Made by a program: the position numbers and the translations under genes. From contig OZ038379.1 in the NCBI GenBank assembly GCA_964036045.1, positions 7,688,001 through 7,752,000 on the forward strand: a stretch of 64,000 bases of DNA, written 5' to 3'. The stretch's first letter is position 1. The number at the start of each line of letters is the position of its first letter. The notes below the pieces were generated by a model. The model was not told where the DNA came from and did not search any database. It saw nothing but the letters and a program-made list of their open reading frames with translations. The stretch comes from Eutreptiella sp. 'Long Island Sound 2002'. Its lineage: Eukaryota; Protista; Euglenida. Shown one piece after another: positions 1-64,000 of the stretch.

Positions 1-51
1 CCAAATTGGACCAAATATCAACCACCACCGTGCGGAAGTTTGTCGGAAATG

Positions 52-122
52 GCCCATACCCTAGTGGGTAAAGCAATGCCTCTGCAGCTGAAAGGTCATG
101 GGTTCAATCCCTAGTGCGGGCA
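52..122 (+). repeat. tRNA-like sequence (pseudo-tRNA or tRNA-derived SINE head)
   Basis: About 70 nt with an imperfect acceptor stem (GCCCATA/TGCGGGC), an A-box-like TAGTGGGTAAAGC and a B-box/T-loop GGTTCAATCCC. The D and anticodon arms pair poorly, so it is not called as a functional tRNA. Confidence 0.5.
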
Positions 123-225
123 ATCTGCAGGACCTGAGACAGGATTAGAGACACAACAACAAATTTTTTTTATGTTTTTCCCCCTTTTTTTTGTGCTTTG
201 ATTTTGTCCCCTTTGTTGGGGACCC

Positions 226-425
226 NNNNNNNNNNNNNNNNNNNNNNNNNNNNNNNNNNNNNNNNNNNNNNNNNNNNNNNNNNNNNNNNNNNNNNNNNNN
301 NNNNNNNNNNNNNNNNNNNNNNNNNNNNNNNNNNNNNNNNNNNNNNNNNNNNNNNNNNNNNNNNNNNNNNNNNNNNNNNNNNNNNNNNNNNNNNNNNNNN
401 NNNNNNNNNNNNNNNNNNNNNNNNN
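226..425. other. Assembly gap (200 N)
   Basis: Run of N in the sequence. Confidence 0.99.
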
Positions 426-839
426 GTGCCCCCCTGCCCTTCAGCTGGCCCCCCACCCCCCCACCCCCCGTCCCTAAAATTGGCTGGAAAGTGGGAGGGA
501 GTTGGCGTATGGCCCGTTGCCCCCCCCCCCCCCCCCCGGTTTTTACTGCCCACAAAAAGACCCATCAGATTGACTACTACAGGACAGCTTTGGTTGCAGA
601 TCAGAGCTGCACACCCACCCGGCACACAGTGAGATGGAAATGGGAAGCCTGTGTGCATTCATCTTCTTCCAGCAGGCTGGGAACCTGTTTTGGCGAAAAA
701 GCGGTCCGCCGATTTGTTCGCCGATTTGTTGGGATTTCTTCGCCGATTTCTGGGCTGAGTTGCACCCTATTACACAGCCCGGACAGCCCCTGTCCCAATG
801 TGTTGCCCCTCCAACAGTGACGGGGCGAGGGGCCTGCAG

Positions 840-888
840 ACCAGTCTCCCATGTCAGCGTCTGCTGAGGCTATGATGGCAGGCGCTGG
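840..888 (+). CDS. Putative internal exon of mitochondrial carrier (SLC25-like) gene
   Basis: Acceptor cctgcag|840 and donor gg|gtacag at 889. Encodes QSPMSASAEAMMAGAG, which resembles the start of a carrier odd helix (E..xAG.AG). Splices in frame to 1709-1775. Confidence 0.4.
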
Positions 889-1708
889 GTACAGTGGGGG
901 CTTTTGATTGGTGGTTTGGCTCTCGTCAATGCCAGAAGGGCCTCAGAGCCAAGGCAGGTGGAAAATTGCCCCGGGGGGGGGGGGGGGGGGGGGGGGGACA
1001 AACCCGGGGGGAGGGGGGGGGGTGCGAGTGGGGGCTCTTCGGTCAGGGGCCTTGAGTTTGGCCTTCTTTTGGCAAAATATGTTGCAATTTATTTTCATGG
1101 AAAAGGGGGCACATGACCACTTTTCTGACGCCCCTCGGCGCGCTGATTCCCAAAAAGCCAGTTTAATTTTTTTTGGTTTTGGTCCCCATGTCGGTCATGC
1201 AGACAGTCTACCCCCGTGATGGCCTGACAGAAGAGCCCACACCGCCCCTTTAATGTTTTGGTCGACACAACCCACCACCGATGGAGAAACAGAAACGGCG
1301 TACCAAAACAGCGGCTTGGTGGACCTTCACCCAAGGAAAGGGAAGGGAAGGGCAGCGAATGGCGATCGGCCAGTCCGCGCCGCCAGCTGCAGACGAGAAC
1401 AACAAATCCAAGGCGACATGCCAGATCCCCCCTTGGGGGTGGGGTCTTGAAAAAGGGGCTCATATGACCCCTCCCCCCCCCATGGAGCAATTTTCCACCC
1501 ACCCAACCACTGTGCGTTGCCCGGCGGCTGCCATGGACTGACTGCACACCACCGCACGCCTCCATCCTGAAATGGCTAAACACATCCCCTGAGCGCTCCA
1601 TTGACGCACATGCTTCCATGCAACAGGCACAACTTAAGCACTTTTTGAACCCCGTGCTCCATGCCCATGGGGAGCAGCAGGTCTGCCAATGGGGGGGACA
1701 CGTGTCAG

Positions 1709-1775
1709 ACATGCCACAGCCCGAGCGGGTGTGGCATGGGCCTGTGGGGCAATGGAGCGGATGAAGGTGCAGCGG
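1709..1775 (+). CDS. Putative internal exon of mitochondrial carrier gene
   Basis: Acceptor gtgtcag|1709 and donor cgg|gtggtg. Encodes (G)HATARAGVAWACGAMERMKVQR, with a degenerate Px[D/E]xx[K/R] motif (AMERMK). Phases are compatible with both neighbouring exons. Confidence 0.45.
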
Positions 1776-2438
1776 GTGGTGACTGGTCTGTGGGATCTTC
1801 CCCCCCGGACTTGTGTGTGTACTTGAAATGCTCCGAATGAAGTGGGGGATTCAGAAAGGCCATCAAGACCCGAATAACTCCCCTTCCACCACCCTTCCCC
1901 CCTCCAGACCCCCCTGCTCACACTGCGTGGGTTGGGGCCCGCAACTGAGCCGAACGCCCCCCCCCCCCCTGGTCTCAGCAGTTGGGGGACAAGTCTGAAG
2001 GCGACAAAACGGGAGGGACAGATGCGGCTGGGGCGGAACGAAGTGGTCATTTCACAGCAGGGAGTGGGCCAGTTGACTCCCCTTCTGCTTTGTACGCACT
2101 TGTTTGGGTTTTCAGGGGGCAATTAACAGTGGGGAAATGCGTGTCCAACCCGCAGGGACCGCTTTTGCAACCGCTCTTGAATCCCCCCTCCTGCAAGCTC
2201 TTTCCCCCTCAAGCGCATCCCTGCAGGGAACCTCCACTTGTTTGCCACAAAAGAATCAAAAGAACTCTCCCTCTGTCAGGCCAGCAGCCATTCCAACGCC
2301 TGTGGCCCAGCGGGGACGCCCTGCCCAACGCCTGGGGTGTGGTGAGCGTGGGATGCATGGATGCTGTGGCCAGATCTGCTTCTGCCTGTTGTGCCCAAAC
2401 TCGCCATCCCAGTGAGACTGTGGGCTGTTGCTGTGCAG

Positions 2439-2621
2439 GACGGTTTCAGCAAAGAACCGGACGACACCGGCGGCAACGTGGTGGCTGTCATGCAGGACAT
2501 CTGGCGCACGGAGGGCCTTAGGGGGTTCTGGCGCGGCGTGGTGGCCGGCAGCATCTACTACAGTGCATGGGCATGCCTGTTCTTTGGGACGTACGAGATT
2601 GTGGCCGCTGTCGTTGTGTGA
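2439..2621 (+). CDS. Terminal exon of mitochondrial carrier family (SLC25-like) protein
   Basis: Acceptor ctgtgcag|2439. Encodes DGFSKEPDDTGGNVVAVMQDIWRTEGLRGFWRGVVAGSIYYSAWACLFFGTYEIVAAVVV*, containing the carrier signature (I..xEG.RGFWRG) and the last TM helix ending FFGTYE. Confidence 0.8.
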   Translation, partial: DGFSKEPDDTGGNVVAVMQDIWRTEGLRGFWRGVVAGSIYYSAWACLFFGTYEIVAAVVV

Positions 2622-2676
2622 GGTATGGGCCTGGCGAAGGATGTTGGGCGGTGCCCTGCCGGCTTTGAGGAGCGAG

Positions 2677-2835
2677 AAAATCACCTCGAAGAGAGGTTGG
2701 TAGATCAAGTGCAGGCGCAGGCGTCGTGTACCCCCACTTTTTGGGGCCGTTCACGAAGCATACCCCAAGATATGGTATCAGACGTCTAACCCCTTGTAAA
2801 ATCATCATTTTGGAACAGAAAATGATCCCCCCATC
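2677..2835 (+). repeat. Dispersed repeat starting CACCTCGAAGAGAGGTTG (homologous to 33003-33160)
   Basis: About 155 bp align by eye with 33003-33160, sharing tcacctcgaagagaggttg..tagatcaag..ggcg..catacccc..aaccccttgtaaaatcat. Confidence 0.8.
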
Positions 2836-3559
2836 AATTCTTCAATTTGGACCGCCATATCCCCCCATACCCGGGTCCCCCATTTTCGGGGGGGGGGGCT
2901 CTATTGACCCACCCCCCTTCCCCCTCCCCCCAGTTGAAAACCCGACGTCCCGACGTCCCTTTGCGTGTGTGTACTGCACCCTCTGCGTTGTGTGTACTTT
3001 CGTGTGTCGCCAGCCCCTCAAACAGTCCTTCAGGGGGGTCGGGAACTGTTGGTGGCGCACCAGCGGCGATCGATGGCCGGCAGCCACCCGCAAGTGGCAG
3101 CCCATCGGCGACGATTGGCCGGTAACTGCCGGTAGTGGGCCTTCCCATGCCCGGGGACTGTCCTTTGCAGACAGAGAGCAGTGGTTGCGGGCAGTCTGTC
3201 TGGACAATCCAGGCCCATGGCATCCTTGAGCCACATCACAGGGCCCGACACAGCACACGGCGGCAAGGCAGGGCACAGAGCCATCCTTAAGACCGAAGGA
3301 AACCCAACAAACAACTGCCGGCCTCTGGTGGCCTCCGCAGAGCCAGCCGGCGAGTAGCTGCTGTTGGTCATCAGCCAACTGGCGTCAGGTGACCATCACC
3401 TGCCGTCAGTTGGGCGCAAACCTCCGTCAGTTGGGCATCCACCACCATTGCTTAACCAAATCCGCCACAGATCACCTCTGGCCGTCCTTCATGAGAACAA
3501 CAGAAAAGTTCAATTGCCTTCAGCAAGGCACCTCGAAGAGAGGGAAAAAATGGATTTTC

Positions 3560-3985
3560 AAAAAAAACATTCAGCTGCCACTAAAAAGCCTAAACAATAG
3601 CAATTTTGGGGCTTTCGGGGAACCCATGGCGCGGGCTACATGGGCCTAGCAGCTACTACATGGGTCCCTATGGGTGCTCAAGGAGTTGTATTGTCACCAA
3701 ATGATCACCCAAACCCATCCCAGGGGTGACGGAACATTTTTGGAAAAAGTCGAAGTTTGAAATTTTTTCAGGTGACACTAAACAACCTGGACAACAGCAA
3801 TTTTGGCGCTTTTGGGCAGCCCATGACGCGGGCTACAGGGGCCTAGCAGCTACCATGTGGGTCCCTATGGCTGCTCAAGTACCTGTAATGTCACCAAATG
3901 ATCACCCAAACCCATCCCTGGGGCGATGGAACATTTTCGGAAAATCTCATTGAAAACTTTTCAGGTGCCACTAAACAAGCCTATC
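3560..3985. repeat. Tandem repeat, ~197-bp unit, ~2 copies
   Basis: ATGATCACCCAAACCCATCC occurs at 3701 and 3898. The CACTAAA anchor recurs near 3578, 3775 and 3969. Confidence 0.85.
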
Positions 3986-6900
3986 CAGCGCAAAAACGGC
4001 TGAGTCCTCAGCGGCAAGGGCCCATAGGGGGGGGATGGGGCGGGGTTACCCGGAGTTTGGACCCGCAACCCCGCCATGGATTAGGGGGTCGATATACAAG
4101 AAAAAATTGTTCAGGCCCCGGGTCCAAATCGACACACAGCAGCTGCAATACACAAAGAACTTCTGACCCCCAAACCCCAACCCACCGAAACTTGGGGGGG
4201 GTCTAGGAAAGGGGCTCCATTGACAGGGTCATTGACCAGTCACCAGCCGAAGGCCCCAAAGATTTCTAGGGGGCTTCAACGGTCCATTTCATTTGCGTTG
4301 ACTACAAGCAAACAATGATTTTTGATGACTCCAAAGATGCCATTTTCAATGTTTTCCAGTTTTGGGGTCCGGATGACCTCCGGGGGCTGGCGGGGCGGTC
4401 CCGCTTGGAGTTTTGGGCTCCCCTCAATTGAGCCCTTTTTTGGGAGCCCGGGAGGTGTCCGGCTTGGGGGCTCCATGGACCCTCCATGCCCCCCCCCCCC
4501 CCCATCCTACGCGCACACCCCAACCAATGATGTGTTCTGATGTGTGTTTGAGAGCACCGGAGGGCGTGGTGGTGAGCTATTCGTCCCATTCCTCCTCAAC
4601 ACAAGTAGGGGATGTGTACATTTGTACATTCAAAGTGCTCATAGTGAGTGGAACGGTGATTTCAAAGAATGCCCCCAAACCCAGAAGTGTGTTGAACCCC
4701 CCCCCCCCCCCACCGACCCGGATCACGTTGCAGATGTTGGGATCTAGAACTAAACGAAACGTCCCATGCACCAGTTGTTTTCGTGTTGTTTTTTTTCGCG
4801 TGCTGCCCACACTAGAATTGGAGCACGTTCCCCCAGACCCCCCCCCCCCCCCGCTATACGGAGGGGGGGGGATTGCATGGGCTAATATGGGTCAGATACG
4901 GCTCAAAATAGCTAGGAACAACTTTGGAAAAGTCAGGACGATGTTTGCAGCCCTGCTTGAGTGTCGGATGTGGGGGTGATGCACGTTGCACAGGCTCTTT
5001 GTGCCCTCGTCCCGGGCACATCCACGCTCGTGCAAAGTGCAGAATGCGGCATCAAGGGGCAAGGGGGGGGGGTGGGAAATGGGCATAAGTACAAACACTC
5101 AAACCGCGGACTTCCACTTCAATTACCCATGCCAATAGGGCATTGAAGAGTGTCAATATGGAAATAGCTTGCAAGCAATCCCCTTCATAATTATTTATCA
5201 CCGTCAGGTTGCCCATGCTATCCATGGTAGTCAAACATAGCACAAGTGGGTGAAACTTGGGCCAGTAGCCAGTTCGGGGGGGGGGGGATTCCGTGTGCAA
5301 AACTGTGGGTTCGGCCCCCCTGCTGCTCGGCGCACGTGCTAGGGTAGGGTTACCAGGGTCACGTGCAGGTCAAGAACTGGTCAAAAATGCCCCCCCCCCC
5401 CCCTGACACGCTCCCCCGCCACCCATGGGTAAAGGGACAAGCGAGGGGAGACAACAGGACAGGGCAGACCGCGCTTGCCGAAAACGGTGTAGAGCGCAGC
5501 AGAAGGAGAAGGAAAGGACAAGAGGGAAAGAATCATTGTGGTTGTTAGAAGCCTCTGTCAGGAAAATTAACCCAGCATGGACTCGGAGTGTGCATCTGGA
5601 TGCACCTGGTCAACGGCACGGGCAACCAGCCTGTCTCCGGGACAGCCGACCCTGAAGTAGTCAGTAGGCCCTGGGGCTTCATGGACGCCTGCCTGACGTT
5701 CTTGATGCATCGTGAATGGCTCGGCAGAAGAGTCTGGGGTGCGGTGGAGACACATGACGGGGTGTGCAGCAGTACAGCACCGCAGACGAGCGGAGGAGTA
5801 CAGGCAAATGTTTGTAGGGTTGTGAGTACTGCCGACAGTGCATGGACGCTTGTGCCTGTAGGCCACAGATTCTGGGACGCTGTGTGTCTGGTTTCGCATT
5901 GCAGATTGGTGCACGTCTGAAGCCGACAACCTTCATGCAGGCCACACTCTGCCTGCAGCGTACCATCTGCTTGTAGACGCACACCATTTGCTGCAGTGCA
6001 CCATCTGCCTGGGACAGCGTCCCTATTGTGAGCAGCTTGGCAGGTGTCATGGGGCAGGGCAACCCACCTCCTTTCGCATACTGGACCCAAATATGCCTCC
6101 TGGCGTAGGCTTGGCTGCCCACTTATCCTGCCATTTCCTCCTCGAACATCAGGGGCCTGGGCCGTATCAGGCTCCGGCCCTCCCTAAGACGAGGTGCTGG
6201 ACTGAGAACTGCAAGGTCGTGTGTTCCAATCCTCCAAGTGGGATGCCGCTGTGTGGCATGGGCCATGGGGCCGCGTGCTGGCTGGTTCACCAGCAATCGC
6301 CCTGCGCACCAACGCTGATGGCTAGTAATGGGACGCTCCCGAGCCCCGCAGGGCCTAGTGGTGCTCACAAAGGCACTGATATTGGAGGCCGTCGGCTGTG
6401 GTCGGGTTCCTGTCCGCCGCCGCCTTTACGCCACGGCATCCGCCAACCCAGAGTCAACGCTTTGAATAAAGCACTGCCCACTGGCCTGGGGGGTGCCTTC
6501 GACAACCAGAACCTCCCCTTGACCCATGCCCGTACCGATTTCCCTCTTTGATATGTGGGGCGCTTGCCATCTTTTGAGACGCTCTTCCCCTCTGACCCCC
6601 CCACCCCCCCACCCCCACGGTGGACTGGGCTGGGTGCCCCAAGGCCCTTGGCCTGGGCGCCCTAGTCCTGAGGGCCTGACTGCGTTGTCTGACCGTGTGC
6701 CTTCACTGCGCCGCAGTTGTAGTATCTCTTCTACTGTGATTTGAGGTGATGGTCGGTTGGTTGGTTGGGTCAGGCCCATCATGGGCCTCTTGCTCTGTCC
6801 CCCTTTTGTTTGGCAGCCACCTCTGGTGGGTGTCTTGCGGTGCCAGGCGGCTGAGGCAGGACCGAGGTACAAGAACGCCTGTGTCGTGTGCTCGTGTGAA

Positions 6901-9900
6901 CGAGGGCACGTTCCGCACTGGGACTTCTATGCACTGTACGATACAGTGGCTCTCTATGTGTCCCGCGAATTCACGGTTCCGGAGTTGCAACTATTTTGAT
7001 GAGTGTAGTGTGCTGTAGGGTGCTGCGCCTTGGGACAGGTAGGGATCACGGATACGCTGGAGTTCGGAGATCGCCCGAGCACTTTACCTTTACCTACCTT
7101 TACCACCTCTGGTGGGGGGGACCCCACTCTGCCATAGGTTCCCCCAGGTTCCCCCATCACGGGCGTATTCCTGGGTTCCCCCGGGGGCCCAGCCGTGTGA
7201 TTTGAGGTGAGTGGACCACATTTGCACAGTGTTTGATGGTTCTGTCCTCCGTACTAGTCCTGGTGCGCCTTGACCGCACACCATCCTCTTTCCTACCGCT
7301 TGGTACACAAAGCACCACCCGTTTCGGGTGATTGGCAGTTCAATGAGCAATCAACTCTGCGTGGCCGCCCACCGTGGCTTGCCCTACAGCCCTGTTCAGT
7401 TGGTGCAGTGGGCCCGTTCTATGGGGCCCCGTAAGGGTGGGCCCACAAGACTAACAACGCGACGGTGCACGAGAGGGGGAGGGGAGGGCGCGTGGGAAGG
7501 CACGCCGCACCACCCCCCACGCACGCAACATCACCAGGCCATTGCTTAGTGTGGCGCCCCCCCGGGGGGGGGGGGGGGTTGGCACAAGGCCTCGGTATCA
7601 GTACCGGGGGAGGGGGGTCAGAGGCCAAAAAAAGTTTCTGAAATTCCTTAAATGTGTCTCAAGTTTCTGGTCCCTTTAATAAATGTCATTTTTGGCCGAG
7701 GAAAATTTTTTTCATGTGGGTGGGTGGGTGGGTCGGCCCGGGCTGGCCAGGGCCCCAAACGCCCCCCCCGCCCCCCACGCCCCTGGGGTCACCAAGCAAT
7801 AGCCTGAACACCACACATGAATCAAGCCAGAAATATGCCCTGACCCCACCTGCACCCAATTCAACTCGCGACGCCGTGGAGCGACGGCTTCGGTGATGCA
7901 AACGAGCCCCATCGATAGACGCCGTCCGTGGGCGTCGGTTGTGGTGAGCTCTGCACAGCCCCGCCGAGGCCCTCTCTCTGAGCCGGTGGCCCCTGACTCA
8001 AAAGACAACGGCCTTACGGGCTACAGCCCCGAATTTTTTTGCTGCACAGAGATGTGTCGCCCGATCCCTATGTCTCTGCACAGGCTTTGGGGTCTCGACC
8101 GCAGTGTCCCCTTGAGGGGCACCACAAATCGTAGGCATCTGTGTGAAGAGCAGGGCCCCTCGTCTAGTGTGCCCTCTGGAGCACCAGCACCGCCGCGATG
8201 GCATTGTGGTGCTCCGATGTGGGACGTACCCAGGCCTACGCTTCTTCATCGGCGATGGAGGCTTTTTGAGAAAGTAAAAAAAAAGATTGCCACAGTGGCA
8301 CGGGCCATGGCAACACGTCTGCGCATTCCATCTAATCTGCGTAGGGTACAAGTGACAGACATTGGAAGGGGCGTAGGGCTTCAGAGGAGACCAACGCCAC
8401 CACCTTTGGCCCCTTCATCCCCAACATTGTGGGGTGTGTTTGGAGTGGCCCAGATGCCTCAGATGTGGGCTGGTCAGGTAGAACTGACAGACATGAGAGG
8501 GGATGTAGGGCCTCAGAGCAGGACCAACGGCACCACATTCGGCCCCTCCCCAGCTTTTAGGGTTTAGGTTTGCTGGAGTGGCCGATGTGCCTTGTGTTGT
8601 GTGGGGTGGTGCCCGACGCCGTAGTGGTCTGGGGTGCCAGCCAAACACAGGGGGATGCCAATGTAGTGTCCCAAAGCACTGCTAGCAAACGGCAAAGGAT
8701 TGCACGGAATGGGTACGGTTGTATGCCCACTCATATATGGGCCCACACACCCGCCGGGCCCCTGGGGCTGCTGGGCCCACTTTATGAAGACCCTCCACAT
8801 GATGATGATGAAAGCAAAAAAAAAAAAAGAAAACCGCAGCGCCTTGTTTTCCCCGACTGGGCATCGGATGGCACTATGGGCAGCCTGCAAGCCCCGGTGA
8901 GAAGGAGGTGGGGGAAGCCATTGGTGCCCACGGAGCATGTTGTGCATTGCATTGCGCAGGTTGAACCCCAATTATGATGAGGCGTGACCTGATCGTAGTC
9001 GGGGACTGAGACCTCATCGTATCGTGCCCCCCCTCCCCTTTGTCCAGGATACTGCTGGCATTCATTGAGGTTACGTGCTCTGCATGTGCGATGCCCGGGG
9101 TGACGACCCTCGTCGGTTTTGTGGCCAAGATATGGCTTGTCCAAGATGCGAAGGGCGTACATTTGGGACCTCATTTTCACTCGGTCCCGGTCTGTAGATG
9201 TGGGCGAGGATGCTCCGTCTGTGTGCATTTCCGGTCGTTCTGCTGAGTCACGGTGGTTCTGTTGTCATTTGGCGGACTGGCCTCCATCCAATTGGCTCGC
9301 ACTCGTTTTGTTGTGGGGCGATGGCGATGAAATATAAGTGGCGCTGGAGCCGGTTTCGTCCAAGTGCCTCGACGATGCGGTTTTGGCTGCCACGTGTAAG
9401 GTGCACCCCGCCGAAGATACAGGAAGTGTAAGTCGCGCAGTAATTTGGGCCCTGGCCGTATCTTGGACCAGGCGGCTAGGGGGCCGTGGGAATGGCATGG
9501 GCTCAGGCGGCATCGGCGTGGCCGTTCCCAGTCCGAGACCATGTGCAAACCCCCGCAGTTGGACGCTGATTCCCGCCCCCGTCAGCCGAGGCCCATCGAG
9601 GGCGGGAGTGCTGGCAGGAGACTGCCATAGGACTCGGACGGTTATTTACACTGCGACTGTAGCTCGGTCTGTCCTGTGGTGCTCACGACCTTCTGCGTTG
9701 CGGCGCCATACAACGAGGACAAAAGACAGGAAGAGTGAAGGGGCCCTGCCTACTGCCAGTTTGCGACTTTTTATTCCTGTCACCCTTCGCTGCTGCGCGC
9801 ATTTCTGGCTGCATTCCTGGCCTCCAAACTTGTTTTAGCTGTGGGTTAATCTATCGGAGTGGGCGGCGTTAGCAAAGTGTGGTGTCTGCGTCATGCCAGA

Positions 9901-11647
9901 GCAGACAGCCGGGCATGGAAACTTTGTCTCATTAAGAATGACCCTCGTGCAATGCCACTCACCGCCCCCCCCTCCTTCACATCCAGATTTTCTCAGGAAT
10001 GTGCTGCATTGAGGGTATGGCTCAGTGCAATACAGCTGCACCTGACATATATATCGGTGGTGGCAGACGCAATTGGCGGGTGCGCCAGCTTCCGTAGCTT
10101 GTTTTATTCAACCCACAACACATCAACACGGCTCTCTGCCTTTTTTTATCACCCCTCATCCGCACTCCCCAGCCTGTCCTGTTCATGGCCCCACTTTGTC
10201 TGCGTGACCATGGTTATTTTGCAAACTTTCTGCAACTTTGTCACCAGCGTCCTTGACGGCATGGGCACCATAGGGGGTCGCAATTTGAGGGAGGGGTGGC
10301 GGGACCTTTTGACAGTCCTGGTTCTTTGCTGCATTCTTTTGGAGCATAGTGTGTGCTCTCCGCGTTGTGCGCAGGTGTGCACAACATACCAGACCTAAGC
10401 AGGAAATGATGACCCACCACTCCACACACTTGACCAGTCATACCATCTCAAGAGATGACAACTGTTATTGTCCTGTTATTTCATACCATACCCTCATGCT
10501 CACATCAAAGGGAGTATGGGTGTAGTGACATTCCCCACATTGTGCCTGCAGGTGAGCATGCTGTTTCACCTCGGGTGCCGCGGAAGTCAGCCACGGCCAG
10601 GTGAGCCAGAAGACGGCTCTGAGGGGTACCATTTGGTCGCCCCCGACAGCAAGTAGTGGGGCAGGATCAAAGGGCAAATTGAGGTCACACACCACCCCAA
10701 AGCCCAAGCTGTGGTGGGTGCGTCCCAGCTCAAAGAGCACGGCAAGCGAAGAAAGGGGACGGCCTTCCACATAGTGCAAGGTTTTGTACTACCGGACCCT
10801 ATTTCACGCCTCACTCTGCTCTGAGTATAAACCAGTGTCATGGAATATAGGTTGATGAGGATGCATCCGGAGAAGATGAGGACCTTAATGAATTCCGTTT
10901 TGGTGAATTTTCTTTGCTCTCAAAAGGTCATGGTGTTCATGAGTTATGCAGAATGGGATCTAGCAATGAATGTGCACACAGTGCCAACGCAGTGCACACA
11001 CAGCAGGCGTGCAGGGCATGGTTTCCCTGAAAGAGTGGAGCATCATCATCAGAGAATGAAGTCCACTTTCTTGGGGGTGGATTCCAAGGAGGGGCAAGAA
11101 GCATAGCTGAACACCCTAACACGTCTGAGGTTTGCTGTGCAGGATGCACGCTGTGCACAAGCTAAACACGCTGTGTGGGAACACTGTGCACAGATGCCCC
11201 TTCAAAAGTCATCCATGTCTACATAGCACTGGCTCCACAGGAAGCATGTGTAGTGAGAGCCGCTGCCACAGTGTATCGCTGTGTTAATGCACGGCACATT
11301 GCATTCCCCATCTTGTTGTTGCCTCTCTGTCTCGAGGGATGAGCAGGATGCGGGCACCAGGCCTGTAGTTGGTGGTCGTCCCACGCTAGGGGTGCTAGGG
11401 GCGGGGGGTCCGAGGCAATTCTGGGTGGGTGGTTGGGCTGGAACCCCGGGTGGGGGTAGGCCAATTCTGGGTGGGTGGGGTATGGGTCCTGGCGCCAAAG
11501 GCGCCGCAAAATATTTTTTTTGGCTTTTTGGGTGGGTGGGTGGGTGGGTGGGTGGGTGGGCTGGGTTGACCCCCCCGCTCCGTGTAGGTAGGCCAATTCT
11601 GGGTGGGTCGGTCAGCCGGAAATTGTGGGTCGGTGGGTGTCCCAATT

Positions 11648-11808
11648 ACCCCCCCCCCCCTGTGGTTAAGAACGGATGTGGCGGGCACTCATGGTGTGTC
11701 GGTAGTTGTATGTGTTGCACGTATGCTACAGCCTTGTCTAAGCTACAGTAGGCGTAGGGACTGTATTAATTTAGGACTTTTGCATCGCTTATACAGGGGG
11801 GGGGGGGA
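11648..11808. mobile_element. Short (~160 bp) derivative of the poly-C/poly-G-capped MITE-like family
   Basis: Begins with a C-run+TGT and ends with ACA+G-run. Interior gtcggtagttgtatgtg..ccttgtctaagctacagtaggcgtagggactgtattaatt matches the right part of the elements at 24013 and 61189. Confidence 0.7.
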
Positions 11809-12321
11809 ACAGCAGTTTTACCACTGGAGCCCAACATACACCAAGGATACCATCCTGGCACAGGAATCCCGGCTCAGGCAACCCAAGGACCCCCCCCCCC
11901 CTTTCCTGCGGAGGGCCCTCCAGGCCCAGGATGGTGCGGTAATGCTGCTGCCCGGGGTATGCAGGGTATCTTTTGGGCACTTTTTGTACTCCAGGGCATG
12001 TGCTGTGATGCAAAGAGGGACAGTAGGGAACCACATTCTGCTACATTTTAGTTCACAGTTTGTGTACTGCTTACAGGGGGGGAGGGGGACTTCGCGGCGG
12101 GAATTTTTCGCTGTGGGATATTTTGTGATTCAAATTCGTGAGAAATGGCACAATTTTCAGGGTGCTGTGCGAAATAAACCAGTGTTGAAGTTTAGCAAAA
12201 TTGCTTGTCGTACAGTTGCCTTTGCCACACGCTCAGCACTTGTAGACGGGGTACAGTCGAATTGTGTGGATATGAAGCCTCTCGCCGTTGATTCATCCCT
12301 TTGTTGCACAGTTGTTCATTC

Positions 12322-12480
12322 AAGAATTAACACCAACCTTCCAGGAAGTAACAGCAACCGTCCACGACTTAACAGCAACACATTAGGAATTTACAGCAAC
12401 CTCCAAGAATTAATGGCAAGCCACCAGGAAGTAACAGCGACGACTGGCAACTACAGCAAACCACCAGACAGCAAAATAGC
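12322..12480. repeat. Minisatellite, 20-21-bp unit (core AACAGCAAC), ~7 copies
   Basis: The units gaattaacaccaaccttcca / ggaagtaacagcaaccgtcca / cgacttaacagcaacacatta etc. are visible in tandem. Confidence 0.7.
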
Positions 12481-14199
12481 AAAATTTGCATAAAAACAAC
12501 CTGAAACACACTAAAAAATACTGTACTATGGCAAGTCTAGCCTTGCCAAAGGCAGGCTCACAGCATGTGGGTGCGAAATTTCCCACAGCAAATTCGGGAC
12601 TGCATGTGAGATATATCCGACTCGAATTTTTCTCGTCCGAAAAAAACCTGCTGCAAAATCTTCCCCCTCTCTGTATTGCAGATCACTCTTATTTTCTCCA
12701 AACATGTTTATGCAGTACATGTGCTCCACTGCCGGCGCTGTTATTCTGTGCTTCTGAGCCTTCGCCACATGGGAATGAGTTCCAGCGCAAAGACTTGTAT
12801 CACAGATTTTCTGATACTGTGGGTCTTTTTGATTCATGACCATGTTTTGTAGGCGCATGCTTTGGGCGAGGTTTCCCCCTGCGGGCCATGTGGGAGCATT
12901 CTGTGGCGGCTGGTTGTGGGGATAATAGCCCCATGCATGGGGCATGCAGGGCACACATGGTGTGCGCGCGGGGCAAGCACTGCTGCAGTGCCACTTGGCT
13001 GAGACCTTTGGGTCACCTCTTCCCCAAGTTTGGGGTTAGCCACTTTGCTTTCTCTCTGCTTTGGAGACTCCAGGATGGCACACGTTATGTCGCCACTTTT
13101 GAATTACTCCTTTTTTGGGGGTCCTGAGATGGCAAGGGTCCCATCGTCCGACACACAGAACCAAAGCCCTACAAAATGCCCCTCAAACCTGCAAAGGGCG
13201 GACAGAATGTCACGGACTGAAGATGTCACACAAATGTTGATCAAATATGGCTGTGCAGCTGGTAGGGTCCATACCAGGGGCCATACAAGTACAAGCAAGT
13301 GGAGCATTGGGACATTTTGCTGCAAAGGTACAATAGGAAATGGTTGCATAGTTGCACAGTGCATAGGGGTGGTGCATGGTTTCCTAAAAGGTATTGCATG
13401 TGTTTGTGCATGCACTCTCCAACTGTGTGTCATTGCTTGGGATACTCGGGAAACCACTCAAAATTGTTTTATGTCAATTAGCCTGGGTATTTCCCTTGCC
13501 AATTCTCTCAAAACCCTAGACCAGCGAGGGTCATCTTTGGCCGCACCAGAGATGTTGACCCTTGTCACCACCATGACCAAAGGTTTTCGTGCCCCAGCCA
13601 AATTTCTGTGCACCAGATGGCAATGAAGCGCCTTAAATATGGCAACGGAATGCTGAACTTCGCAGTTGGAGCATGGTTGGAATTGATTGCCTTGGTGAAG
13701 CCCCTTGAACGCCCCCTACCCCCCACCCCCCATGGAGGTGGGATGGACAACCCTTGTTCCCACTGAAACACACGCCATTTGGCAGACATGCGATGAATGT
13801 ACCTACAATAGGGAGAGTGGCTGAACAAACCAAGGTGGAGTCGGTAGAACTGCAGGACGTGGCTAGGCCCTTGTTTGCTTTTTTTGAGGAATCGGCTGCC
13901 ATGCTAGAATCACTGCTTTGCCTGCATACTCATGTGGGGCACAGTACTAATGAAGATAGGAGCCCATAAACACCTAGGAGCCTGAGGATTTTCTGCCCTA
14001 CTGGGAGGGCAGAACTGGGGCTCCAAGAAGTGCCTAAGAGTCCGCTTTCACAAGGAGCTACTTTGTCTCGTCTAGCCCACGGATTTCGAGTATTGACAGT
14101 GGTGGGCTTTGCAGGACCCCTGGGGCGTCCACTTCGTGTAGCGCGCATAGCTTTGATTTGTTTTTAGACTGATCCAGTTACTGTAGCTGTTTTATGGGG

Positions 14200-14600
14200 A
14201 CAGCCTGGTTTCTGAGGACCTCAGGGACATGTCTTTGCTTTGCGGGATGTGATTTGTTGTGTTTTACATAGCGAGAGCATATCCAGGTTGTTGTGGGCAT
14301 AGCATGTTTGCTGGAATCATCATGAACTGACTGCTGAAAGTGGCTAAGCGGGGCCATTCAGTCTATCAATACCGACCTGAATGATGCCATCCCCCATGGG
14401 TCTTTATGGAATCCCCATGCCACTTGTGCACTTGGTCAGGTGCCCGGCAGGCTGTCCCGCTATTGCCCATGCTATTTTCCTCTGTCTCCTGCCTTGTCAT
14501 TGTTGGATACAGTTGCTGAGTTGTAGAGTTGCTGTCAAGATATGTGCGGATGATCTCATTATTTTTGTAGATGGGCCGGCTGATTCAGATCTGATTCAAT
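14200..14600 (+). mobile_element. Decayed non-LTR retrotransposon RT fragment
   Basis: At 14439, GARQ(G)CP/LLPMLF is a frameshifted QGCPLSPxLF motif. It is followed by VKICADDLIIFV, the (Y)ADD catalytic motif. Multiple stops and frameshifts. Confidence 0.5.
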
Positions 14601-16106
14601 TTTGCAGTGGTCTTGGGCCTGTGCAGGAATCGGCACCAAATGTCTGCAATGGAGAGGGATGGAACTCAGAGTCCTCGTATACAGGGGTGGGGCTATCAGT
14701 ATGCAATGAGATTCCTGGGTGTGTGCCACGGCAAAGTGAATGCCACAGAAGGGCATAGTGTGTGGCCTTGAGTGTTGAATAAGATTTAGCATCGTCCCTC
14801 CAGGAGTCAATGTGGAGAGCAAGCACAAGTGGCAAACCTGCAGCGGGTCTTATTTTGTGTAATGGGCGAAGCCAAATCAAAACTTGGGCCGTAGGGCCCC
14901 TGCAAGTTTTGAAGAATAGCATGGCGGGGCCTCCGGGGTTCATTGCAAAGACCGCCGATTCACCATGCCACACTTTGGCAACATGATCAGCACTTGTGCA
15001 ACCATGGGCAGTCACACTTTGCAGCACCATGAATTGGCTGATACTAGGGTGTTCCCATTAGACCGTCCACATATCCCACAAAGGGATCAATAAACCGCCC
15101 TGTTTTGCAATGCCATGTTTTTCCAGCCAAATGTCATGCATTTGCCCCACTGGTGCGAGATTGATTGGGGCCGGTCACCAATGAAAGTCCGCAACGTTTG
15201 AATTCTGTGTGAGTTTGGTGGTGCTGGTCCGAGTTAACAGTTTTTTTTTCCTTCGCTGCAGCTGCTGACAGCAAACCCATTCACCGCAATCGGAATGTTG
15301 TGGTGATGTTGGAGCGTTCCAAGTGGACTTCATGGAACCTGTGTACACCTCCACCTCGCACACCAATGAATATTTTGTGGCAAGAGTAACAAAACCCCAA
15401 ATGCTGAGCTGAGGCAGGGGGGGGGGGCAGATGGAGCGGGACCAGGTCTTGCACACCCCTTCCCATGAGCATATGCTCATTACCTCCTATTCATTCCTTC
15501 AATCATTCGTTTTCTCTCTAATGTGCTACAGTTCTGGTACGGGACACTAAAGGTCCATAAACCAGCCGGAGACCATGCAGGCCGCTTTGGTTTCATGGAC
15601 AGTGTACACACAACACTGCTCAATATGAGCTGTTGAGTAGACCAGGTGACTTTCTGGCCCCTCACCAAGGCATACTGTCCATCTTGAGCGTCTTGCGTAC
15701 CAGAGTACGGCAGACTGCCAGTCAGCACTCTCCTGGCTTTCAGGGACTGTCTGCCCTGCGTGCGGGCAACTGGCATAGTGCTGCCATGTGCAAAGCAAAG
15801 GCCAGTGGGGCGCACAGAGCGCATTTCCCACACAACAAAGTCCTTAGGCAAGTCACCAGGACCGAACGTGTTTGCAAGGACCCACGCATTTTCGGCTCAA
15901 TGCCCCCACTTCTTTGGTTCACCTCGGGGAAGATAGCCGCGGCTGCCGCCACATCGTTTCGGATCGAGGTTGCCGAAATTTGGGGGTTGAGGTTGGCTAA
16001 ATCCACTCGGCAAGGTCGGCACAATAGGATTGCCGGTCTCTGAGCCAAAGCCGCAACGCCCTCTTTGGTCGCATGCGGCTCACACATCCCTTGTCCGCAG
16101 GGCTTC

Positions 16107-16706
16107 ATGACGTCGGCTGCATCCTCTTCCGCATGTTCTGCGCCCCTTCTGCGGGCACCCCCTCAGAAGTGGGTGCTGGCCCTTCTTGCATGCGGGGGCG
16201 TGGGTGCCTCATGCTGGCTTGCATGCCGCGCCTACATGCAGAGGCGAGCCCACCTGGTGGCCGTCGAAAGGCAGCGCCGCATCGACGAGGCCCACAAGGC
16301 GGCGATGGACAAGGAGGAAACGGGCTACCTCGACCCGGAGACGGGGCTGTGGGTGTTCACCGCGCTGCAGCACCTGAACCGGGGCTACTGCTGCGGCAGC
16401 GGATGCCGGCACTGCCCCTACGAACACATGAATGTCCCGAGTGTCAAGAAGGCCCGGGAGGAGCGGGAGCAGGCGGCGAAGGTCGCAAAGGGGACCAAGT
16501 CCCCCATCTTCACCGGGACGGGGGACAAGGGCATGTCGTCGCTCGGCACCGGCGAGCGCAAGTCGAAGGGCGAGACCGTGTTCCAGATTATGGGCACCCT
16601 CGACGAGCTGAATGCGCAGCTCGGCATGGTGCGGTGCAGTGTGGCGAGGCACACGGGGTACACCCACAAGGACGGTGAGGCGCAGTACGCGAAACTGGTT
16701 CGGCAG
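16107..16706 (+). CDS. MMAB: Exon 1 of DUF5522-like/cob(I)alamin adenosyltransferase (PduO/MMAB-type) fusion
   Basis: ATG 6 nt after ttgtccgcag acceptor. Contains a hydrophobic helix (WVLALLACGGVGASCWLAC), a Cys-rich module (YLDPETGLWVFTALQHLNRGYCCGSGCRHCPY) and the PduO N-terminus (IFTGTGDKGMSS..GER..K...F...GTLDELNAQLG). Donor cag|gtgtga at 16707, phase 0. Confidence 0.9.
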
Positions 16707-17029
16707 GTGTGAGGGGGGCCACGCAAGGAGGCACGGAGGCTGGCGCGTGAAGGGGCGGGGGGTTACCTTCCCTGCCCCCCAAAGGGTAACTGCATGACGA
16801 TTCGGACCCTAATTATGGGGCACTGGTGCTGTCCCATGAGCGGCAGAGCATGAACGCAGCGAGTCTAGAGGAGTATTGCACATCCTGGACACAAAATGGC
16901 CGTGATGGGTTGACAGGAGTATCCCAATAATAACAGTGCACGTCCACGTCACCGGAGTCCAGGGAGGAGCTGTGGCACCAGCTGGGACTGGAGCCCATGC
17001 CGGACGCAGTGTTGGAGGTCCATTTTTAC

Positions 17030-17905
17030 GAGATATGTACGTGTAGGCGCATACGTATACGCGTTCACATGTATACGCGTATGCATGTATACGCGTATAC
17101 ATATGCGCCTATACGTATGCATGTATATGCGCATAGACGCATCTTCTAACATCATCTCTTTTTATGCAGTTTGTGTATTGGCGCATACGCGCGTACACGA
17201 TTGCACGCGTATACATATGCACGTATACTAACACCATGTCTATGTAGTCAGTTTGTGGATATGTGTACATGTTGCATGTACTGAGGCGCAGGGTAGGGGT
17301 CCGGCGGTCTGTAGTTTGTAGACACTGTGTACCACAAGTAGATGCGGCCTGCTAATTGTAGACACCATCAGCATTTGGAGACGCGAATAGAGGCGTCCCC
17401 AAAGCACAGGGTAACAGGGTAGCAACAGCATTTATCCGTGCACAGGGGTCCGGTGCTCTGCAGTTCGTAGGCACAGTGTGCCACAAGTAGACGCAGCCTG
17501 CCATTGTATGCATCTTCGGCACGTTGTACACCCCAAGTGACAATAGTCAGAAAATCAGTGTGCAGCAACAGCTTGGTTTCTGAGGTGGAGGGCATGCAGG
17601 CAACCTTTGCATGACAATCTTGGGGTTCCTGAGTTCCATGGCACATGTTGCATATTTTCGGATTTTCGGGGGTTTGGGGGGTTTTGTCAATTTGGGCATG
17701 TTCAGTGCACTGATGGTTTGCACACACCCCATATCACCATGGCGTCAGTATGCGCAACCTGTTCGCATATAGACAAAATCGCTATGTTGACATGGTGTTT
17801 ATATACGCGTATACGTATACACGCGTGTACGTATACACGCGTATACGCATATATGTACATCCACGTATACGCGTATATGTACGCACGTATATGCGTATAC
17901 ACACA
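17030..17905. repeat. Intronic foldback element with alternating purine-pyrimidine arms
   Basis: AACACCATGTC (17230) and GACATGGTGTT (17789) form a perfect inverted pair embedded in longer degenerate arms of TATACGCGTATA-type sequence. The loop holds a ~150-bp-period direct repeat (ccacaagtaga at ~17332 and ~17482). Confidence 0.7.
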
Positions 17906-18462
17906 GCCCTCATTTTTTATTTGTGCTCATGTCATGTTGTGTCAGCACAACAAAAGGAGGGGGGGTGATGACCATCGTCGGATGATGGCTAAGTGCCATG
18001 ACCCCGTCATACGGTCATTTTTCTGAGGCACGATTTTTGCGGTCAAGAATGTAAGGTGACGTCGTTGTGTGCAAATTGTGGAGGGAAAGAGGTCCAGAGA
18101 TCACAAACTCTGCACGTTTCAGGCCCTCCTTTGTCATACCATGGGTCAGAACAGCTTTGTCCAAGTCTGGTGACCTCTTCATATCATTGTTGCCTGTTTT
18201 TGCCCCGGCTTACCATGCCTACCCCCGGAGGACCAGACAGGGGTTTGGCTCTTGCCCCGTCAACCGCCATTCCCTGACGGTTGCTGGCTCCTTTGTGTCG
18301 GTTCCCCACAAACCCTAGGGTCTGGCCTGGTGTCATACACCAACCCCCCAGTGTCTGGAAGTCAGTTTGGAGTCTGGAAAGCGGACCCCTCGTGTTGCGG
18401 ATGTGTCACGTCAGCTCACCCCACGCGCCCACCTCCACTCGTCTTGTGTTTCCACTGTGCAG

Positions 18463-18831
18463 CTTGAACATGTGCAGCACCTTGTGTTTGATGCCGGTTC
18501 TTGCATGAGCAGCCCAGCAACGTTCGAGGCAGACAACGTGTCGCTGCTGGAAGGCTGGATTCGCGACCTGACCGAGTACTGCCCCAACATCCACGGCTTC
18601 ATCCTGCCGGGGGGCAGTATTGTCACCTGCCACCTCCACGTGGCCCGCACTGTTTGCCGGCGCGCAGAGCGCTGCGCTGTGCAGCTCAACAGTGAGCAGT
18701 CCGTGGACGCAGCTGCGCGGAAGTTCATCAACCGCCTCAGCGATTTCCTGTTTGCTGCAGCGCGGCTGACAGCCTACTTGGATGGCACGGCTGATGTGCT
18801 GGTGCGGAGAAAGGCAGTCTGGGAAGATTAG
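18463..18831 (+). CDS. MMAB: Exon 2 of DUF5522-like/cob(I)alamin adenosyltransferase fusion
   Basis: Acceptor ttccactgtgcag|18463, phase 0. The join reads LVRQ|LEHVQHLVFDAGS (the IQxxLFDxG motif), followed by FILPGG, HVARTVCRRAER and FINRLSDFLFAAAR, then a stop. About 322 aa in total. Confidence 0.9.
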   Translation, partial: LEHVQHLVFDAGSCMSSPATFEADNVSLLEGWIRDLTEYCPNIHGFILPGGSIVTCHLHVARTVCRRAERCAVQLNSEQSVDAAARKFINRLSDFLFAAARLTAYLDGTADVLVRRKAVWED

Positions 18832-21800
18832 GTAGGGGCTGCAACAGACCTGTTGCACACACCAGGAATGGAGGCCCATGAGTACGTGGGTTGACTTGGA
18901 AGATCACGTTCGCAAGGTACAGATGCGCTGTTAATTATTGCGGTCTGTTTGCGTTGTATTCCATACGACTGGACCTGCAGGGCCCACATCACGCTCCCAC
19001 TTGGGCTGGTTTTGGAGTGGTTTTTGGTTGCTCGGCCTACTTGTATGTGGCTGTCTACTGTCGCTGCTACTGGTGGTGGTGCTGCTGCTGTTGCTAACAA
19101 CAGCAGCAGCAACAACAACCATAGCAACAAAAATGAGTTGGAAAGTCTCGGAAACTGCAAAGGCGCCGTGCCGCTCCCAACCGTCCTGAATGGTTTGCCA
19201 ACAATCTTGGGTGAGCCACTTGCTTCAAGATTGTTGCACTGAGCCGTGTTGATGATAATTCTGCTTTGGCCCGTATGAACTCACCTAAACCGCAAGTGGT
19301 TCATTCTCCATCCCTGACCTGACCTCAAGGGTATGTTGACTTAATTAATTTGGATGTCAACTAAGACTAGGTGTCGACTGAGGGGTGTCTTTGCGCGTAG
19401 TGCCCATGCTGTGCAAATTTTTAAGACTGCAGTCAGTACGTATACCCTTTTTCCCCACGCAGTGAGGCGTCATCAGGACTGAAAGGGTGCCGATATGTGG
19501 AGAGTGCCTTCAGCCTGATCCATTGCAACGTGCAGCTCCGCACGATATGCGATTCTCGGTGGCAATCAACAGGAAACCCGGAAACTCGGTGCCACCAACC
19601 ACCAGCAGGCAGCCACAACTGGCTCCCAGCACACAGTTTATGTTCTCTCACTCACATGTGACAGAATGGGGAATGTGCTCGATGGAACCGCAGCCAGCAT
19701 TTTGCTTAGGCCACGGACAGGGAAGCTCAGGCAACACATGAACCAAGACAGGAATGCCGACTGCGGAATTGTCTCCGTCTATGAAATTTGTAAATGTGCA
19801 AAAATACGATAACCAAATGAAATGGCTGAAGTGGGTTTTTTTTCATCCAGAAAAGAGTGTCAAGAGACCCATGAATTCAACCACAGGAATGCACTGAATA
19901 GCGCCAGGGATACAGGCAATCCACCGGCAAACGCATGGGGCTCTCTCTGATTCAGTTCCGCTCCTACAGCCTGGCACAGTAATTTAAGATTTTTAGACGC
20001 GCTCGCAGTGCGCTCGCAGTGCAAGGGTTTGCCCAAGCGCGGACCGATCTCTCTGGATCTCATGAACATCAGGCATGTTACCGTGTATAGTTCCATGCAT
20101 CGTTTCTTGGAGTGCTGAGGCATACTGACCACCGCCTGCTCTGGGTCTGGCGAGAGGTGTGCTGGCGTGTGCCAACCTCAGTGGACTGGTACACCCTTTC
20201 TGCTGACCGGAGCACACCTCGGCAGATCCTGTAAACGCCTCTCCAGACCTGTGCACCCCTGTGCCTTTCTGCGTATGCCCAGTCTGATGCACCGCTCTTC
20301 AAAGCAACACTCTGGTCTGCATACCGCCCTCAAGATGGCCTTGGGTATGATGCATTGCGCTGTGCAGCTCTGCGTGCGATGTGTTTCGCGGGGGTACTCA
20401 TTAGGCAGCCCCTTGAACATGGGTGCCATCAACCTGGCGTCCAGCCGGCGGACACAACCAGCCGACAGCACACAGTTTTCTTGTCCCTTTCCAGGGTCCT
20501 TGGGAACGTGCAGGGGGGTCCCTAAGGAGCCCCCCCCCCCCCCCCAACACGCACCTTGTGCACCGTCGGGTTTACTGCTAATCTCCGTCGGTCCACCGCC
20601 AACTGCCGTCGGTTAAGCGCCGGACTCTGTTTGCCCCCTTTTGCCCTTCAGGGACCCCCTCCTCCATCCTTTTCAGAAGCACAGTGTACATGAGGCCTGG
20701 TACACACCTACACCGGTGCCGTGCAAGTTGTATCACCACTTGCGTCCGAGCATCGTGCAAGCACCGGCTCTCCCTCCCACACGCCTGCACAGCCCTCCCT
20801 CCAGATGGCCAGATCTCCACAATGTCAACCCCCATGGCAGTGACCTGCACCGCCCATCCCACCCACTTTGTGTGCATGTGATCGGAGCGGCTGCACCTTG
20901 GTGACCAGGGGCGCATCCCAATGGTCAACATGCATTACAGAAGCCCCCACCCACCCACCCACCCACCCACTTCCCCACCCCTCCCTGAACATCCCCCTTC
21001 AGGACTCCTCCCTTTCCATGGGTTTTTATGGTGTATTGCTTTATCTAGTCCGTTCCTGGCCACGGCTGCAGCTTGTTGCCTTGCGCGGAGCATGTCATTA
21101 CGCTCTGTGTTTTTCGGTACAGAGACAGCAGATGCATGCCATACCGCGCCGCAAGTGCACATGCGCCGCACGAGAAATCGGACAGCAGCCATGCAATGGC
21201 ATGCCACGAAGAGTGCTCAAGGATCCATGGCCCTCAGGCGATGATGATATTGCGGTACATCCTGATTCTGGAACATGGGCTCATCACCTGAAAACACAGT
21301 AAAACGAAGCTGGCTCCCTGTACATTCTCATCGTGCCGACCAGGGCAATTGTGCGCAACCTGATGCCGAAACCCTCTTCCAACCCCGGCTATGTGTGCTG
21401 TTTGTGTGTGCAGATGGGGCATGTGGTGCATGCGTGTAGAAGGGACAGCCAGCATCTGGAGATACATGAGTCCAGGCAGCAGTTTTGCAGCTTTGCTATT
21501 GTTGGTGCAGTGCCCTTGTCAGAGATGGGTGTATCGCCCCCGCTTGCACCCCTAACAGCTGGATAGCCCTACGGGCGATGCAAGGGTGGTGTATTCACCT
21601 GGTGGTGTAGCAGTCTGGACGATGAAAGTACTGTTCGACCAAAGAGGTGACGGCAGGCCGCAACAGCGTTTCTGAGTGTGTAGAACCATGGTGTGACAAG
21701 TAGTGTCAGAAGAAGTGCCATTTAACCAGGGAGTGCCAGCATGGCGCCACAAACCACTGGGGATACTGTCAATTAATGCATGCAACAAAAAAAATCGTCA

Positions 21801-21849
21801 TGTCATGTCGTCATGTCATGTACTTTTTTTTTGGCGGTAATTCGTGTAA

Positions 21850-22070
21850 GCCCGTACACACATTACCACAGAAAAAATTACGCGATTTGACAAATTTTTC
21901 TTTTACACGCGCCCACCGAAAAAACAATTACACAATGTGACAAAAAAACTTCACACGTGTTTACCGCAGAAAAAAATTACATGAAGTGACAAAATTTTTT
22001 ACACCAGTTTACTGCAAAAAAAAAACACAATCTTACCGCAAAGAAAAAAATTACCAATTGTACTGAAAAT
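21850..22070. repeat. A-tract-rich minisatellite (TTACCGCAGAAAAAAATTACA..TGACAAAA-like units)
   Basis: Several degenerate ~40-bp units visible by eye. Confidence 0.55.
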
Positions 22071-22078
22071 ACATGCAT

Positions 22079-22185
22079 GTAGCCAATGTGCCCACTTGTG
22101 GGCCACTTCTGATTTTGTCCCCCGCTCTGAAGTGTTGGGGAACCCCCAGGCGGCAGGGGTTATGTAGCCAGCCGGCCCACTTGTT
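22079..22185 (+). repeat. ~84-bp unit dispersed satellite (GGTTATGTAGCCA..GCCCACTTGTGGGCC), also at 25815-25975 and 47888-47985
   Basis: GTAGCCA at 22079 and 22164, GCCCACTTGT at 25817 and 25901, and the same unit at 47888-47985. Confidence 0.8.
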
Positions 22186-22989
22186 TTGAGGAATTGTCTA
22201 CATTGTTGGTCCACGGATGTCCCCAATGGCAACCAGAGAGCACTCATATCATTCCCCCCTCCAGCGGCGCTTGCCAAGCTCCAAGCCTGCCCAACGGCGC
22301 CTACAGGCCCAAGCCTATCCTTCCGCATGAGCTCCAAGCCTCCCCAACAGCACCCACGGCGCTTCAAGCCTCGCCATCAGCACCCAATATGGCCCCAAGC
22401 AAGGAAGTATTTGACGGGGGGGGGGGCTTTTTTCTCTGCATAACACACCGGCACACCTATGGATGAACTTTGAGTATGCAATGCAATGCAAAATGTAATA
22501 CTCTCTTTGAGGAACGGGAAAGCAGTATGTTTGTTCAAGGATATGTTGCGAATAGGACATGCAGTTTTGTGAGGGACAGGGTGAATTATGAAGATGTATC
22601 ACATTGTTCATCGGAGGAACGAGGGTAATTGCCCCCACTGGTGTCAACACTGCTGGCACCCTCACCACTTGACTCACGGTCTCTCTTCTGAATATTATGC
22701 AGGGCTATCACTGTCCGAATCACTCTGCCGCTTCCTTGTCTTGCCCTTGTCACTCTGGGGGCATGTAACTAATGGGCGTGATTGCATCAACTGCATCAAC
22801 CGTATTGCCTGACAAGGCCCCCCCTCGTGGGGGAATTTCTGGAGAAGTGCAATATGACACCGATGTAGGCTGCCCAAATGGCTTCATGAAGCGCCATGAA
22901 GTTTCGCATTGGTACGAAAAGGGATCACTAAGTTGGCGGAAGTGATGGGAGGGGGGGGGGGCTGAAGGGCACATTCCCTGTGCCCCCCA

Positions 22990-23130
22990 CGTGGCCGATG
23001 ATGGTATGCCTTTTGTGTCCTAGCTCCACTGTCACCTTTTTCCAGGGCGCCTTGCGCACAGAGTCTTTTTGCGGTCCTGGCATTTTTAGCTTCGCTAGCT
23101 GTTCCCACACCTCTGGATCTTGTCGTTTTT
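22990..23130 (-). mobile_element. Possible zf-RVT-like fragment of a decayed LINE
   Basis: Minus-strand peptide EVWEQLAKLKMPGPQKDSVRKAPWKKVTV resembles the VWxxIWxLKxPxKxKxFxWxxxxxKLxT pattern. Weak. Confidence 0.25.
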
Positions 23131-23375
23131 GTGGCATCTCAAGTGGTTGCATGGCAGTCAGCATTTTTGTGCCTTGTTTCACCCACGCATTAGGGAGATC
23201 GTGAATGGGCAAGGACATGACAAGCGGGATTGGACAACCATTGTACATCATGGGCATCAGCAGCTCAAACGTCATTTGTCAGGCAGGAGGCGAGTCATCT
23301 GTGTGACTGCTTGAATCGGCTCCAACAGGGGCACCAAATGTTTCCGATGGTGCAGCCCCGAGGGGCGGTTGTGAG

Positions 23376-23855
23376 GTGCAAGGCAGCCCGCGTGCCAAAG
23401 AAACAAAGGTGGGCACATATATTGCCGGGAAAATTGGCAGCCATCACAGAAAAAGTCCAGTTGGGGTGGGACGTCGCATACGTCGAAAATGCGAAAAATG
23501 GGCCAGGCACAAATGGGTGGGATCACGAGGGCCACTAGCTCACAAGGATTTGTGGATAGAACTGTGGGGACGGTGGCCGTTATTGGGAGACAGTGTGGAA
23601 ATCCTGTGGGACCCGTCTCATGTGGAGGTGGTAGGAAATGAAGAAGCAGACTCACGGGCAGCCAAAGGGGCCAAGCAAGCCCAACGTGAGGTGCAGCGGT
23701 CTAAAGAGGTCACAGACACCTGGGAGGAGCTAGGACTCGTTGAAATGCCATACACGTGGGATACGGACTCCAACCGGTCAGGGGGATCATGTGTCACAAG
23801 CGGCTCAGATGAAGAATATCCTGATGTCTGGCCCAAGCAACCTCGATTGCGGTAA
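23376..23855 (+). mobile_element. RNase H (type 1-like) domain remnant of a retrotransposon
   Basis: KWARHKWVGSRGPLAHKDLWIELW...VEILWDPSHVEVVGNEEADSRAAKGA matches the RNase HI C-terminal pattern W..xGW..xP..N.DLW..L...WVxxHxGxxGNExADxLA. The N-terminal catalytic motifs are not intact. Confidence 0.65.
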
Positions 23856-24012
23856 GGGAAGACTCATGCTCAACATAACCCAGACCAGCCTATGAAACAT
23901 TCGATAGCCTAGTGTGGCGAACTCAAGGCAACATTCAGCACTGGTTCGAGCTGTGACCTATGGCCTGTGTCACGGGGGTCATATGGTAGCTGAGTATCTG
24001 TTGCTTCATTCG

Positions 24013-24782
24013 CCCCCATTGTAATAGCCACGCCCTTGTCCAAGGTACAATAGGTGTAGGGACCGTATTAATTTGGTACCTAAGTTTAATTTGGTACCAA
24101 ATGTAGTGCAGCCACACAAGACATGGATTTGGTGACAAAATTGCCAGTTACATAGGGTCATGGACACATTTGTTGTGAGTGTTTGCCCACTTGAACCCAC
24201 ATAGCTCTGATTTTGGGGATATTTCTGCACTATCCCCCTTCCTTGCACCAACTCATCACGGAATCTTCTCTTTAATCCTGATGAAGTCATATGGGCTAAG
24301 GCTGCCTAGGGTGTGTGGGGAACGGCGCATGTCTTTAATGGGAAGTTGTACTTTACAAGAGACCACACACAAGGCAATTTCATTCCCAAGAATTTGAAGT
24401 TGCCCGAGTCCAAACTAGCCCCTAAACCTCGGACAAAGGCATCTTCAAAGGCATCTTCAAGTGGTGAGCATGGACAGTTGTTCTGCATGGTGTATGATTG
24501 CAAGAAGGGTTTCCAAGCCAAACATTTGTAGGCTTCTCATGCCTCATTGCTTATAGGAACATGGGTGTGAACCTGAAGTTTCATGTTTCAAACACCTTCT
24601 AGTGTTTACATGCCTTTGGGAACGTTGGTGGAGGTTAAGGTGCACTCATACCATGCACTCACTCACGTGTGTGTTGGTATTCGGATGTGTCGCGTGCAAG
24701 CCACGTCCTTGTCTAAGCTAAAGTAGGCGTAGAGACCATATTAATTCCGTACTTTTGCGTAGCTATTACAAAGGGGGGGGGG
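24013..24782. mobile_element. ~770-bp MITE-like element, copy 1 (poly-C/poly-G caps, short TIR, internal subterminal direct repeats)
   Basis: Left end CCCCCATTGTAATAGC, right end GCTATTACAAAGGGGGGGGGG (inverted pair). Aligns along most of its length with 61189-61983. Confidence 0.85.
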
Positions 24783-25685
24783 ATTTTGGTAAATGAGAGC
24801 GGCTGCTGCTGCCTTGGTGCTGCTACTGCCGCTACCGCTACTCCTTGCGGTCCCATCCATGCCGATGCCAACAATGCCCAAGCCTTCCAAACTCGGGGAT
24901 ACGAATTGGCTCACCCCCTCCCCCTCCGTCGGCAACAGACTTTGTGCCACCACGTCACGTTCCATATCCCGATGCCCATCCCTCTGCCGATGAGTCATGG
25001 GCGAAAACAGGCCTCATGTCGCCCCACACCGCTCTATTGCGTTGGACAGCCTCACTTGCTATAGCACACCGCCAGGGCCCGGCCTCCCTTCAATATTGAT
25101 GCAAGATAGGGTTGGGGGGGGGGGGGGGCTTGCAGGGGGAGGGGGTTCTTGGCTTTGCGCTTCCATCGCCCTAAAGGGGGGGCAATGGGTGCTCTGGTTG
25201 GGGTGACAATCAGCCTTGCGGAGCTGCAACAACTGTGCAGAGAGGCTGCCCCAGGGAAGAGGCCCCATACATGTGGGACGGCCTCCGTGTTGGACGGTAG
25301 TGCCAGGCGGGTGTCCCTTGCCCCCCCCCCCCCCACCTCCCTTCACCTACACAGTCCCCATGAGGCCGGGGGTCAACTGCCCCAAAAGTCCACGGTACCG
25401 AAGGTGCCAAAGGAAATTTTCCTCCGGTTACAAGGGAGTTGTAGCGGATAGGTTGGGTTTGGGTCCTCTTGCATGGGGGGGGGTGGTCCATTGGGATGGG
25501 AGGGGGTAGGGGTTTGCGCATTGACGTGTATGTGTGCAATTAGCGACACAAACAGCAAATGCAAACCCCCGTGAACGCATCTGTGCACAAAAAGCTATAC
25601 TGCGCCACCAGACGCCGTTCTGCTTCCCAATGTGGAGACAGTGCCATGTTTGGACTCGAAGTTGTTGGACTCATCGGCCCCCCAG

Positions 25686-25812
25686 GTGACCACCGCCTCG
25701 GCCACCGAATCAATTTTCGCGGCTGCCCGCGAGCACCCCGGGCATTGTACCCTCCTAGTCCTGGGCCCTCTGACCAATATGGCCAAAGCAATGCTCGCCA
25801 GCCCCGGGACCA
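25686..25812 (+). CDS. Orphan exon/fragment resembling inosine-uridine-preferring nucleoside hydrolase
   Basis: Acceptor ccccag|gtg. Encodes VTTASATESIFAAAREHPGHCTLLVLGPLTNMAKAMLASPG, matching the family motif A..I...R.HPGxxTLxxLGPLTNxA.A. No GT donor is seen before the ~84-bp satellite, and I could not find other exons. Confidence 0.6.
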
Positions 25813-26223
25813 CCATGCCCACTTGTGGGCAACTCCTGATTTGTCCCCCACTCTGAAGCGTTCGGGACCCCCTAGACAGCAAGGGTTATGTAGCCACCCG
25901 GCCCACTTGTGGGCCACCTCTAACTTTGTCCCCCGCTCTAAAGCGTTGGGGACTCCCTAGGCGACTGGTGACATCCCCGGGGAATAGGTATGGGGGGTTG
26001 GGGAAGGTGTAAGCTGGCCTGTGGACACTGCAGCAGGGCATGCACATGCGTGCACTGTGCACGCCGTTATCCCCCATTTCCAATGATCACCAGGTCATCG
26101 AAGCGCACTTTTCTGGTACATTGGTGATGGCAGGGCACGGGAGGGGTGGGGTACTTCCATATGGTTGTACCATGTGGCATGAACATGGCTCTCACAACGT
26201 CTGTTTGTTTTTTAGTTTGCCAG

Positions 26224-27450
26224 ATGTCTTCGTTCACAAGTGTCGCCATGGCCCCGCCTGACGCCATCCTCGGGGTGACCCTCGCCTGGAAAGCCGATGC
26301 CTCCCCAGAGAAGTTGAACCTCGGTGTAGGAGCTTACCGCTCCGAGGAAGGGCAGCCTTTGGTTCTCCCCACGGTCAAGGATGCGGAGGCGGAGCTTCTG
26401 AAGCAACAAGAGGCGGGCAAGATCAACAAGGAGTACCTGCCCATTGATGGTATTCCGGAATTCTACAACGCCTCTGTGAGACTGATGCTCGGGGATGATT
26501 CCCTGCCCATCAAAGAAGGCCGTGCGTGCATCGTCCAATGCCTTTCAGGAACCGGTGGTTTGCGACTTGGAGCAGCAGTCATCGGCAGCTACATGAAGGG
26601 GAAAGCCATCTACGTCCCTGACCCAACGTGGGGCAACCACAAGGGAATTTTCCCTCAACAAGGCGTAGAAGTCAAGCAGTACCGGTACTACCAGCCAGCA
26701 ACGTGTGGCCTGGACTATGAGGGGATGATGGAGGACCTCCAGGCGATGCCCAGCGGGTCCATCGTGCTGCTGCACGCCTGCGCCCACAACCCCACGGGGG
26801 TGGATCCAACGGAGGAGCAATGGAAAGCGATCGCGGACGTCATCAAGGAGAAGGGCCTGTTCCCGTTGATCGACTCTGCCTACCAGGGGTTTGCCTCTGG
26901 TGACTTCGACAAGGACGCGTGGGCGTGCCGGCATTTCGCCTCCTTGGGGATTGAGATGATGCTTGTGCAGTCCTTTGCTAAGAACATGGGGCTGTACGGA
27001 GAGCGCACGGGGACTTTTACCACGATTTGCGCGAACAAGGACACCGCAGACCGCCTGAAAAGTCAAGTGAAAATTCTTATTCGGACCATGTATTCGAACC
27101 CCCCGTCCCACGGGGCACGCATTGCAGCGTTGATCTTGAATGATCCCACCAGACTGGCCGCATGGAAGGAAGAGGTGAAGATCATGGCGAGCCGTATCAT
27201 CAACATGCGACAAGAGCTGCATGCTGCACTCCTGGACAATGGCTGCCCGGGAACGTGGGACCACGTTGTCAACCAGATTGGCATGTTCACCTTCACGGGA
27301 TTGAAGCCCAAGCAAGTTGAGCTCCTGACCTCGAAGTACCACATCTATCTGACGAAGGATGGCCGCATCAGTATGGCTGGGCTCAGCAGTCCGAGGGTGA
27401 AGTATTTGGCGGATGCCATGAAGGACGCCATTACCTCTGTCACTGAGTAG
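26224..27450 (+). CDS. GOT: Aspartate aminotransferase (PLP-dependent, subfamily Ia), intronless, 408 aa
   Basis: Motifs PPDAILG, KLNLGVGAYR, LHACAHNPTGVDPT, DSAYQGFASGD, SFAKNMGLYGER (PLP lysine), YSNPPSHGARI, QIGMFTFTGL, DGRISMAGL. The ATG directly follows tttagtttgccag. Confidence 0.97.
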   Translation: MSSFTSVAMAPPDAILGVTLAWKADASPEKLNLGVGAYRSEEGQPLVLPTVKDAEAELLKQQEAGKINKEYLPIDGIPEFYNASVRLMLGDDSLPIKEGRACIVQCLSGTGGLRLGAAVIGSYMKGKAIYVPDPTWGNHKGIFPQQGVEVKQYRYYQPATCGLDYEGMMEDLQAMPSGSIVLLHACAHNPTGVDPTEEQWKAIADVIKEKGLFPLIDSAYQGFASGDFDKDAWACRHFASLGIEMMLVQSFAKNMGLYGERTGTFTTICANKDTADRLKSQVKILIRTMYSNPPSHGARIAALILNDPTRLAAWKEEVKIMASRIINMRQELHAALLDNGCPGTWDHVVNQIGMFTFTGLKPKQVELLTSKYHIYLTKDGRISMAGLSSPRVKYLADAMKDAITSVTE

Positions 27451-28366
27451 GCCCCGCACTATGGCAGAGGGGCTGTCCCAGCTCCCGGCGCAGGTGTGAA
27501 CAATGCTTGAGCATTGGAACACAGCAGAGGCTCTGTGTCTCACGATATTTTCAGTGCTGCTGGTTGCCCTTTGCGTAAGGCGTTTCATCGAAGTCGGAAA
27601 AAGCGACGCGCAAGAGCACCTGCGCATGAGATTCTCAGGTCAGGTTCTGTCTGGGCAGATGTGCCACTAGCGTCCAGCAGAGCAACCGAGTTGGAAACAG
27701 CCCCGAAAAGTGTGCCACTCAGTAATACCTGCTCCTGCCACACACACATACAAGTCCATAGGAACCAGCTCCTGCTGTCCAGTGCACAATTTAGTGGGAT
27801 TCAGGTCTATTCTGATCTGCCGGATGCAGGTGGCAAGTCTGATCTGGTCTCGTCCCCGTATGCCCCATTACGGGTGGGATTCAATTTGTGAGTTCAAGTC
27901 AGTGGCCACACGCACGGTGACAGACACTCTTGTGTGTGCGACCTGGACACGCAGTCTGCAAGGATTTTCATTACAGGTTCTAGGCACCGGATGCAATCGT
28001 TGAGAGATGTTTATATATTCTGTAAATATCCACCGCCCACAAACAGGCCAGTAGCACCCACGCACCCGTTTTCTGTGTGCGCTGCTCTCGAGCATTTGAT
28101 GTGCGCATCACAGCTACGCTTTTACCATCACTGAAGCCGGGAAGATTATGGTGTAGATTGGTATGCCTTGTTTCACGTGTCAGCACGGTGTAACTTTTGC
28201 TTCATTGTTTTCCGTTCCACAAACCGAGTCTCCTCTTTGCTTCCGGTCAGAGGAGAGCATGTGTGTACATATGCTGCAACCCGCAGGCCATGCCATATTT
28301 GCTTGGCCATCGGCAAAGCTCAGTGAACACAGTTCTTATGAGCGCTCTGCACGCACACCGGCACAG

Positions 28367-28483
28367 GGCCTTTATGTACATCCCCTTTTCAATCTCGATG
28401 AGGCCGCATGGCGTGCGCACACATTTCTGCCGTATTACCGCAGGGTACACGTGTGCCAGAGGTGCATTGCAGTTCATCGCCAG
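28367..28483 (+). CDS. Putative exon of an unidentified gene
   Basis: Acceptor gcacag| and a perfect donor CAG|GTAAGT. 117 nt, phase 0-0, encoding GLYVHPLFNLDEAAWRAHTFLPYYRRVHVCQRCIAVHRQ. No family recognised. Confidence 0.4.
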
Positions 28484-29104
28484 GTAAGTAAGTGCCTTCC
28501 ACGTTCCTGGGGACCGAAGACCTGTGGCGCACTGGCAAGCAACTGCGGAAGTGAAGTAGCAATTGCTGCTCCTTTTGCTCGCCGCCCTGTACGGGGCAGA
28601 CTCAGCCTCTAATGGACAGGCCTCTAATGGACAGCCCTCAGCACAGCCGGGCATTGAAAAGTCGAAAGCAACATCGACGTCTGGAGTGTACGGACGGATG
28701 TTAATTGTTGTGCCCCTCCTCAAGCCATGTGCACGCGTCCAGGAGGGCCCTCGCATTGAAGGCAAGTGCTGTTGAGCCCAAGAATCTCAGCCGGGTTGCA
28801 CTATTGAATCCGTTGTGGTCCGGTGGTGTGGTCGCGCTTGTGAACCTTCGCTGTCCTCCGTTGCACGGCCGGGCTGCTGGCGGTGCAGAAGGCACACTGC
28901 AGAATTGGCGACCCAGCCAACCCATTGGTCGGTCTTCTCCCCCCCCCCCCCCCATTCCTCCTCTCCTGCCCTTGTGCCCTGTGCCTTGTGCTCTGTGCCC
29001 TCTAGCCCATACCTTGTGCCTGGTAATTTGTGCCCTTTTCTATGCCCTGTGCCCCTCGCCCAGGCTGCGTATCCTGTGGGGACCGGCAAGCCTCTGCCGG
29101 ACAG

Positions 29105-29197
29105 CTGATTCAGCACGGACAACGTCCTGTGCTGCCAGGGCAAACCCGCGATCAGAACAGCCTTTTCCCATGCATTGGCAAGAACATCGTGTTGCAG
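29105..29197 (+). CDS. Putative exon of an unidentified gene
   Basis: ggacag| ... cag|gttgaa, 93 nt, phase 0-0, encoding LIQHGQRPVLPGQTRDQNSLFPCIGKNIVLQ. Frame-compatible with 28367-28483. Confidence 0.25.
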
Positions 29198-29829
29198 GTT
29201 GAATTGTGGGGAGACCGTTGCAGAGTTTGGTGGCAAAATTTGTATGAGCACATATGTGTTTTCATGGCACTCCAACTTTTTCACCGGCGGCGATATAAAC
29301 CGCTTGTAAAGGCCACGTGTCTTCACAGTGGTGTACAACACGAGCTTGCCGAGAGGCGGATGTATGTATATTGCAGGCGGCCATGGCGGAGCGACCACGG
29401 AGCAAATCCGAGGCTGCAGTAGGGGAGCCTCACGCTCTGTTGGCAGAGAGGGTGTCGTCTCTCATGTACTATTCGCCTCAGGAGAGCACGAGAGGGGGAC
29501 ACGCAGCCCGATGGCCCAAGGGCGAAGCTCCTGAATATGCATTCTTTCTTTCCTTCCTTCTCTGTGTCCCCTGCCCATTTCCTGTACCCAGCATCCCACA
29601 CCCCCGTACGTGGTGCCTTGTCCTTTGTGCCTGATGCCCTGTGCCCTGTGCGCAATGCCCCATACTCCTTTGGACCCATGCCTACGCACGGCCCTGCAAA
29701 ACGCCCTCAAAAGCAGGTCAGGGCTACTCTGGGGCATGATGGTTGTTGTTAGGCATGGCCAATTGTAGCACAGGGAGGAGAGCATAAGGCATATGGCACA
29801 GATAACGCATAGGGGGTAGCGCACACGCT

Positions 29830-29991
29830 GTGCTGTGCTGTGCTGTGATGTGATGTGATGTGATGTGATGTGATGTGATGTGATGTGATGTGATGTGATG
29901 TGATGTGATGTGATGTGATGTGATGTGATGTGATGTGATGTGATGTGATGTGATGTGATGTGATGTGATGTGATGTGATGTGATGTGATGT
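29830..29991. repeat. Pentanucleotide microsatellite (GTGCT)3 then (GTGAT)~29
   Basis: Directly visible. Confidence 0.98.
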
Positions 29992-32900
29992 GTGGGGGGC
30001 CAAATGGGAGGGTCAGGGCCGGGGTTTAGGGATGTAAAAACGATAAGACGTGGCCTGGATCTGGAGGTCACGCCTGATGAGGAACGTGGGGAATTGTTAT
30101 GCGCCTACAGGGTGAGGTCAGGACACATGCTGTGGCTTGTCATTGTCGAGGCAGCATTTCTATCTGGACAAGATCCAGTAGCCCTTCACTGTCTGTACAA
30201 GGGGTTTGTGGCGCATTGGGCAGAATGCTAGTGCCCTGGAATGTGCTCGTGCTTTTTCTAGTAGGCCTGGGAACTGGCATTGCAAGCAACAGTAGTTTTG
30301 TCACCAGGGTGACGTTACGGCTAGGCCGACGACAATTGTACCACAGTCCCCACTGCAGCTTCGATGCATCTGTGTCTTGAGACGCAGCTTTGCCATTGGA
30401 TCCGTCTGCTTTTTGCACCGCTTCACATCTCTCATGCAGGTGGTCCTGATGGGCCACATTGTGTCCGCATGTGGACCATAAAAATGACCGGATTTGATTT
30501 GCTGCCGCTTTGTCTGTGCTGGGGGGGCCGCGTTTGCGGTGGCGGTTTTGTTGTTGTCACATCTGTGGCCACATAGCCAGATGACACAGTGAAATGATCC
30601 CATATGATCTCTGTTATGATGCCCATCACGATCCCAAAAATGTGTATCCAATTGCGTTGTAAATCACATCAAAGATGTTGTTAGATCAATATCATTGGAT
30701 TATGGGCCATAGGACAAGCTTGGGTACTTTCAGCTTTGCGGGTGTAGGGGTGAAGTTGTGGGAGATGGGTCGTACTCCATCGGATCTGGGGCCTGCTGAA
30801 CAGGGGAGTCCAACCTTTTCAGGCAAAAACTCATCGCTGGGCCTGAATTCTGCCTATCTGCCGGTGCAGAAGCATTTCAGCTGCTGGGCGGGAGTGGGGT
30901 TACCTCTGAACTGCCAACTACTGTTTTTCACCACTAAATGGCCATAGTGTGTCATCAGGGTTTGGAAAGGCTATATTGGCAGCATGTTCAGCAATCAATG
31001 AAGCAGGGATCTCGCGCGCGGTGCGCGCGGTGCGCGCGCGCGGTGCGACTGTAGCCCGGTTGACTTAGAACGGCGGTACCATAGACTGTTGCCAAAAAGC
31101 GGTCATAGGGGCCTTAGTATCACAACTAGGTGGCCAATTGTTGTGTTTGGGTGGAAATATCAATGTCCAGGTGTAGAAGTGGGCAGCAGGGCACCTTGTG
31201 CATTAGAAAATATCGGTGTGATTATGTTTTGCCTCCTTGCTTTCCACGGGACAGATGGCAATGAATGCTGACCTTCTGGCGCCAGGCAGTAAGGTTTTTT
31301 ACCTGAGAGGCACAAACATTGCAGTGGAAACCAAACATTTTGAGACCGCTTGAAAACAAAGCATTGGGAACCAAACATTGCAGTGGGAACCAAACATTTT
31401 ACTGTAGCATTTCACAAAACACCTGTCTGAAAAAGGTGTGCATTTCACCGGTAAGTGACGTGTCTGCCTCAGCGCGCGGTGCGCGCGGTGTGCGCGCGCG
31501 GTGCGCTGAGGCACCCTCAGTGGAGAAACGGGACCCCATGCAGGTGTCCTGTTGATACCCCCCCGCCTTTGGATTTCGATTGAGACTTTACAGATGAAGG
31601 ACACTATTGCCCTCCTGCAGTCTGGCTCTGTGATTTGAATGTGTTTTGAGGCCTTTTGGATCACGCAGGCCACCACCTGATTTCTCGCCAATTTTTGCAC
31701 GATGCAGAATCACACGTGCAATACAACTATGATTTGGTGGGAAGTGGCTATGAATACAATGCCATTTTGTAAAAAAGTGAGCGAGCTTCGGTTGAGGATC
31801 GCCTTGCTCACTGAGCCTCCACACGGGGCCCGAAAATTTGAGCGGCATGGTTCCAGCTGCAAGGTTTCTGATGGCAGCTGCACTAACTGTAGTGGGGGTA
31901 TCGAGCAATTGCATGACTGGTTTATAGCAAAACCACTTTCACAACACAAAAAATTAAGTCCTTTGTCACCTCCCAATATGTACCCCCCCCCCCCCTGCGC
32001 ATGCATGGCCTTGTCTAAGCGCGGAGTGGGCGTTGAACCGCCGTTTTGAGGAAATTTTGGGACCGCTGTTTTTGTGGTCCAGAAAGGAAGGATTGGGTGT
32101 TTGTAGAGCACTTGTACAGGGGAAGAGGGGCTCAATCATGTTTGTGATAGTGCATTCTCTTCAAAATAACATTGTACCACACATTGCAACCCCATGCTGT
32201 TTGTTCTGATGTGATTTTCAGCCATGGCTAACAATGTTAGGCCTGGCATGGCTGTCACGTACGTTCGGAGCACTGGGGAACATGCGTCTACCACTATACA
32301 TTTGGGACCGTGGCCGTGCTTGCGCAAGTGGGGGGTACCTCTTTCAAGGTGGGTTTGTTGGGGTCTTGATCCTTGTTCCCTGAACCCTTTTTAGATGCCC
32401 ACTTTAGTCCAAGTCCTCGGACGCTTCAAGTGACCACATCCTTATTGGCATCAGGCATTTCATTGCATTTTTCACTTGGAAACATCTTGCGAAGGATGCT
32501 CAACATTTGGAGCCCCACACTTAGCCGCATTGGACAGCAGCTCAACGAAAGTGGCCATCATGAAGAAGCCAAATCCTTACTTTTATTTTTGCAATTGTTG
32601 GTTTCACAATAGTTGCTGCCCAGCCATGGTCAACAATTTCATGGTGTGCTGACACAATACAACAAAATTCACACAAACCGAATGACATGGCTATGTACAG
32701 CTAGGGTACCTTTTTCACACACTGCGGTGGGTACATTGCCAATTCAATGGCACCATAGGCCTAGTGGCATGAGGCAAAGGCAAAGCCACAGGTTATTGTT
32801 GAAGAGTAAAAGGGGTAAGCATGCCCTGACCGAGGCTGAAGTAGGCAAATATGAGGGGTAGATTCATAACACACACGTGAAGGCGAGAGTGGTTGAAACA

Positions 32901-33007
32901 GTTCCAACAAAAAATTGATGATTGATGAGGATGGGTGCTGAGCTTGATGGGGCTTCTAGTGGCGGGGGGGTGTTTGTGGTTTGCAACGGACATCTGTTGG
33001 AGGAAAT

Positions 33008-33615
33008 CACCTCGAAGAGAGGTTGTTAGATCAAGCGTAGGCGCGGGCGTCATATACCCCCCTTTTTTGGGGTCATTCGCGTAGCATACCCCAAGGCATG
33101 ATATTGGATGTCCAACCCCTTGTAAAATCATTATTTTGCCCAATAAGACCATCCCCCAATGGATTTTTTGATTCTGAGGCCTCTATCCCCTAAAACTGGA
33201 TATCACTTTTTTGGGGGGTGGGGGTGGGGGTGGGGGTGTTGGGGGGGGGGGTCAAAAGTTTTTGCTGAGAAGGCTACAAGCAGTGGAGAAGCACAGCGCT
33301 AACACACAACTGCTGGTCGAATGGTAACGCAGCAGACTGCTGCGATAATGGTCGGTGGTTCGAACCCCGGTCGGCGCATTCTTTGCGACGGCGGCGGCAG
33401 TATATTCACCGGACCGGGGTTCGAACCGACGATCAAAAATCCCTGGCCCGCTGCATTACCATTCGGCCACTGCTTCAATACAAGGGCCGAGGAGTCCCCA
33501 CTGCTTGGGGCCGTGTCTGCCACTGACAAAAAACCCAAACTGTGTGTTTCTGTCTGACTGACTGCTGGCCTGCCTCAGGGACTGCTTGGCTGACTGTCAA
33601 CCTCTCTTCGAGGTG
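33008..33615. mobile_element. ~608-bp element bounded by perfect 18-bp inverted repeats
   Basis: CACCTCGAAGAGAGGTTG at 33008-33025 and CAACCTCTCTTCGAGGTG at 33598-33615. No clear TSD. Confidence 0.65.
33312..33470. repeat. Convergent pair of tRNA-derived heads (A-box/B-box) forming an inverted repeat
   Basis: + unit: CTGGTCGAATGGTAACG..GGTTCGAACCCCGGTCGG. - unit: GTGGCCGAATGGTAATG..GGTTCGAACCCCGGTCCGG. Confidence 0.7.
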
Positions 33616-33871
33616 CACTGCCGAAGGCAATAGAGTTTTATGGTGTTGGAGGTGGTTCAGGCTGAAGATTTCATAAATAGGAGGCGTGAGTGCAAAAACA
33701 GGGGTGTAAGATTATTCAATTGACAGAAAGCACCTCAGCATTTGTTTATAATGTTGTACGCCTTTTGTACCGTGAGGTACAAAAAAACTGTAAGGTAAAG
33801 GACTGCTTGGTAGGCCAATTTGCGCATATATAGTGGCAGGTGCAATTGGGATTTTCGGCTGTATGTTGTTA

Positions 33872-33940
33872 GGGAATGCCGTGCACGCAGTGCGCACGCG
33901 GTGCGAAGTTTTGGATGTCGGCAAACACTCGCACCCTAGC
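33872..33940 (+). repeat. Dispersed repeat GGGAATGCC-(GCACGCAGTGC)n-GAAGTTTTGGATGTCGGCAAA..CCCTA; other copies at 41860, 44047, 58847
   Basis: Four copies align by eye. The copies at 41860 and 44047 share ~185 bp. Related GCACGCAGTGC units follow GAGTATCCC at ~34094, ~44666 and ~59853. Confidence 0.85.
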
Positions 33941-36061
33941 TACCTTTTGGTGGTAAAACATTGATCCTGTGCCCTTGGTTTCCTACAAAGGAAAAGTGCT
34001 TCCATAAATAGTCAAATATTTTTGGATTGTTCCTTTTTCTGAAATGGATTCCGAGGAAATAATACGGTCACCACCAACCGTATTACTTGGGTGAGTATCC
34101 CAGCCTCTGCGTGCGCAGTAGGCACGCAGTGCCCACGTAGTGCGCACACAGTGCAAGAACTTCCCCTTAGATTGGGAGTCAAGCCATTGATGTATCAAAA
34201 TGAATAGGCTTTGCAATCAAGAATGTCAATGTGTTGATATGGTGCTTATTTGGCACGCAGGCAAGGAACCCAAGCCAACCAATTTATGCACTACATTGGA
34301 TTACAATGTCTACATGAATGGCTGAATGGTTGTTTGAAAAGTTTCCCCATGGGTTATTTTCAGTGCATTGGGCATCTTTTAGGCTAAAATGTCGCCGACC
34401 AATGCTATACTAAGGGGGCGCATTAAGCGCAGTGTGCGCGCTGTGCAACTATTTGGGCGTCTAGCCGTACTAGAGACCCATACTTTGTGATACTAGGGGC
34501 ATCATTGTTGCCCCTAGCATAGGTTTTGATGCTTCTTCCACATTGGGGATATGGCATTTTGGATTTTCACCCACTTCCACCCTTTTTCACACTTTTTTGC
34601 TCATCTCCACCATGGACTCCCACATTTTGGTGTGGGCCCTTGAGTTGGGGTGGCGGACTCCCTGGTTTTTGCTTGACCACAGTCGAATGCCCTATGCGAG
34701 GCCGCATCATGCTGATGAGGATGCGTGGTTGTACCACAAGTGGAAACTGGAGGTTGACGTGGATTCCCTCGTTCAAGCCACTTTGCCCCCCGGTCCAGTT
34801 GAGGATGAGGTGGACACATACGAGGCTTTGGCACTAGCTGGTAGGGTGAGTGAGCTTTCAAATGCCACCACTCCGGAGCATTCTGATTTTGTACTCAGGT
34901 GACAATTGAACAGAAAGGAGGATATATGTGTGGCTTTCTGCATTTTGCATAATGTCTTATGTGAGCGGAAGGTTGCTTGCATTTGTCATCAGCTAGGGTA
35001 GTTTGGGTGTCCTAAATTTAGGGGCATTTGGAAGGGGTGTGCCTGGGGGTTCTTTAGGGAGGACCTAGTCTAAAAGTCTTGCGCAATGCGTGCGCAGTGC
35101 AAGGATTCCCCCTAAGCAACCAAGGGTGATGCTCCTTAATATGCTTTCACACCACCAATGTGCTCTAGATATCTGAGAAGGAGGGGTTATGTACTTTGAT
35201 TCCTATCTGCTTTGGGGAAATCAATATAGCAGTGCTTGCATCGCCACTTTTAATTGTGTTTGCTCATCCTTCTAGTGGTACTTGGTACAACAGTAGCGCG
35301 CCGGGCGCTTGCTAGGCAAACACTCCCTCATTGTCCTACAAAAGTTATTTCTTGTGCATGAGGCCTGCTACTAGAGGTATTGCAGCAATTTTCTCCAGGT
35401 TACATTGTCAACGGGGCACATTTGCTAGCCGTGCCTGGGATTGTTCTGTGTTTCAATAACTGGACGGCACAGCACCAAGTGCCCACGAAGCTTTCCAAGG
35501 CAAACTTGAAGAAGGCGGAGAGAATGCCTTGAAAATTGTGCACAAGGCAGAAATCAATTCTGCCTTGTATGAACTGCTTTTTTTTGCCTTTGCATTATTT
35601 GTTTGCCTTTGGGGGCAACAGATTTCAAATGGTCAGCAAGAACATCAACATTTTGTGTGGGTTTACTTACATGTGTCACAGACCGATCCATGGGCCTGCA
35701 AGATGCCAACACACCGTGCACACACCATAATCCTGCCAATACATCCTCACATGCAGTGCACAGGCACCAGTACGTCCTACAGACAAAAAGTGTTAGGCAC
35801 GACGCAGAAGGCAAGAAATGACCCGGATTGCGCAAATATTTTTTTGGCAAGTTTCAGCACCAATCTGCAAAACAAAATTTTCCGTACAAAAATTTCCCCT
35901 CCTGAAACACCCAACTGCACTCGTGACTTATGCAAATCATCCTGCAACAATCTCGGTATCTGATTGTTTTTGTGTGGTGCGGACCACAGAGAGTTGATGT
36001 TCGGTTGTGCTTGCTTGTGCATCAACAACTCGTGTATTTGTTCTTTCCAAAAGACAGAGAC

Positions 36062-36568
36062 ATGGCAGCAAACTACCCACCGCATGAGCATGGGGAACAT
36101 CGGTCTGTTGAGCAGCGGGGTCTTGTCCAAGACTTCTTCGTGCCCATTGACGAAAGGAGAGCACCCCGTGAGAATTTGGCTCGGCGAACTCAGGATGCTG
36201 ATACAAACTTCTCGGAGACCGAACTTCAAAAGCCCGTCGAACTCTTCAAGCCATCTCCTCCTCGGCACTATGGCTATGGGGAACTTGCTTTTGTGGTGGC
36301 CCAGGCCATCGCCATTTTGTTTTTCGGTTTATTCACACAATTCTCTGACGAGATCCAGCCCGGCACATCCATCAATGAAGCTGACGCCAAGGATGTTGTC
36401 CAAAATCTGTATCCTTTCTTCCAAGATGTTCACGTGATGATCTTCATTGGTTTCGGCTTTTTGATGACTTTCATCAAGACCTCCATGTGGTCGGCACTGG
36501 CCTTCAACTGGATCATCTCAGTTTGGGCTTTGCAGTGGGGCATCTTGAGCAACGGCTTTTGGCATCAG
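36062..36568 (+). CDS. Rh50: Exon 1 of Rh-type ammonium transporter (Amt/Mep/Rh family)
   Basis: ATG 8 nt after ttgttctttccaaaag. Contains YPFFQDVHVMIFIGFGFLMTFIK, a Rh hallmark. Donor cag|gtacca at 36569, phase 0. Confidence 0.92.
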
Positions 36569-36652
36569 GTACCAGTCATTCTGGGGGGTGTCAGGTCACC
36601 CCTCCGCCCCCCTTGTCCAGTCCCCATTGTTGATTGATCCCTGAGGGATGAG

Positions 36653-37044
36653 GGAACCATCACTTTGGTCATGTTCCAAGGACCAGAGGGCACAATGGGC
36701 AAACAAACGCCCGCGTACTTGAAGGACATATTTCCGCCAGGTACGCCCAGCAGGGTTTTTTCTCTGTCTTCTCATAGCAGAATTTTTTCACAACAACAGA
36801 CTTCTTTTCTCGTTGCCCCAGTGGCGTGGCACTTTCTGATACTGCATGAGCAGATGGCAGGTTACAGGTGAGTTTCAAGTATACGTCCCGCCACCACGGG
36901 TGGTGTGCGGCCCAGGTACCGCACGGGACAACATATGTTGTACTTACACTGTCATTACTGATCCGGCCCGTCTGGCCGAGCACTTACGAAGAACTTGTAA
37001 GTCTGAGCAAAAAAGAAAAGGAACCATCACTTTGGTCATGTTCC
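36653..37044 (+). mobile_element. Intronic insertion flanked by a 25-bp direct repeat (TSD-like) with an A-rich 3' end
   Basis: GGAACCATCACTTTGGTCATGTTCC at 36653-36677 and 37020-37044. The insert ends ..GAGCAAAAAAGAAAA. Confidence 0.7.
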
Positions 37045-37206
37045 CCTGGGGGTGTGGGGGAACCGTCGTGCACAAGGAGGCACTGGACAAGGGGGCTGGG
37101 GGGTTGTGTGGGCGCTTGCTTGGCCTTGGTGCATGCTCTGCTCTGGTGTTTTGGAAGGGTTGCCCATGTTACACAACGGCTGCCAAACCCTTTGATTGGC
37201 CCTCAG

Positions 37207-38171
37207 GTGATCGGTGGGACCACGTGGCACAAGATACCCCTCACCATTGAGAATCTGATCATTGGGGATTTTGGGGCTGGTGCTGCCATGATCACGTTTG
37301 GGGCCATCCTTGGCAAGTGCAACTTGCAGCAGCTGTTCTTCTTAGTCTTCTGGGAGATGTTCCTATGGGGTTTGAATGAATCCATCGGAGTGCAAAAGTA
37401 CAAGGCAACCGACATGGGAGGCAGCATGTTCGTTCATGCCTTCGGAGCCTATTACGGTGTTGCTGCCACTTGGTTCTTCCAACCCAAGCGCACAGCTGAG
37501 AGCAAAAACTTGCAAGACGGATACATCTCCGAGGTGACGGCCCTCCTGGGAAGTATCTTCTTGTGGATGTACTGGCCATCATTCAACGGCGCGCTGGCTG
37601 TTGGTGCCGCTCAGCACCGTGTCGTCGTCAACACTGTGCTTTCTATTGGGGGCAGTTGCGTCGGAGCAGCCTGTGTTGCTCGATGGCTATTCGGCAAGCT
37701 GGAGATGGAGATCATGGTCAACGCCACCCTTGCAGGAGGAGTGGCCATTGGATCGGCCTCCGACATCATCACTGACCCGTGGGCCACCATGACCGTTGGG
37801 TTCTGCGCAGGAGCATTCTCTGCTTTCTCGTTCCAAAGAATTGGGCCGTTTTTGTCCAGAACAATCAATCTGCAAGACACCTGCGGGGTCAACTCTCTTC
37901 ATGGCATGCCGGGCATCCTGGGGGCTATCGTCAGTATTATTGCCATCGCAATGTCCAATAGCCAGGGGTTCCCAAGTGACTACTTCCCTAAGGTTGCAGC
38001 TGGAGGCAGTCTCGGTGACCAGTGCGCAGCGCAAGCCTACGCTCTGCTGACCACCCTTGGAATTGCCGTGGCTGGAGGTCTCAGTGGAGGCTTCATTGCA
38101 AGTCTACAGCCTTGGCACCCAGTGCATGCGCTGTTCAGGGACGATGACCACTTCTGGGAAGTGGTGAACAG
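37207..38171 (+). CDS. Rh50: Exon 2 of Rh-type ammonium transporter
   Basis: Acceptor cctcag|gtg. Motifs DMGGSMFVHAFGAYYG (first pore His), FLWMYWPSFN, NATLAGGVAIG, DTCGVNSLHGMPG (second pore His) and FRDDDHFWE. Donor aacag|gtacgg, phase 2. Confidence 0.95.
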
Positions 38172-39479
38172 GTACGGTGCTTCGTGTGGAGGTGACCTCC
38201 CTCTAGCCAGGTGCGACCATTTGGTAACAACACGTTTGGTGCCTATTCGGTGTCTTTCTAACCTCCACCAATGCTTCATCTTTCAATGAGCTTTTACACC
38301 CTGTTGCGAGGAGAGTTTGGCAGGCGCAACAGTGGTCGGTCAACTGTTGTCCCATGTCCTCCTCAGCAAAGGGCTGGGTGCAGTGAACGGGGGGGGGAGA
38401 ATTATGCGGGGGGAATTTTCCGCGGGGAAAATTCCGTATTTCAACTTGGTGTGGAATTTTCCAGTCGTTTTTTGAGGGGAGGTGCCGAATTTTCCCCATG
38501 CGGAATTGTGCCTGTGAAAGCCACCGTAGGACCCGTTTGGATTTTTTTCTTGGCATGATCATGCTAAAAGGGGGGGCTAATGTGTGCTGGTGTCTCATCA
38601 GCAGCAAGGCGCAAGCTTGTGGGTATGCTCTGCAAATTCTCTGGCACTGAGATGCGATGTTTACCGCCACTCGTTGGTTTCCAAAATTTCAAGGATCCCC
38701 CTTTGCTTCCAATGCACTCAAGATTTGGGAGGTGCGGAATTTTCCCCTTGATTTTTTGGGACAGGTGCGGAAGATTCCCTGTGCGGAATTTTCCCCCGCC
38801 GAAAAATCCCTGTACAGAACCTCCCCCCCCCCCCCCCCGGTATGTCTTTCAATGCCAACTCCATTTTCCTTGAGTTGTTAGTTCCCGTTGATTCAATTTG
38901 TAGCCCTGTTTTAGACTGCACAGTGCAGGTACGCGTTTTGGCAGGCAGTAGCAAGCATAGCTCTTCACAATGAAATGTGCACAAGGTGCACAACTCACCA
39001 TGCACTTTACACATGGGCGGAAAATAGGCCAAAAAAAAATGAGCATTCGCCTCTGAGGTGGTCCATGGTGGATTTGCGATCAACACACACTTGACCCAAG
39101 GGGAGGGGGGCGTCTCACATGCTTATTTTGTGAGATATCTGTCCCGAAAAATGTTTGCACTCATCAGGTGCGCCAGTGGTCTGCACTGCAGCATCACCAG
39201 GTGCACAGGGAGCAGGAAGGCGGCAATCCTCACGTCTCGTTTCCTTCAGGGTACTCTCCTGTCGCAGTGAAAGGCGCCTATGGCAATGTCAGTGTAGACA
39301 CCTTGTTCTGCTGTGTAGTGTGTTTGTATTGTGCCTCCTGAGGACCAGGGCTTCAAGCATACATCCGCATCCCATAGCGGGGTATGCTTGGGGACAACCC
39401 CCTCTACTTACGCACATCGTTGTCCATGCCTTAAATGCAGATCCATGCCCTTGCTGCCATTGCCTCACATTTCTTCCAG

Positions 39480-39993
39480 ATACCCTCCGGACTTTTTGAT
39501 TGGCTCCGATGAGACCTACGACGAGGCCAAGGCTTCGTTTGACGAAATCCGGGGGGCACTCGCTCTGAAAGCCAAATATTTGGGTGGGGATTTGGATCGT
39601 GGCATTGATCTGCTGGTCAATGAGATCTGGAATGATGTCTGCGAACCAGGTCAACAGAACATGAGCCGTGAGCAGTGCCGTGTGTTCCTCCAGACCTACG
39701 TCCAAGAAGCCAATCCCAATTTGGTCATTAGTGATGCTGCGTTCAACCAGATCTTCCAGATCATCGACGTTTCGGATGACCGACGAGTTCAGAGGCAAGA
39801 GCTCGCAAACTTCATCAAACGGACATCCGCAGAAACAAGGCACGGCAGAGAGAAGGCGCACACCTCAGACCTGTTGTACCCTGTCGTTAATGTCTCGACA
39901 ATACCTCCTCCAGCCATGCCGTACTCCCCCCAAGTCCCACTCTACAATACTCCGCAGGCATCACCTGCCAACTACAGCCAACATTACCACTAA
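39480..39993 (+). CDS. Exon 3 of Rh gene: EF-hand-pair-containing C-terminal extension
   Basis: Acceptor cacatttcttccag|a, phase 2, giving N-R-YPPDFL in frame. Contains a degenerate EF-hand (IWNDVCEPGQQNMSREQCRVFL), a near-canonical EF-hand (FQIIDVSDDRRVQRQELANFI) and a Pro/Tyr-rich tail. About 661 aa in total. Confidence 0.75.
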
Positions 39994-42900
39994 TATCCAC
40001 AGGCTCAACCGTTGTTACCATGGAAACCCCAAGAATGCATGTCCATTGAGGAAACAGGGCGTGGACTGAACGCACAGAGGGAACGCTATGTTTCTTTTTG
40101 TTTGCAAGGCCAACTGCTTCCCCTGGTTGTTGGCCTCTCAGAGTGCTGAGACGAACAGATCATCAAGAGATATAGTTCGATTCTTTACCAATACGGTTTA
40201 GGTTCACAAGACGCGTATACGACATTTGCAAGCTGCATTTTTTCATGTTGGCCTATCGCTGTAAGTTTTGTGTGCTTGCATGCTGTTCATCTCAGGTCTG
40301 TCATGTGTGTTCGCCGTAAGGCCCAATGAAAGATCTTGGAAGACAGTGTGCCCTCATGTTGCAGAGCTGCAGGCAGGAGCCTCCCCACGGCCAACGACGC
40401 GGACAACAGATTGCTTCTGCGGTGCCTTAGGCACATCTTGTCCTTTTGAAATCTATATATGGACACATATTTCCAGCTACAAAGTGGGAGGGGTGCCAAT
40501 CAGATTGCGGCATTCAATTGATTGAGTGCATGTCTAAATTTTCATTGGGTATCAAGTTCCTCCTTTCTACATTTCTTTTTTTTCCCACAGACGTGCAGTT
40601 TGAGAACCCTTTTCTCCGGGTTTGGCACACGTTGTTTAGTCAAAACGCTGTCTGAAGGCACAGACAATCAAAATAGCTTTAGTGGCGGGAGATGGTCGAG
40701 TTGAGGTGCAAGCCACTTGGGAACGTTATGGCGTGAGCCTCGTGCTACAGTGATGGACCTTGGCTGCCGGAATGAGACAACCTAGTCTGCACCTCCTCCC
40801 CTCCCCCCCTAGTTCGCTGCAGATAGGTTGCCCTCAGGCACGTGTTGCGTCCATGTGGAATCAGTGTTTTTTTGAGACAAGGGTTTGTGCACACAGATTT
40901 AAATTTTCTTCGAGGTGCATCGGCAAGTCTGAAATATTCGAGTGATGGCAAGGCACTGCTCCCTCATGCCCTGGCCCTGCACACCCCTGTGCGCAGCCCG
41001 GCACACCAGTGCACTTGTTGTACCTGTTGTGGTTCTTCGGTGTGCTGTTTTCTCCCGCACCACAGGGAACGTGAAACCCACTGGAAAGGGAAGGAGAAAC
41101 TCTCTGTTTTGACGAAGGAAAGATGAAGCCGCCGGCCAGTGACACCTTGGTTCTTACCTCACTACACCGGTCAAAGCGAAGCAATCTGTCATGAACGTTT
41201 TGTCCTTCTCAACCAATACACAGGATGTCGCAACCCAAGCCCAAGGATAGAGGAAGTAGGCATACTCGACAAATGCATGAATGATTGTGCCTCTGCGATT
41301 TCCCCTGCAGAAGGGGGGTGAAAGATCAAAGCGCTCACAAAAAGTGCAAAGAATGGCTGCAGCCATTGCACGGCCCAGCGAAATAATGGCGTGCAATGGT
41401 TGCGTCTGTGTGCAGCGTGTGCAAGTGCATGAGTGTGTGGAGACCACTTCAGTGCATGGAAGCTGTTTGATGCGGCGACAAGTAGAATTACATGTCCATG
41501 GCATGTGAGACTGCTGAAGACACATCTTATGGCATTTGAGGGCAGTTCAGCATCAGTTGCTGTTTGGTTTGTGATTTTGTCGTATCAACTCATTGTACCT
41601 TTTCCACTTTCTCTGACGACATTACAATTACAAGCTTTAGCCAAGCAGGCAAAGATGTGACCGATTCATGATGATCTATTGTGCATGCCCTCACGCTTGA
41701 TTGCTTGATGTGGCGCATGCAGCACCCTGTGAGTGCCCTAAGGCCCACAAATAGGTCTTGTCGTTAATGTTTCATCAGCTTGTGGGCCTGGTTCCAACCA
41801 TCCCATGCAATGGTCCCGTGTTTTGTTATGCCTTATTACTTATGATTGGCATGACCTTTGGAATGCCGTGCACACAGTGCGCACGCAGTGCAAACTTTTG
41901 TGTGTCGGCAACTACTTGAACCCTAGTTTTGGCCTTTTTTCACCAGTTGGTTGTTCCATAACAGATTTTTTTACGCTTCTTGTGCTTTGAGGATGTGGCG
42001 CATTTGAATTGCCACCCATTTTCACCGATTTTCAGCCATTTTAGGGTTGTTACACACTCCAAAGCGGATTCCAACCTTCATGGTCATTGCCTTGCTATCT
42101 CTAGGAAACAATGTCTTTGTGGATTCTCTTTATGATCCAGCACGTGAACCCTCCATTCGCACTCTCAGATCATTGCGAATCAGTAGCATGGCTTATCAGT
42201 AACGGCCCACATAGTACTGCATATTGCTACAGGGCCCCAATCGGGTCAAGACAGAATGCCTATGTCCCCAGAAGGCTGCCACCATCCCCCAACACACTCA
42301 CACAAACGCAGATTGCCATTGGCTGCGGCCACCAATCACCAAGGATATGAAGACCCTTGTGACGCCTGCATAAATGCCTCGTTTCCTCCCTGGCTTGGTT
42401 TCATTGCGTCGGCACTGCACGCAGTGCGCACGTAGGTAGCCGGATGTTGAAGATTTGTCCGCCAAAGGCCAAACGGACCGATCGTCTGATCAACAAAGGA
42501 CCATTGTTGCAAGTGCTCCTGCCCCCGTTCTCCTGAGCAATCGCTCACATCATACATAGCACCTCCATGGCCCAGTAAATATGTTTGTGGATGTCTGCTC
42601 GCCGTCAAGAATCCACAAACATGTGTGGTTGTGCAGACAACAGCATCAGCTCCACCTGCCCCCTGCTTTGTCCGCCGATCCGCCCATAGTGTGGCACAAC
42701 TAGGGACCTGCATGCAGGAACCACCACCATTCCCAGGATCAAGAGGGCACAACCATGTGATGCCTCAGCCAAAAGGCAGATGTCCTACAAGCATTGTCTG
42801 CGACTGTATTTCCTGCGGAAGTTTCGCTGCGGTTGCTCGGTTTGACAGAGCTTACACCGTGAGCGCCCCGGCAAGCTAGGCTTCGCCTTTCTGCCTCCCG

Positions 42901-45819
42901 CCTGTCCTCCTCCCGGTTTCCCCCCGTCAAAGATCTGCTGGTTTCCCGCACATTTTCGGCCAGTGCAGTTTGCTGTGTGTATTCCTCCCATGAAACTCAT
43001 TTTAGCTTTTTGTTGGTTTGTTTCTTCAATTTTGAAGTGCAGACAACGAACTGCTAGTGTTGTTTGCATGGTTGGATAGTACGCTGAACCCTGTGATGCT
43101 GTCCTCAGATGCCTACATGCACAACAGCTTGTGGCTGATGGGGACACGGCATTATATGCTTCATAAGCTGCTGTGGCAGACAAGTGGTTGTGGGGTCATT
43201 GCACAACATCCACCTATATTGTGTTTGTTTGACAGTGAATTTTGTTTTTATGGAATGCAGCATTGCAGACACAGAAAACATATTGTTGCATAGATATTGA
43301 TGAGATACATGGACTTGAGTTTGTGCATTCTTTGTCTATTTATCAGTTTTGAGCTAATGGAGTGCAAGCCCCACCAGTGCAGCAGTGGACAGGAGGATGT
43401 CCCCTACCCAATGCCCCTTTTAGTGTGGCAGCGTAGTAAAGGATGCCACCGCCTGCTGCCCCCTGCAATTGCACGTCTGTCTGGCCGGGGGGGGGGGGGG
43501 GTGGCAGGTGTGAGTGGAGGGCATCCTTTCTTGGAAAATCGTCGAATTGGGTAGGCCATGGAGGCCGACTTGCTGCCGCAAGTACCGCCAGCCATGGCTG
43601 CCCCATTACTCGCGGGGAGGGGGGATGGAATCTCGGGTAGGCAAGATTGCGGTGGGGAAGATTTCAGCACCCTCTTTTGCCCCATGTGTACAGTTGTGGG
43701 AAATTTCAGCTGACCCAAATTTTGGTGAGCCGTGCCCCAAATTTTGGTGAGCAGTGTGTGCCAAATCAGCAAACACTAAAGAAAAGGGCAAGGCCTGAGG
43801 TCGGCTCTCCATTTTGAGGGGGGTACTAACTCGAGGAAGGGGTGTGATGATGCCCAGTTTCCTCAGGTCCACACAGTTCCCCGCATGGCAGATAGTTCCC
43901 AAATTGTTGATTGTGCCCAGCCGTTGACCCTGGTTGTACCTCTTCAATATGGACGCCCCGGGCCTTGCTGTTTATCTTTTGAAATGTGCGTGTTTTTTGC
44001 TATGGTCCCCCATTCTTTTCATCCCAGTAGTTGGTCATAATACAATGGGAATGCCATGCACGCGGTGCGCACACAGTGCGAAGTTTTGGATGTCGGCAAA
44101 TACTCGGACCCTACTTTTGGCCCCTTTTGACAAGTTTTTGGTCCCATACTGGGTTTTTTTTTTAGCTTCCGATGCATTTGGGATGTGGCACATTTGAATT
44201 GTCACCCTTTTTTTGCCCATTTTCAACCATTTTTACCCATTTTCCATCCCCCATATTAAACTCTCCCCACTAACTGTTCTTTGTCTTCAACAAAACCTTT
44301 CGGTGCTATTGAGCAAACCGGGCCAATCTTTCCTGCGGTCGGTGTTACGGTTGTAACTCAGCCCCCTTCCTTGCGTTCATGCCTCTCCCATGTTTGTTGC
44401 CAAATGTCAAACGGGCAGCCTGAGCTTGGTATGTGGTCATACAGCTCCAGGGTGTCTGCAGCGGAACTACTGTATTTTGCACTTTGTTCGTAGAATACAC
44501 AAGTCAATCTCCGCGGACCTTGAGGAGTTTGTGGTACGGCCTTCATCCCCACCACATCACTGTCCTCGCTCGCCATCAACAAGCGTGTCGTGTCCACGCT
44601 CAAAATCACAACCGCCCTCCCCTTCATCCTATTTGCTACCAGACAGGTGAAAGGTATTCATGGATGAGTATCCCGGCCTCTGCGTGCACAGTATGCACGC
44701 AGTGCGCACACAGTGCAACAACTTGGCCAATGCAACAAGTGGGACACAATGCCTAACATACCCCCCCCTTTGTCGTTCCCCACCCCTTGTCGTTCCCGGG
44801 GGGGGGGGGGGGCAACCCAAAATTGTTCGTTGCGGCTCATTGTGTTGTTGTGTGGGTGACTGTGTTGTGGGGCACTGCCACTTGTATCCCTTGCACTCAT
44901 GGCAGAACATTTTGCTCACTTTTGCTGAAATTGAACTTGATAGCACAACCATGGGACAAGTGTGATGTTCATCCGCTCCACGGGGGAACCTGTTTTGGCA
45001 CAGGTCGTTGGACATTCAGAGCATGGTGATGCATATCGCCACATCACTTATGACCGTGATGGCACACCGTCCTGCACGACTTCCCAAAGGGAAATGGGTT
45101 CCCAAAAATCTGCTTGCGCCTGCCAAGCCTCCTACCAAGAAGGCAAAACCACCACCCAAGAGTGCTGCCCAAAGCATTCCAGTGAGGGACTCAGTGGAAA
45201 GTGGAGAGCATGTGCAAGAGTTCAAGGTGAAGTGGAGCAGGACCAACACCCATTAATTAAATGCTGGCCAGGCCGCTGGCCGAATGGCAAATTTACGCGT
45301 AAATGCGTAAATTTTACGAAAACGGCCACTTTTTGGGCCACCGCAGTGTTTATCGGTGTAAATTCGGTGTAAATTGGTGTAAATTGCTATTTTTGCACTA
45401 TTTCATGATGGAATTGACCTTCTTTGTCTTGCAAGTTGCGTGCTTTTTGTCATTTTGTTCACATTGTTGCCATTCGTACATGGTTGTCAAGGCAAGTTTC
45501 CCGCGCGTGGTGAGGTAGGGTAATCTATGCATAGGAGAATGGTTAAGAGCAAAGCTTGGGGGTAGAAGAGGGTTGGTGACAGGGGTGGCTTCCTCCCCAA
45601 ACTTGGTGGCACAACAACGTTGGTATCAACATGTGGGGTAGGGTAATGAAAAATGCATGGAAAGAAGAGAAGAATAATTGTAGAGTAGAAAAATGTCGGT
45701 GGTAGGGGCGGCCTCCTCCCCAGACTTGGGGGCACAACAAGGTTGCTTACAAGAGTGTCCTTCTTTCCTCTGCGTTGTCATTGCACCCCCCCCCCCCCCT
45801 CTTTCTTTTGATTAGTAAT

Positions 45820-46170
45820 AATAAACAGTACCCATCCACGGTTGTAAAAAAAAAACCCGGCGATGCCCAGCTGACAATCAGCAAACAAACAGCACCCATC
45901 CGGAGTTGAAAAAAAATAAACAGCGAGGGCCACGTGACAATTAGGAAAAAACAACACCCATCCACATTTGTAAAAAAAAACAAACAGGGATGACCAGTTA
46001 ACAATCAGAAATAACCAGCACCCATCCAGAGTTGTAAGAAATTAAACAGTGAAGACCAAATCACCATCAGGAATAAACAGCACCCATCCAGAGTTGTAAA
46101 AAAAATAAGCAGTGATGTTCATGTGACAATCCGAAAAAACAGCACACGTCTAGAGTTGTAAAAAAACAGC
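45820..46170. repeat. Minisatellite, 62-64-bp unit, 6 copies
   Basis: The CCCATCC anchor falls at 45831, 45895, 45957, 46021, 46083 and a degenerate copy at ~46145. Confidence 0.85.
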
Positions 46171-47339
46171 ATTCAAGCAGAGTGGTGTTAGTGGTGTCTA
46201 GGTCATATGCATGAATGACTATTTGTGTCTTATGAAACATTTGGGGAATGGGTAGGAAGAAGGAAGCATGAAACAGGTAAAATGGTAGAATTTTTTTTGG
46301 ATTTCTCTCAAAAAAGGTGGAATTTACACCAAAATTTACAAAAATTTACAATCTACTGGCCGCTGGCCGAAAAGCCTCGGGCCAGTGTTTATTTCAAGGG
46401 TGAGGACCAAGAAATTTTACTCTGAGCCGGTCAAGGAGTAGGTCTCCGTACATTGGCAGCCCTTTGAACGCATCTTATGCTGAATTCTTTTGTTTTATGC
46501 TGCAATTTCTGTGCCTGCAAATGTGCGTGTATGGTGGTGGTGCGGTCCCCCAGGGGGCCAGGGGGTGGTGGGGGACCGTCTTCCCTGGGGGAGGGTACTG
46601 CCACAGCTCTATACCTAAAGACACAGAAAACTGGGGGAAATCATGGAAAATGGAGAGATATTTCTGCATCCGCTTTTCCCGTGCTGCAAAGAAATCAACG
46701 GGAGCGAGCGTTTGGAGTGCTGTTGCTTTTGTTTTAGCGGTTATTGAATTCTAAGGGCATGGCCCTCAAGGACCCCGCACTTCTTCAGAGTGACAGCTCA
46801 GCCATGGAGGCAAACCCTGCTTCAGCCAGTGCAGTGGCATACCTACCATACCCCAGAGCTGTCAAAAACTGCAAAATATAAGCCTAAGGGTGGTGGGAGC
46901 ACTGCGGTGGATGGAGCAACGCGGGTTTTGTGGCAGACTTCAGGGTTTGGAACCCTCTTTTTTCTTGTCATTGTTGCCACTATTGCTGCTGCCACGCTGC
47001 CACTGGTACTGGTGGAGCTTTCACTTCCACTGTCACCCTCACTCCCACTGTCACCCCCACTATCACCCCCACTGTCACTAGCACTGCCCCTCTCATGTGT
47101 GGGAGGGGTTGCCTGCAGGGCAAGGGTAGCAGAAGAGAAAGCAAAGGAATGATTGTTGGTGGCCGTACGCCAATGATGTAACATATGACCGAACTGAGCT
47201 CACCTTTGCAGCTTCTGGACTATGTCTACTGAATACACGCAAAAAAAAAAGAGGAAGAGGAAGCAAATGGCTGGTAGGGGGGGGGGGTTTCTAGCAGGGC
47301 ACCCAAGGTCCGCAGCAGGGTCATGGGAGGGCCTCCGAA

Positions 47340-47870
47340 GAGGATACCTAGGGTCCGTGGTAAAACTTAGAAGAAATTTATTTTTCTAAGTTTCAAATCT
47401 TAGTCAAAAAACATTTACTAAGTTTTTCCTATGCGGGTGGGGTTTTTACTAAGTAATTTACTAAGTGATGTACTAAATTACTTAGTAAAAACTTACAAAA
47501 AATTTTCTACCAAATAAATTACTTTGTAGAAAAGATATTTTTACTAAGTAATTTATTTAGTAAAAAATTCATTTTTTCCACTAAGTAAATTACTTGGTAG
47601 AAATTTTACTTTCTACTGAGTAAATTACTCACTGAAAATTTTTTACGAAATACTAGAAAATTCATTTTTGTCTACCAAGTAAATTATTTGGTAGAAAAAA
47701 ATTTTACTAAGTAATTTACCCAGCGAAAAATTAATTTTTTTTGCGAAGTAAATTATTTGGTGGAAAATTTTTTCACTGAGTATTTTACTTACTAGAAAAA
47801 TAAATGTATTTTTTTATTGAGTAATTTACACGGTAGAAAAATATATTAACTTTTGTTTTTTGTACAAAAT
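47340..47870. repeat. AT-rich array of ~35-bp self-complementary units (CTACCAAGT-AAATT-ACTTGGTAG)
   Basis: Palindromic cores at about 47451, 47511, 47546, 47583, 47618, 47677, 47709, 47746, 47778 and 47819. Confidence 0.8.
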
Positions 47871-47985
47871 TTACGCCGCTAGTGATTGTGTCCCCCGCTT
47901 TGCAGCGTTGGGAACCCCTAGACGGCAGCGGTTATGTAGCCAATCCGCCCACTTGTTGGGATACTCTGATTTTGTTCCCTGCTCC

Positions 47986-48020
47986 GGGTTAACTGGGTTA
48001 GGTTAACCCTAACCCTAACC
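47986..48020. repeat. Interstitial telomere-like junction (GGGTTA.. / ..CCCTAA)
   Basis: GGGTTAACTGGGTTAGGTTAACCCTAACCCTAACC. A further CCCTAACCCTAACCC lies at 49402-49417. Confidence 0.6.
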
Positions 48021-48109
48021 ATGACTGAATATCTGAGCTGGTGGGGGAAGGAACATAATCTAGGGGACTTAAACGACAAATGAGGTACACATTGGAAAGT
48101 GGATGAGAG

Positions 48110-48720
48110 CGGCTCAAAAGGGGCTCAAAATGAGCTGTATCCATCTGTTTAGGCACCACAGCTAGACTTGGATCATTTTTGGAAAACCATGGTTTTGACC
48201 CGTTTTTGAGCCTTTGTGGTCCCAAATTGGCCCATTTTCAAGGTCCTTTTGGCCTTGAGAGGGGCCAAAATTGCCCAACATGGGCTCAAAATGGGCTCAT
48301 TCTACTAGTTTGTGCACCCCAAATAGTCCAAAAGTATCTTTAGAAAAACACAGATTTGATCCATTTTTGACTGATTTTTGGTCCCAAAAGAGCCCATTTT
48401 CAAGGCATTTTGTGACTTTGGAGTGGCCAAAATGGCTTGCAATGGGCTCAAAAAGGGCTCATTTCATTTGTTTGTGCACCCCAAATGGTCTAGGACCATT
48501 TTTGGAAGAACACATTTTTGACCCATTTTCAACCCATTTTTGGTTGCAAAACGGCCCATTTTGAAGGCATTTAGGGATTTTAGGAGGGCCAAAACGGGCC
48601 ACCACGAGCTCAAAACGCGCCAAAAACACTTGTTTTGGCATTCCATTTGGTCCACGATCATTTTTGAAAAGAAGTCATTTTTTTTCGCACCCGGTGGACC
48701 TTGTTGACCCATTTTGGCAC
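48110..48720. repeat. Tandem repeat, ~162-bp unit, ~3.7 copies
   Basis: G(G/A)GCTCAAAA at 48121, 48282, 48444 and 48606 (spacings 161, 162, 162). Confidence 0.85.
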
Positions 48721-50578
48721 CCACCTCTTTGGACTACCTCTTGCAGCTGGCCGCAGCCCAGCGGGCCTAGGTACGGGGGTCTAGGCGTCGGTTAGGGCAG
48801 TTTTGAGGGGTGGAAACCACCAAAAGTGGGTGGTTGCGGGTGGATTAGGTGCGCTCGATATCGCGTTTTGAGCCACGTAGCCCAAGATATGGTCTTTTTT
48901 TTGGTTTGGGGCTGTCAGCGGCCAATGTGCACAAATCCTGGGGCTTTTAAGGGCCGTTTGGGGGCGGTCTGCGGACATATTGTTGGATTTAGAGCCCCAG
49001 AGGGCCCTTCGGCACGGGGAAGTCTAGCTGCATGTGTAGAGTAGCCACTATTTCCCTTCATTTGGCCGTTTTCAGCAGGTTCTAGGGCGGTTTTGGGCAA
49101 AAAAAAAAAAGGCTGATTTTGGCCCTAAATTGCAGATTTTGAAATGGAGGTCCGGCACTTGCGACGCCCGTTCCCGGCTGCCACCGATGAGTTTTTGGCT
49201 CATACTTTTTGTGGTTGTCCCTCGAGCCCATTGGTAGCATCCATCAAAATTTTGGTCGAATCCGAAGCACCACGATGGAGTTGTGATTTTTGCCCATTTC
49301 GCGGGTGCTTGCTTGCTTGCTTGCTGCTTGCTAAACCTGTTAGGTCCACCCTGGACACTAAAGAGGGTTATAAACCAAGACTGATTCCACCAGCTCGGTG
49401 ACCCTAACCCTAACCCTCCTCTTTGCATTCAGACACAAATGTATGCTATAGCCGCGCATGCTTGGTACCACTCTCGTAGCAAGGGTGCCCCGCTTCTGGC
49501 AACTGTCATCACCCACAGCCCCAAATTCTACACCCTGCAGCCCCTGCTGGTACACCAGGAATTTTCATTTTTTAGTCTGATGCAACCCATGTCACCCACA
49601 GCGCCAAATTCTGCAGCGTGCAGAAAACCCACAGGGGCAGACCGGCGAAAAACTTGATGTATAGTGGCAGCTGTGAAGTGGTATGTTTTTGTGGTGCAGT
49701 CCCCCCCCAGACCCACAGCACCACATGCGACAGCAAACCCGATCTGCGGAAGAGGGAGGAAGGGACCTTGCACCCAGACCCCAGCCGAAGAACAATCGAC
49801 AGAGAACTCAATGAACACGAGATGGCACTCTGAACTGAGAGCAATGAAGACCGTGGTGGCAGGCGCGGTTGGAGCTAATTGCGGAGAAGCAAACCTGACC
49901 CATTGTGGCCCCCAGGGGGGACCTGCACTTTGTGACCGCTCCCCCCCCCCCTCCTAGGGGGGGAACCGGCCCGACAAAAGAAGGGAGATTGCAAGGGGTG
50001 TGGGGTAGAGGGGTGCACATGTGGGCTGCAGGATGCAGTGGGGATGCTTGGGTGTCCATAGTATTGCTGTTGTGCAGAGAGGGAGGACAGGCCGCAGAAG
50101 GTGGATTGTCCACTCATTGCTGCAGTGCGGACAGAGCTGTAGAGAGGTGATGTGTCCTAGCCAATGCTATGATTTATTTCAAAGAATGGGCGTTACACAC
50201 ACCTGCCCATGAGTGCTGTGTTACGATTACCATACCAGACGTGGTGGAGAACAACTTCCAAAACTTCACGGTACAGTAATGACTGAATTTAAAGCCTGCC
50301 ACCGCCGACAGGGGAGTGAACGCTCTGCGGGTCGGATCCTGCAGAGCAATCTGTGCGCGATGCGCGCGCTGCACACATTCTGTTTTGGGACTCACCCAAG
50401 TGGAGCAGTACTCCCTCCAGCGAGTGTGCCCAGTACATTGGAAGGACAGAACGGGTGGCGATGGATCCAACCAACCAAACTGCAGCACAACCGTGCAACA
50501 CCAACCAGAACGAGACCACAGAGACGATCCCGGGCCCATGGGCCGATTCGTGAACCCGCCCCCTTTCCGCAGGACAAA

Positions 50579-52234
50579 ATGTGGTTGTGGATTCTTCTTC
50601 TCGGGGTGTTTGTGCACTCCGAGGTGCTGGTCAACACCCTGATCGGCAAGGCCACACTGGACAACACCGGACCCGTGTTCTCCACTGCGCTCTCATCAGA
50701 CGGCCGCTACATCGCGTCAGGGGGTGCCGATGGCACCGTCCAGCTCTGGGATGCCCGAACCGGGGCCCTGTTGCACCGATTTGCTGGGCACACCGCGGCT
50801 GTTGATTCGGTGGCCTTCTCGCTGGACGGGCAGCAGGTCGTGTCCGGGAGTCGGGACGCGACACTGAAACTGTGGGACATCCCGAGCCGGAGCCTCCTCC
50901 ACAACTTCACTGACCACACGGACCGGGTCCTCACCGTTGCGTTTGCATTTGAGGGGCAGCATCTCATCTCCGGCAGTGCCGACCACACCCTGCGGCAGTG
51001 GGACGCCGCCACGGGGGATCTGATCCGGACCCTCGAAGGCCACACGGGCGCCGTCACCGGCGTTGCCTTTCTGGCCGTAGGGGCGGTGTTCGTCTCGGGC
51101 AGCGCGGACCAGACTGTCAGAGTCTGGGACGCAGGCGCGGGGACGCTGCTGCACACGTTGGAGGCGCACACGGGGCCCGTCCATGCGGTGGCGACCGCGG
51201 TGAACGGGCAGCAGGTCGTGTCGGGGGGCGCGGACGCGACGGTCGTGCAGTGGGACGGGATCGCCGGAACGCGCACGCGCACCTTCGCCGGGGACGCACC
51301 GGTGCTCGCCGTGGCCCTCTCCGCCGACGGCGCGCGGCTCTTTGCCGGGGACGCGGACGGCGCCATCCACGAGTGGGACGCCCGGACCGGGGCCCTGGTC
51401 CACACCTTCGCCGGTCACCGAGCGGGCGTGGCCTCCCTCGCGTTCTCGGACGACGTGCAGTGGGTTGTGTCCGCGAGCGCTAACGGCACCGTGAAGATGT
51501 GGAGCGTCGACGGGCGGGGGGGTTGGGCCGGCATCGGGGAGGGGGGTGGGTGGGGCGAGGATGCCGCCAGCCCTGGCCTGAGCCCGTCCGAGCCCCCAAG
51601 GCCGAGCCCGGGCGTGGGGCCCCCTGACGACGCGCCGGGCCTGTCCCCGGACGTGACTGCCGGTGGGGGTGCTCCTGGGGACGGGGCCGGCACGCACCCC
51701 GGCACCATTCTGTCCCCGTACGGCCCCGGGCATCTGCCCCGGGAGGAGTGCCGGGTCGGGGCGTGGTCGCCGTGGAGGGCCTGCAGCGCCCTCTGCGGCG
51801 GGGGCAACCAGAGCCGCACCCGGTCCCGCATCCTCCAGTCGCCCGCCGGGGCCACCGGGTGCCCCCCGCTGCTGGAGCTCCGGGTCTGCAACCCCTGGTC
51901 GTGCCCCCCGGAGTGCGCCGCGGGCGGCTGGTCGCCGTGGGGCGCGTGCTCGCTGCCGTGCGGCAACGGGACCCGCGTGCGCACGCGGACCCTGAACGAG
52001 ACGAACGGCACGGCGTGCCGCACCGCCGAGGAGGCCCAGGGCTGCAACAGCCACGACTGCGCCCCGCACCCCACCGCCGCCATCGTGATCGCCATGTCCT
52101 GCCTGTTCCTTGCCGTGCTGGTGGTGGTCCTGGTTTGGGTGTTCCGCCACCGGTGCGGTTGCAGTTGTATGCGCCCGCTGGAGGAGGAACCGCCCCAACT
52201 CGCCGGGATTCCTGTGGCCATTGCCGATGACTGA
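50579..52234 (+). CDS. Type-I membrane protein: signal peptide + 7 WD40 repeats + Gly/Pro linker + 2 TSP1 repeats + TM + short Cys/acidic tail (551 aa), intronless
   Basis: ATG 6 nt after ccctttccgcag. Begins MWLWILLLGVFVHS. Seven ~42-aa GH..WD repeats. TSP1 motifs WSPWRACSALCGGG..RTR and WSPWGACSLPCGNG..RTR. TM IVIAMSCLFLAVLVVVLVWVF. Tail RHRCGCSCMRPLEEEPPQLAGIPVAIADD. Confidence 0.9.
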   Translation: MWLWILLLGVFVHSEVLVNTLIGKATLDNTGPVFSTALSSDGRYIASGGADGTVQLWDARTGALLHRFAGHTAAVDSVAFSLDGQQVVSGSRDATLKLWDIPSRSLLHNFTDHTDRVLTVAFAFEGQHLISGSADHTLRQWDAATGDLIRTLEGHTGAVTGVAFLAVGAVFVSGSADQTVRVWDAGAGTLLHTLEAHTGPVHAVATAVNGQQVVSGGADATVVQWDGIAGTRTRTFAGDAPVLAVALSADGARLFAGDADGAIHEWDARTGALVHTFAGHRAGVASLAFSDDVQWVVSASANGTVKMWSVDGRGGWAGIGEGGGWGEDAASPGLSPSEPPRPSPGVGPPDDAPGLSPDVTAGGGAPGDGAGTHPGTILSPYGPGHLPREECRVGAWSPWRACSALCGGGNQSRTRSRILQSPAGATGCPPLLELRVCNPWSCPPECAAGGWSPWGACSLPCGNGTRVRTRTLNETNGTACRTAEEAQGCNSHDCAPHPTAAIVIAMSCLFLAVLVVVLVWVFRHRCGCSCMRPLEEEPPQLAGIPVAIADD

Positions 52235-55200
52235 GCAGGCGAAAGCGACGCCCCCACCCCTCTCTGTCCCTGGGTGATCCAGAACCCCCTGGCTCAGTGT
52301 TACATTCTCCACGTCATTTGTGGTGGTGAGCACCCTTCACCCTTCTCTGTCATGGGTCTGACTGAATGTGAAGCATCGCCGGCGCTGGCGTGAGAGGGCC
52401 GCCAAGGGGCAGGAGCTCCTGTGAGCAAGGGGACATGTGTCCTACTCTCACCTACGAAGAAATTGTTTCCCACCGGCTGTGGACAAACAATGTCGACAAT
52501 TTCCTCCGGAAGCCCAACCCCCCCTTCCCCCAAACTTGAATACTCTTGCAGTAAATGGGATTATTTTTATGCATACGCAACCTGAATGTTGTAGCATTGC
52601 AGCTGGATGCATTTGCTTTGTCTTGAAGTCATGGAGAGAGTACCCTCCACAGTGCGCACATGGTGTGTGTATTGGGGTCTGTAGTAGAACTGATTACAGT
52701 TTTTGTTTATCGTAGAAAGGACGAAGTTTGTCCTTCCTACCCTAGAAAGGGAACGATGGTCCTGGAAAGTTCGACATTTCGGAACGCCAGAAACCCCTAT
52801 ATGCGGCCTTGCTTTTTCGTGTTTTCTCTTTGAGCTTTCCAAGTTTGTTGTTTTGGTCTAACATTTTCCTCATAAACAAACGGTTCTTTGCAAGATACTA
52901 TGAAACCGGGGCGGCCACGCTCATATCTGGCTAAAATTCACAAGTTGCTTGTTGTTTCGTGCCGCTTTTGGTTGTTTCCTCCATTCCTTGGTTTGTTTTT
53001 GTTTCTCATATCCTTTCATCCTTGATTCCTTGTGTCTGTACTGTACACTTGTGCCGTTTCCTTTGCTACATGAAGGCTTGCTTACATTTGGTAATCACAA
53101 AAACAAAGCAAACATGTTTCTGCCCACCATGACAATGGAAGAACTAGGTTGTGATGTTCCATGAATGAAAGCAACAAGCACCCATAGAAGGCAGGACAGG
53201 CAGGGATTCAGGACAAAAGAATAGCTCACCAATAAAAAGCACCACAATGTCTTTTATCATTGGTCGACCCATTGTCATTCTCCTTCATCTACTGATAAAC
53301 TTTCAAACTCTGCACTGGTTTGATTGATCATCTTAACTTGATTTTTCGGGGCCTATTCCTTTTGTAAAAACTCCTCCTCGAATCCTCGTCGGACACGTGC
53401 TCAGCAACATTGACGCTCAGTGTCATTTGCAGAGCGTTTGGAAAGCCGTGACTTGTGGCATTTGTGACAGCGTTGTCCAACATCACATTGTAAATCATCG
53501 GATCTCAGCATTTGAGGAGCACATTCCAGTGCCAAGTGTCAGTGGTTGTTGCGCAAGGGGGAGCTGGGGAGTTTACGACTTTATTCAGCATTCAACAATG
53601 AGAAGCAACGGGAGGGGGGGGCGCCTTTGGGCTGTTCTGAAGAAGGCCGCAGGGGCTCACAATATGTGGTACCTCACAGGGCAGGGGCCCATAGTCCAAC
53701 CCAGTTTCCCCCCCTTTTTTTTGCTGGGCTGTGCTTTGACAGATCATTGTTTTCTTCTTCAGTTTGTCTTCTGATGTCTGCTGTTGAACCCACTGACGAG
53801 GGGACAACACAACCCAAGAGGAACAAGGAGACAACCAGGAGTACTGAGTACTGCAGACTGTTTGCAGTGGGAGTGGAAGCGGAAATGTGAGGAGGAGGAG
53901 TAGCAACATGACCTCCCATGAAATGATTCTGTTGTGTTTATCTTCGGAGGGTGTCGGGAGATGCATTCCTTTGGCTCTGGGTTTTGCCACCTTTTCAGCT
54001 TCTGGAAAATTTGGTTACCCCCCACCTGCGGCTTGAAGCATGCCGCAGCACAGCAAATGTTTCCTGGGGTCTGTTGGTGCTTGCCGGTGACCCTCACTTG
54101 GCTAACCCTCATCGAATCTGGCATTTCATGGGCTTTAAGAAGCATTTGTTCGTGCCCCCCCAAACTGGTTTACACGGGCTGTAGGCCGGGAGAGAGGGAT
54201 GGTTGGTGGGCATAGGCTTGAAGTCCCCTTGCTTCAACATCGCCGAGACGTCCGTGTGGACAGGACAGTACAGTCCACCTTCCTTCTTTGGCAACAATTG
54301 AGCCATTTGTTGGGCCACCTTTCTCATTGATCCAGACCCACCTGGAGCAAGGCTGGCCTTTGGGAATGTGATTCTTTTTTCTTTGTTCTCTCCAAAGGAC
54401 AGCTCAGGGCTGCAGCTGGCAGGACGTGCGTACCCAATGGGATGGCAGTTGGTGGTCAACCAATGGCAGCTGATGGCAACCAACTGTTGGACGGTGGCTG
54501 ACAGCAGTTCCTGATCGGCTGGTGCTCTGTGGACATCCAGGCTCACAGTGTTGTTGTTTCTTGTTGCAATTACGGACAGCTGTGGCCTGGGATAGTGGTG
54601 AAACTGGCAATCAGGGCACAGTCAGAGTATCAAGAGACCACCCTACTGCCCTGTTTGGAAGAGCTGCCTGTGCTCATCAGCATTGTGCTTGAGACTGCAG
54701 CAGCCCAGTCACGGGGGCTGCTCCCAGCCAGGACCCGACCCCAAGGGGGGGGGGGGGGGGCTCTACAGACCCCAAAATGGTTGTATGGAACAATGGCGTT
54801 TGTGGGTGCCAGAGGCGCCGGAGATTTCGTTTTAGGCATACGGCAGGGGGAAATTTTTTTTGTTTGACCCTATGTACCCCCAAAACGGTTGTGCACCCCT
54901 TGGGGTCACACATTGGCTGGCGGCAGCCCCCGTGAGCCCAGTTCCGTTTGACCCCGTGAAGGGGACACATGAACTGCTGTTCCACAGATGGACTAATGAC
55001 CAGCATTGCCTGTTGGCGGATTCAGTCGATCAGACCATTGCAAGGTACCAGCGGTCCTGCTTAGCATGCTTTGAAAATGGTTCTTTCCCACCAAACTACC
55101 CAAGTGTTCCAGGTTTGAGAGTTTCTGGAATAATATGCTTGTCGATTTCTGAGAGGAGTGCAAGTGGGTGGGAGTAGAGTTACCGTATACATGAGAGTTC

Positions 55201-55639
55201 AATGCCTGAAGCTGGAAAGAGACGCCATGTGGAATGTGCAGAGCTGAGACACAGAGCCTCTTCAAGGATGAGTTGCAAAGAATCATGGCCCCGCGGACAA
55301 AGGCTAGTATGGGTGTTGAGGCACGAGCCAGTGTACTGTTCACTCCGCTGATCCTAGACAGATAGGCACCGGATTCATCACTGACATTCCGAGAGGGCTC
55401 AAGACCGATCACTGTGTGAGCTGTGGCTGGACTTTGCAGGGCGTTGGTGTGTCTGAAGTTGATGTCATGTAGATGCAAACTATAAAACATACAAACCCCC
55501 CAAAATAGATTGAATCAATGTTTATCATTTCTTCATCGGGTGTTGCAGTATCACTGTGCGCTCCTTTCAAGGGTCCTGGGACTGCCGGGTCGTGGCCTTT
55601 TACCTGTCTCCTCTTATTATGGTTGGTCGCTCACTCTGC

Positions 55640-55656
55640 CTCTCTTTCTCTCTCTC

Positions 55657-55701
<45 letters not shown>

Positions 55702-55769
55702 AAGTGTGTTTGTTTGCTTGTCTGTTTGTTGACAACCATGTGTTTGTGTGAGTGCGCGTACCTGTGCAC

Positions 55770-55812
<43 letters not shown>
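55640..55812. repeat. (CT)n/(GT)n microsatellites
   Basis: CT tracts at 55640-55689 and 55771-55812, GT tract at 55690-55701. Confidence 0.97.
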
Positions 55813-55814
<2 letters not shown>

Positions 55815-56265
55815 GCTCGATGCGTGTGTGCACGTGTGCATGTGTGCATGACTGCGCATGTGCGTTGTTAAGCAGGGTCATCCTCAGTAGAGGTTGCATC
55901 CACACCATGTGCATACCATGTACAAGCCCCATGCAGCCCTGTGCTGTAACAATAGCATGCATTTTGAGCAATGTCCACACTTTCTGGCTTGTGTGTACAT
56001 GCAATGGTGCCGAGGCTATCACAACCTGGCCCTGCAGTGCATGGGCTTTGCAGCTGCCATTGTGTGTGGGTTGTTCAGGTCTGTGTGTGTGTGTGTGTGT
56101 GTGTGTGCAGAAAGGTGCCTAGCCAACATGCTTTTCCACTCCCTCTTCTACTGAGCCATTTGGCCTGACGAGATTCGTTAGCGACCAGTGCTGTGCTCTG
56201 TCTATTACGCCTATTCGTCTCGCTTCAATCGTGTGTGTATGTGTTTGTGCATGTCCATGTAGCTG

Positions 56266-56282
56266 CACACACACACACACAC

Positions 56283-56379
<97 letters not shown>
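56266..56379. repeat. (CA)n followed by (GA)~47 microsatellite
   Basis: Directly visible. Confidence 0.98.
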
Positions 56380-56380
<1 letters not shown>

Positions 56381-59300
56381 AAAAGAGGCAAGAGGGAGAA
56401 GGCGGCCATCCCTCCCAAACCCGCTTAGAAAGGCACAATCGAGGTCAGTACTGATTAACTGCATGTCCCCACCTTTAGACAATTTCAGCCATTAGTTCTC
56501 AGAGTCACGAAGTGTAAGCACACTGGTGTGAGCAGTTATGGCGGAATGAGTGTTCGCATCATGTTGCTGGAGGCAGATGCATGAGCAGATTGTAGGCAGA
56601 GAGTATATGGCCGAGCTATCATCACATCACGCCCACCTGAGGGCATGGCCCTGCCATGCATACAGGACCCAAAATACACCACCAATCACTCATATTGATG
56701 GAGCATCATAGTGCATCACGTGTGCTTGACACAGCCACAGAGTCTGAAGCACAGCTCAAACTGCAAGGCTCACAAAGACGGGCTGCAAACCATTCATTTG
56801 TGCTCGCCCCGCTGCTGGGACATCAAACCATCTCAAGACCAGTTCAGCTGCCGGATCTCCCTGTTTCATGGATAGGCAAAATCACTTGATGTTGCCCCTA
56901 CCTAAAGAAAGGGGACGGAGAGGTTGCAAAGAGGTAATAAAAATGCCCCACTTGTGGTTCCTCGCCCCCATGTAAGGGCTGAAACTGTCTATGGCGGGGA
57001 CATTCAGTCAATCGTTACCAACCATTGATTCCCCTTCATTTTGATGACCACCCAAAAAGGAACAGTAAGGGCATGTTCACTTTGTTTGTGCGGCATGCCC
57101 CCTTATCACACGGAGTTTCTGGGAGGACCCAACATCCTTGGGAAGCGGGGGGGGGGGGGGTTGTTCTGTCATTTCCCTTTACTTTTGGGACCTTTTTTCA
57201 AAATGCCTGAGTGTACTGCTCAACCTGATGTACAGGGACAGGAGATCATTTTAAGGAGCAGTAGTCCATTGGTTAGATACTTATGGCCTTCACGAGGGGC
57301 CGGCCGCCGCTGGACCGCTGCTCAACCTGATGTACCATGCCACGGTACAGCACACAGTTAGGACACATGCGGGCCCCAGCCCTCCACCTAAGCGCGCACG
57401 AACATCCTAACCGAATACACATACATAATCACAATCACGCGGAACATACTGAATGCCCACTCACAGCGTACCAAACAGCACTGCATGGCATAATTGACAC
57501 GTTTGGGACTGGGTTGTTGATGGCGTTGATGGCGTGGCTGTTTCTGGACAGTGTTTCTCCGCAGTGTCAGATGAAGAGGGCTCCGCAGCACCTTTCTGTA
57601 AGGAGGTATTCCTGCCCCAAAAGATGCCACATGATCCTGGAATAAACCAGCATGCAAATAGGGAGTATTCTGGGGGAAGTCTCCATCCGTGTTTGGACCT
57701 TTGTACTGAAGCAATAAAGAAAACCCCTTTCCCCAAGTGCTTCACTGTAATATTACCGACAGGTTGTACCCCCTCATGACCTGGGAGGGTACATGCGGTC
57801 TTCAGTCTGCAAGGAACAGCCACATGTTGATCCTGCTTACGCCTTTTGAGTGGTCAAACTGGAGCAGCAGTTGAATATTGACGGGTGCAAAGGTGCATGC
57901 GAATGTTGTGTCTATAGGTGTATAGTATCTGACCTTCATAACATGCGAGTGAAAGCGGGGGGGGGGGGCGCTAGAGGGTGTAGTATGCGGTGGAGGGGAA
58001 TGTATTCTCTGGTGTTGTCTGGCCCTTGGCCTCCAATTCGCCCCCCACCCCCGTGTTCTAACATGGGCTTGTCCCAACACGGCACCCCTGTGTTTCTGTA
58101 CTTTTGGGCCTTTTTTTTGGAACCCTTGTTTTTGCGGTTCCAATTCAATAGAGAATATGGGTTGCAGCTAGAACTGGAATGTTGTTGTAGCTGTGATTCC
58201 ATGTGCTCTTGTGTCTTGGGGTGTCTGCTGGCCTGTTGGACACCGTTTTGTAGTCATGAACTGTTCTCTTCACTGCTGCACTGCCTGTCACATACCAGCG
58301 GTACACGAACAATGAGTTTCTGCCTGCTTGCATTTTGAGCTCTTCAAAATGAGGCGCAAGGTTGGCAAGGAGCTGTTGTTGGTGCCTGTCAATCAGAATG
58401 CAAGCAACTGAGTGGTACCTGAGTTGTGAACAGAAATGCTTTGCATCGTCATGTTTTGAGTGGTAGGGTTGGCTTATGTCTACAGCATGTGTTCCGTGGC
58501 ACTTGCCGCGCGGTTACACGGGCTTGTCCAAACACGGCTACCCTGTGTTTTTGCACGTTTGCCCCCTGAACCAGAACCTGGCCCATGTTAGATCAACAGG
58601 GGGGGGTATTTGAATTTGCCCTGACGATGCGAAGTCTGCTTCTGTGCATTCGAACCCAGCACTGTGTCTGCACTGAGAATCATTGTGAAATATGAGAGTG
58701 AATGACATAACTGTGTGATGATGTACGGCATTGCTCTGTGCACACGGTGTGACAGGTATTGCGTGTTCTGTATTGACTAGGTACCCCCTGCCCTTGAAAT
58801 CCCGGGGGGGGGGTCACTTTGACTTTTCTTCTTATAACAGGTGGTTGGGAATGCCATACACGCAGTGCAAAGTTTTGTATGTCGGCAAATACACCAACCC
58901 TAGTTTTGGCCCCTTGGGGGAGCACCTGACGCGGCACGTGCGCAACGTGGAGATTCAGCATTCTGGCCCACCCAAGCATTCACAGTTCCTACCCCGAGGC
59001 CCCCTCGTCTGGGGATTTCGGGCCCGATCTGTGATACTCTTGAGTAAGAAATGTCGTTTGTTGCTGTCCATTGAACATCCACGCTAGATTGGGCAAGACG
59101 AGGCACGTAAGAAATGTCGTTTGTTGCTCTTTAAAGATCCTACCCTCGAAGCTTAGCCCCGGCACGAGGTAGCGGTTGGTAACAAGATGCGAATAGATTT
59201 GTGAAGGGTAGTCCCATTGCCCCTCCAAATATTGCGATAGCCGTGGTACCCGCGGGATCATAACAGCAATGTACAGCACGGAAACGAGCGCCGGGTCTGA

Positions 59301-60082
59301 CAATATCGCAGCCCAACGACAAGTTTCACCACACACTATCTTGTTGTACCTCACTCAGTTTTGTATTCGGCGCCACGTTCGCTACCCCTCGTATGGCCCT
59401 TGGGCCCATGAGAGTACGTTAGCGCGCCGGGCAAAATTTTCCCACGCTTTGGTGTGGCCCCTGGAGTTGGGGTTAAGGACCACCACTCTTTGCTGTGGCC
59501 ACTCGAGTGGTCCGTCATGCACAAGAGGAGGATTCTTTGATTTTGAGGTGGGTGGCCATGATGGGGCCTACAAGGGTAGGGTGCCTGTGGTCATCCCATT
59601 TGTTGGGCGAAAAAATGGGAAGTTGTTTGATTGCCAACAGTCATACGATGTGCTTGTGTTTAGGGTTCTCGGGCTAGAGGAGGGGGTGATGTTTTGGGGG
59701 TAAAGCATTGTGATAGATGGCCGGAACATTCATTTGTGTGCCAGGCGCGCCGGGCAAACGTACCCTCCATGGGCCCCCTCATGTGTTGGTTGTTATCGTG
59801 TGGGCTTTGCTGCTTTGCTGTGCTAGCAGACAAGTGGCAAGTGATCTTGGGTGAGTTTCCCGGTAGGTGCACACATTGCCCACACAATGCGCACGCAGTG
59901 CAACAACTTGGCCGCTGTGTTGTGCTCTCATCCTGGGGGGGCCGACTCCGCGGGTCCCAGGACGCTGACTACCCCCCCCCCCCTCCGCCCGAGGCCCCTC
60001 CGGCCAACAGTTAGTTGCCAAAGGTGCTAGCCTTATGGGTCCGTGGGCGTTTTTGTCCACTTTCCGCCCCAACGCTATCTTT

Positions 60083-60138
60083 AAACCCAACCCCGACCCT
60101 AACACCCACCCCAACCCTTAGCCTAGCCTTAGCGCTAA
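60083..60138. repeat. Degenerate (CCCTAA)n-like hexamer tract
   Basis: aaacccaaccccgaccctaacacccaccccaacccttagcctagccttagc shows a 6-bp period. Confidence 0.5.
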
Positions 60139-61188
60139 CTGCAATTCCGCATGAACGAAAGTTCCGTGCAAAAGGCAGGGTGCAACCCGCCCCCAAAAAA
60201 CAATAATTGGGGGCCGATTTCCCCGATTTGCCCCGATTTTGTGCCCCGATTTTTTTTGATTCTTGGCCCTGTTAATAATTGATAGTACTTAGAGTCCATG
60301 CCCCCCCCCTCCACCCTGTGTCCAACGAATGCCGTGTCCAATGAACGGTTCCGTTCGGACTGTGTTTTTTTTGGGACATAATTAATTACGTACTGAATTC
60401 TGTACCGGGCTTCGGAATCGAGGTTTCAAGCTAAAGGATTGGGGAAAAGAGGGATTGTAGTGAGTGATTGTGGGTGAATTTGTAAAGCAGAATATGAGGG
60501 AATGGTATCCCTCAACTACAGGACCTCTATTGCCCACCATGACTGATTCTCTCCTTGCACCTGGCCGGGAGGTGCTACACAAGCGGTACAACACTGGTGA
60601 GCTTGTAGAAGCCATAATTCTTGGGCCTTCCATGGACGGAGATGACTTTGTAATAGAGTGCACACAATTCAGCATTTGTTGGCAGTTGAGAATGGTGTTG
60701 TGCTACTTGGGCTTGAACGGAAGATGCAAGATCTATCACTGCCTACAAGGAGGAGCGCTTGCAACCATAAACATGACAGGCCATGGAGGTAAAAGCAGCC
60801 TCTCCACACAAGCCCCCCCCCCCCCCCGTGTCCAACGAACAATTTTGTCCCAAAAAAAATACGGTCTGAACGGGAGTGATCATTGGACACGCCGTTCGGT
60901 TTGCGCGGCAATAGTGCGAAACGGCGGTAATACATCCCTAGGCACAAGACAACCAACCCATTCAAAGCACAAAGTGACATAGAACACACGTCCATCAGCA
61001 GTGTGACGTTGCTCCCAATTAGGTGCAAGCGAAGGACATGAAGGGGGAGAGGTGGTGCGGCCACGAGAAGGGAGCTGTGGTATCTCCTCCAATGATGTTG
61101 ATGACATCGGGGATGGGGAGCGCAAATGGAATTGCACGGCACTGAGAGGGGCTCATGCTTTCTCATAGTCACGCCCATTGCTTGTGTA

Positions 61189-61983
61189 CCCCCCCCCCCC
61201 CCTTGTAATAGCTACGCCCTTGTAATAGCTACAGTAGGCGTAGGGACCGTATTAATTTGGTACCTAATTTTAATTCGGTACAAATGTAGTGCAGCCGCAT
61301 AACACATGGGTTTAGTGACAAATTTGCCAGCTACATAGGGTCATGGACACATTTGTTGTGAGTGTTTGCCCACTTGAACCCACATAGCTCTGATTTGGGG
61401 GATATTTGTGTACCATATCCCCCTTTCTTGCACCAGCTCACCATGCAATCTTCTCTTTTTCAACCTGGGCGTCCATTGATTTTCACACGTTCCACCGGTG
61501 AGCGTGTGCATGCCACAATGAAGGGGCCATCGGAGAAGGGGACCTCATTGTATTTTACAAGAGACCACATGCAAGGCAATTTCATTCCCAAGAATTTGAA
61601 GTTGCCCGAGCCCAAACCGGCCCCTAAACCTCGGGCAAAGGCATCTTCAAAGGCATCTTCAAGTGGTGAGCATGTGCAGTTGTTCCGCATGGTGTATGAT
61701 CGCAAGAAGGGTTTCCAATCCGAACATTTGTAGGCTTCTCATGCTTCATAGCTTGTGAGAACATGGGTGTGAACCTGCATTTTCATGTCTCAAACACTTT
61801 CTTGTGTTTCAATGCCTTAGGGAACGTGGGCGGAGGTTAAGGTGCACTCATACCATGCATTCTCTGACGTGTATGTCGGTAGTTGTATGTGTCGTGCGCA
61901 AGCTACGCCCTTGTCTAAGCTACAGTAGGCGTAAGGACCGTATTAATTCCGTACTTTGGCATAGCTATTACAAAGGGGGGGGG
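61189..61983. mobile_element. ~795-bp MITE-like element, copy 2, inserted in the LINE endonuclease GDxN motif
   Basis: C-run+TTGTAATAGCTA on the left, TAGCTATTACAAA+G-run on the right. The ~45-bp direct repeat CTACGCCCTTGT..AGCTACAGTAGGCGTA(G/A)GGACCGTATTAATT occurs near both ends. Homologous to 24013-24782. Confidence 0.88.
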
Positions 61984-63282
61984 ATTACAACGATGACATT
62001 TGGTCATCAAACCCGACACGCCCGTGGCAGGATGACCTGGCCAACGGAGTGTTCCTCGACCCATTACACGCGAGTAGCCAGCCTCCCGAACCCCGATAGT
62101 ACTACACCCGCATACCTAGGCATGGACGACCACGTCGCCTGGACGCCATATTGATTAGGCAACAAATACCCAACATACCCTGGACATACTATGACACCAT
62201 ACAAATGCCCATATCGGACCACGCTCTGGTCCTTCTTGGAATCCGCTGGAGGATAGGGGCCCCCGACCCACCCCGCACGAAACCGCAGCCCACGGTCACG
62301 AAGTGGTATACCACACACTTCCAACGGTTTACCAACTCCATATCCACACTACCCGTGAAGAACACCGACGCACCCCTACACACAGCACGGCGCATCCTAT
62401 CGGCGATAGCACACGCGGCGCGACCACGACAACCAGCACGCACCAAGACATCGGCCACCACAACTTGGTCGGAAACCACGGACCCCAAGGCACGGTTACG
62501 CGAATACGGGGAGACACAAGAGCAACACATACGGAGACAAATCGGCAAACAGCGCCGGGCAGCTGTGCACAAATCAGGCTACTTCTATAGAATGGTTAAA
62601 AGATGGCGCACCGGACTCATAGCCCAAGACACGCCACAACCTCCGATAGGAGGGACACAATACGTCCTCAACTACTTTGCGGGCGACCCAACATACGATG
62701 AGGACGCGTGCCAACGACTAATACGGAAACATGTACAGCACCACACATGGAACACCACAACCTCAACATACGAGGAGTACCTGCGGTGCCTCGGGCACCA
62801 AAGAATAAATCAGCCGGACCTGATGGTGTTCCTCCGCACCTGCTCCGGCACCTACCTAACCACATACAACAACAACTTTACCAGGCAATCATAGCTGTCT
62901 GGAACGGACAAAACATCCCAGTACCTTGGCTGCAGTCCAGGGTAGTGCTCATATATAAAAAGAAAGATCCCCAGGACCCAAGAAACTACAGGCCGATCTA
63001 CGTATCCACGGCCATATATAGCATACTCACACGCCTCCTCTTGACGCGTATATCAAGGGCCATGACCCCGGGACTACTAGACATACAACACGGCGCCACA
63101 CAGGGCCGAAACACCACGACCCTAGCCACGAAACTACTAAACGACTTACACACACAAGACGGGTACGTGGCCCTACTCGATGTGGCCAAAGCATTCCCAT
63201 CAGTCCCTCGACCCATGCTGACTGGGATCGTCAAGGAGGCAGGGGCACCAGAAAACATCATCCGGATGCTGGGGGAAATATA

Positions 63283-63613
63283 CCAACACACAACATACAC
63301 CAACACATGCTTAGCACCATAGACTTGGGAGCGGGTGGTTCATAAAAAGCCCGCTTTCTTTGGGCGCCGCTAATGGGCAGGGTCCACTGACCCAGCGCAA
63401 TTGATCGCAGGTTTGCAGTGCCTACTGTGCAGCGCCAATGCCACAGACAACTTGTACTTAGCAATGCAAGATGTACATAGATAGTGGAGCACCCCAACCA
63501 AGAAGGGGACACGCTGGTTTCCTTACAATTGTGAACAACTGGACTAATGGCTGGAAGTGTCTATGGCGGGGACATTCAGTCTATCAGTACCGACCATTGA
63601 TCCCCAACACACA
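63283..63613. mobile_element. 311-bp insertion with 10-bp TSD (CCAACACACA) interrupting the LINE RT
   Basis: TSD at 63283-63292 and 63604-63613. Removing the insert plus one TSD copy restores GEIYQHT|LAVLTLHGRDLPIRPTRGMKEGCPLSP. Its right ~48 nt recur at 56986-57034 and partly at 14348-14377. Confidence 0.88.
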
Positions 63614-64000
63614 CTGGCCGTACTGACCCTCCACGGAAGGGACCTCCCCATACGTCCCACCAGGGGTATGAAGGAGGGGTGCCCCCTCTCCCCGACACTA
63701 TTTCTCTTATACTATGACATACTCCTACGCGAAACCAAAGAGCGGTGCCCGGGAGCCCAACTATACGTGTTCGTTGACGACATTGCTGTGCGTGCACCCA
63801 CGGAGGAAGCACTACTACACACCTTAGATACACTCCACGACGTGGCCTACACAATGGGGCTACGCTTGAGTAAGGACAAAACCGAAGTGTACCACTGGGC
63901 TAAGGACTACAACCTAACACCCATCACTTGGCAACACCAGCTCATCCCCGTGCGGCCACCCATAATGACGTACCTGGGGCACGTGCTCGCCCACCCCACA

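Follow-up and report, generated by a model that had tools for sequence, protein, structure and literature searches.

A Eutreptiella gene joins a C1orf53-like DUF5522 module to a cobalamin adenosyltransferase, suggesting a possible accessory of B12 enzymes

In the euglenid Eutreptiella sp. 'Long Island Sound 2002', a single spliced and expressed gene joins a small cysteine-rich module, DUF5522 (C1orf53-like), to a complete cobalamin adenosyltransferase of the PduO/MMAB type. The gene lies in the window, by which we mean the whole stretch of 64,000 nucleotides of DNA that was analyzed (contig OZ038379.1, positions 7,688,001 to 7,752,000 of the forward strand), and all coordinates given here are positions in that window. 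Our best reading, which we put forward tentatively, is that DUF5522 is a four-cysteine metal or redox accessory of B12 enzymes. The features of the locus are as follows.

16099 to 16100, + strand: AG acceptor for spliced-leader trans-splicing (genome ...ccgcag/gg; RNA contig starts)
16107 to 16706, + strand: coding part of exon 1, 200 codons, with the N-terminal segment, DUF5522, the linker and the first third of the adenosyltransferase
16170 to 16226, + strand: hydrophobic segment, residues 22-40 (Kyte-Doolittle mean 1.82 over 19 residues)
16290 to 16433, + strand: DUF5522 module (PF17653, C1orf53-like), residues 62-109 (Pfam E 8.3e-24)
16389 to 16421, + strand: core motif CCGSGCRHCPY, residues 95-105
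16434 to 16505, + strand: linker of 24 residues from DUF5522 to the N-terminus of the adenosyltransferase (the gap between the two Pfam matches)
16506 to 16706, + strand: first part of the adenosyltransferase, covering profile 1-49 and a lineage-specific insertion, with the GDKG nucleotide-binding stretch
16707 to 18462, + strand: intron of 1756 nt, GT..AG, with high-copy repeats (RNA skip; DNA run)
18463 to 18831, + strand: coding part of exon 2, 122 codons plus TAG, with adenosyltransferase profile 58-170, FILPGG, RTVCRRAER and NRLSDFLF
18832 to 19391, + strand: first part of the 3' UTR, including a triplet-repeat stretch at 19060-19127 (RNA contigs reach 19391/19392)
19392 to 20034, + strand: intron in the 3' UTR, without GT..AG ends and with two slightly different joints (RNA contig ends)

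From the start ATG at 16107, exon 1 runs for 200 codons to its last base at 16706, which is followed by GTGTGA, and exon 2 continues in frame from 18463, directly after the AG at 18461-18462, for 122 codons to the TAG at 18829-18831, giving one open reading frame of 200 + 122 codons and a spliced product of 322 aa. The GT..AG junction 16706/18463 was exact in RNA contigs from three runs (X1, X2 and X5), with 1756 nt skipped; the contigs join 16702 to 18459, and moving the cut by +4 gives 16706/18463. This main intron was present in a DNA run (X13), and at 17171-17504 its repeats raised the DNA word depth to 1152-9117, compared with about 33 elsewhere. The intron in the 3' UTR was recognized from loose ends of the contigs of the same three RNA runs, which stop at 19391/19392 and resume at 20030/20035. 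At the other end, the mRNA body begins at 16100/16101, 6 nt ahead of the start codon, and in the X1 and X5 contigs a non-genomic TTTTTTTC or ATTTTTTTTC precedes 16100. The non-genomic tail ATTTTTTTTC, which we take to resemble the 3' end of the euglenid spliced leader, fits such a leader, and since the trans-spliced mRNA begins at 16100/16101, the ATG at 16107 is its first AUG. A database protein of 279 aa (P0002) is 100% identical to the product and contains the junction (...KLVRQ/LEHVQ...), beginning only at Met44 of the spliced product. The gene is real, expressed and spliced-leader trans-spliced. The preliminary description had proposed one spliced ORF spanning 16107-18831, and the junction seen in the three RNA runs bears this out; an internal trans-splice or stop that would separate the two domains was looked for in the RNA contigs of these runs, and no transcript form splitting DUF5522 from the adenosyltransferase was found.

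The same description had also named a complete PduO/MMAB domain, a cysteine-rich motif of the DUF5522 type and an N-terminal hydrophobic helix, and all three were recovered in the spliced product. Exon 1 alone matched the Pfam family Cob_adeno_trans at residues 134-182 (profile 1-49 of 171), exon 2 alone matched profile positions 58-170 of 171 (E 3.6e-29), and P0002 matched PF01923 over 1-170 of 171 (E 3e-46, 158 bits vs a cut-off of 24) in addition to DUF5522. Because the domain is split between the exons, the NCBIfam model PduO_Nterm (TIGR00636) gave 31.7 bits with exon 1 and 105.3 bits with exon 2, each under its whole-domain cut-off of 108. Part 1 of the domain aligns to residues 3-56 of the human MMAB chain and contains the nucleotide-binding T-x-x-G-D-x-G stretch (PIFTGTGDKGMSS aligned to human KIYTKTGDKGFSS). 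FILPGG and ARTVCRRAER of exon 2 align to the same stretches of 2zhy, the counterpart in the human MMAB chain being ILPSGG...CRAVCRRAER, and the R-x-x-x-R-R-x-E cluster is present in this exon; the Phe of FILPxGG is presumably the residue that displaces the lower ligand to yield four-coordinate cob(II)alamin. A monomer model showed the helical-bundle fold; Foldseek ranked human MMAB and PduO structures at the top (E 4e-10, TM by target 0.8-0.9), human MMAB being the closest in fold (36-39% identity). PduO/MMAB enzymes are homotrimers with active sites at the subunit interfaces. Judged from its sequence and the model, the transferase looks functional, and we regard the gene as coding for this organism's ATP:cob(I)alamin adenosyltransferase of the MMAB/PduO type. 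Compared with human MMAB and bacterial PduO-type enzymes (PF01923, TIGR00636), residues 134-322 form a complete member in which GDKG, FILPGG, CRRAER and NRLSD are kept; however, the candidate has a lineage-specific insertion after the first helix, and it carries both an N-terminal hydrophobic segment and DUF5522, which the solved or characterized MMAB/PduO enzymes lack. In Salmonella, PduO instead bears DUF336 at its C-terminus. Proteomics in E. gracilis found a PduO-type transferase protein (PMC12267456).

DUF5522 was matched in exon 1 over the entire profile (1-48 of 48, 83.9 bits vs a cut-off of 25), and residues 74-105 hold both the Y-x-DPETG-x-x-VFT hairpin and the G-x-CCGSGCRHCPY loop. 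Among 45 aligned domains, the C, C, G, C, R, H, C and P of the core motif were invariant and its S, G and Y were at least 90% conserved; the motif was present in 69 of 69 DUF5522 protein matches, and phage variants of it (CKHC, CLNC) retain the four Cys and the Pro. The G-x-CCGSGCRHCPY core is almost invariant from bacteria to vertebrates. Its four Cys lie within 9 residues of the loop with C-x3-C-x2-C spacing, a pattern compatible with several chemistries (Zn, Fe-S, Cu or a disulfide). An AlphaFold2 model of the domain (pLDDT 89.9) predicted a helix, a beta-hairpin, a second helix and the Cys loop, in agreement with the DUF5522 clusters of the ESM Atlas (TM 0.70-0.84). Sequence search, Foldseek and a wide VIA-align search (best Z 2.1) found no solved relative of DUF5522, and an ESM Atlas feature search with PF17653 excluded gave no usable match. 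The candidate matches the C1orf53 family (PF17653) over its full length with every invariant position kept; vertebrate C1orf53, in contrast, is a free-standing protein of 115-195 aa, while in the present gene a covalent link ties the module to a B12 enzyme. The matches listed for a vertebrate C1orf53 query were all from vertebrates, a result uninformative on absence in B12-free lineages.

Ahead of the module, the Kyte-Doolittle mean of the hydrophobic segment exceeds 1.6, the usual guide value for a transmembrane helix, and the segment is flanked by 2 basic residues on its N side and by 5 basic and 3 acidic residues on its C side. From this composition, residues 22-40 are a probable membrane anchor or targeting element, and the protein is likely to be membrane-anchored; the segment could also belong to a targeting signal. 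We consider plastid targeting unlikely because, in the sequence, the hydrophobic segment runs straight into the conserved DUF5522 helix, with no transit-peptide-like region between them. Comparable Gly/Ala-rich hydrophobic N-termini were found in the homologous fusions P0005 from Rhynchopus (1.52) and P0003 (1.07), and none was seen in P0007 or P0008. The linker behind DUF5522 had low pLDDT (51-76) in the model of P0002, and among homologues its length ranges from 24 to about 120 residues.

A diplonemid and euglenid-like relatives have the same fusion, and other eukaryotic contigs carry it as intronless ORFs. Among database gene calls and called ORFs, both domains occur in the same order in P0003-P0005, P0007, P0008, L169 and L170, and several of the fusions are single intronless ORFs on eukaryotic contigs, beside nucleoporin, IFT46, BCCIP and FAN1-type genes. 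No bacterial or viral DUF5522-adenosyltransferase fusion was found. The preliminary description knew of no characterization of this architecture, which holds in that no paper of the literature searched mentions DUF5522; databases, however, already carry the architecture with automatic annotation, so that it is uncharacterized rather than unseen.

DUF5522 also meets B12-related proteins outside this fusion. One of its fusion partners is a TroA-like protein, for which BtuF is the best specific match (E 7e-18), and DUF5522-Dph6-like genes are preceded, at a distance of 18-28 bp, by a PF01497 gene; a triple fusion of 760 aa was found on a eukaryotic contig, and a mostly diatom cluster of 220 members shares its domains. 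TroA-like proteins also bind haem and siderophores. In uncultured phages, DUF5522 directly follows an adenosylcobalamin-dependent ribonucleotide reductase, in two lineages about 26% identical to each other, whose best NCBIfam match is RTPR (TIGR02505, E 2e-78 and 9e-99, both just below the curated cutoff). A thioredoxin gene comes after the phage DUF5522 in 37 loci, and in both lineages the reductase-DUF5522 pair is retained while the downstream genes vary; most of the linked reductases are 78-100% identical, and few independent lineages are represented. The phage RTPRs retain their own C-terminal C-x4-C tail, which rules out phage DUF5522 as the substitute for a lost reductase redox tail. Nor does RTPR always come with the module: most viral reductases of this kind are without it, and among 56 viral RTPR loci that are more distant it was present in 0. 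GenBank phages gave a single match, Microcystis phage MaAM05, where DUF5522 lies beside purL/purF.

The preliminary description had suggested a check of genomic co-occurrence of DUF5522 with B12 genes in bacteria; the gene context of the bacterial copies gave no B12 signal. In 80 bacterial loci, unbiased clustering of neighbors showed that the conserved ones differ from lineage to lineage and have no relation to B12 (outer-membrane barrel, AAA ATPase, multicopper oxidase, amidohydrolase, MFS, nitronate monooxygenase and SDR), and no cobalamin riboswitch was detected in 43 bacterial DUF5522 loci at Rfam gathering thresholds, so that a B12 role is without riboswitch support. Further partners of the module show no obvious connection to B12: a Dph6-like ATPase, uL14m, a cREC receiver domain and a T9SS tail. 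The interpretation in the preliminary description is partly supported. Its 'Rosetta stone' link between DUF5522 and B12 gained evidence from the recurrent fusion, the TroA/BtuF-like partners and phage RTPR; bacterial gene context gave no B12 signal. Apart from these, a cluster of ABC ATPase neighbors spans phyla, which may be only paralogy. N-terminal domain additions in long, high-GC bacterial DUF5522 ORFs were ruled out, these being domain-free, stop-free extensions.

In the mechanism that we propose, the enzyme carries two extras ahead of its N-terminal ATP-binding lid, first the hydrophobic segment and then DUF5522 on a flexible linker of ~24 residues. The four Cys, with or without the His, may hold a metal or Fe-S centre or form a redox-active thiol cluster, and the tethered module would serve a step that the transferase cannot perform alone, namely supplying the electron that takes enzyme-bound four-coordinate cob(II)alamin to cob(I)alamin, or alternatively some other cofactor handling. 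Free-standing DUF5522, as in the phage copies by RTPR and thioredoxin and in animal C1orf53, might do the same job in trans. That a metal or Fe-S site acts as a built-in reductant is something we purely infer. To our knowledge, the electron source for the cob(II)-to-cob(I) step of eukaryotic PduO/MMAB-type transferases has never been settled; animals are not known to have a cob(II)alamin reductase dedicated to this step in their mitochondria, and explanations turn instead to free flavins or surrogate flavoproteins as the electron source. A wider proposal, possible and in our view rather doubtful, is that DUF5522/C1orf53 is an overlooked dedicated partner of AdoCbl enzymes, an electron or thiol donor or cofactor handler through which PduO/MMAB-type transferases would turn cob(II)alamin into AdoCbl and B12-dependent reductases would stay loaded; human C1orf53 would then be a mitochondrial B12-pathway gene and a candidate for the mitochondrial cob(II)alamin reductase function.

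Other explanations were weighed. It is unlikely that DUF5522 is a structural zinc-binding docking module without a redox role, tethering the transferase (or, in phages, acting alone) to a client B12 enzyme or membrane partner for direct handover of AdoCbl. The module is small and promiscuous, N- or C-terminal on unrelated partners as adaptor domains often are, it adjoins the AdoCbl client enzyme RTPR in phages, and human MMAB hands AdoCbl directly to the mutase; however, from bacteria to vertebrates the non-ligand residues G, S, G, R, H, P and Y hardly vary either, which is unusual for a purely structural zinc knuckle fitting many partners, and the four Cys fall within 9 residues, not in two separated CxxC pairs. 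We likewise regard as improbable that DUF5522 assists thiol/metal redox chemistry or nucleotide metabolism in general and has no tie to B12 in particular, such that the transferase fusion and the RTPR adjacency reflect a shared need for reductant or nucleotide metabolism. The recurrence of three corrinoid-related partners (transferase, BtuF-like binder and RTPR) speaks against it, as does a reductase-DUF5522 adjacency that outlasts downstream rearrangement in two reductase lineages, and since the phage RTPRs keep a C-x4-C tail of their own for thioredoxin, there is no obvious need for a further generic redoxin; in its favor are the thioredoxin next in 37 phage loci, the purL/purF surroundings in Microcystis phage MaAM05, the Dph6-like ATPase, uL14m and cREC partners, the bacterial copies without riboswitch or B12 genes nearby, and a CRHC that, by our comparison, resembles redoxin CxxC sites. 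A corrinoid-handling module, in which a Cys would ligate cobalt (Co-S) in the manner of the MMADHC/MMACHC trafficking complex and which would hold cob(II)alamin or pass it to the active site of the transferase, is quite unlikely: Co-S ligation occurs in B12 trafficking, and the fusion partners of the module include a B12-type binding protein as well as the transferase, where it is tethered beside the N-terminal lid closing over the corrinoid site of PduO/MMAB, but 48 residues are small relative to the corrin, and the phage thioredoxin context suits redox chemistry better. That the fusion is an artefact, whether of an incorrect gene model, of chimeric assembly or of separate transcripts for two proteins, is very improbable, for while rare isoforms are possible despite the contigs and P0002 starts only at Met44, three RNA runs from different studies yield a single unbroken spliced contig that leads from the leader tail through both domains and past the stop, the intron is borne out by the DNA run, DUF5522 shares its exon with the ATP-binding start of the transferase, and other eukaryotes have intronless single-ORF fusions.

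For the preferred reading, a metal or redox accessory, several known systems offer comparison. EutT is a metal-containing adenosyltransferase whose activity needs a divalent metal ligated by Cys/His, and it may serve as a precedent for Cys-metal sites aiding corrinoid adenosylation; however, it belongs to an unrelated fold and family, and its metal site lies inside the catalytic domain, not in a separate module. The cob(II)alamin reductants of the PduS, flavodoxin and CobR types would be the proposed functional counterpart, donating the electron that reduces cob(II) to cob(I), but they are flavoproteins or Fe-S flavoproteins of 150-450 aa with no homology to DUF5522, which has 48 residues and is without a flavin- or nucleotide-binding signature. 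Most class II ribonucleotide reductases have at their C-terminus a Zn-binding Cys-rich domain (CRD) that relays electrons (Loderer et al. 2017, PMC5704485), and the phage enzymes beside DUF5522 are of the RTPR type, described as monomeric (PMC5704485), with their C-x4-C tail kept. By analogy, the CRD may be likened to DUF5522 as a short Cys-rich module attached to an AdoCbl enzyme, the phage DUF5522 being encoded next to one; in contrast, the six Cys of the CRD are arranged in spaced CxxC pairs, and no sequence relation to DUF5522 was detected.

Euglena is the classical organism of the B12 bioassay. Its AdoCbl enzymes, as given in one source (PMC3901258), are a mitochondrial mutase and a B12-dependent ribonucleotide reductase, termed a 'eukaryote class II enzyme' and cited there to Torrents 2006. 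Euglena needs AdoCbl for DNA precursor synthesis and propionate metabolism, and the enzyme therefore matters physiologically. Human C1orf53 is an orphan protein, and DUF5522 is conserved from bacteria to vertebrates; the protist fusions, the phage RTPR cassettes and the BtuF-like fusions lead to a concrete B12 hypothesis that can be tested by biochemistry and knock-outs. If the hypothesis is true, C1orf53 would be an unrecognized mitochondrial B12-pathway gene.

A CC-x-SGC-x-x-C-like motif is common to DUF5522 and the Oxidored-like N-terminal domain (PF09791, OXLD1), but the remainder of that domain does not align with DUF5522. The PF09791 matches scored 16 and 17.6 bits (E 0.01 and 0.003), under the gathering cut-off of 24, and covered 13-14 residues of the motif only; membership was rejected, and any kinship with DUF5522 is conjectural. 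OXLD1 itself appears in a mitochondrial proteome paper.

The two-exon gene has a 322-residue product (200 + 122 codons, + strand) and encodes a DUF5522 domain (PF17653, C1orf53-like) followed by a PduO/MMAB-type ATP:cob(I)alamin adenosyltransferase. Examination of the sequence together with exon-wise Pfam and NCBIfam searches bore out every gene coordinate of the preliminary description.

16107–16706, + strand: coding part of exon 1, exactly 200 codons from the ATG at 16107, followed by GTGTGA
18463–18831, + strand: coding part of exon 2, 122 codons in frame with exon 1, preceded by AG at 18461–18462, with TAG at 18829–18831
residues 62–109 (exon 1), + strand: DUF5522, matching the whole 48-position Pfam model (E 8.3e-24)

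The 16706|18463 joint (GT..AG, 1756 bases skipped) was present in the RNA contigs of all three runs, two estuary metatranscriptomes and one 2015 run of a coded organism, where it was placed at 16702 -> 18459 with a 4-base ambiguity, and the intron (16707–18462) was present in contigs of one DNA run. The claim that the domains are fused had been set beforehand to fail on an internal trans-splice or stop; neither a leader site nor a stop was found between the two domains in the RNA contigs of the three runs, rare isoforms lying beyond the reach of these contigs. In addition, a stored 279-aa database protein (P0002) is 100% identical to the product and spans the junction KLVRQ|LEHVQ. The fusion gene itself is solid, and that it should be an artefact is extremely improbable. 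Within the intron, a repeat of very high copy was observed at 17171–17504 (DNA contig word depth 1152–9117, compared with ~33 around it), as were GTATACGCGTATAC-like palindromic or tandem repeat stretches (noted spans 17030–17240 and 17780–17900).

The 5′ ends of the RNA contigs lie at 16100, after the non-genomic sequences TTTTTTTC / ATTTTTTTTC, with a genomic AG at 16099–16100. A euglenid spliced leader, whose 3′ end we take to be ...UUUUUUUUCG, would give such a tail. Since the mature mRNA starts at 16100 behind the leader, 16107 is the first AUG and the hydrophobic N-terminus is part of the product. Residues 22–40 have a Kyte-Doolittle mean of 1.82, most of the basic residues that flank them being C-terminal, and a Gly/Ala-rich hydrophobic N-terminus was also found in the fusion protein P0005 (1.52) and, in weaker form, in P0003; however, other eukaryotic fusions differ, P0007 having a presequence-like start and P0008 being without any such segment. 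This comparison suggests that residues 22–40 are likely a membrane anchor, which may be specific to Euglenozoa. At the other end, the 3′ UTR exceeds 1.4 kb and contains a triplet-repeat stretch at 19060–19127 (GCT/GTT on the + strand, i.e. CAG/CAA-type) as well as a second intron (19392–20034) without GT..AG ends. RNA contigs gave two joints for this intron, 19391>20035 and 19392>20030, 5–6 bases apart, as expected of a euglenid nonconventional intron.

The transferase half is an ordinary family member. Using Pfam on each exon alone, positions 1–49 of the Cob_adeno_trans profile matched residues 134–182 of exon 1 and positions 58–170 matched exon 2 (E 3.6e-29), and the NCBIfam PduO_Nterm match agreed with Pfam on the exons; in P0002, one complete transferase domain (1–170/171, E 3e-46) was found with DUF5522. 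Sequence search against solved structures returned human MMAB and PduO enzymes, and the closest fold to an AlphaFold2 model of P0002 (mean pLDDT 81) was human MMAB (Foldseek E 4e-10, TM by target 0.8–0.9, 36–39% identity). Conservation extends to four stretches: GDKG, which binds nucleotide, FILPGG, RTVCRRAER and NRLSDFLF. In the human and Lactobacillus reuteri enzymes, the Phe responsible for four-coordinate cob(II)alamin and an Arg/Glu cluster mutated in patients lie within these stretches. Because these catalytic stretches are conserved, we take the enzyme to be active. Euglena requires adenosylcobalamin (AdoCbl) for two enzymes, the methylmalonyl-CoA mutase of its mitochondria and a ribonucleotide reductase of class II, the latter via Torrents 2006 (PMC3901258). 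According to a 2025 proteome paper, which mentions no extra module, a PduO-type transferase of E. gracilis, which may come from the present locus, accumulates in the dark (PMC12267456).

When exon 1 was used as query, the Cys loop of DUF5522 was present in 69 of the 69 proteins found. Across 45 aligned domains Y, V and T, then C, C, G, C, R, H, C and P are invariant, and S, G and Y are conserved in at least 90%; the phage loop variants CKHC and CLNC reduce the hard core to four Cys and the Pro. The domain was modelled (pLDDT 89.9) as a helix, a tight beta-hairpin (Y-x-DPETG-x-x-V), a second helix and the Cys loop. No relatives among solved structures were found by sequence or by fold (best Foldseek E 1.7), and VIA-align against 48,161 chains gave a best Z of 2.1 and no relative. 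The hairpin sequence Y-x-DPETG-x-W (16326–16358) is nearly that of a designed chignolin-type mini-hairpin, and in the PDB the DUF5522 profile "hit" nothing but one artificial protein, which contains YDPETGTW. The loop spacing C-x3-C-x2-C-P is reminiscent of cluster-binding motifs, and CRHC of the CxxC sites of redoxins, in both cases as a resemblance only.

The order DUF5522 then transferase was also found in the database proteins P0003, P0004, P0005, P0007 and P0008 and at two metagenome-contig loci (L169, L170). P0003 and P0004, 48–50% identical, are probably from euglenids, and P0005 is from the diplonemid Rhynchopus euleeides; P0007, P0008, L169 and L170 are uninterrupted ORFs on eukaryotic contigs beside nucleoporin, IFT46, BCCIP and FAN1-type genes. 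An ESM Atlas cluster with both domains has 68 members, 75% of them eukaryotic. In the metagenome scan, full-length fusions lay on eukaryotic contigs only and no bacterial fusion was found, and no kept match of the viral-contig scan extended into the transferase part. The architecture is thus already in databases, automatically annotated, and is unstudied as far as the searchable literature goes: as a variant of the transferase, the N-terminal DUF5522 extension is undescribed, and several protist lineages have it.

The viral-contig scan returned at least 481 DUF5522 stretches, and 77 of the best 80 entered neighbour clustering. DUF5522 came directly after a ~618-aa protein in 74 of these 77 loci, which amount to few independent events since the first-set reductases are mostly 78–100% identical. 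This protein matches the Pfam "B12-dependent ribonucleotide reductase insertion domain" and phrog_367. Against its best match, NCBIfam TIGR02505 (AdoCbl-dependent ribonucleoside-triphosphate reductase, RTPR), it scored E 2e-78 and a second reductase lineage, ~26% identical to the first, scored E 9e-99, both just under the curated cutoff. The second lineage shows the same reductase–DUF5522 arrangement, with the module in 17 of 22 of its loci having reductases at least 80% identical; in more distant viral RTPR loci DUF5522 was found in 0 of 56. A thioredoxin gene then follows DUF5522 in 37 loci, and elsewhere baseplate or unknown genes do, the pair being kept. The cassette (L088–L167), carried by an abundant group of uncultured low-GC (~0.33) phages, runs DnaB helicase > AdoCbl-type RTPR > 57–80-aa DUF5522 > thioredoxin or baseplate genes, for example:

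L125, 2733–4586: reductase
L114, 5007–5207: DUF5522
L154, 5155–5415: thioredoxin

The phage reductases beside DUF5522 retain their own C-x4-C tail. No PHROGs family was found for the small DUF5522 protein, and the only GenBank phage with DUF5522 has it beside purL/purF.

DUF5522 is also found with TroA-like proteins of the "helical backbone metal receptor" kind, for which BtuF is the best specific match (E 7e-18), and with Dph6-like PP-loop ATPases (~275 aa, common in bacteria and algae). A PF01497 (TroA/BtuF-like) gene lies 18–28 bp upstream of the DUF5522-Dph6-like gene in two related genomes; in the bacterial locus L002 (7038–8825) the gap is 18 bp and the genes make up an operon. The same three parts form a single 760-aa ORF on a eukaryotic (diatom-like) contig (L181, 3624–5906) and are found together in an ESM Atlas cluster of 220 mostly diatom members. 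Together the three parts constitute a separate, uncharacterised system. Among Gemmatimonadota, a multicopper oxidase precedes the DUF5522-Dph6-like gene and an amidohydrolase follows it; this synteny is conserved within the lineage and makes copper a conceivable metal for the module.

Loci with multicopper oxidase / amidohydrolase flanks: L011, L016, L026–L028, L032, L040, L044, L046, L049, L003

No cobalamin riboswitch was found at 43 bacterial DUF5522 loci, and neighbour clustering of 80 loci gave no conserved B12 neighbours.

Overall, the corrinoid-related company of DUF5522 is of three kinds, an AdoCbl maker, an AdoCbl user and a BtuF-like binder, with thioredoxin also adjacent. PduO/MMAB transferases arrive at cob(I)alamin only with an electron from outside, and in solved structures their N-terminal lid orders over ATP and corrinoid. 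EutT-type transferases depend on Cys-rich metal sites. In class II reductases, such sites serve electron transfer (PMC5704485). We prefer, still tentatively, to see DUF5522 as a Cys4 metal or redox accessory of B12 enzymes; in the fusion, tethered to the transferase lid by a short flexible linker, it would be a built-in relay for reductant or a site where the cofactor is handled. DUF5522 could instead have a structural role, as a zinc adaptor through which the cofactor is handed over, which we regard as unlikely. A generic redox or nucleotide-metabolism accessory without B12 specificity, to be weighed with the bacterial loci and the purL/purF neighbours on one side and the corrinoid-related partners on the other, also seems improbable, and a thiolate corrinoid chaperone is quite doubtful. 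In the searchable literature no mention of DUF5522 was found, nor of C1orf53 paired with cobalamin or MMAB, C1orf53 appearing in gene lists only. The suggested functional link for this bacteria-to-human orphan domain is new to that literature, and its value is that of a hypothesis backed by several associations that are in part independent of one another, with the negative bacterial loci tempering it.

Further partners of DUF5522 are uL14m (a mitochondrial ribosomal protein, in nematodes), a T9SS tail, a CWC Cys-rich domain and a cREC receiver domain. The uL14m-DUF5522 cluster (50 ESM Atlas members) may stem from the merging of gene models or represent a true fusion in mitochondria, and on the viral contig L161 (5019–5618) DUF5522 is fused to cREC_REC (cyclic-phosphate processing receiver) with a thioredoxin gene upstream. 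Free-standing forms measure 115–195 aa in vertebrates, 70–90 aa in bacteria and 57–80 aa in viruses. The best 120 C1orf53 homologues came from mammals, turtles, an alligator, lizards, amphibians and fishes, with no bird among the matches listed, which could reflect gene loss or an assembly gap.

Follow-up and report, generated by a model that had tools for sequence, protein, structure and literature searches.

A predicted Rh-type channel with a C-terminal EF-hand pair in Eutreptiella, of a subfamily common to euglenids and ciliates

The C-terminal region is where channels and transporters of the Amt/Mep/Rh family are controlled, either through phosphorylation or through partner proteins (e.g. 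GlnK), and in Rh proteins this C-terminus is located in the cytoplasm. In plants the C-terminus of AMT1 is regulated by CBL-CIPK23, and Amt proteins fused to signalling domains are also known, for example to a histidine kinase in anammox bacteria. Both cases make the C-terminal region of the trimer its control point, as may be the case here, and the plant system links it to Ca2+ signalling. However, the Ca2+ sensor of AMT1 is a separate protein acting via phosphorylation, whereas the locus described here encodes a sensor-like domain within the channel chain; in addition, plant AMT1 and the anammox fusions belong to the Amt branch, unlike the present gene, which belongs to the Rh branch. The closest known relatives in the membrane part are RhCG, RhAG and Rh50 of N. 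europaea. They have the same membrane domain, from the twin histidines and the conserved motifs with Asp and Phe to the closing ..WE., but their known tails are short and lack any recognised fold, whereas here a linker and an EF-hand pair, together 120 residues, follow. The Ca2+-regulated mitochondrial carriers SCaMC/APC and aralar are likewise transporters with a built-in EF-hand module, and SCaMC-1 EF-hand chains are found among the matches of our tail profile. Nevertheless, these carriers have an unrelated fold and bear at least four EF-hands in a domain at the N-terminus, in contrast to the trimeric channel here, which has one C-terminal pair with no more than one working loop. In the literature on Rh and ammonium transporters with EF-hands or calcium, on ciliates and on Euglena we found no description of such a fusion, and neither a paper on Rh50 evolution nor a 2024 review of Amt/Mep/Rh mentions EF-hand or calcium. 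The Rh plus EF-hand-tail design is apparently undescribed.

The gene lies on the forward strand of the window, the 64,000-nucleotide stretch of Eutreptiella DNA that was analysed, and is composed of three exons that read in frame across GT..AG introns, as it follows from direct reading of the sequence and recomputed features. Exon 1 (36062-36568, 169 codons) starts with the ATG at 36062 and encodes a cytoplasmic N-terminus of ~70 residues and then the first Rh membrane helices, with hydrophobic segments at residues 70-96 and 116-143. Intron 1 (36569-37206) carries a 342-nt insert, which is missing in two paralogs. Exon 2 (37207-38171) encodes the main Rh membrane domain and ends in phase 2. 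Intron 2 (38172-39479, GTACGG...TTCTTCCAG) sits at the junction of the Rh part and the tail. Exon 3 (39480-39993) has an open frame encoding the cytoplasmic tail of 170 residues, with the stop TAA at 39991-39993, and no hydrophobic segment was found in it. The codon split between exons 2 and 3 is AG/A and encodes Arg. A sequence-only reading of this DNA had placed the phase-2 intron here with an in-frame join; direct reading confirms it, and every coordinate given there holds. Moreover, the junction 38171/39480 aligns without a gap to homologues that have no intron at this place. The alternative acceptor at 39440 was rejected, because it would insert 13 residues absent from every homologue. 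The searches described below were done exon by exon; one of them used the natural open frame 36868-38286 and was scored on its exon 2 part only.

Exons 1 and 2 are predicted from their sequence to encode a complete Rh-type NH3/NH4+ (possibly CO2) channel. The Pfam family Ammonium_transp (PF00909, cut-off 23.2 bits) is matched both by exon 1 (E 2.3e-7, 30.3 bits, residues 104-167) and by exon 2 (E 4e-49, 167.8 bits). The best match among solved structures is human RhCG (3hd6, E 4.8e-63), and only Rh proteins are matched in the PDB at E<=1e-10, six in all: RhCG, RhAG, RhCE and three chains of N. europaea Rh50. The first pore histidine lies in HAFGAYYG (37435-37458), which aligns to its counterpart in RhCG and RhAG, and the second in SLHGMPG (37894-37914), which aligns to NLHGIPG of RhCG. 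The Rh homology ends after the last membrane helix with FRDDDHFWE (38134-38160), aligned to ..VYWEM, with which the RhCG core ends. The RhCG alignment matches the stretches ..DmGGSMfvHaFGAY.. and ..LHGmPG..; LFLWMYWPSFN is conserved too, as is the DF in the first exon 2 helix, and the twin pore histidines are present along with the Asp and Phe conserved at the pore entrance. Pfam, this alignment and the recomputed coordinates thus agree with the earlier claim of a complete membrane domain that has both pore histidines and ends at FRDDDHFWE.

The tail begins with a conserved linker (tail residues 1-37, 39481-39591), with the motif YP..[FY]L.G.DE.YDE.K followed by a helix. The best-conserved columns of the tail (P2, G8, D10 and E11) lie in it, and in six unspliced fragments of homologues it comes immediately after the Rh end. 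EF-hand 1 (tail residues 38-77, 39592-39711) has model helices at 38-53 and 63-77. Its loop-equivalent (tail residues 54-65, 39640-39675), with positions assigned by alignment to canonical loops of free EF-hand proteins, is degenerate, carrying C at position 1, P at 3 and Q at 12; judged by these residues, loop 1 would be unable to bind Ca2+. EF-hand 2 (tail residues 85-121, 39733-39843) has helices at 85-95 and 105-121 and a short bridge in the loop in the model. Its loop DVSDDRRVQRQE (D-V-S-D-D-R-R-V-Q-R-Q-E, 39766-39801) keeps Asp1, Ser3, Asp5 and Glu12 and has Arg at position 6 instead of Gly, so that the sequence-only description of a degenerate hand followed by a near-canonical loop lacking Gly6 is correct to the exact coordinates. 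The loop fits a PROSITE-style EF-hand loop pattern written for this analysis, and homologues have canonical loops at this position, e.g. DVNKNGRCSKQE and DLDNNGSIDQGE. The remaining Pro/Ser-rich C-terminal extension (tail residues 122-170, 39844-39990) is predicted to be disordered (pLDDT 43-52); it is missing in the ciliate homologues, diverged in a paralog on contig C13, and holds most of the differences between the paralogs.

No EF-hand family of Pfam matches exon 3 above its cut-off. The matches below cut-off are EF-hand_7 (17.8 bits vs 30), EF-hand_6 (15.3 vs 25) and EF-hand_1 (12.1 vs 25.4), all located at EF-hand 2; with such scores the EF-hand assignment needed evidence beyond Pfam. 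The same holds for eight Rh-linked relatives, six of which match EF-hand families only below the cut-offs and two of which match none. A profile built from 15 Rh-linked tails has only EF-hand chains as PDB matches at E<=0.05, including an Entamoeba CaBP (the best, 4e-6), secretagogin, calbindin D9k and S100A5, whose match spans both hands. The AlphaFold2 model of the tail has pLDDT of ~80 over residues 21-120 and contains the helix-loop-helix unit twice, preceded by a linker helix (20-33) and with bridge residues in both loops. Foldseek and VIA-align searches with this model return EF-hand chains only, with Z of 8-9.6, middling by the tool's own note, and rmsd of 2.2-3.9 A; calmodulin N-lobe matches (e.g. 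3uct) reach 2.2 A over 72-74 residues. Nearly all of the nearest named Atlas clusters of the tail are EF-hand families as well. By profile and by model, the tail is an EF-hand pair, and the structural reading is supported: an Rh channel whose C-terminus carries an EF-hand pair outside the membrane, with one degenerate and one near-canonical loop.

In its layout, with the first loop dead and the ligand residues of the second kept, the pair is S100-like. S100 proteins also pair one non-canonical hand with one canonical, and S100A4, S100A6 and S100B rank among the best structural matches (TM 0.67 by target, Z about 8), although their sequence identity to the tail is only 8-22%. The S100 pseudo-hand, however, binds Ca2+ via backbone atoms, and nothing points to such binding for loop 1 here. 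The C-terminal EF-hand domain of polycystin-2 likewise pairs one non-canonical hand with one canonical.

The tail is also found outside this locus. Among 1.84 billion proteins, exon 3 has 27 relatives at E<=1e-3, several of them contiguous with an Rh C-terminus. What is seen at this locus is more than chance, since two paralogs also retain the exon with the same frame, stop and splice sites and 27 relatives exist. Two complete ciliate nanochromosomes, L025 and L026, have C4A4/G4T4 telomeres on either end and bear a single gene each, for an Rh protein with the same tail (576 and 570 aa). A word search with a ciliate tail (P0040:453-576) matched only two proteins. Every tail-bearing Rh protein falls into one clade of the tree (SH-aLRT 100), and the tail-less euglenid Rh relatives end 4 residues after FRDDDHFWE. 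We thus place the gene, on the basis of these comparisons, in a distinct Rh subfamily common to euglenids and ciliates.

Within the genome, three near-identical copies are located on this chromosome (88-96% DNA identity), with transposon-like inserts in their introns. All three retain exon 3 with its frame, stop, length and splice sites; the donor and acceptor of intron 2 are identical in both paralogs, where this intron has 858 and 866 nt. The dN/dS values between copies are 0.22-0.34 for exon 1, 0.016-0.031 for exon 2 and 0.23-0.43 for exon 3, which for exons 2 and 3 indicates purifying selection. The conservation of exon 3 exceeds that of its flanks, and loop 2 is the same in all three copies save one V/I swap, while nearby residues changed. 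In a fourth, diverged copy on contig C13, one exon (595698-595425) covers the end of the Rh part and the start of the tail, without an intron at the junction. A public mRNA-like contig, L017, matches this paralog with 100% identity in four spliced blocks and is therefore taken as its transcript. Given the three conserved copies, the single C13 exon with its mRNA, the ciliate nanochromosomes and the single clade, we consider it very likely that in this gene the Rh channel and the EF-hand tail form one protein.

We infer the possible role of the tail from this architecture. The C-terminal region of Amt/Mep/Rh trimers is located at the cytoplasmic face and regulates their activity. Ca2+ bound at loop 2 would change the shape of the EF-hand pair, the altered pair would shift the linker against the cytoplasmic face of the channel, and this shift would open or close the pore or recruit a partner. 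We give a probability of roughly 0.45 to the whole reading, that is, a three-exon Rh channel with linker and EF-hand tail, including Ca2+ responsiveness of this copy. The narrower proposal that the tail is a true Ca2+ switch opening or closing the Rh pore appears to us rather unlikely.

The strongest competing explanation accepts the fusion and proposes that the tail has no Ca2+ response and serves as an EF-hand-shaped structural or regulatory module, which may hold the cytoplasmic face, pair the subunits or bind a partner or the sorting machinery, e.g. at the contractile vacuole; we regard it as a serious possibility, at somewhat less than even odds. Contractile vacuoles are present in both euglenids and ciliates, and a Dictyostelium Rh protein is reportedly found at this organelle. 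In Dictyostelium papers, Rh50 appears next to contractile-vacuole terms. The pattern of conservation also favours such a module, as the best-conserved tail columns are the linker residues named above, plus W50 and A87, and not the loop ligands. Loop 1 is dead in every family member, and loop 2 is degenerate in P0033, P0039/P0155, P0068 and the C13 paralog of the same genome (ELGSDSLIHREE), so that Ca2+ binding is not conserved family-wide; in this copy Arg occupies the site where Gly6 is normally needed. On these sequence grounds, the earlier proposal of a Ca2+-gated channel or transceptor is weakened by the degenerate loops of the C13 paralog, P0033 and P0155. On the other hand, loop 2 is fully canonical in about half of the members, and Ca2+ binding is therefore probably the ancestral state of the tail. 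The four ligand residues kept in the present loop, with its near-invariance among the three copies, also argue against a purely Ca2+-independent tail. A complex prediction for the channel part of P0040 with its own tail scored 0.00 and is evidence neither way.

A fused, possibly Ca2+-responsive tail presumes that exon 3 is joined in this copy. It is improbable, in our view, that the transcript instead reads through the donor at 38172 to give a tail-less Rh protein or that exon 3 is a separate, trans-spliced gene. Tail-less Rh proteins that stop just after DDDHF.EV occur in euglenids (Euglena longa P0030, with P0034 to P0036 in the same cluster), and the read-through frame here stays open for 39 further codons up to the stop at 38287-38289. 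Searches for transcript-derived sequence of this copy were also empty: the protein collections contain no such protein, a word search with exon 3 giving only a genomic ORF of a paralog, and exon 3 had no relative among the metagenome contigs scanned, a set that may exclude records of the window's own genome. Against this, the junction codon and frame match the intron-less homologues, the two parts share a single exon and a single mRNA in the C13 paralog, all three copies retain the donor, acceptor, frame and stop, with exon 3 conserved beyond its flanks, and the conserved part of exon 3 starts without a Met of its own. That the locus is a decaying segmental duplicate without a working protein, as the near-identity of the copies, their transposon-like inserts and Rh fragments with in-frame stops elsewhere in the genome might suggest, is highly improbable, since no exon of the three copies contains a stop or frameshift and exon 2 differs by 18-19 synonymous vs 1-2 non-synonymous changes.

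Finally, this case shows that routine domain annotation overlooks the Rh plus EF-hand architecture, as all of its EF-hand matches are below the Pfam cut-offs. The conservation of this design in two distant protist groups offers a clear and cheaply testable hypothesis. If the Ca2+ switch is true, the subfamily would be the first of Amt/Mep/Rh proteins gated directly by a second messenger, and NH3/CO2 flux would be tied to Ca2+ signals, e.g. during contractile-vacuole cycles, in responses of cilia or flagella, or in chemotaxis towards ammonia or CO2. The subfamily may thus reveal a coupling of ammonia/CO2 movement to Ca2+ signalling in unicellular eukaryotes.

Exon-by-exon comparison shows a single gene, predicted to encode one chain with an Rh channel followed by a cytoplasmic EF-hand pair, and this arrangement is conserved in euglenids and ciliates. 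The region 35800-40300 of the window was read directly and every feature recomputed; sequence searches were run per exon. On the forward strand the putative start of the gene is the ATG at 36062. Exon 1 (36062-36568, 169 codons) is followed by the GT..AG intron 1 (36569-37206), exon 2 (37207-38171) ends in phase 2, and intron 2 (38172-39479; donor GTACGG, acceptor TTCTTCCAG) splits an Arg codon and precedes exon 3 (39480-39993; TAA stop 39991-39993). The sequence-only reading had the same canonical phase-2 intron at 38172-39479, and its positions for HAFGAYYG, SLHGMPG, FRDDDHFWE and the second EF-hand loop DVSDDRRVQRQE (39766-39801, forward strand) were reproduced. A second ATG lies upstream at 35930, in frame with the proposed start (span 35930-36061).

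The Rh membrane domain with both pore histidines, as first proposed, is supported by Pfam, where exons 1 and 2 match Ammonium_transp well over the cut-off, and by the alignment with human RhCG, which retains these histidines together with the Asp and Phe motifs beside them. RhCG is the best solved relative (E 4.8e-63), and each of the six solved structures related at E<=1e-10 in the PDB comparison is an Rh protein. No hydrophobic segment was found in exon 3. Established Rh topology puts the region after the last membrane helix in the cytoplasm, and exon 3, which comes after this helix, is thus cytoplasmic.

Against Pfam EF-hand_7 the window tail scores 17.8 bits, with a cut-off of 30. Six of the eight Rh-linked relatives scanned with Pfam match EF-hand families, all below the cut-offs, and two (proteins P0033 and P0155) match none; because the scores are sub-threshold or absent, the precomputed annotation of these relatives lists only PF00909. 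Pfam alone is insufficient, and three other lines agree on a predicted EF-hand pair. A profile aligned from 15 Rh-linked tails and no other sequences was compared with the PDB, and every chain that it matches at E<=0.05 is an EF-hand chain (Entamoeba CaBP with E 4e-6, secretagogin, calbindin D9k, and S100A5, the last match spanning both hands); with free EF-hand proteins added, a wider profile reaches a best E of 5e-11. The AlphaFold2 model of the tail (residues numbered from the start of exon 3) has a pLDDT near 80 for residues 21-120, with helices at 20-33, 38-53, 63-77, 85-95 and 105-121 and bridge residues in both loops, and is disordered at residues 122-170. Foldseek and VIA-align match this model to EF-hand proteins only: S100A4, S100A6, calmodulin lobes, the calpain PEF domain and ciliary EF-hand proteins (TM by target 0.67; Z up to 9.6, values the tool rates as middling), the calmodulin N-lobe matches (e.g. 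3uct) having an rmsd of 2.2 A over 72-74 residues. Almost all of the closest named ESM Atlas clusters are EF-hand families. The C-terminal EF-hand pair of the sequence-only reading is hence borne out by profile, model and structural matches, though sub-threshold in Pfam.

The two loops differ, as had been proposed: the ligands are lost in a degenerate first hand and kept, with Arg6, in a near-canonical second one. In loop 1 (tail residues 54-65), an alignment to canonical free EF-hand proteins puts Cys, Pro and Gln at positions 1, 3 and 12; judged by its residues, this loop cannot bind Ca2+ in the usual mode in any of the Rh-linked tails. Loop 2 (residues 96-107) has Asp1, Ser3, Asp5, Val8 and Glu12, with Arg at position 6, agrees with a PROSITE-style loop pattern, and is the same in all three copies on chromosome C2 except for one V/I change. 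We suggest, at a probability of roughly 0.45, that the tail may confer Ca2+-dependent regulation on the window copy. It is nearly as likely that the same fold serves a Ca2+-independent role there. Loop 2 is degenerate in the relatives P0033, P0039/P0155 and P0068 and in the source organism's own C13 copy (ELGSDSLIHREE), and fully canonical in about half of the unnamed relatives (DVNKNGRCSKQE, DLDNNGSIDQGE, DGNGNGMISKEE). The best-conserved tail columns are P2, G8, D10 and E11 of the linker, followed by W50 and A87.

It is improbable that exon 3 of the window copy is not joined to the Rh exons. In the protein collections searched, none of the C2 copies is represented by a protein derived from a transcript; four independent lines of comparison indicate that exon 3 belongs to the Rh gene. 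Exon 3 alone gave 27 matches at E<=1e-3 among 1.84 billion representative proteins. In six short fragments (P0003, P0004, P0006, P0007, P0009, P0015) the Rh C-terminus ..HALF[KR]DDDHF.E.. is continuous with YP..YL.GGDE.YDE.K, and the proposed junction ..DDDHFWEVVN-R-YPPDFLIGSDETYDEAK aligns with them free of gaps. P0003 is encoded by the JGI contig L017, which maps to C13 of the source genome at 100% identity in four blocks (596665-596646, 595698-595425, 590560-590353, 573185-572638) and is thus a spliced transcript of a diverged paralog; its second block is a single exon that spans the end of the Rh part and the initial 41 residues of the tail. Two full-length relatives, P0040 (576 aa) and P0033 (570 aa), come from contigs L025 and L026. 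Each contig opens with C4A4 repeats, closes with G4T4 repeats and contains a single gene that stops with TGA; by these features, both are complete, gene-sized macronuclear chromosomes of ciliates. In L018, a further relative, TAA and TAG stand at conserved positions as sense codons, so this sequence is likewise from a ciliate. Two environmental Rh-EF contigs (L027, L028) have a repeated unit of ~60 nt in their 3' untranslated ends (GACAAGGGAGACCG...GAGCGCCATGAGAACAGGA).

The window (C2:7.69-7.75 Mb of the 2.28 Gb genome) holds one of three near-identical gene copies on C2, at 7.72, 16.98 and 19.27 Mb. The latter two share 88-96% DNA identity with the window over exons and parts of introns, with the same exon 3 length, frame, stop and splice sites, and their second introns are 858 and 866 nt long. 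Between the C2 copies exon 2 has 18-19 synonymous versus 1-2 non-synonymous changes (dN/dS 0.016-0.031); exon 3 has a dN/dS of 0.23-0.43, its amino-acid changes falling mostly in the disordered end. The C2 copies are under purifying selection, and a dead window copy is very improbable. The diverged fourth copy occupies ~573-607 kb of C13 (G000:C13:572638-606964; L013, L016, L019-L021), and its 3' part is interrupted by introns of ~0.9, 4.9 and 17 kb. Since the C2 copies have an intron at the Rh/tail junction and the C13 copy has none, the paralogs differ by the gain or loss of an intron. At G000:C10:922391-922890 and G000:C4:161386086-161386295, Rh-like fragments that contain TAG stops in frame are probably remnants of pseudogenes.

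Within 36653-37044, intron 1 of the window copy contains a 342-nt insert that is absent from both C2 paralogs. On either side of the insert stands one copy of a perfect direct repeat of 25 nt (36653-36677, 37020-37044), unusually long for a target-site duplication. Near both ends of this GT..AG intron lies a 28-nt inverted repeat, 82% complementary (36597-36624, 37079-37106), which is reminiscent of how the ends of non-conventional introns pair in euglenids. The ~450-nt element in intron 2 (38386-38839) has 43-nt terminal inverted repeats (38389-38431, 38790-38832), runs of G and of C at opposite ends and GCGGAATTTTCC-like repeats inside; since the 19.27 Mb paralog lacks this element, it has the look of a young MITE-like insertion.

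The fourth line for exon 3 as part of the Rh gene is a tree of 87 Rh domains, in which a single clade of 20 (SH-aLRT 100) contains every tail-bearing protein; this clade takes in P0043 (tail present) and P0046 (divergent tail). Inside the clade sits a tail-less group, Euglena longa P0030 with P0034, P0035, P0036 and P0041, whose members stop 2 to 6 residues past the DDDHF.EV motif. Read most simply, this tree, whose root is not fixed, would have the tail gained once and lost once. Among named Rh proteins that of E. longa is the closest, and a search of the source genome for a closer match to it found none beyond the organism's own tail-bearing copies (65% identity).

Within the literature library searched, no paper ties Rh or Amt proteins to an EF-hand, and neither an Rh50 evolution paper nor a 2024 Amt/Mep/Rh review mentions EF-hand or calcium. 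Rh-EF proteins may well be present but unannotated in ciliate proteomes.

Amt/Mep/Rh trimers carry their C-terminal region on the cytoplasmic face, where it governs activity; this is established for AmtB, for the AMT1 of plants and for the Mep2 of fungi. In the Rh-EF channel a strongly conserved linker would connect the last membrane helix to the EF-hand pair. Given this C-terminal control and the conserved linker, we suggest that the likeliest role of the tail would be to regulate the pore or a partner. Contractile vacuoles are present in both host groups, euglenids and ciliates. Since both own this organelle and the Dictyostelium Rh protein is reported there, a contractile-vacuole role for the Rh-EF channel would be possible.
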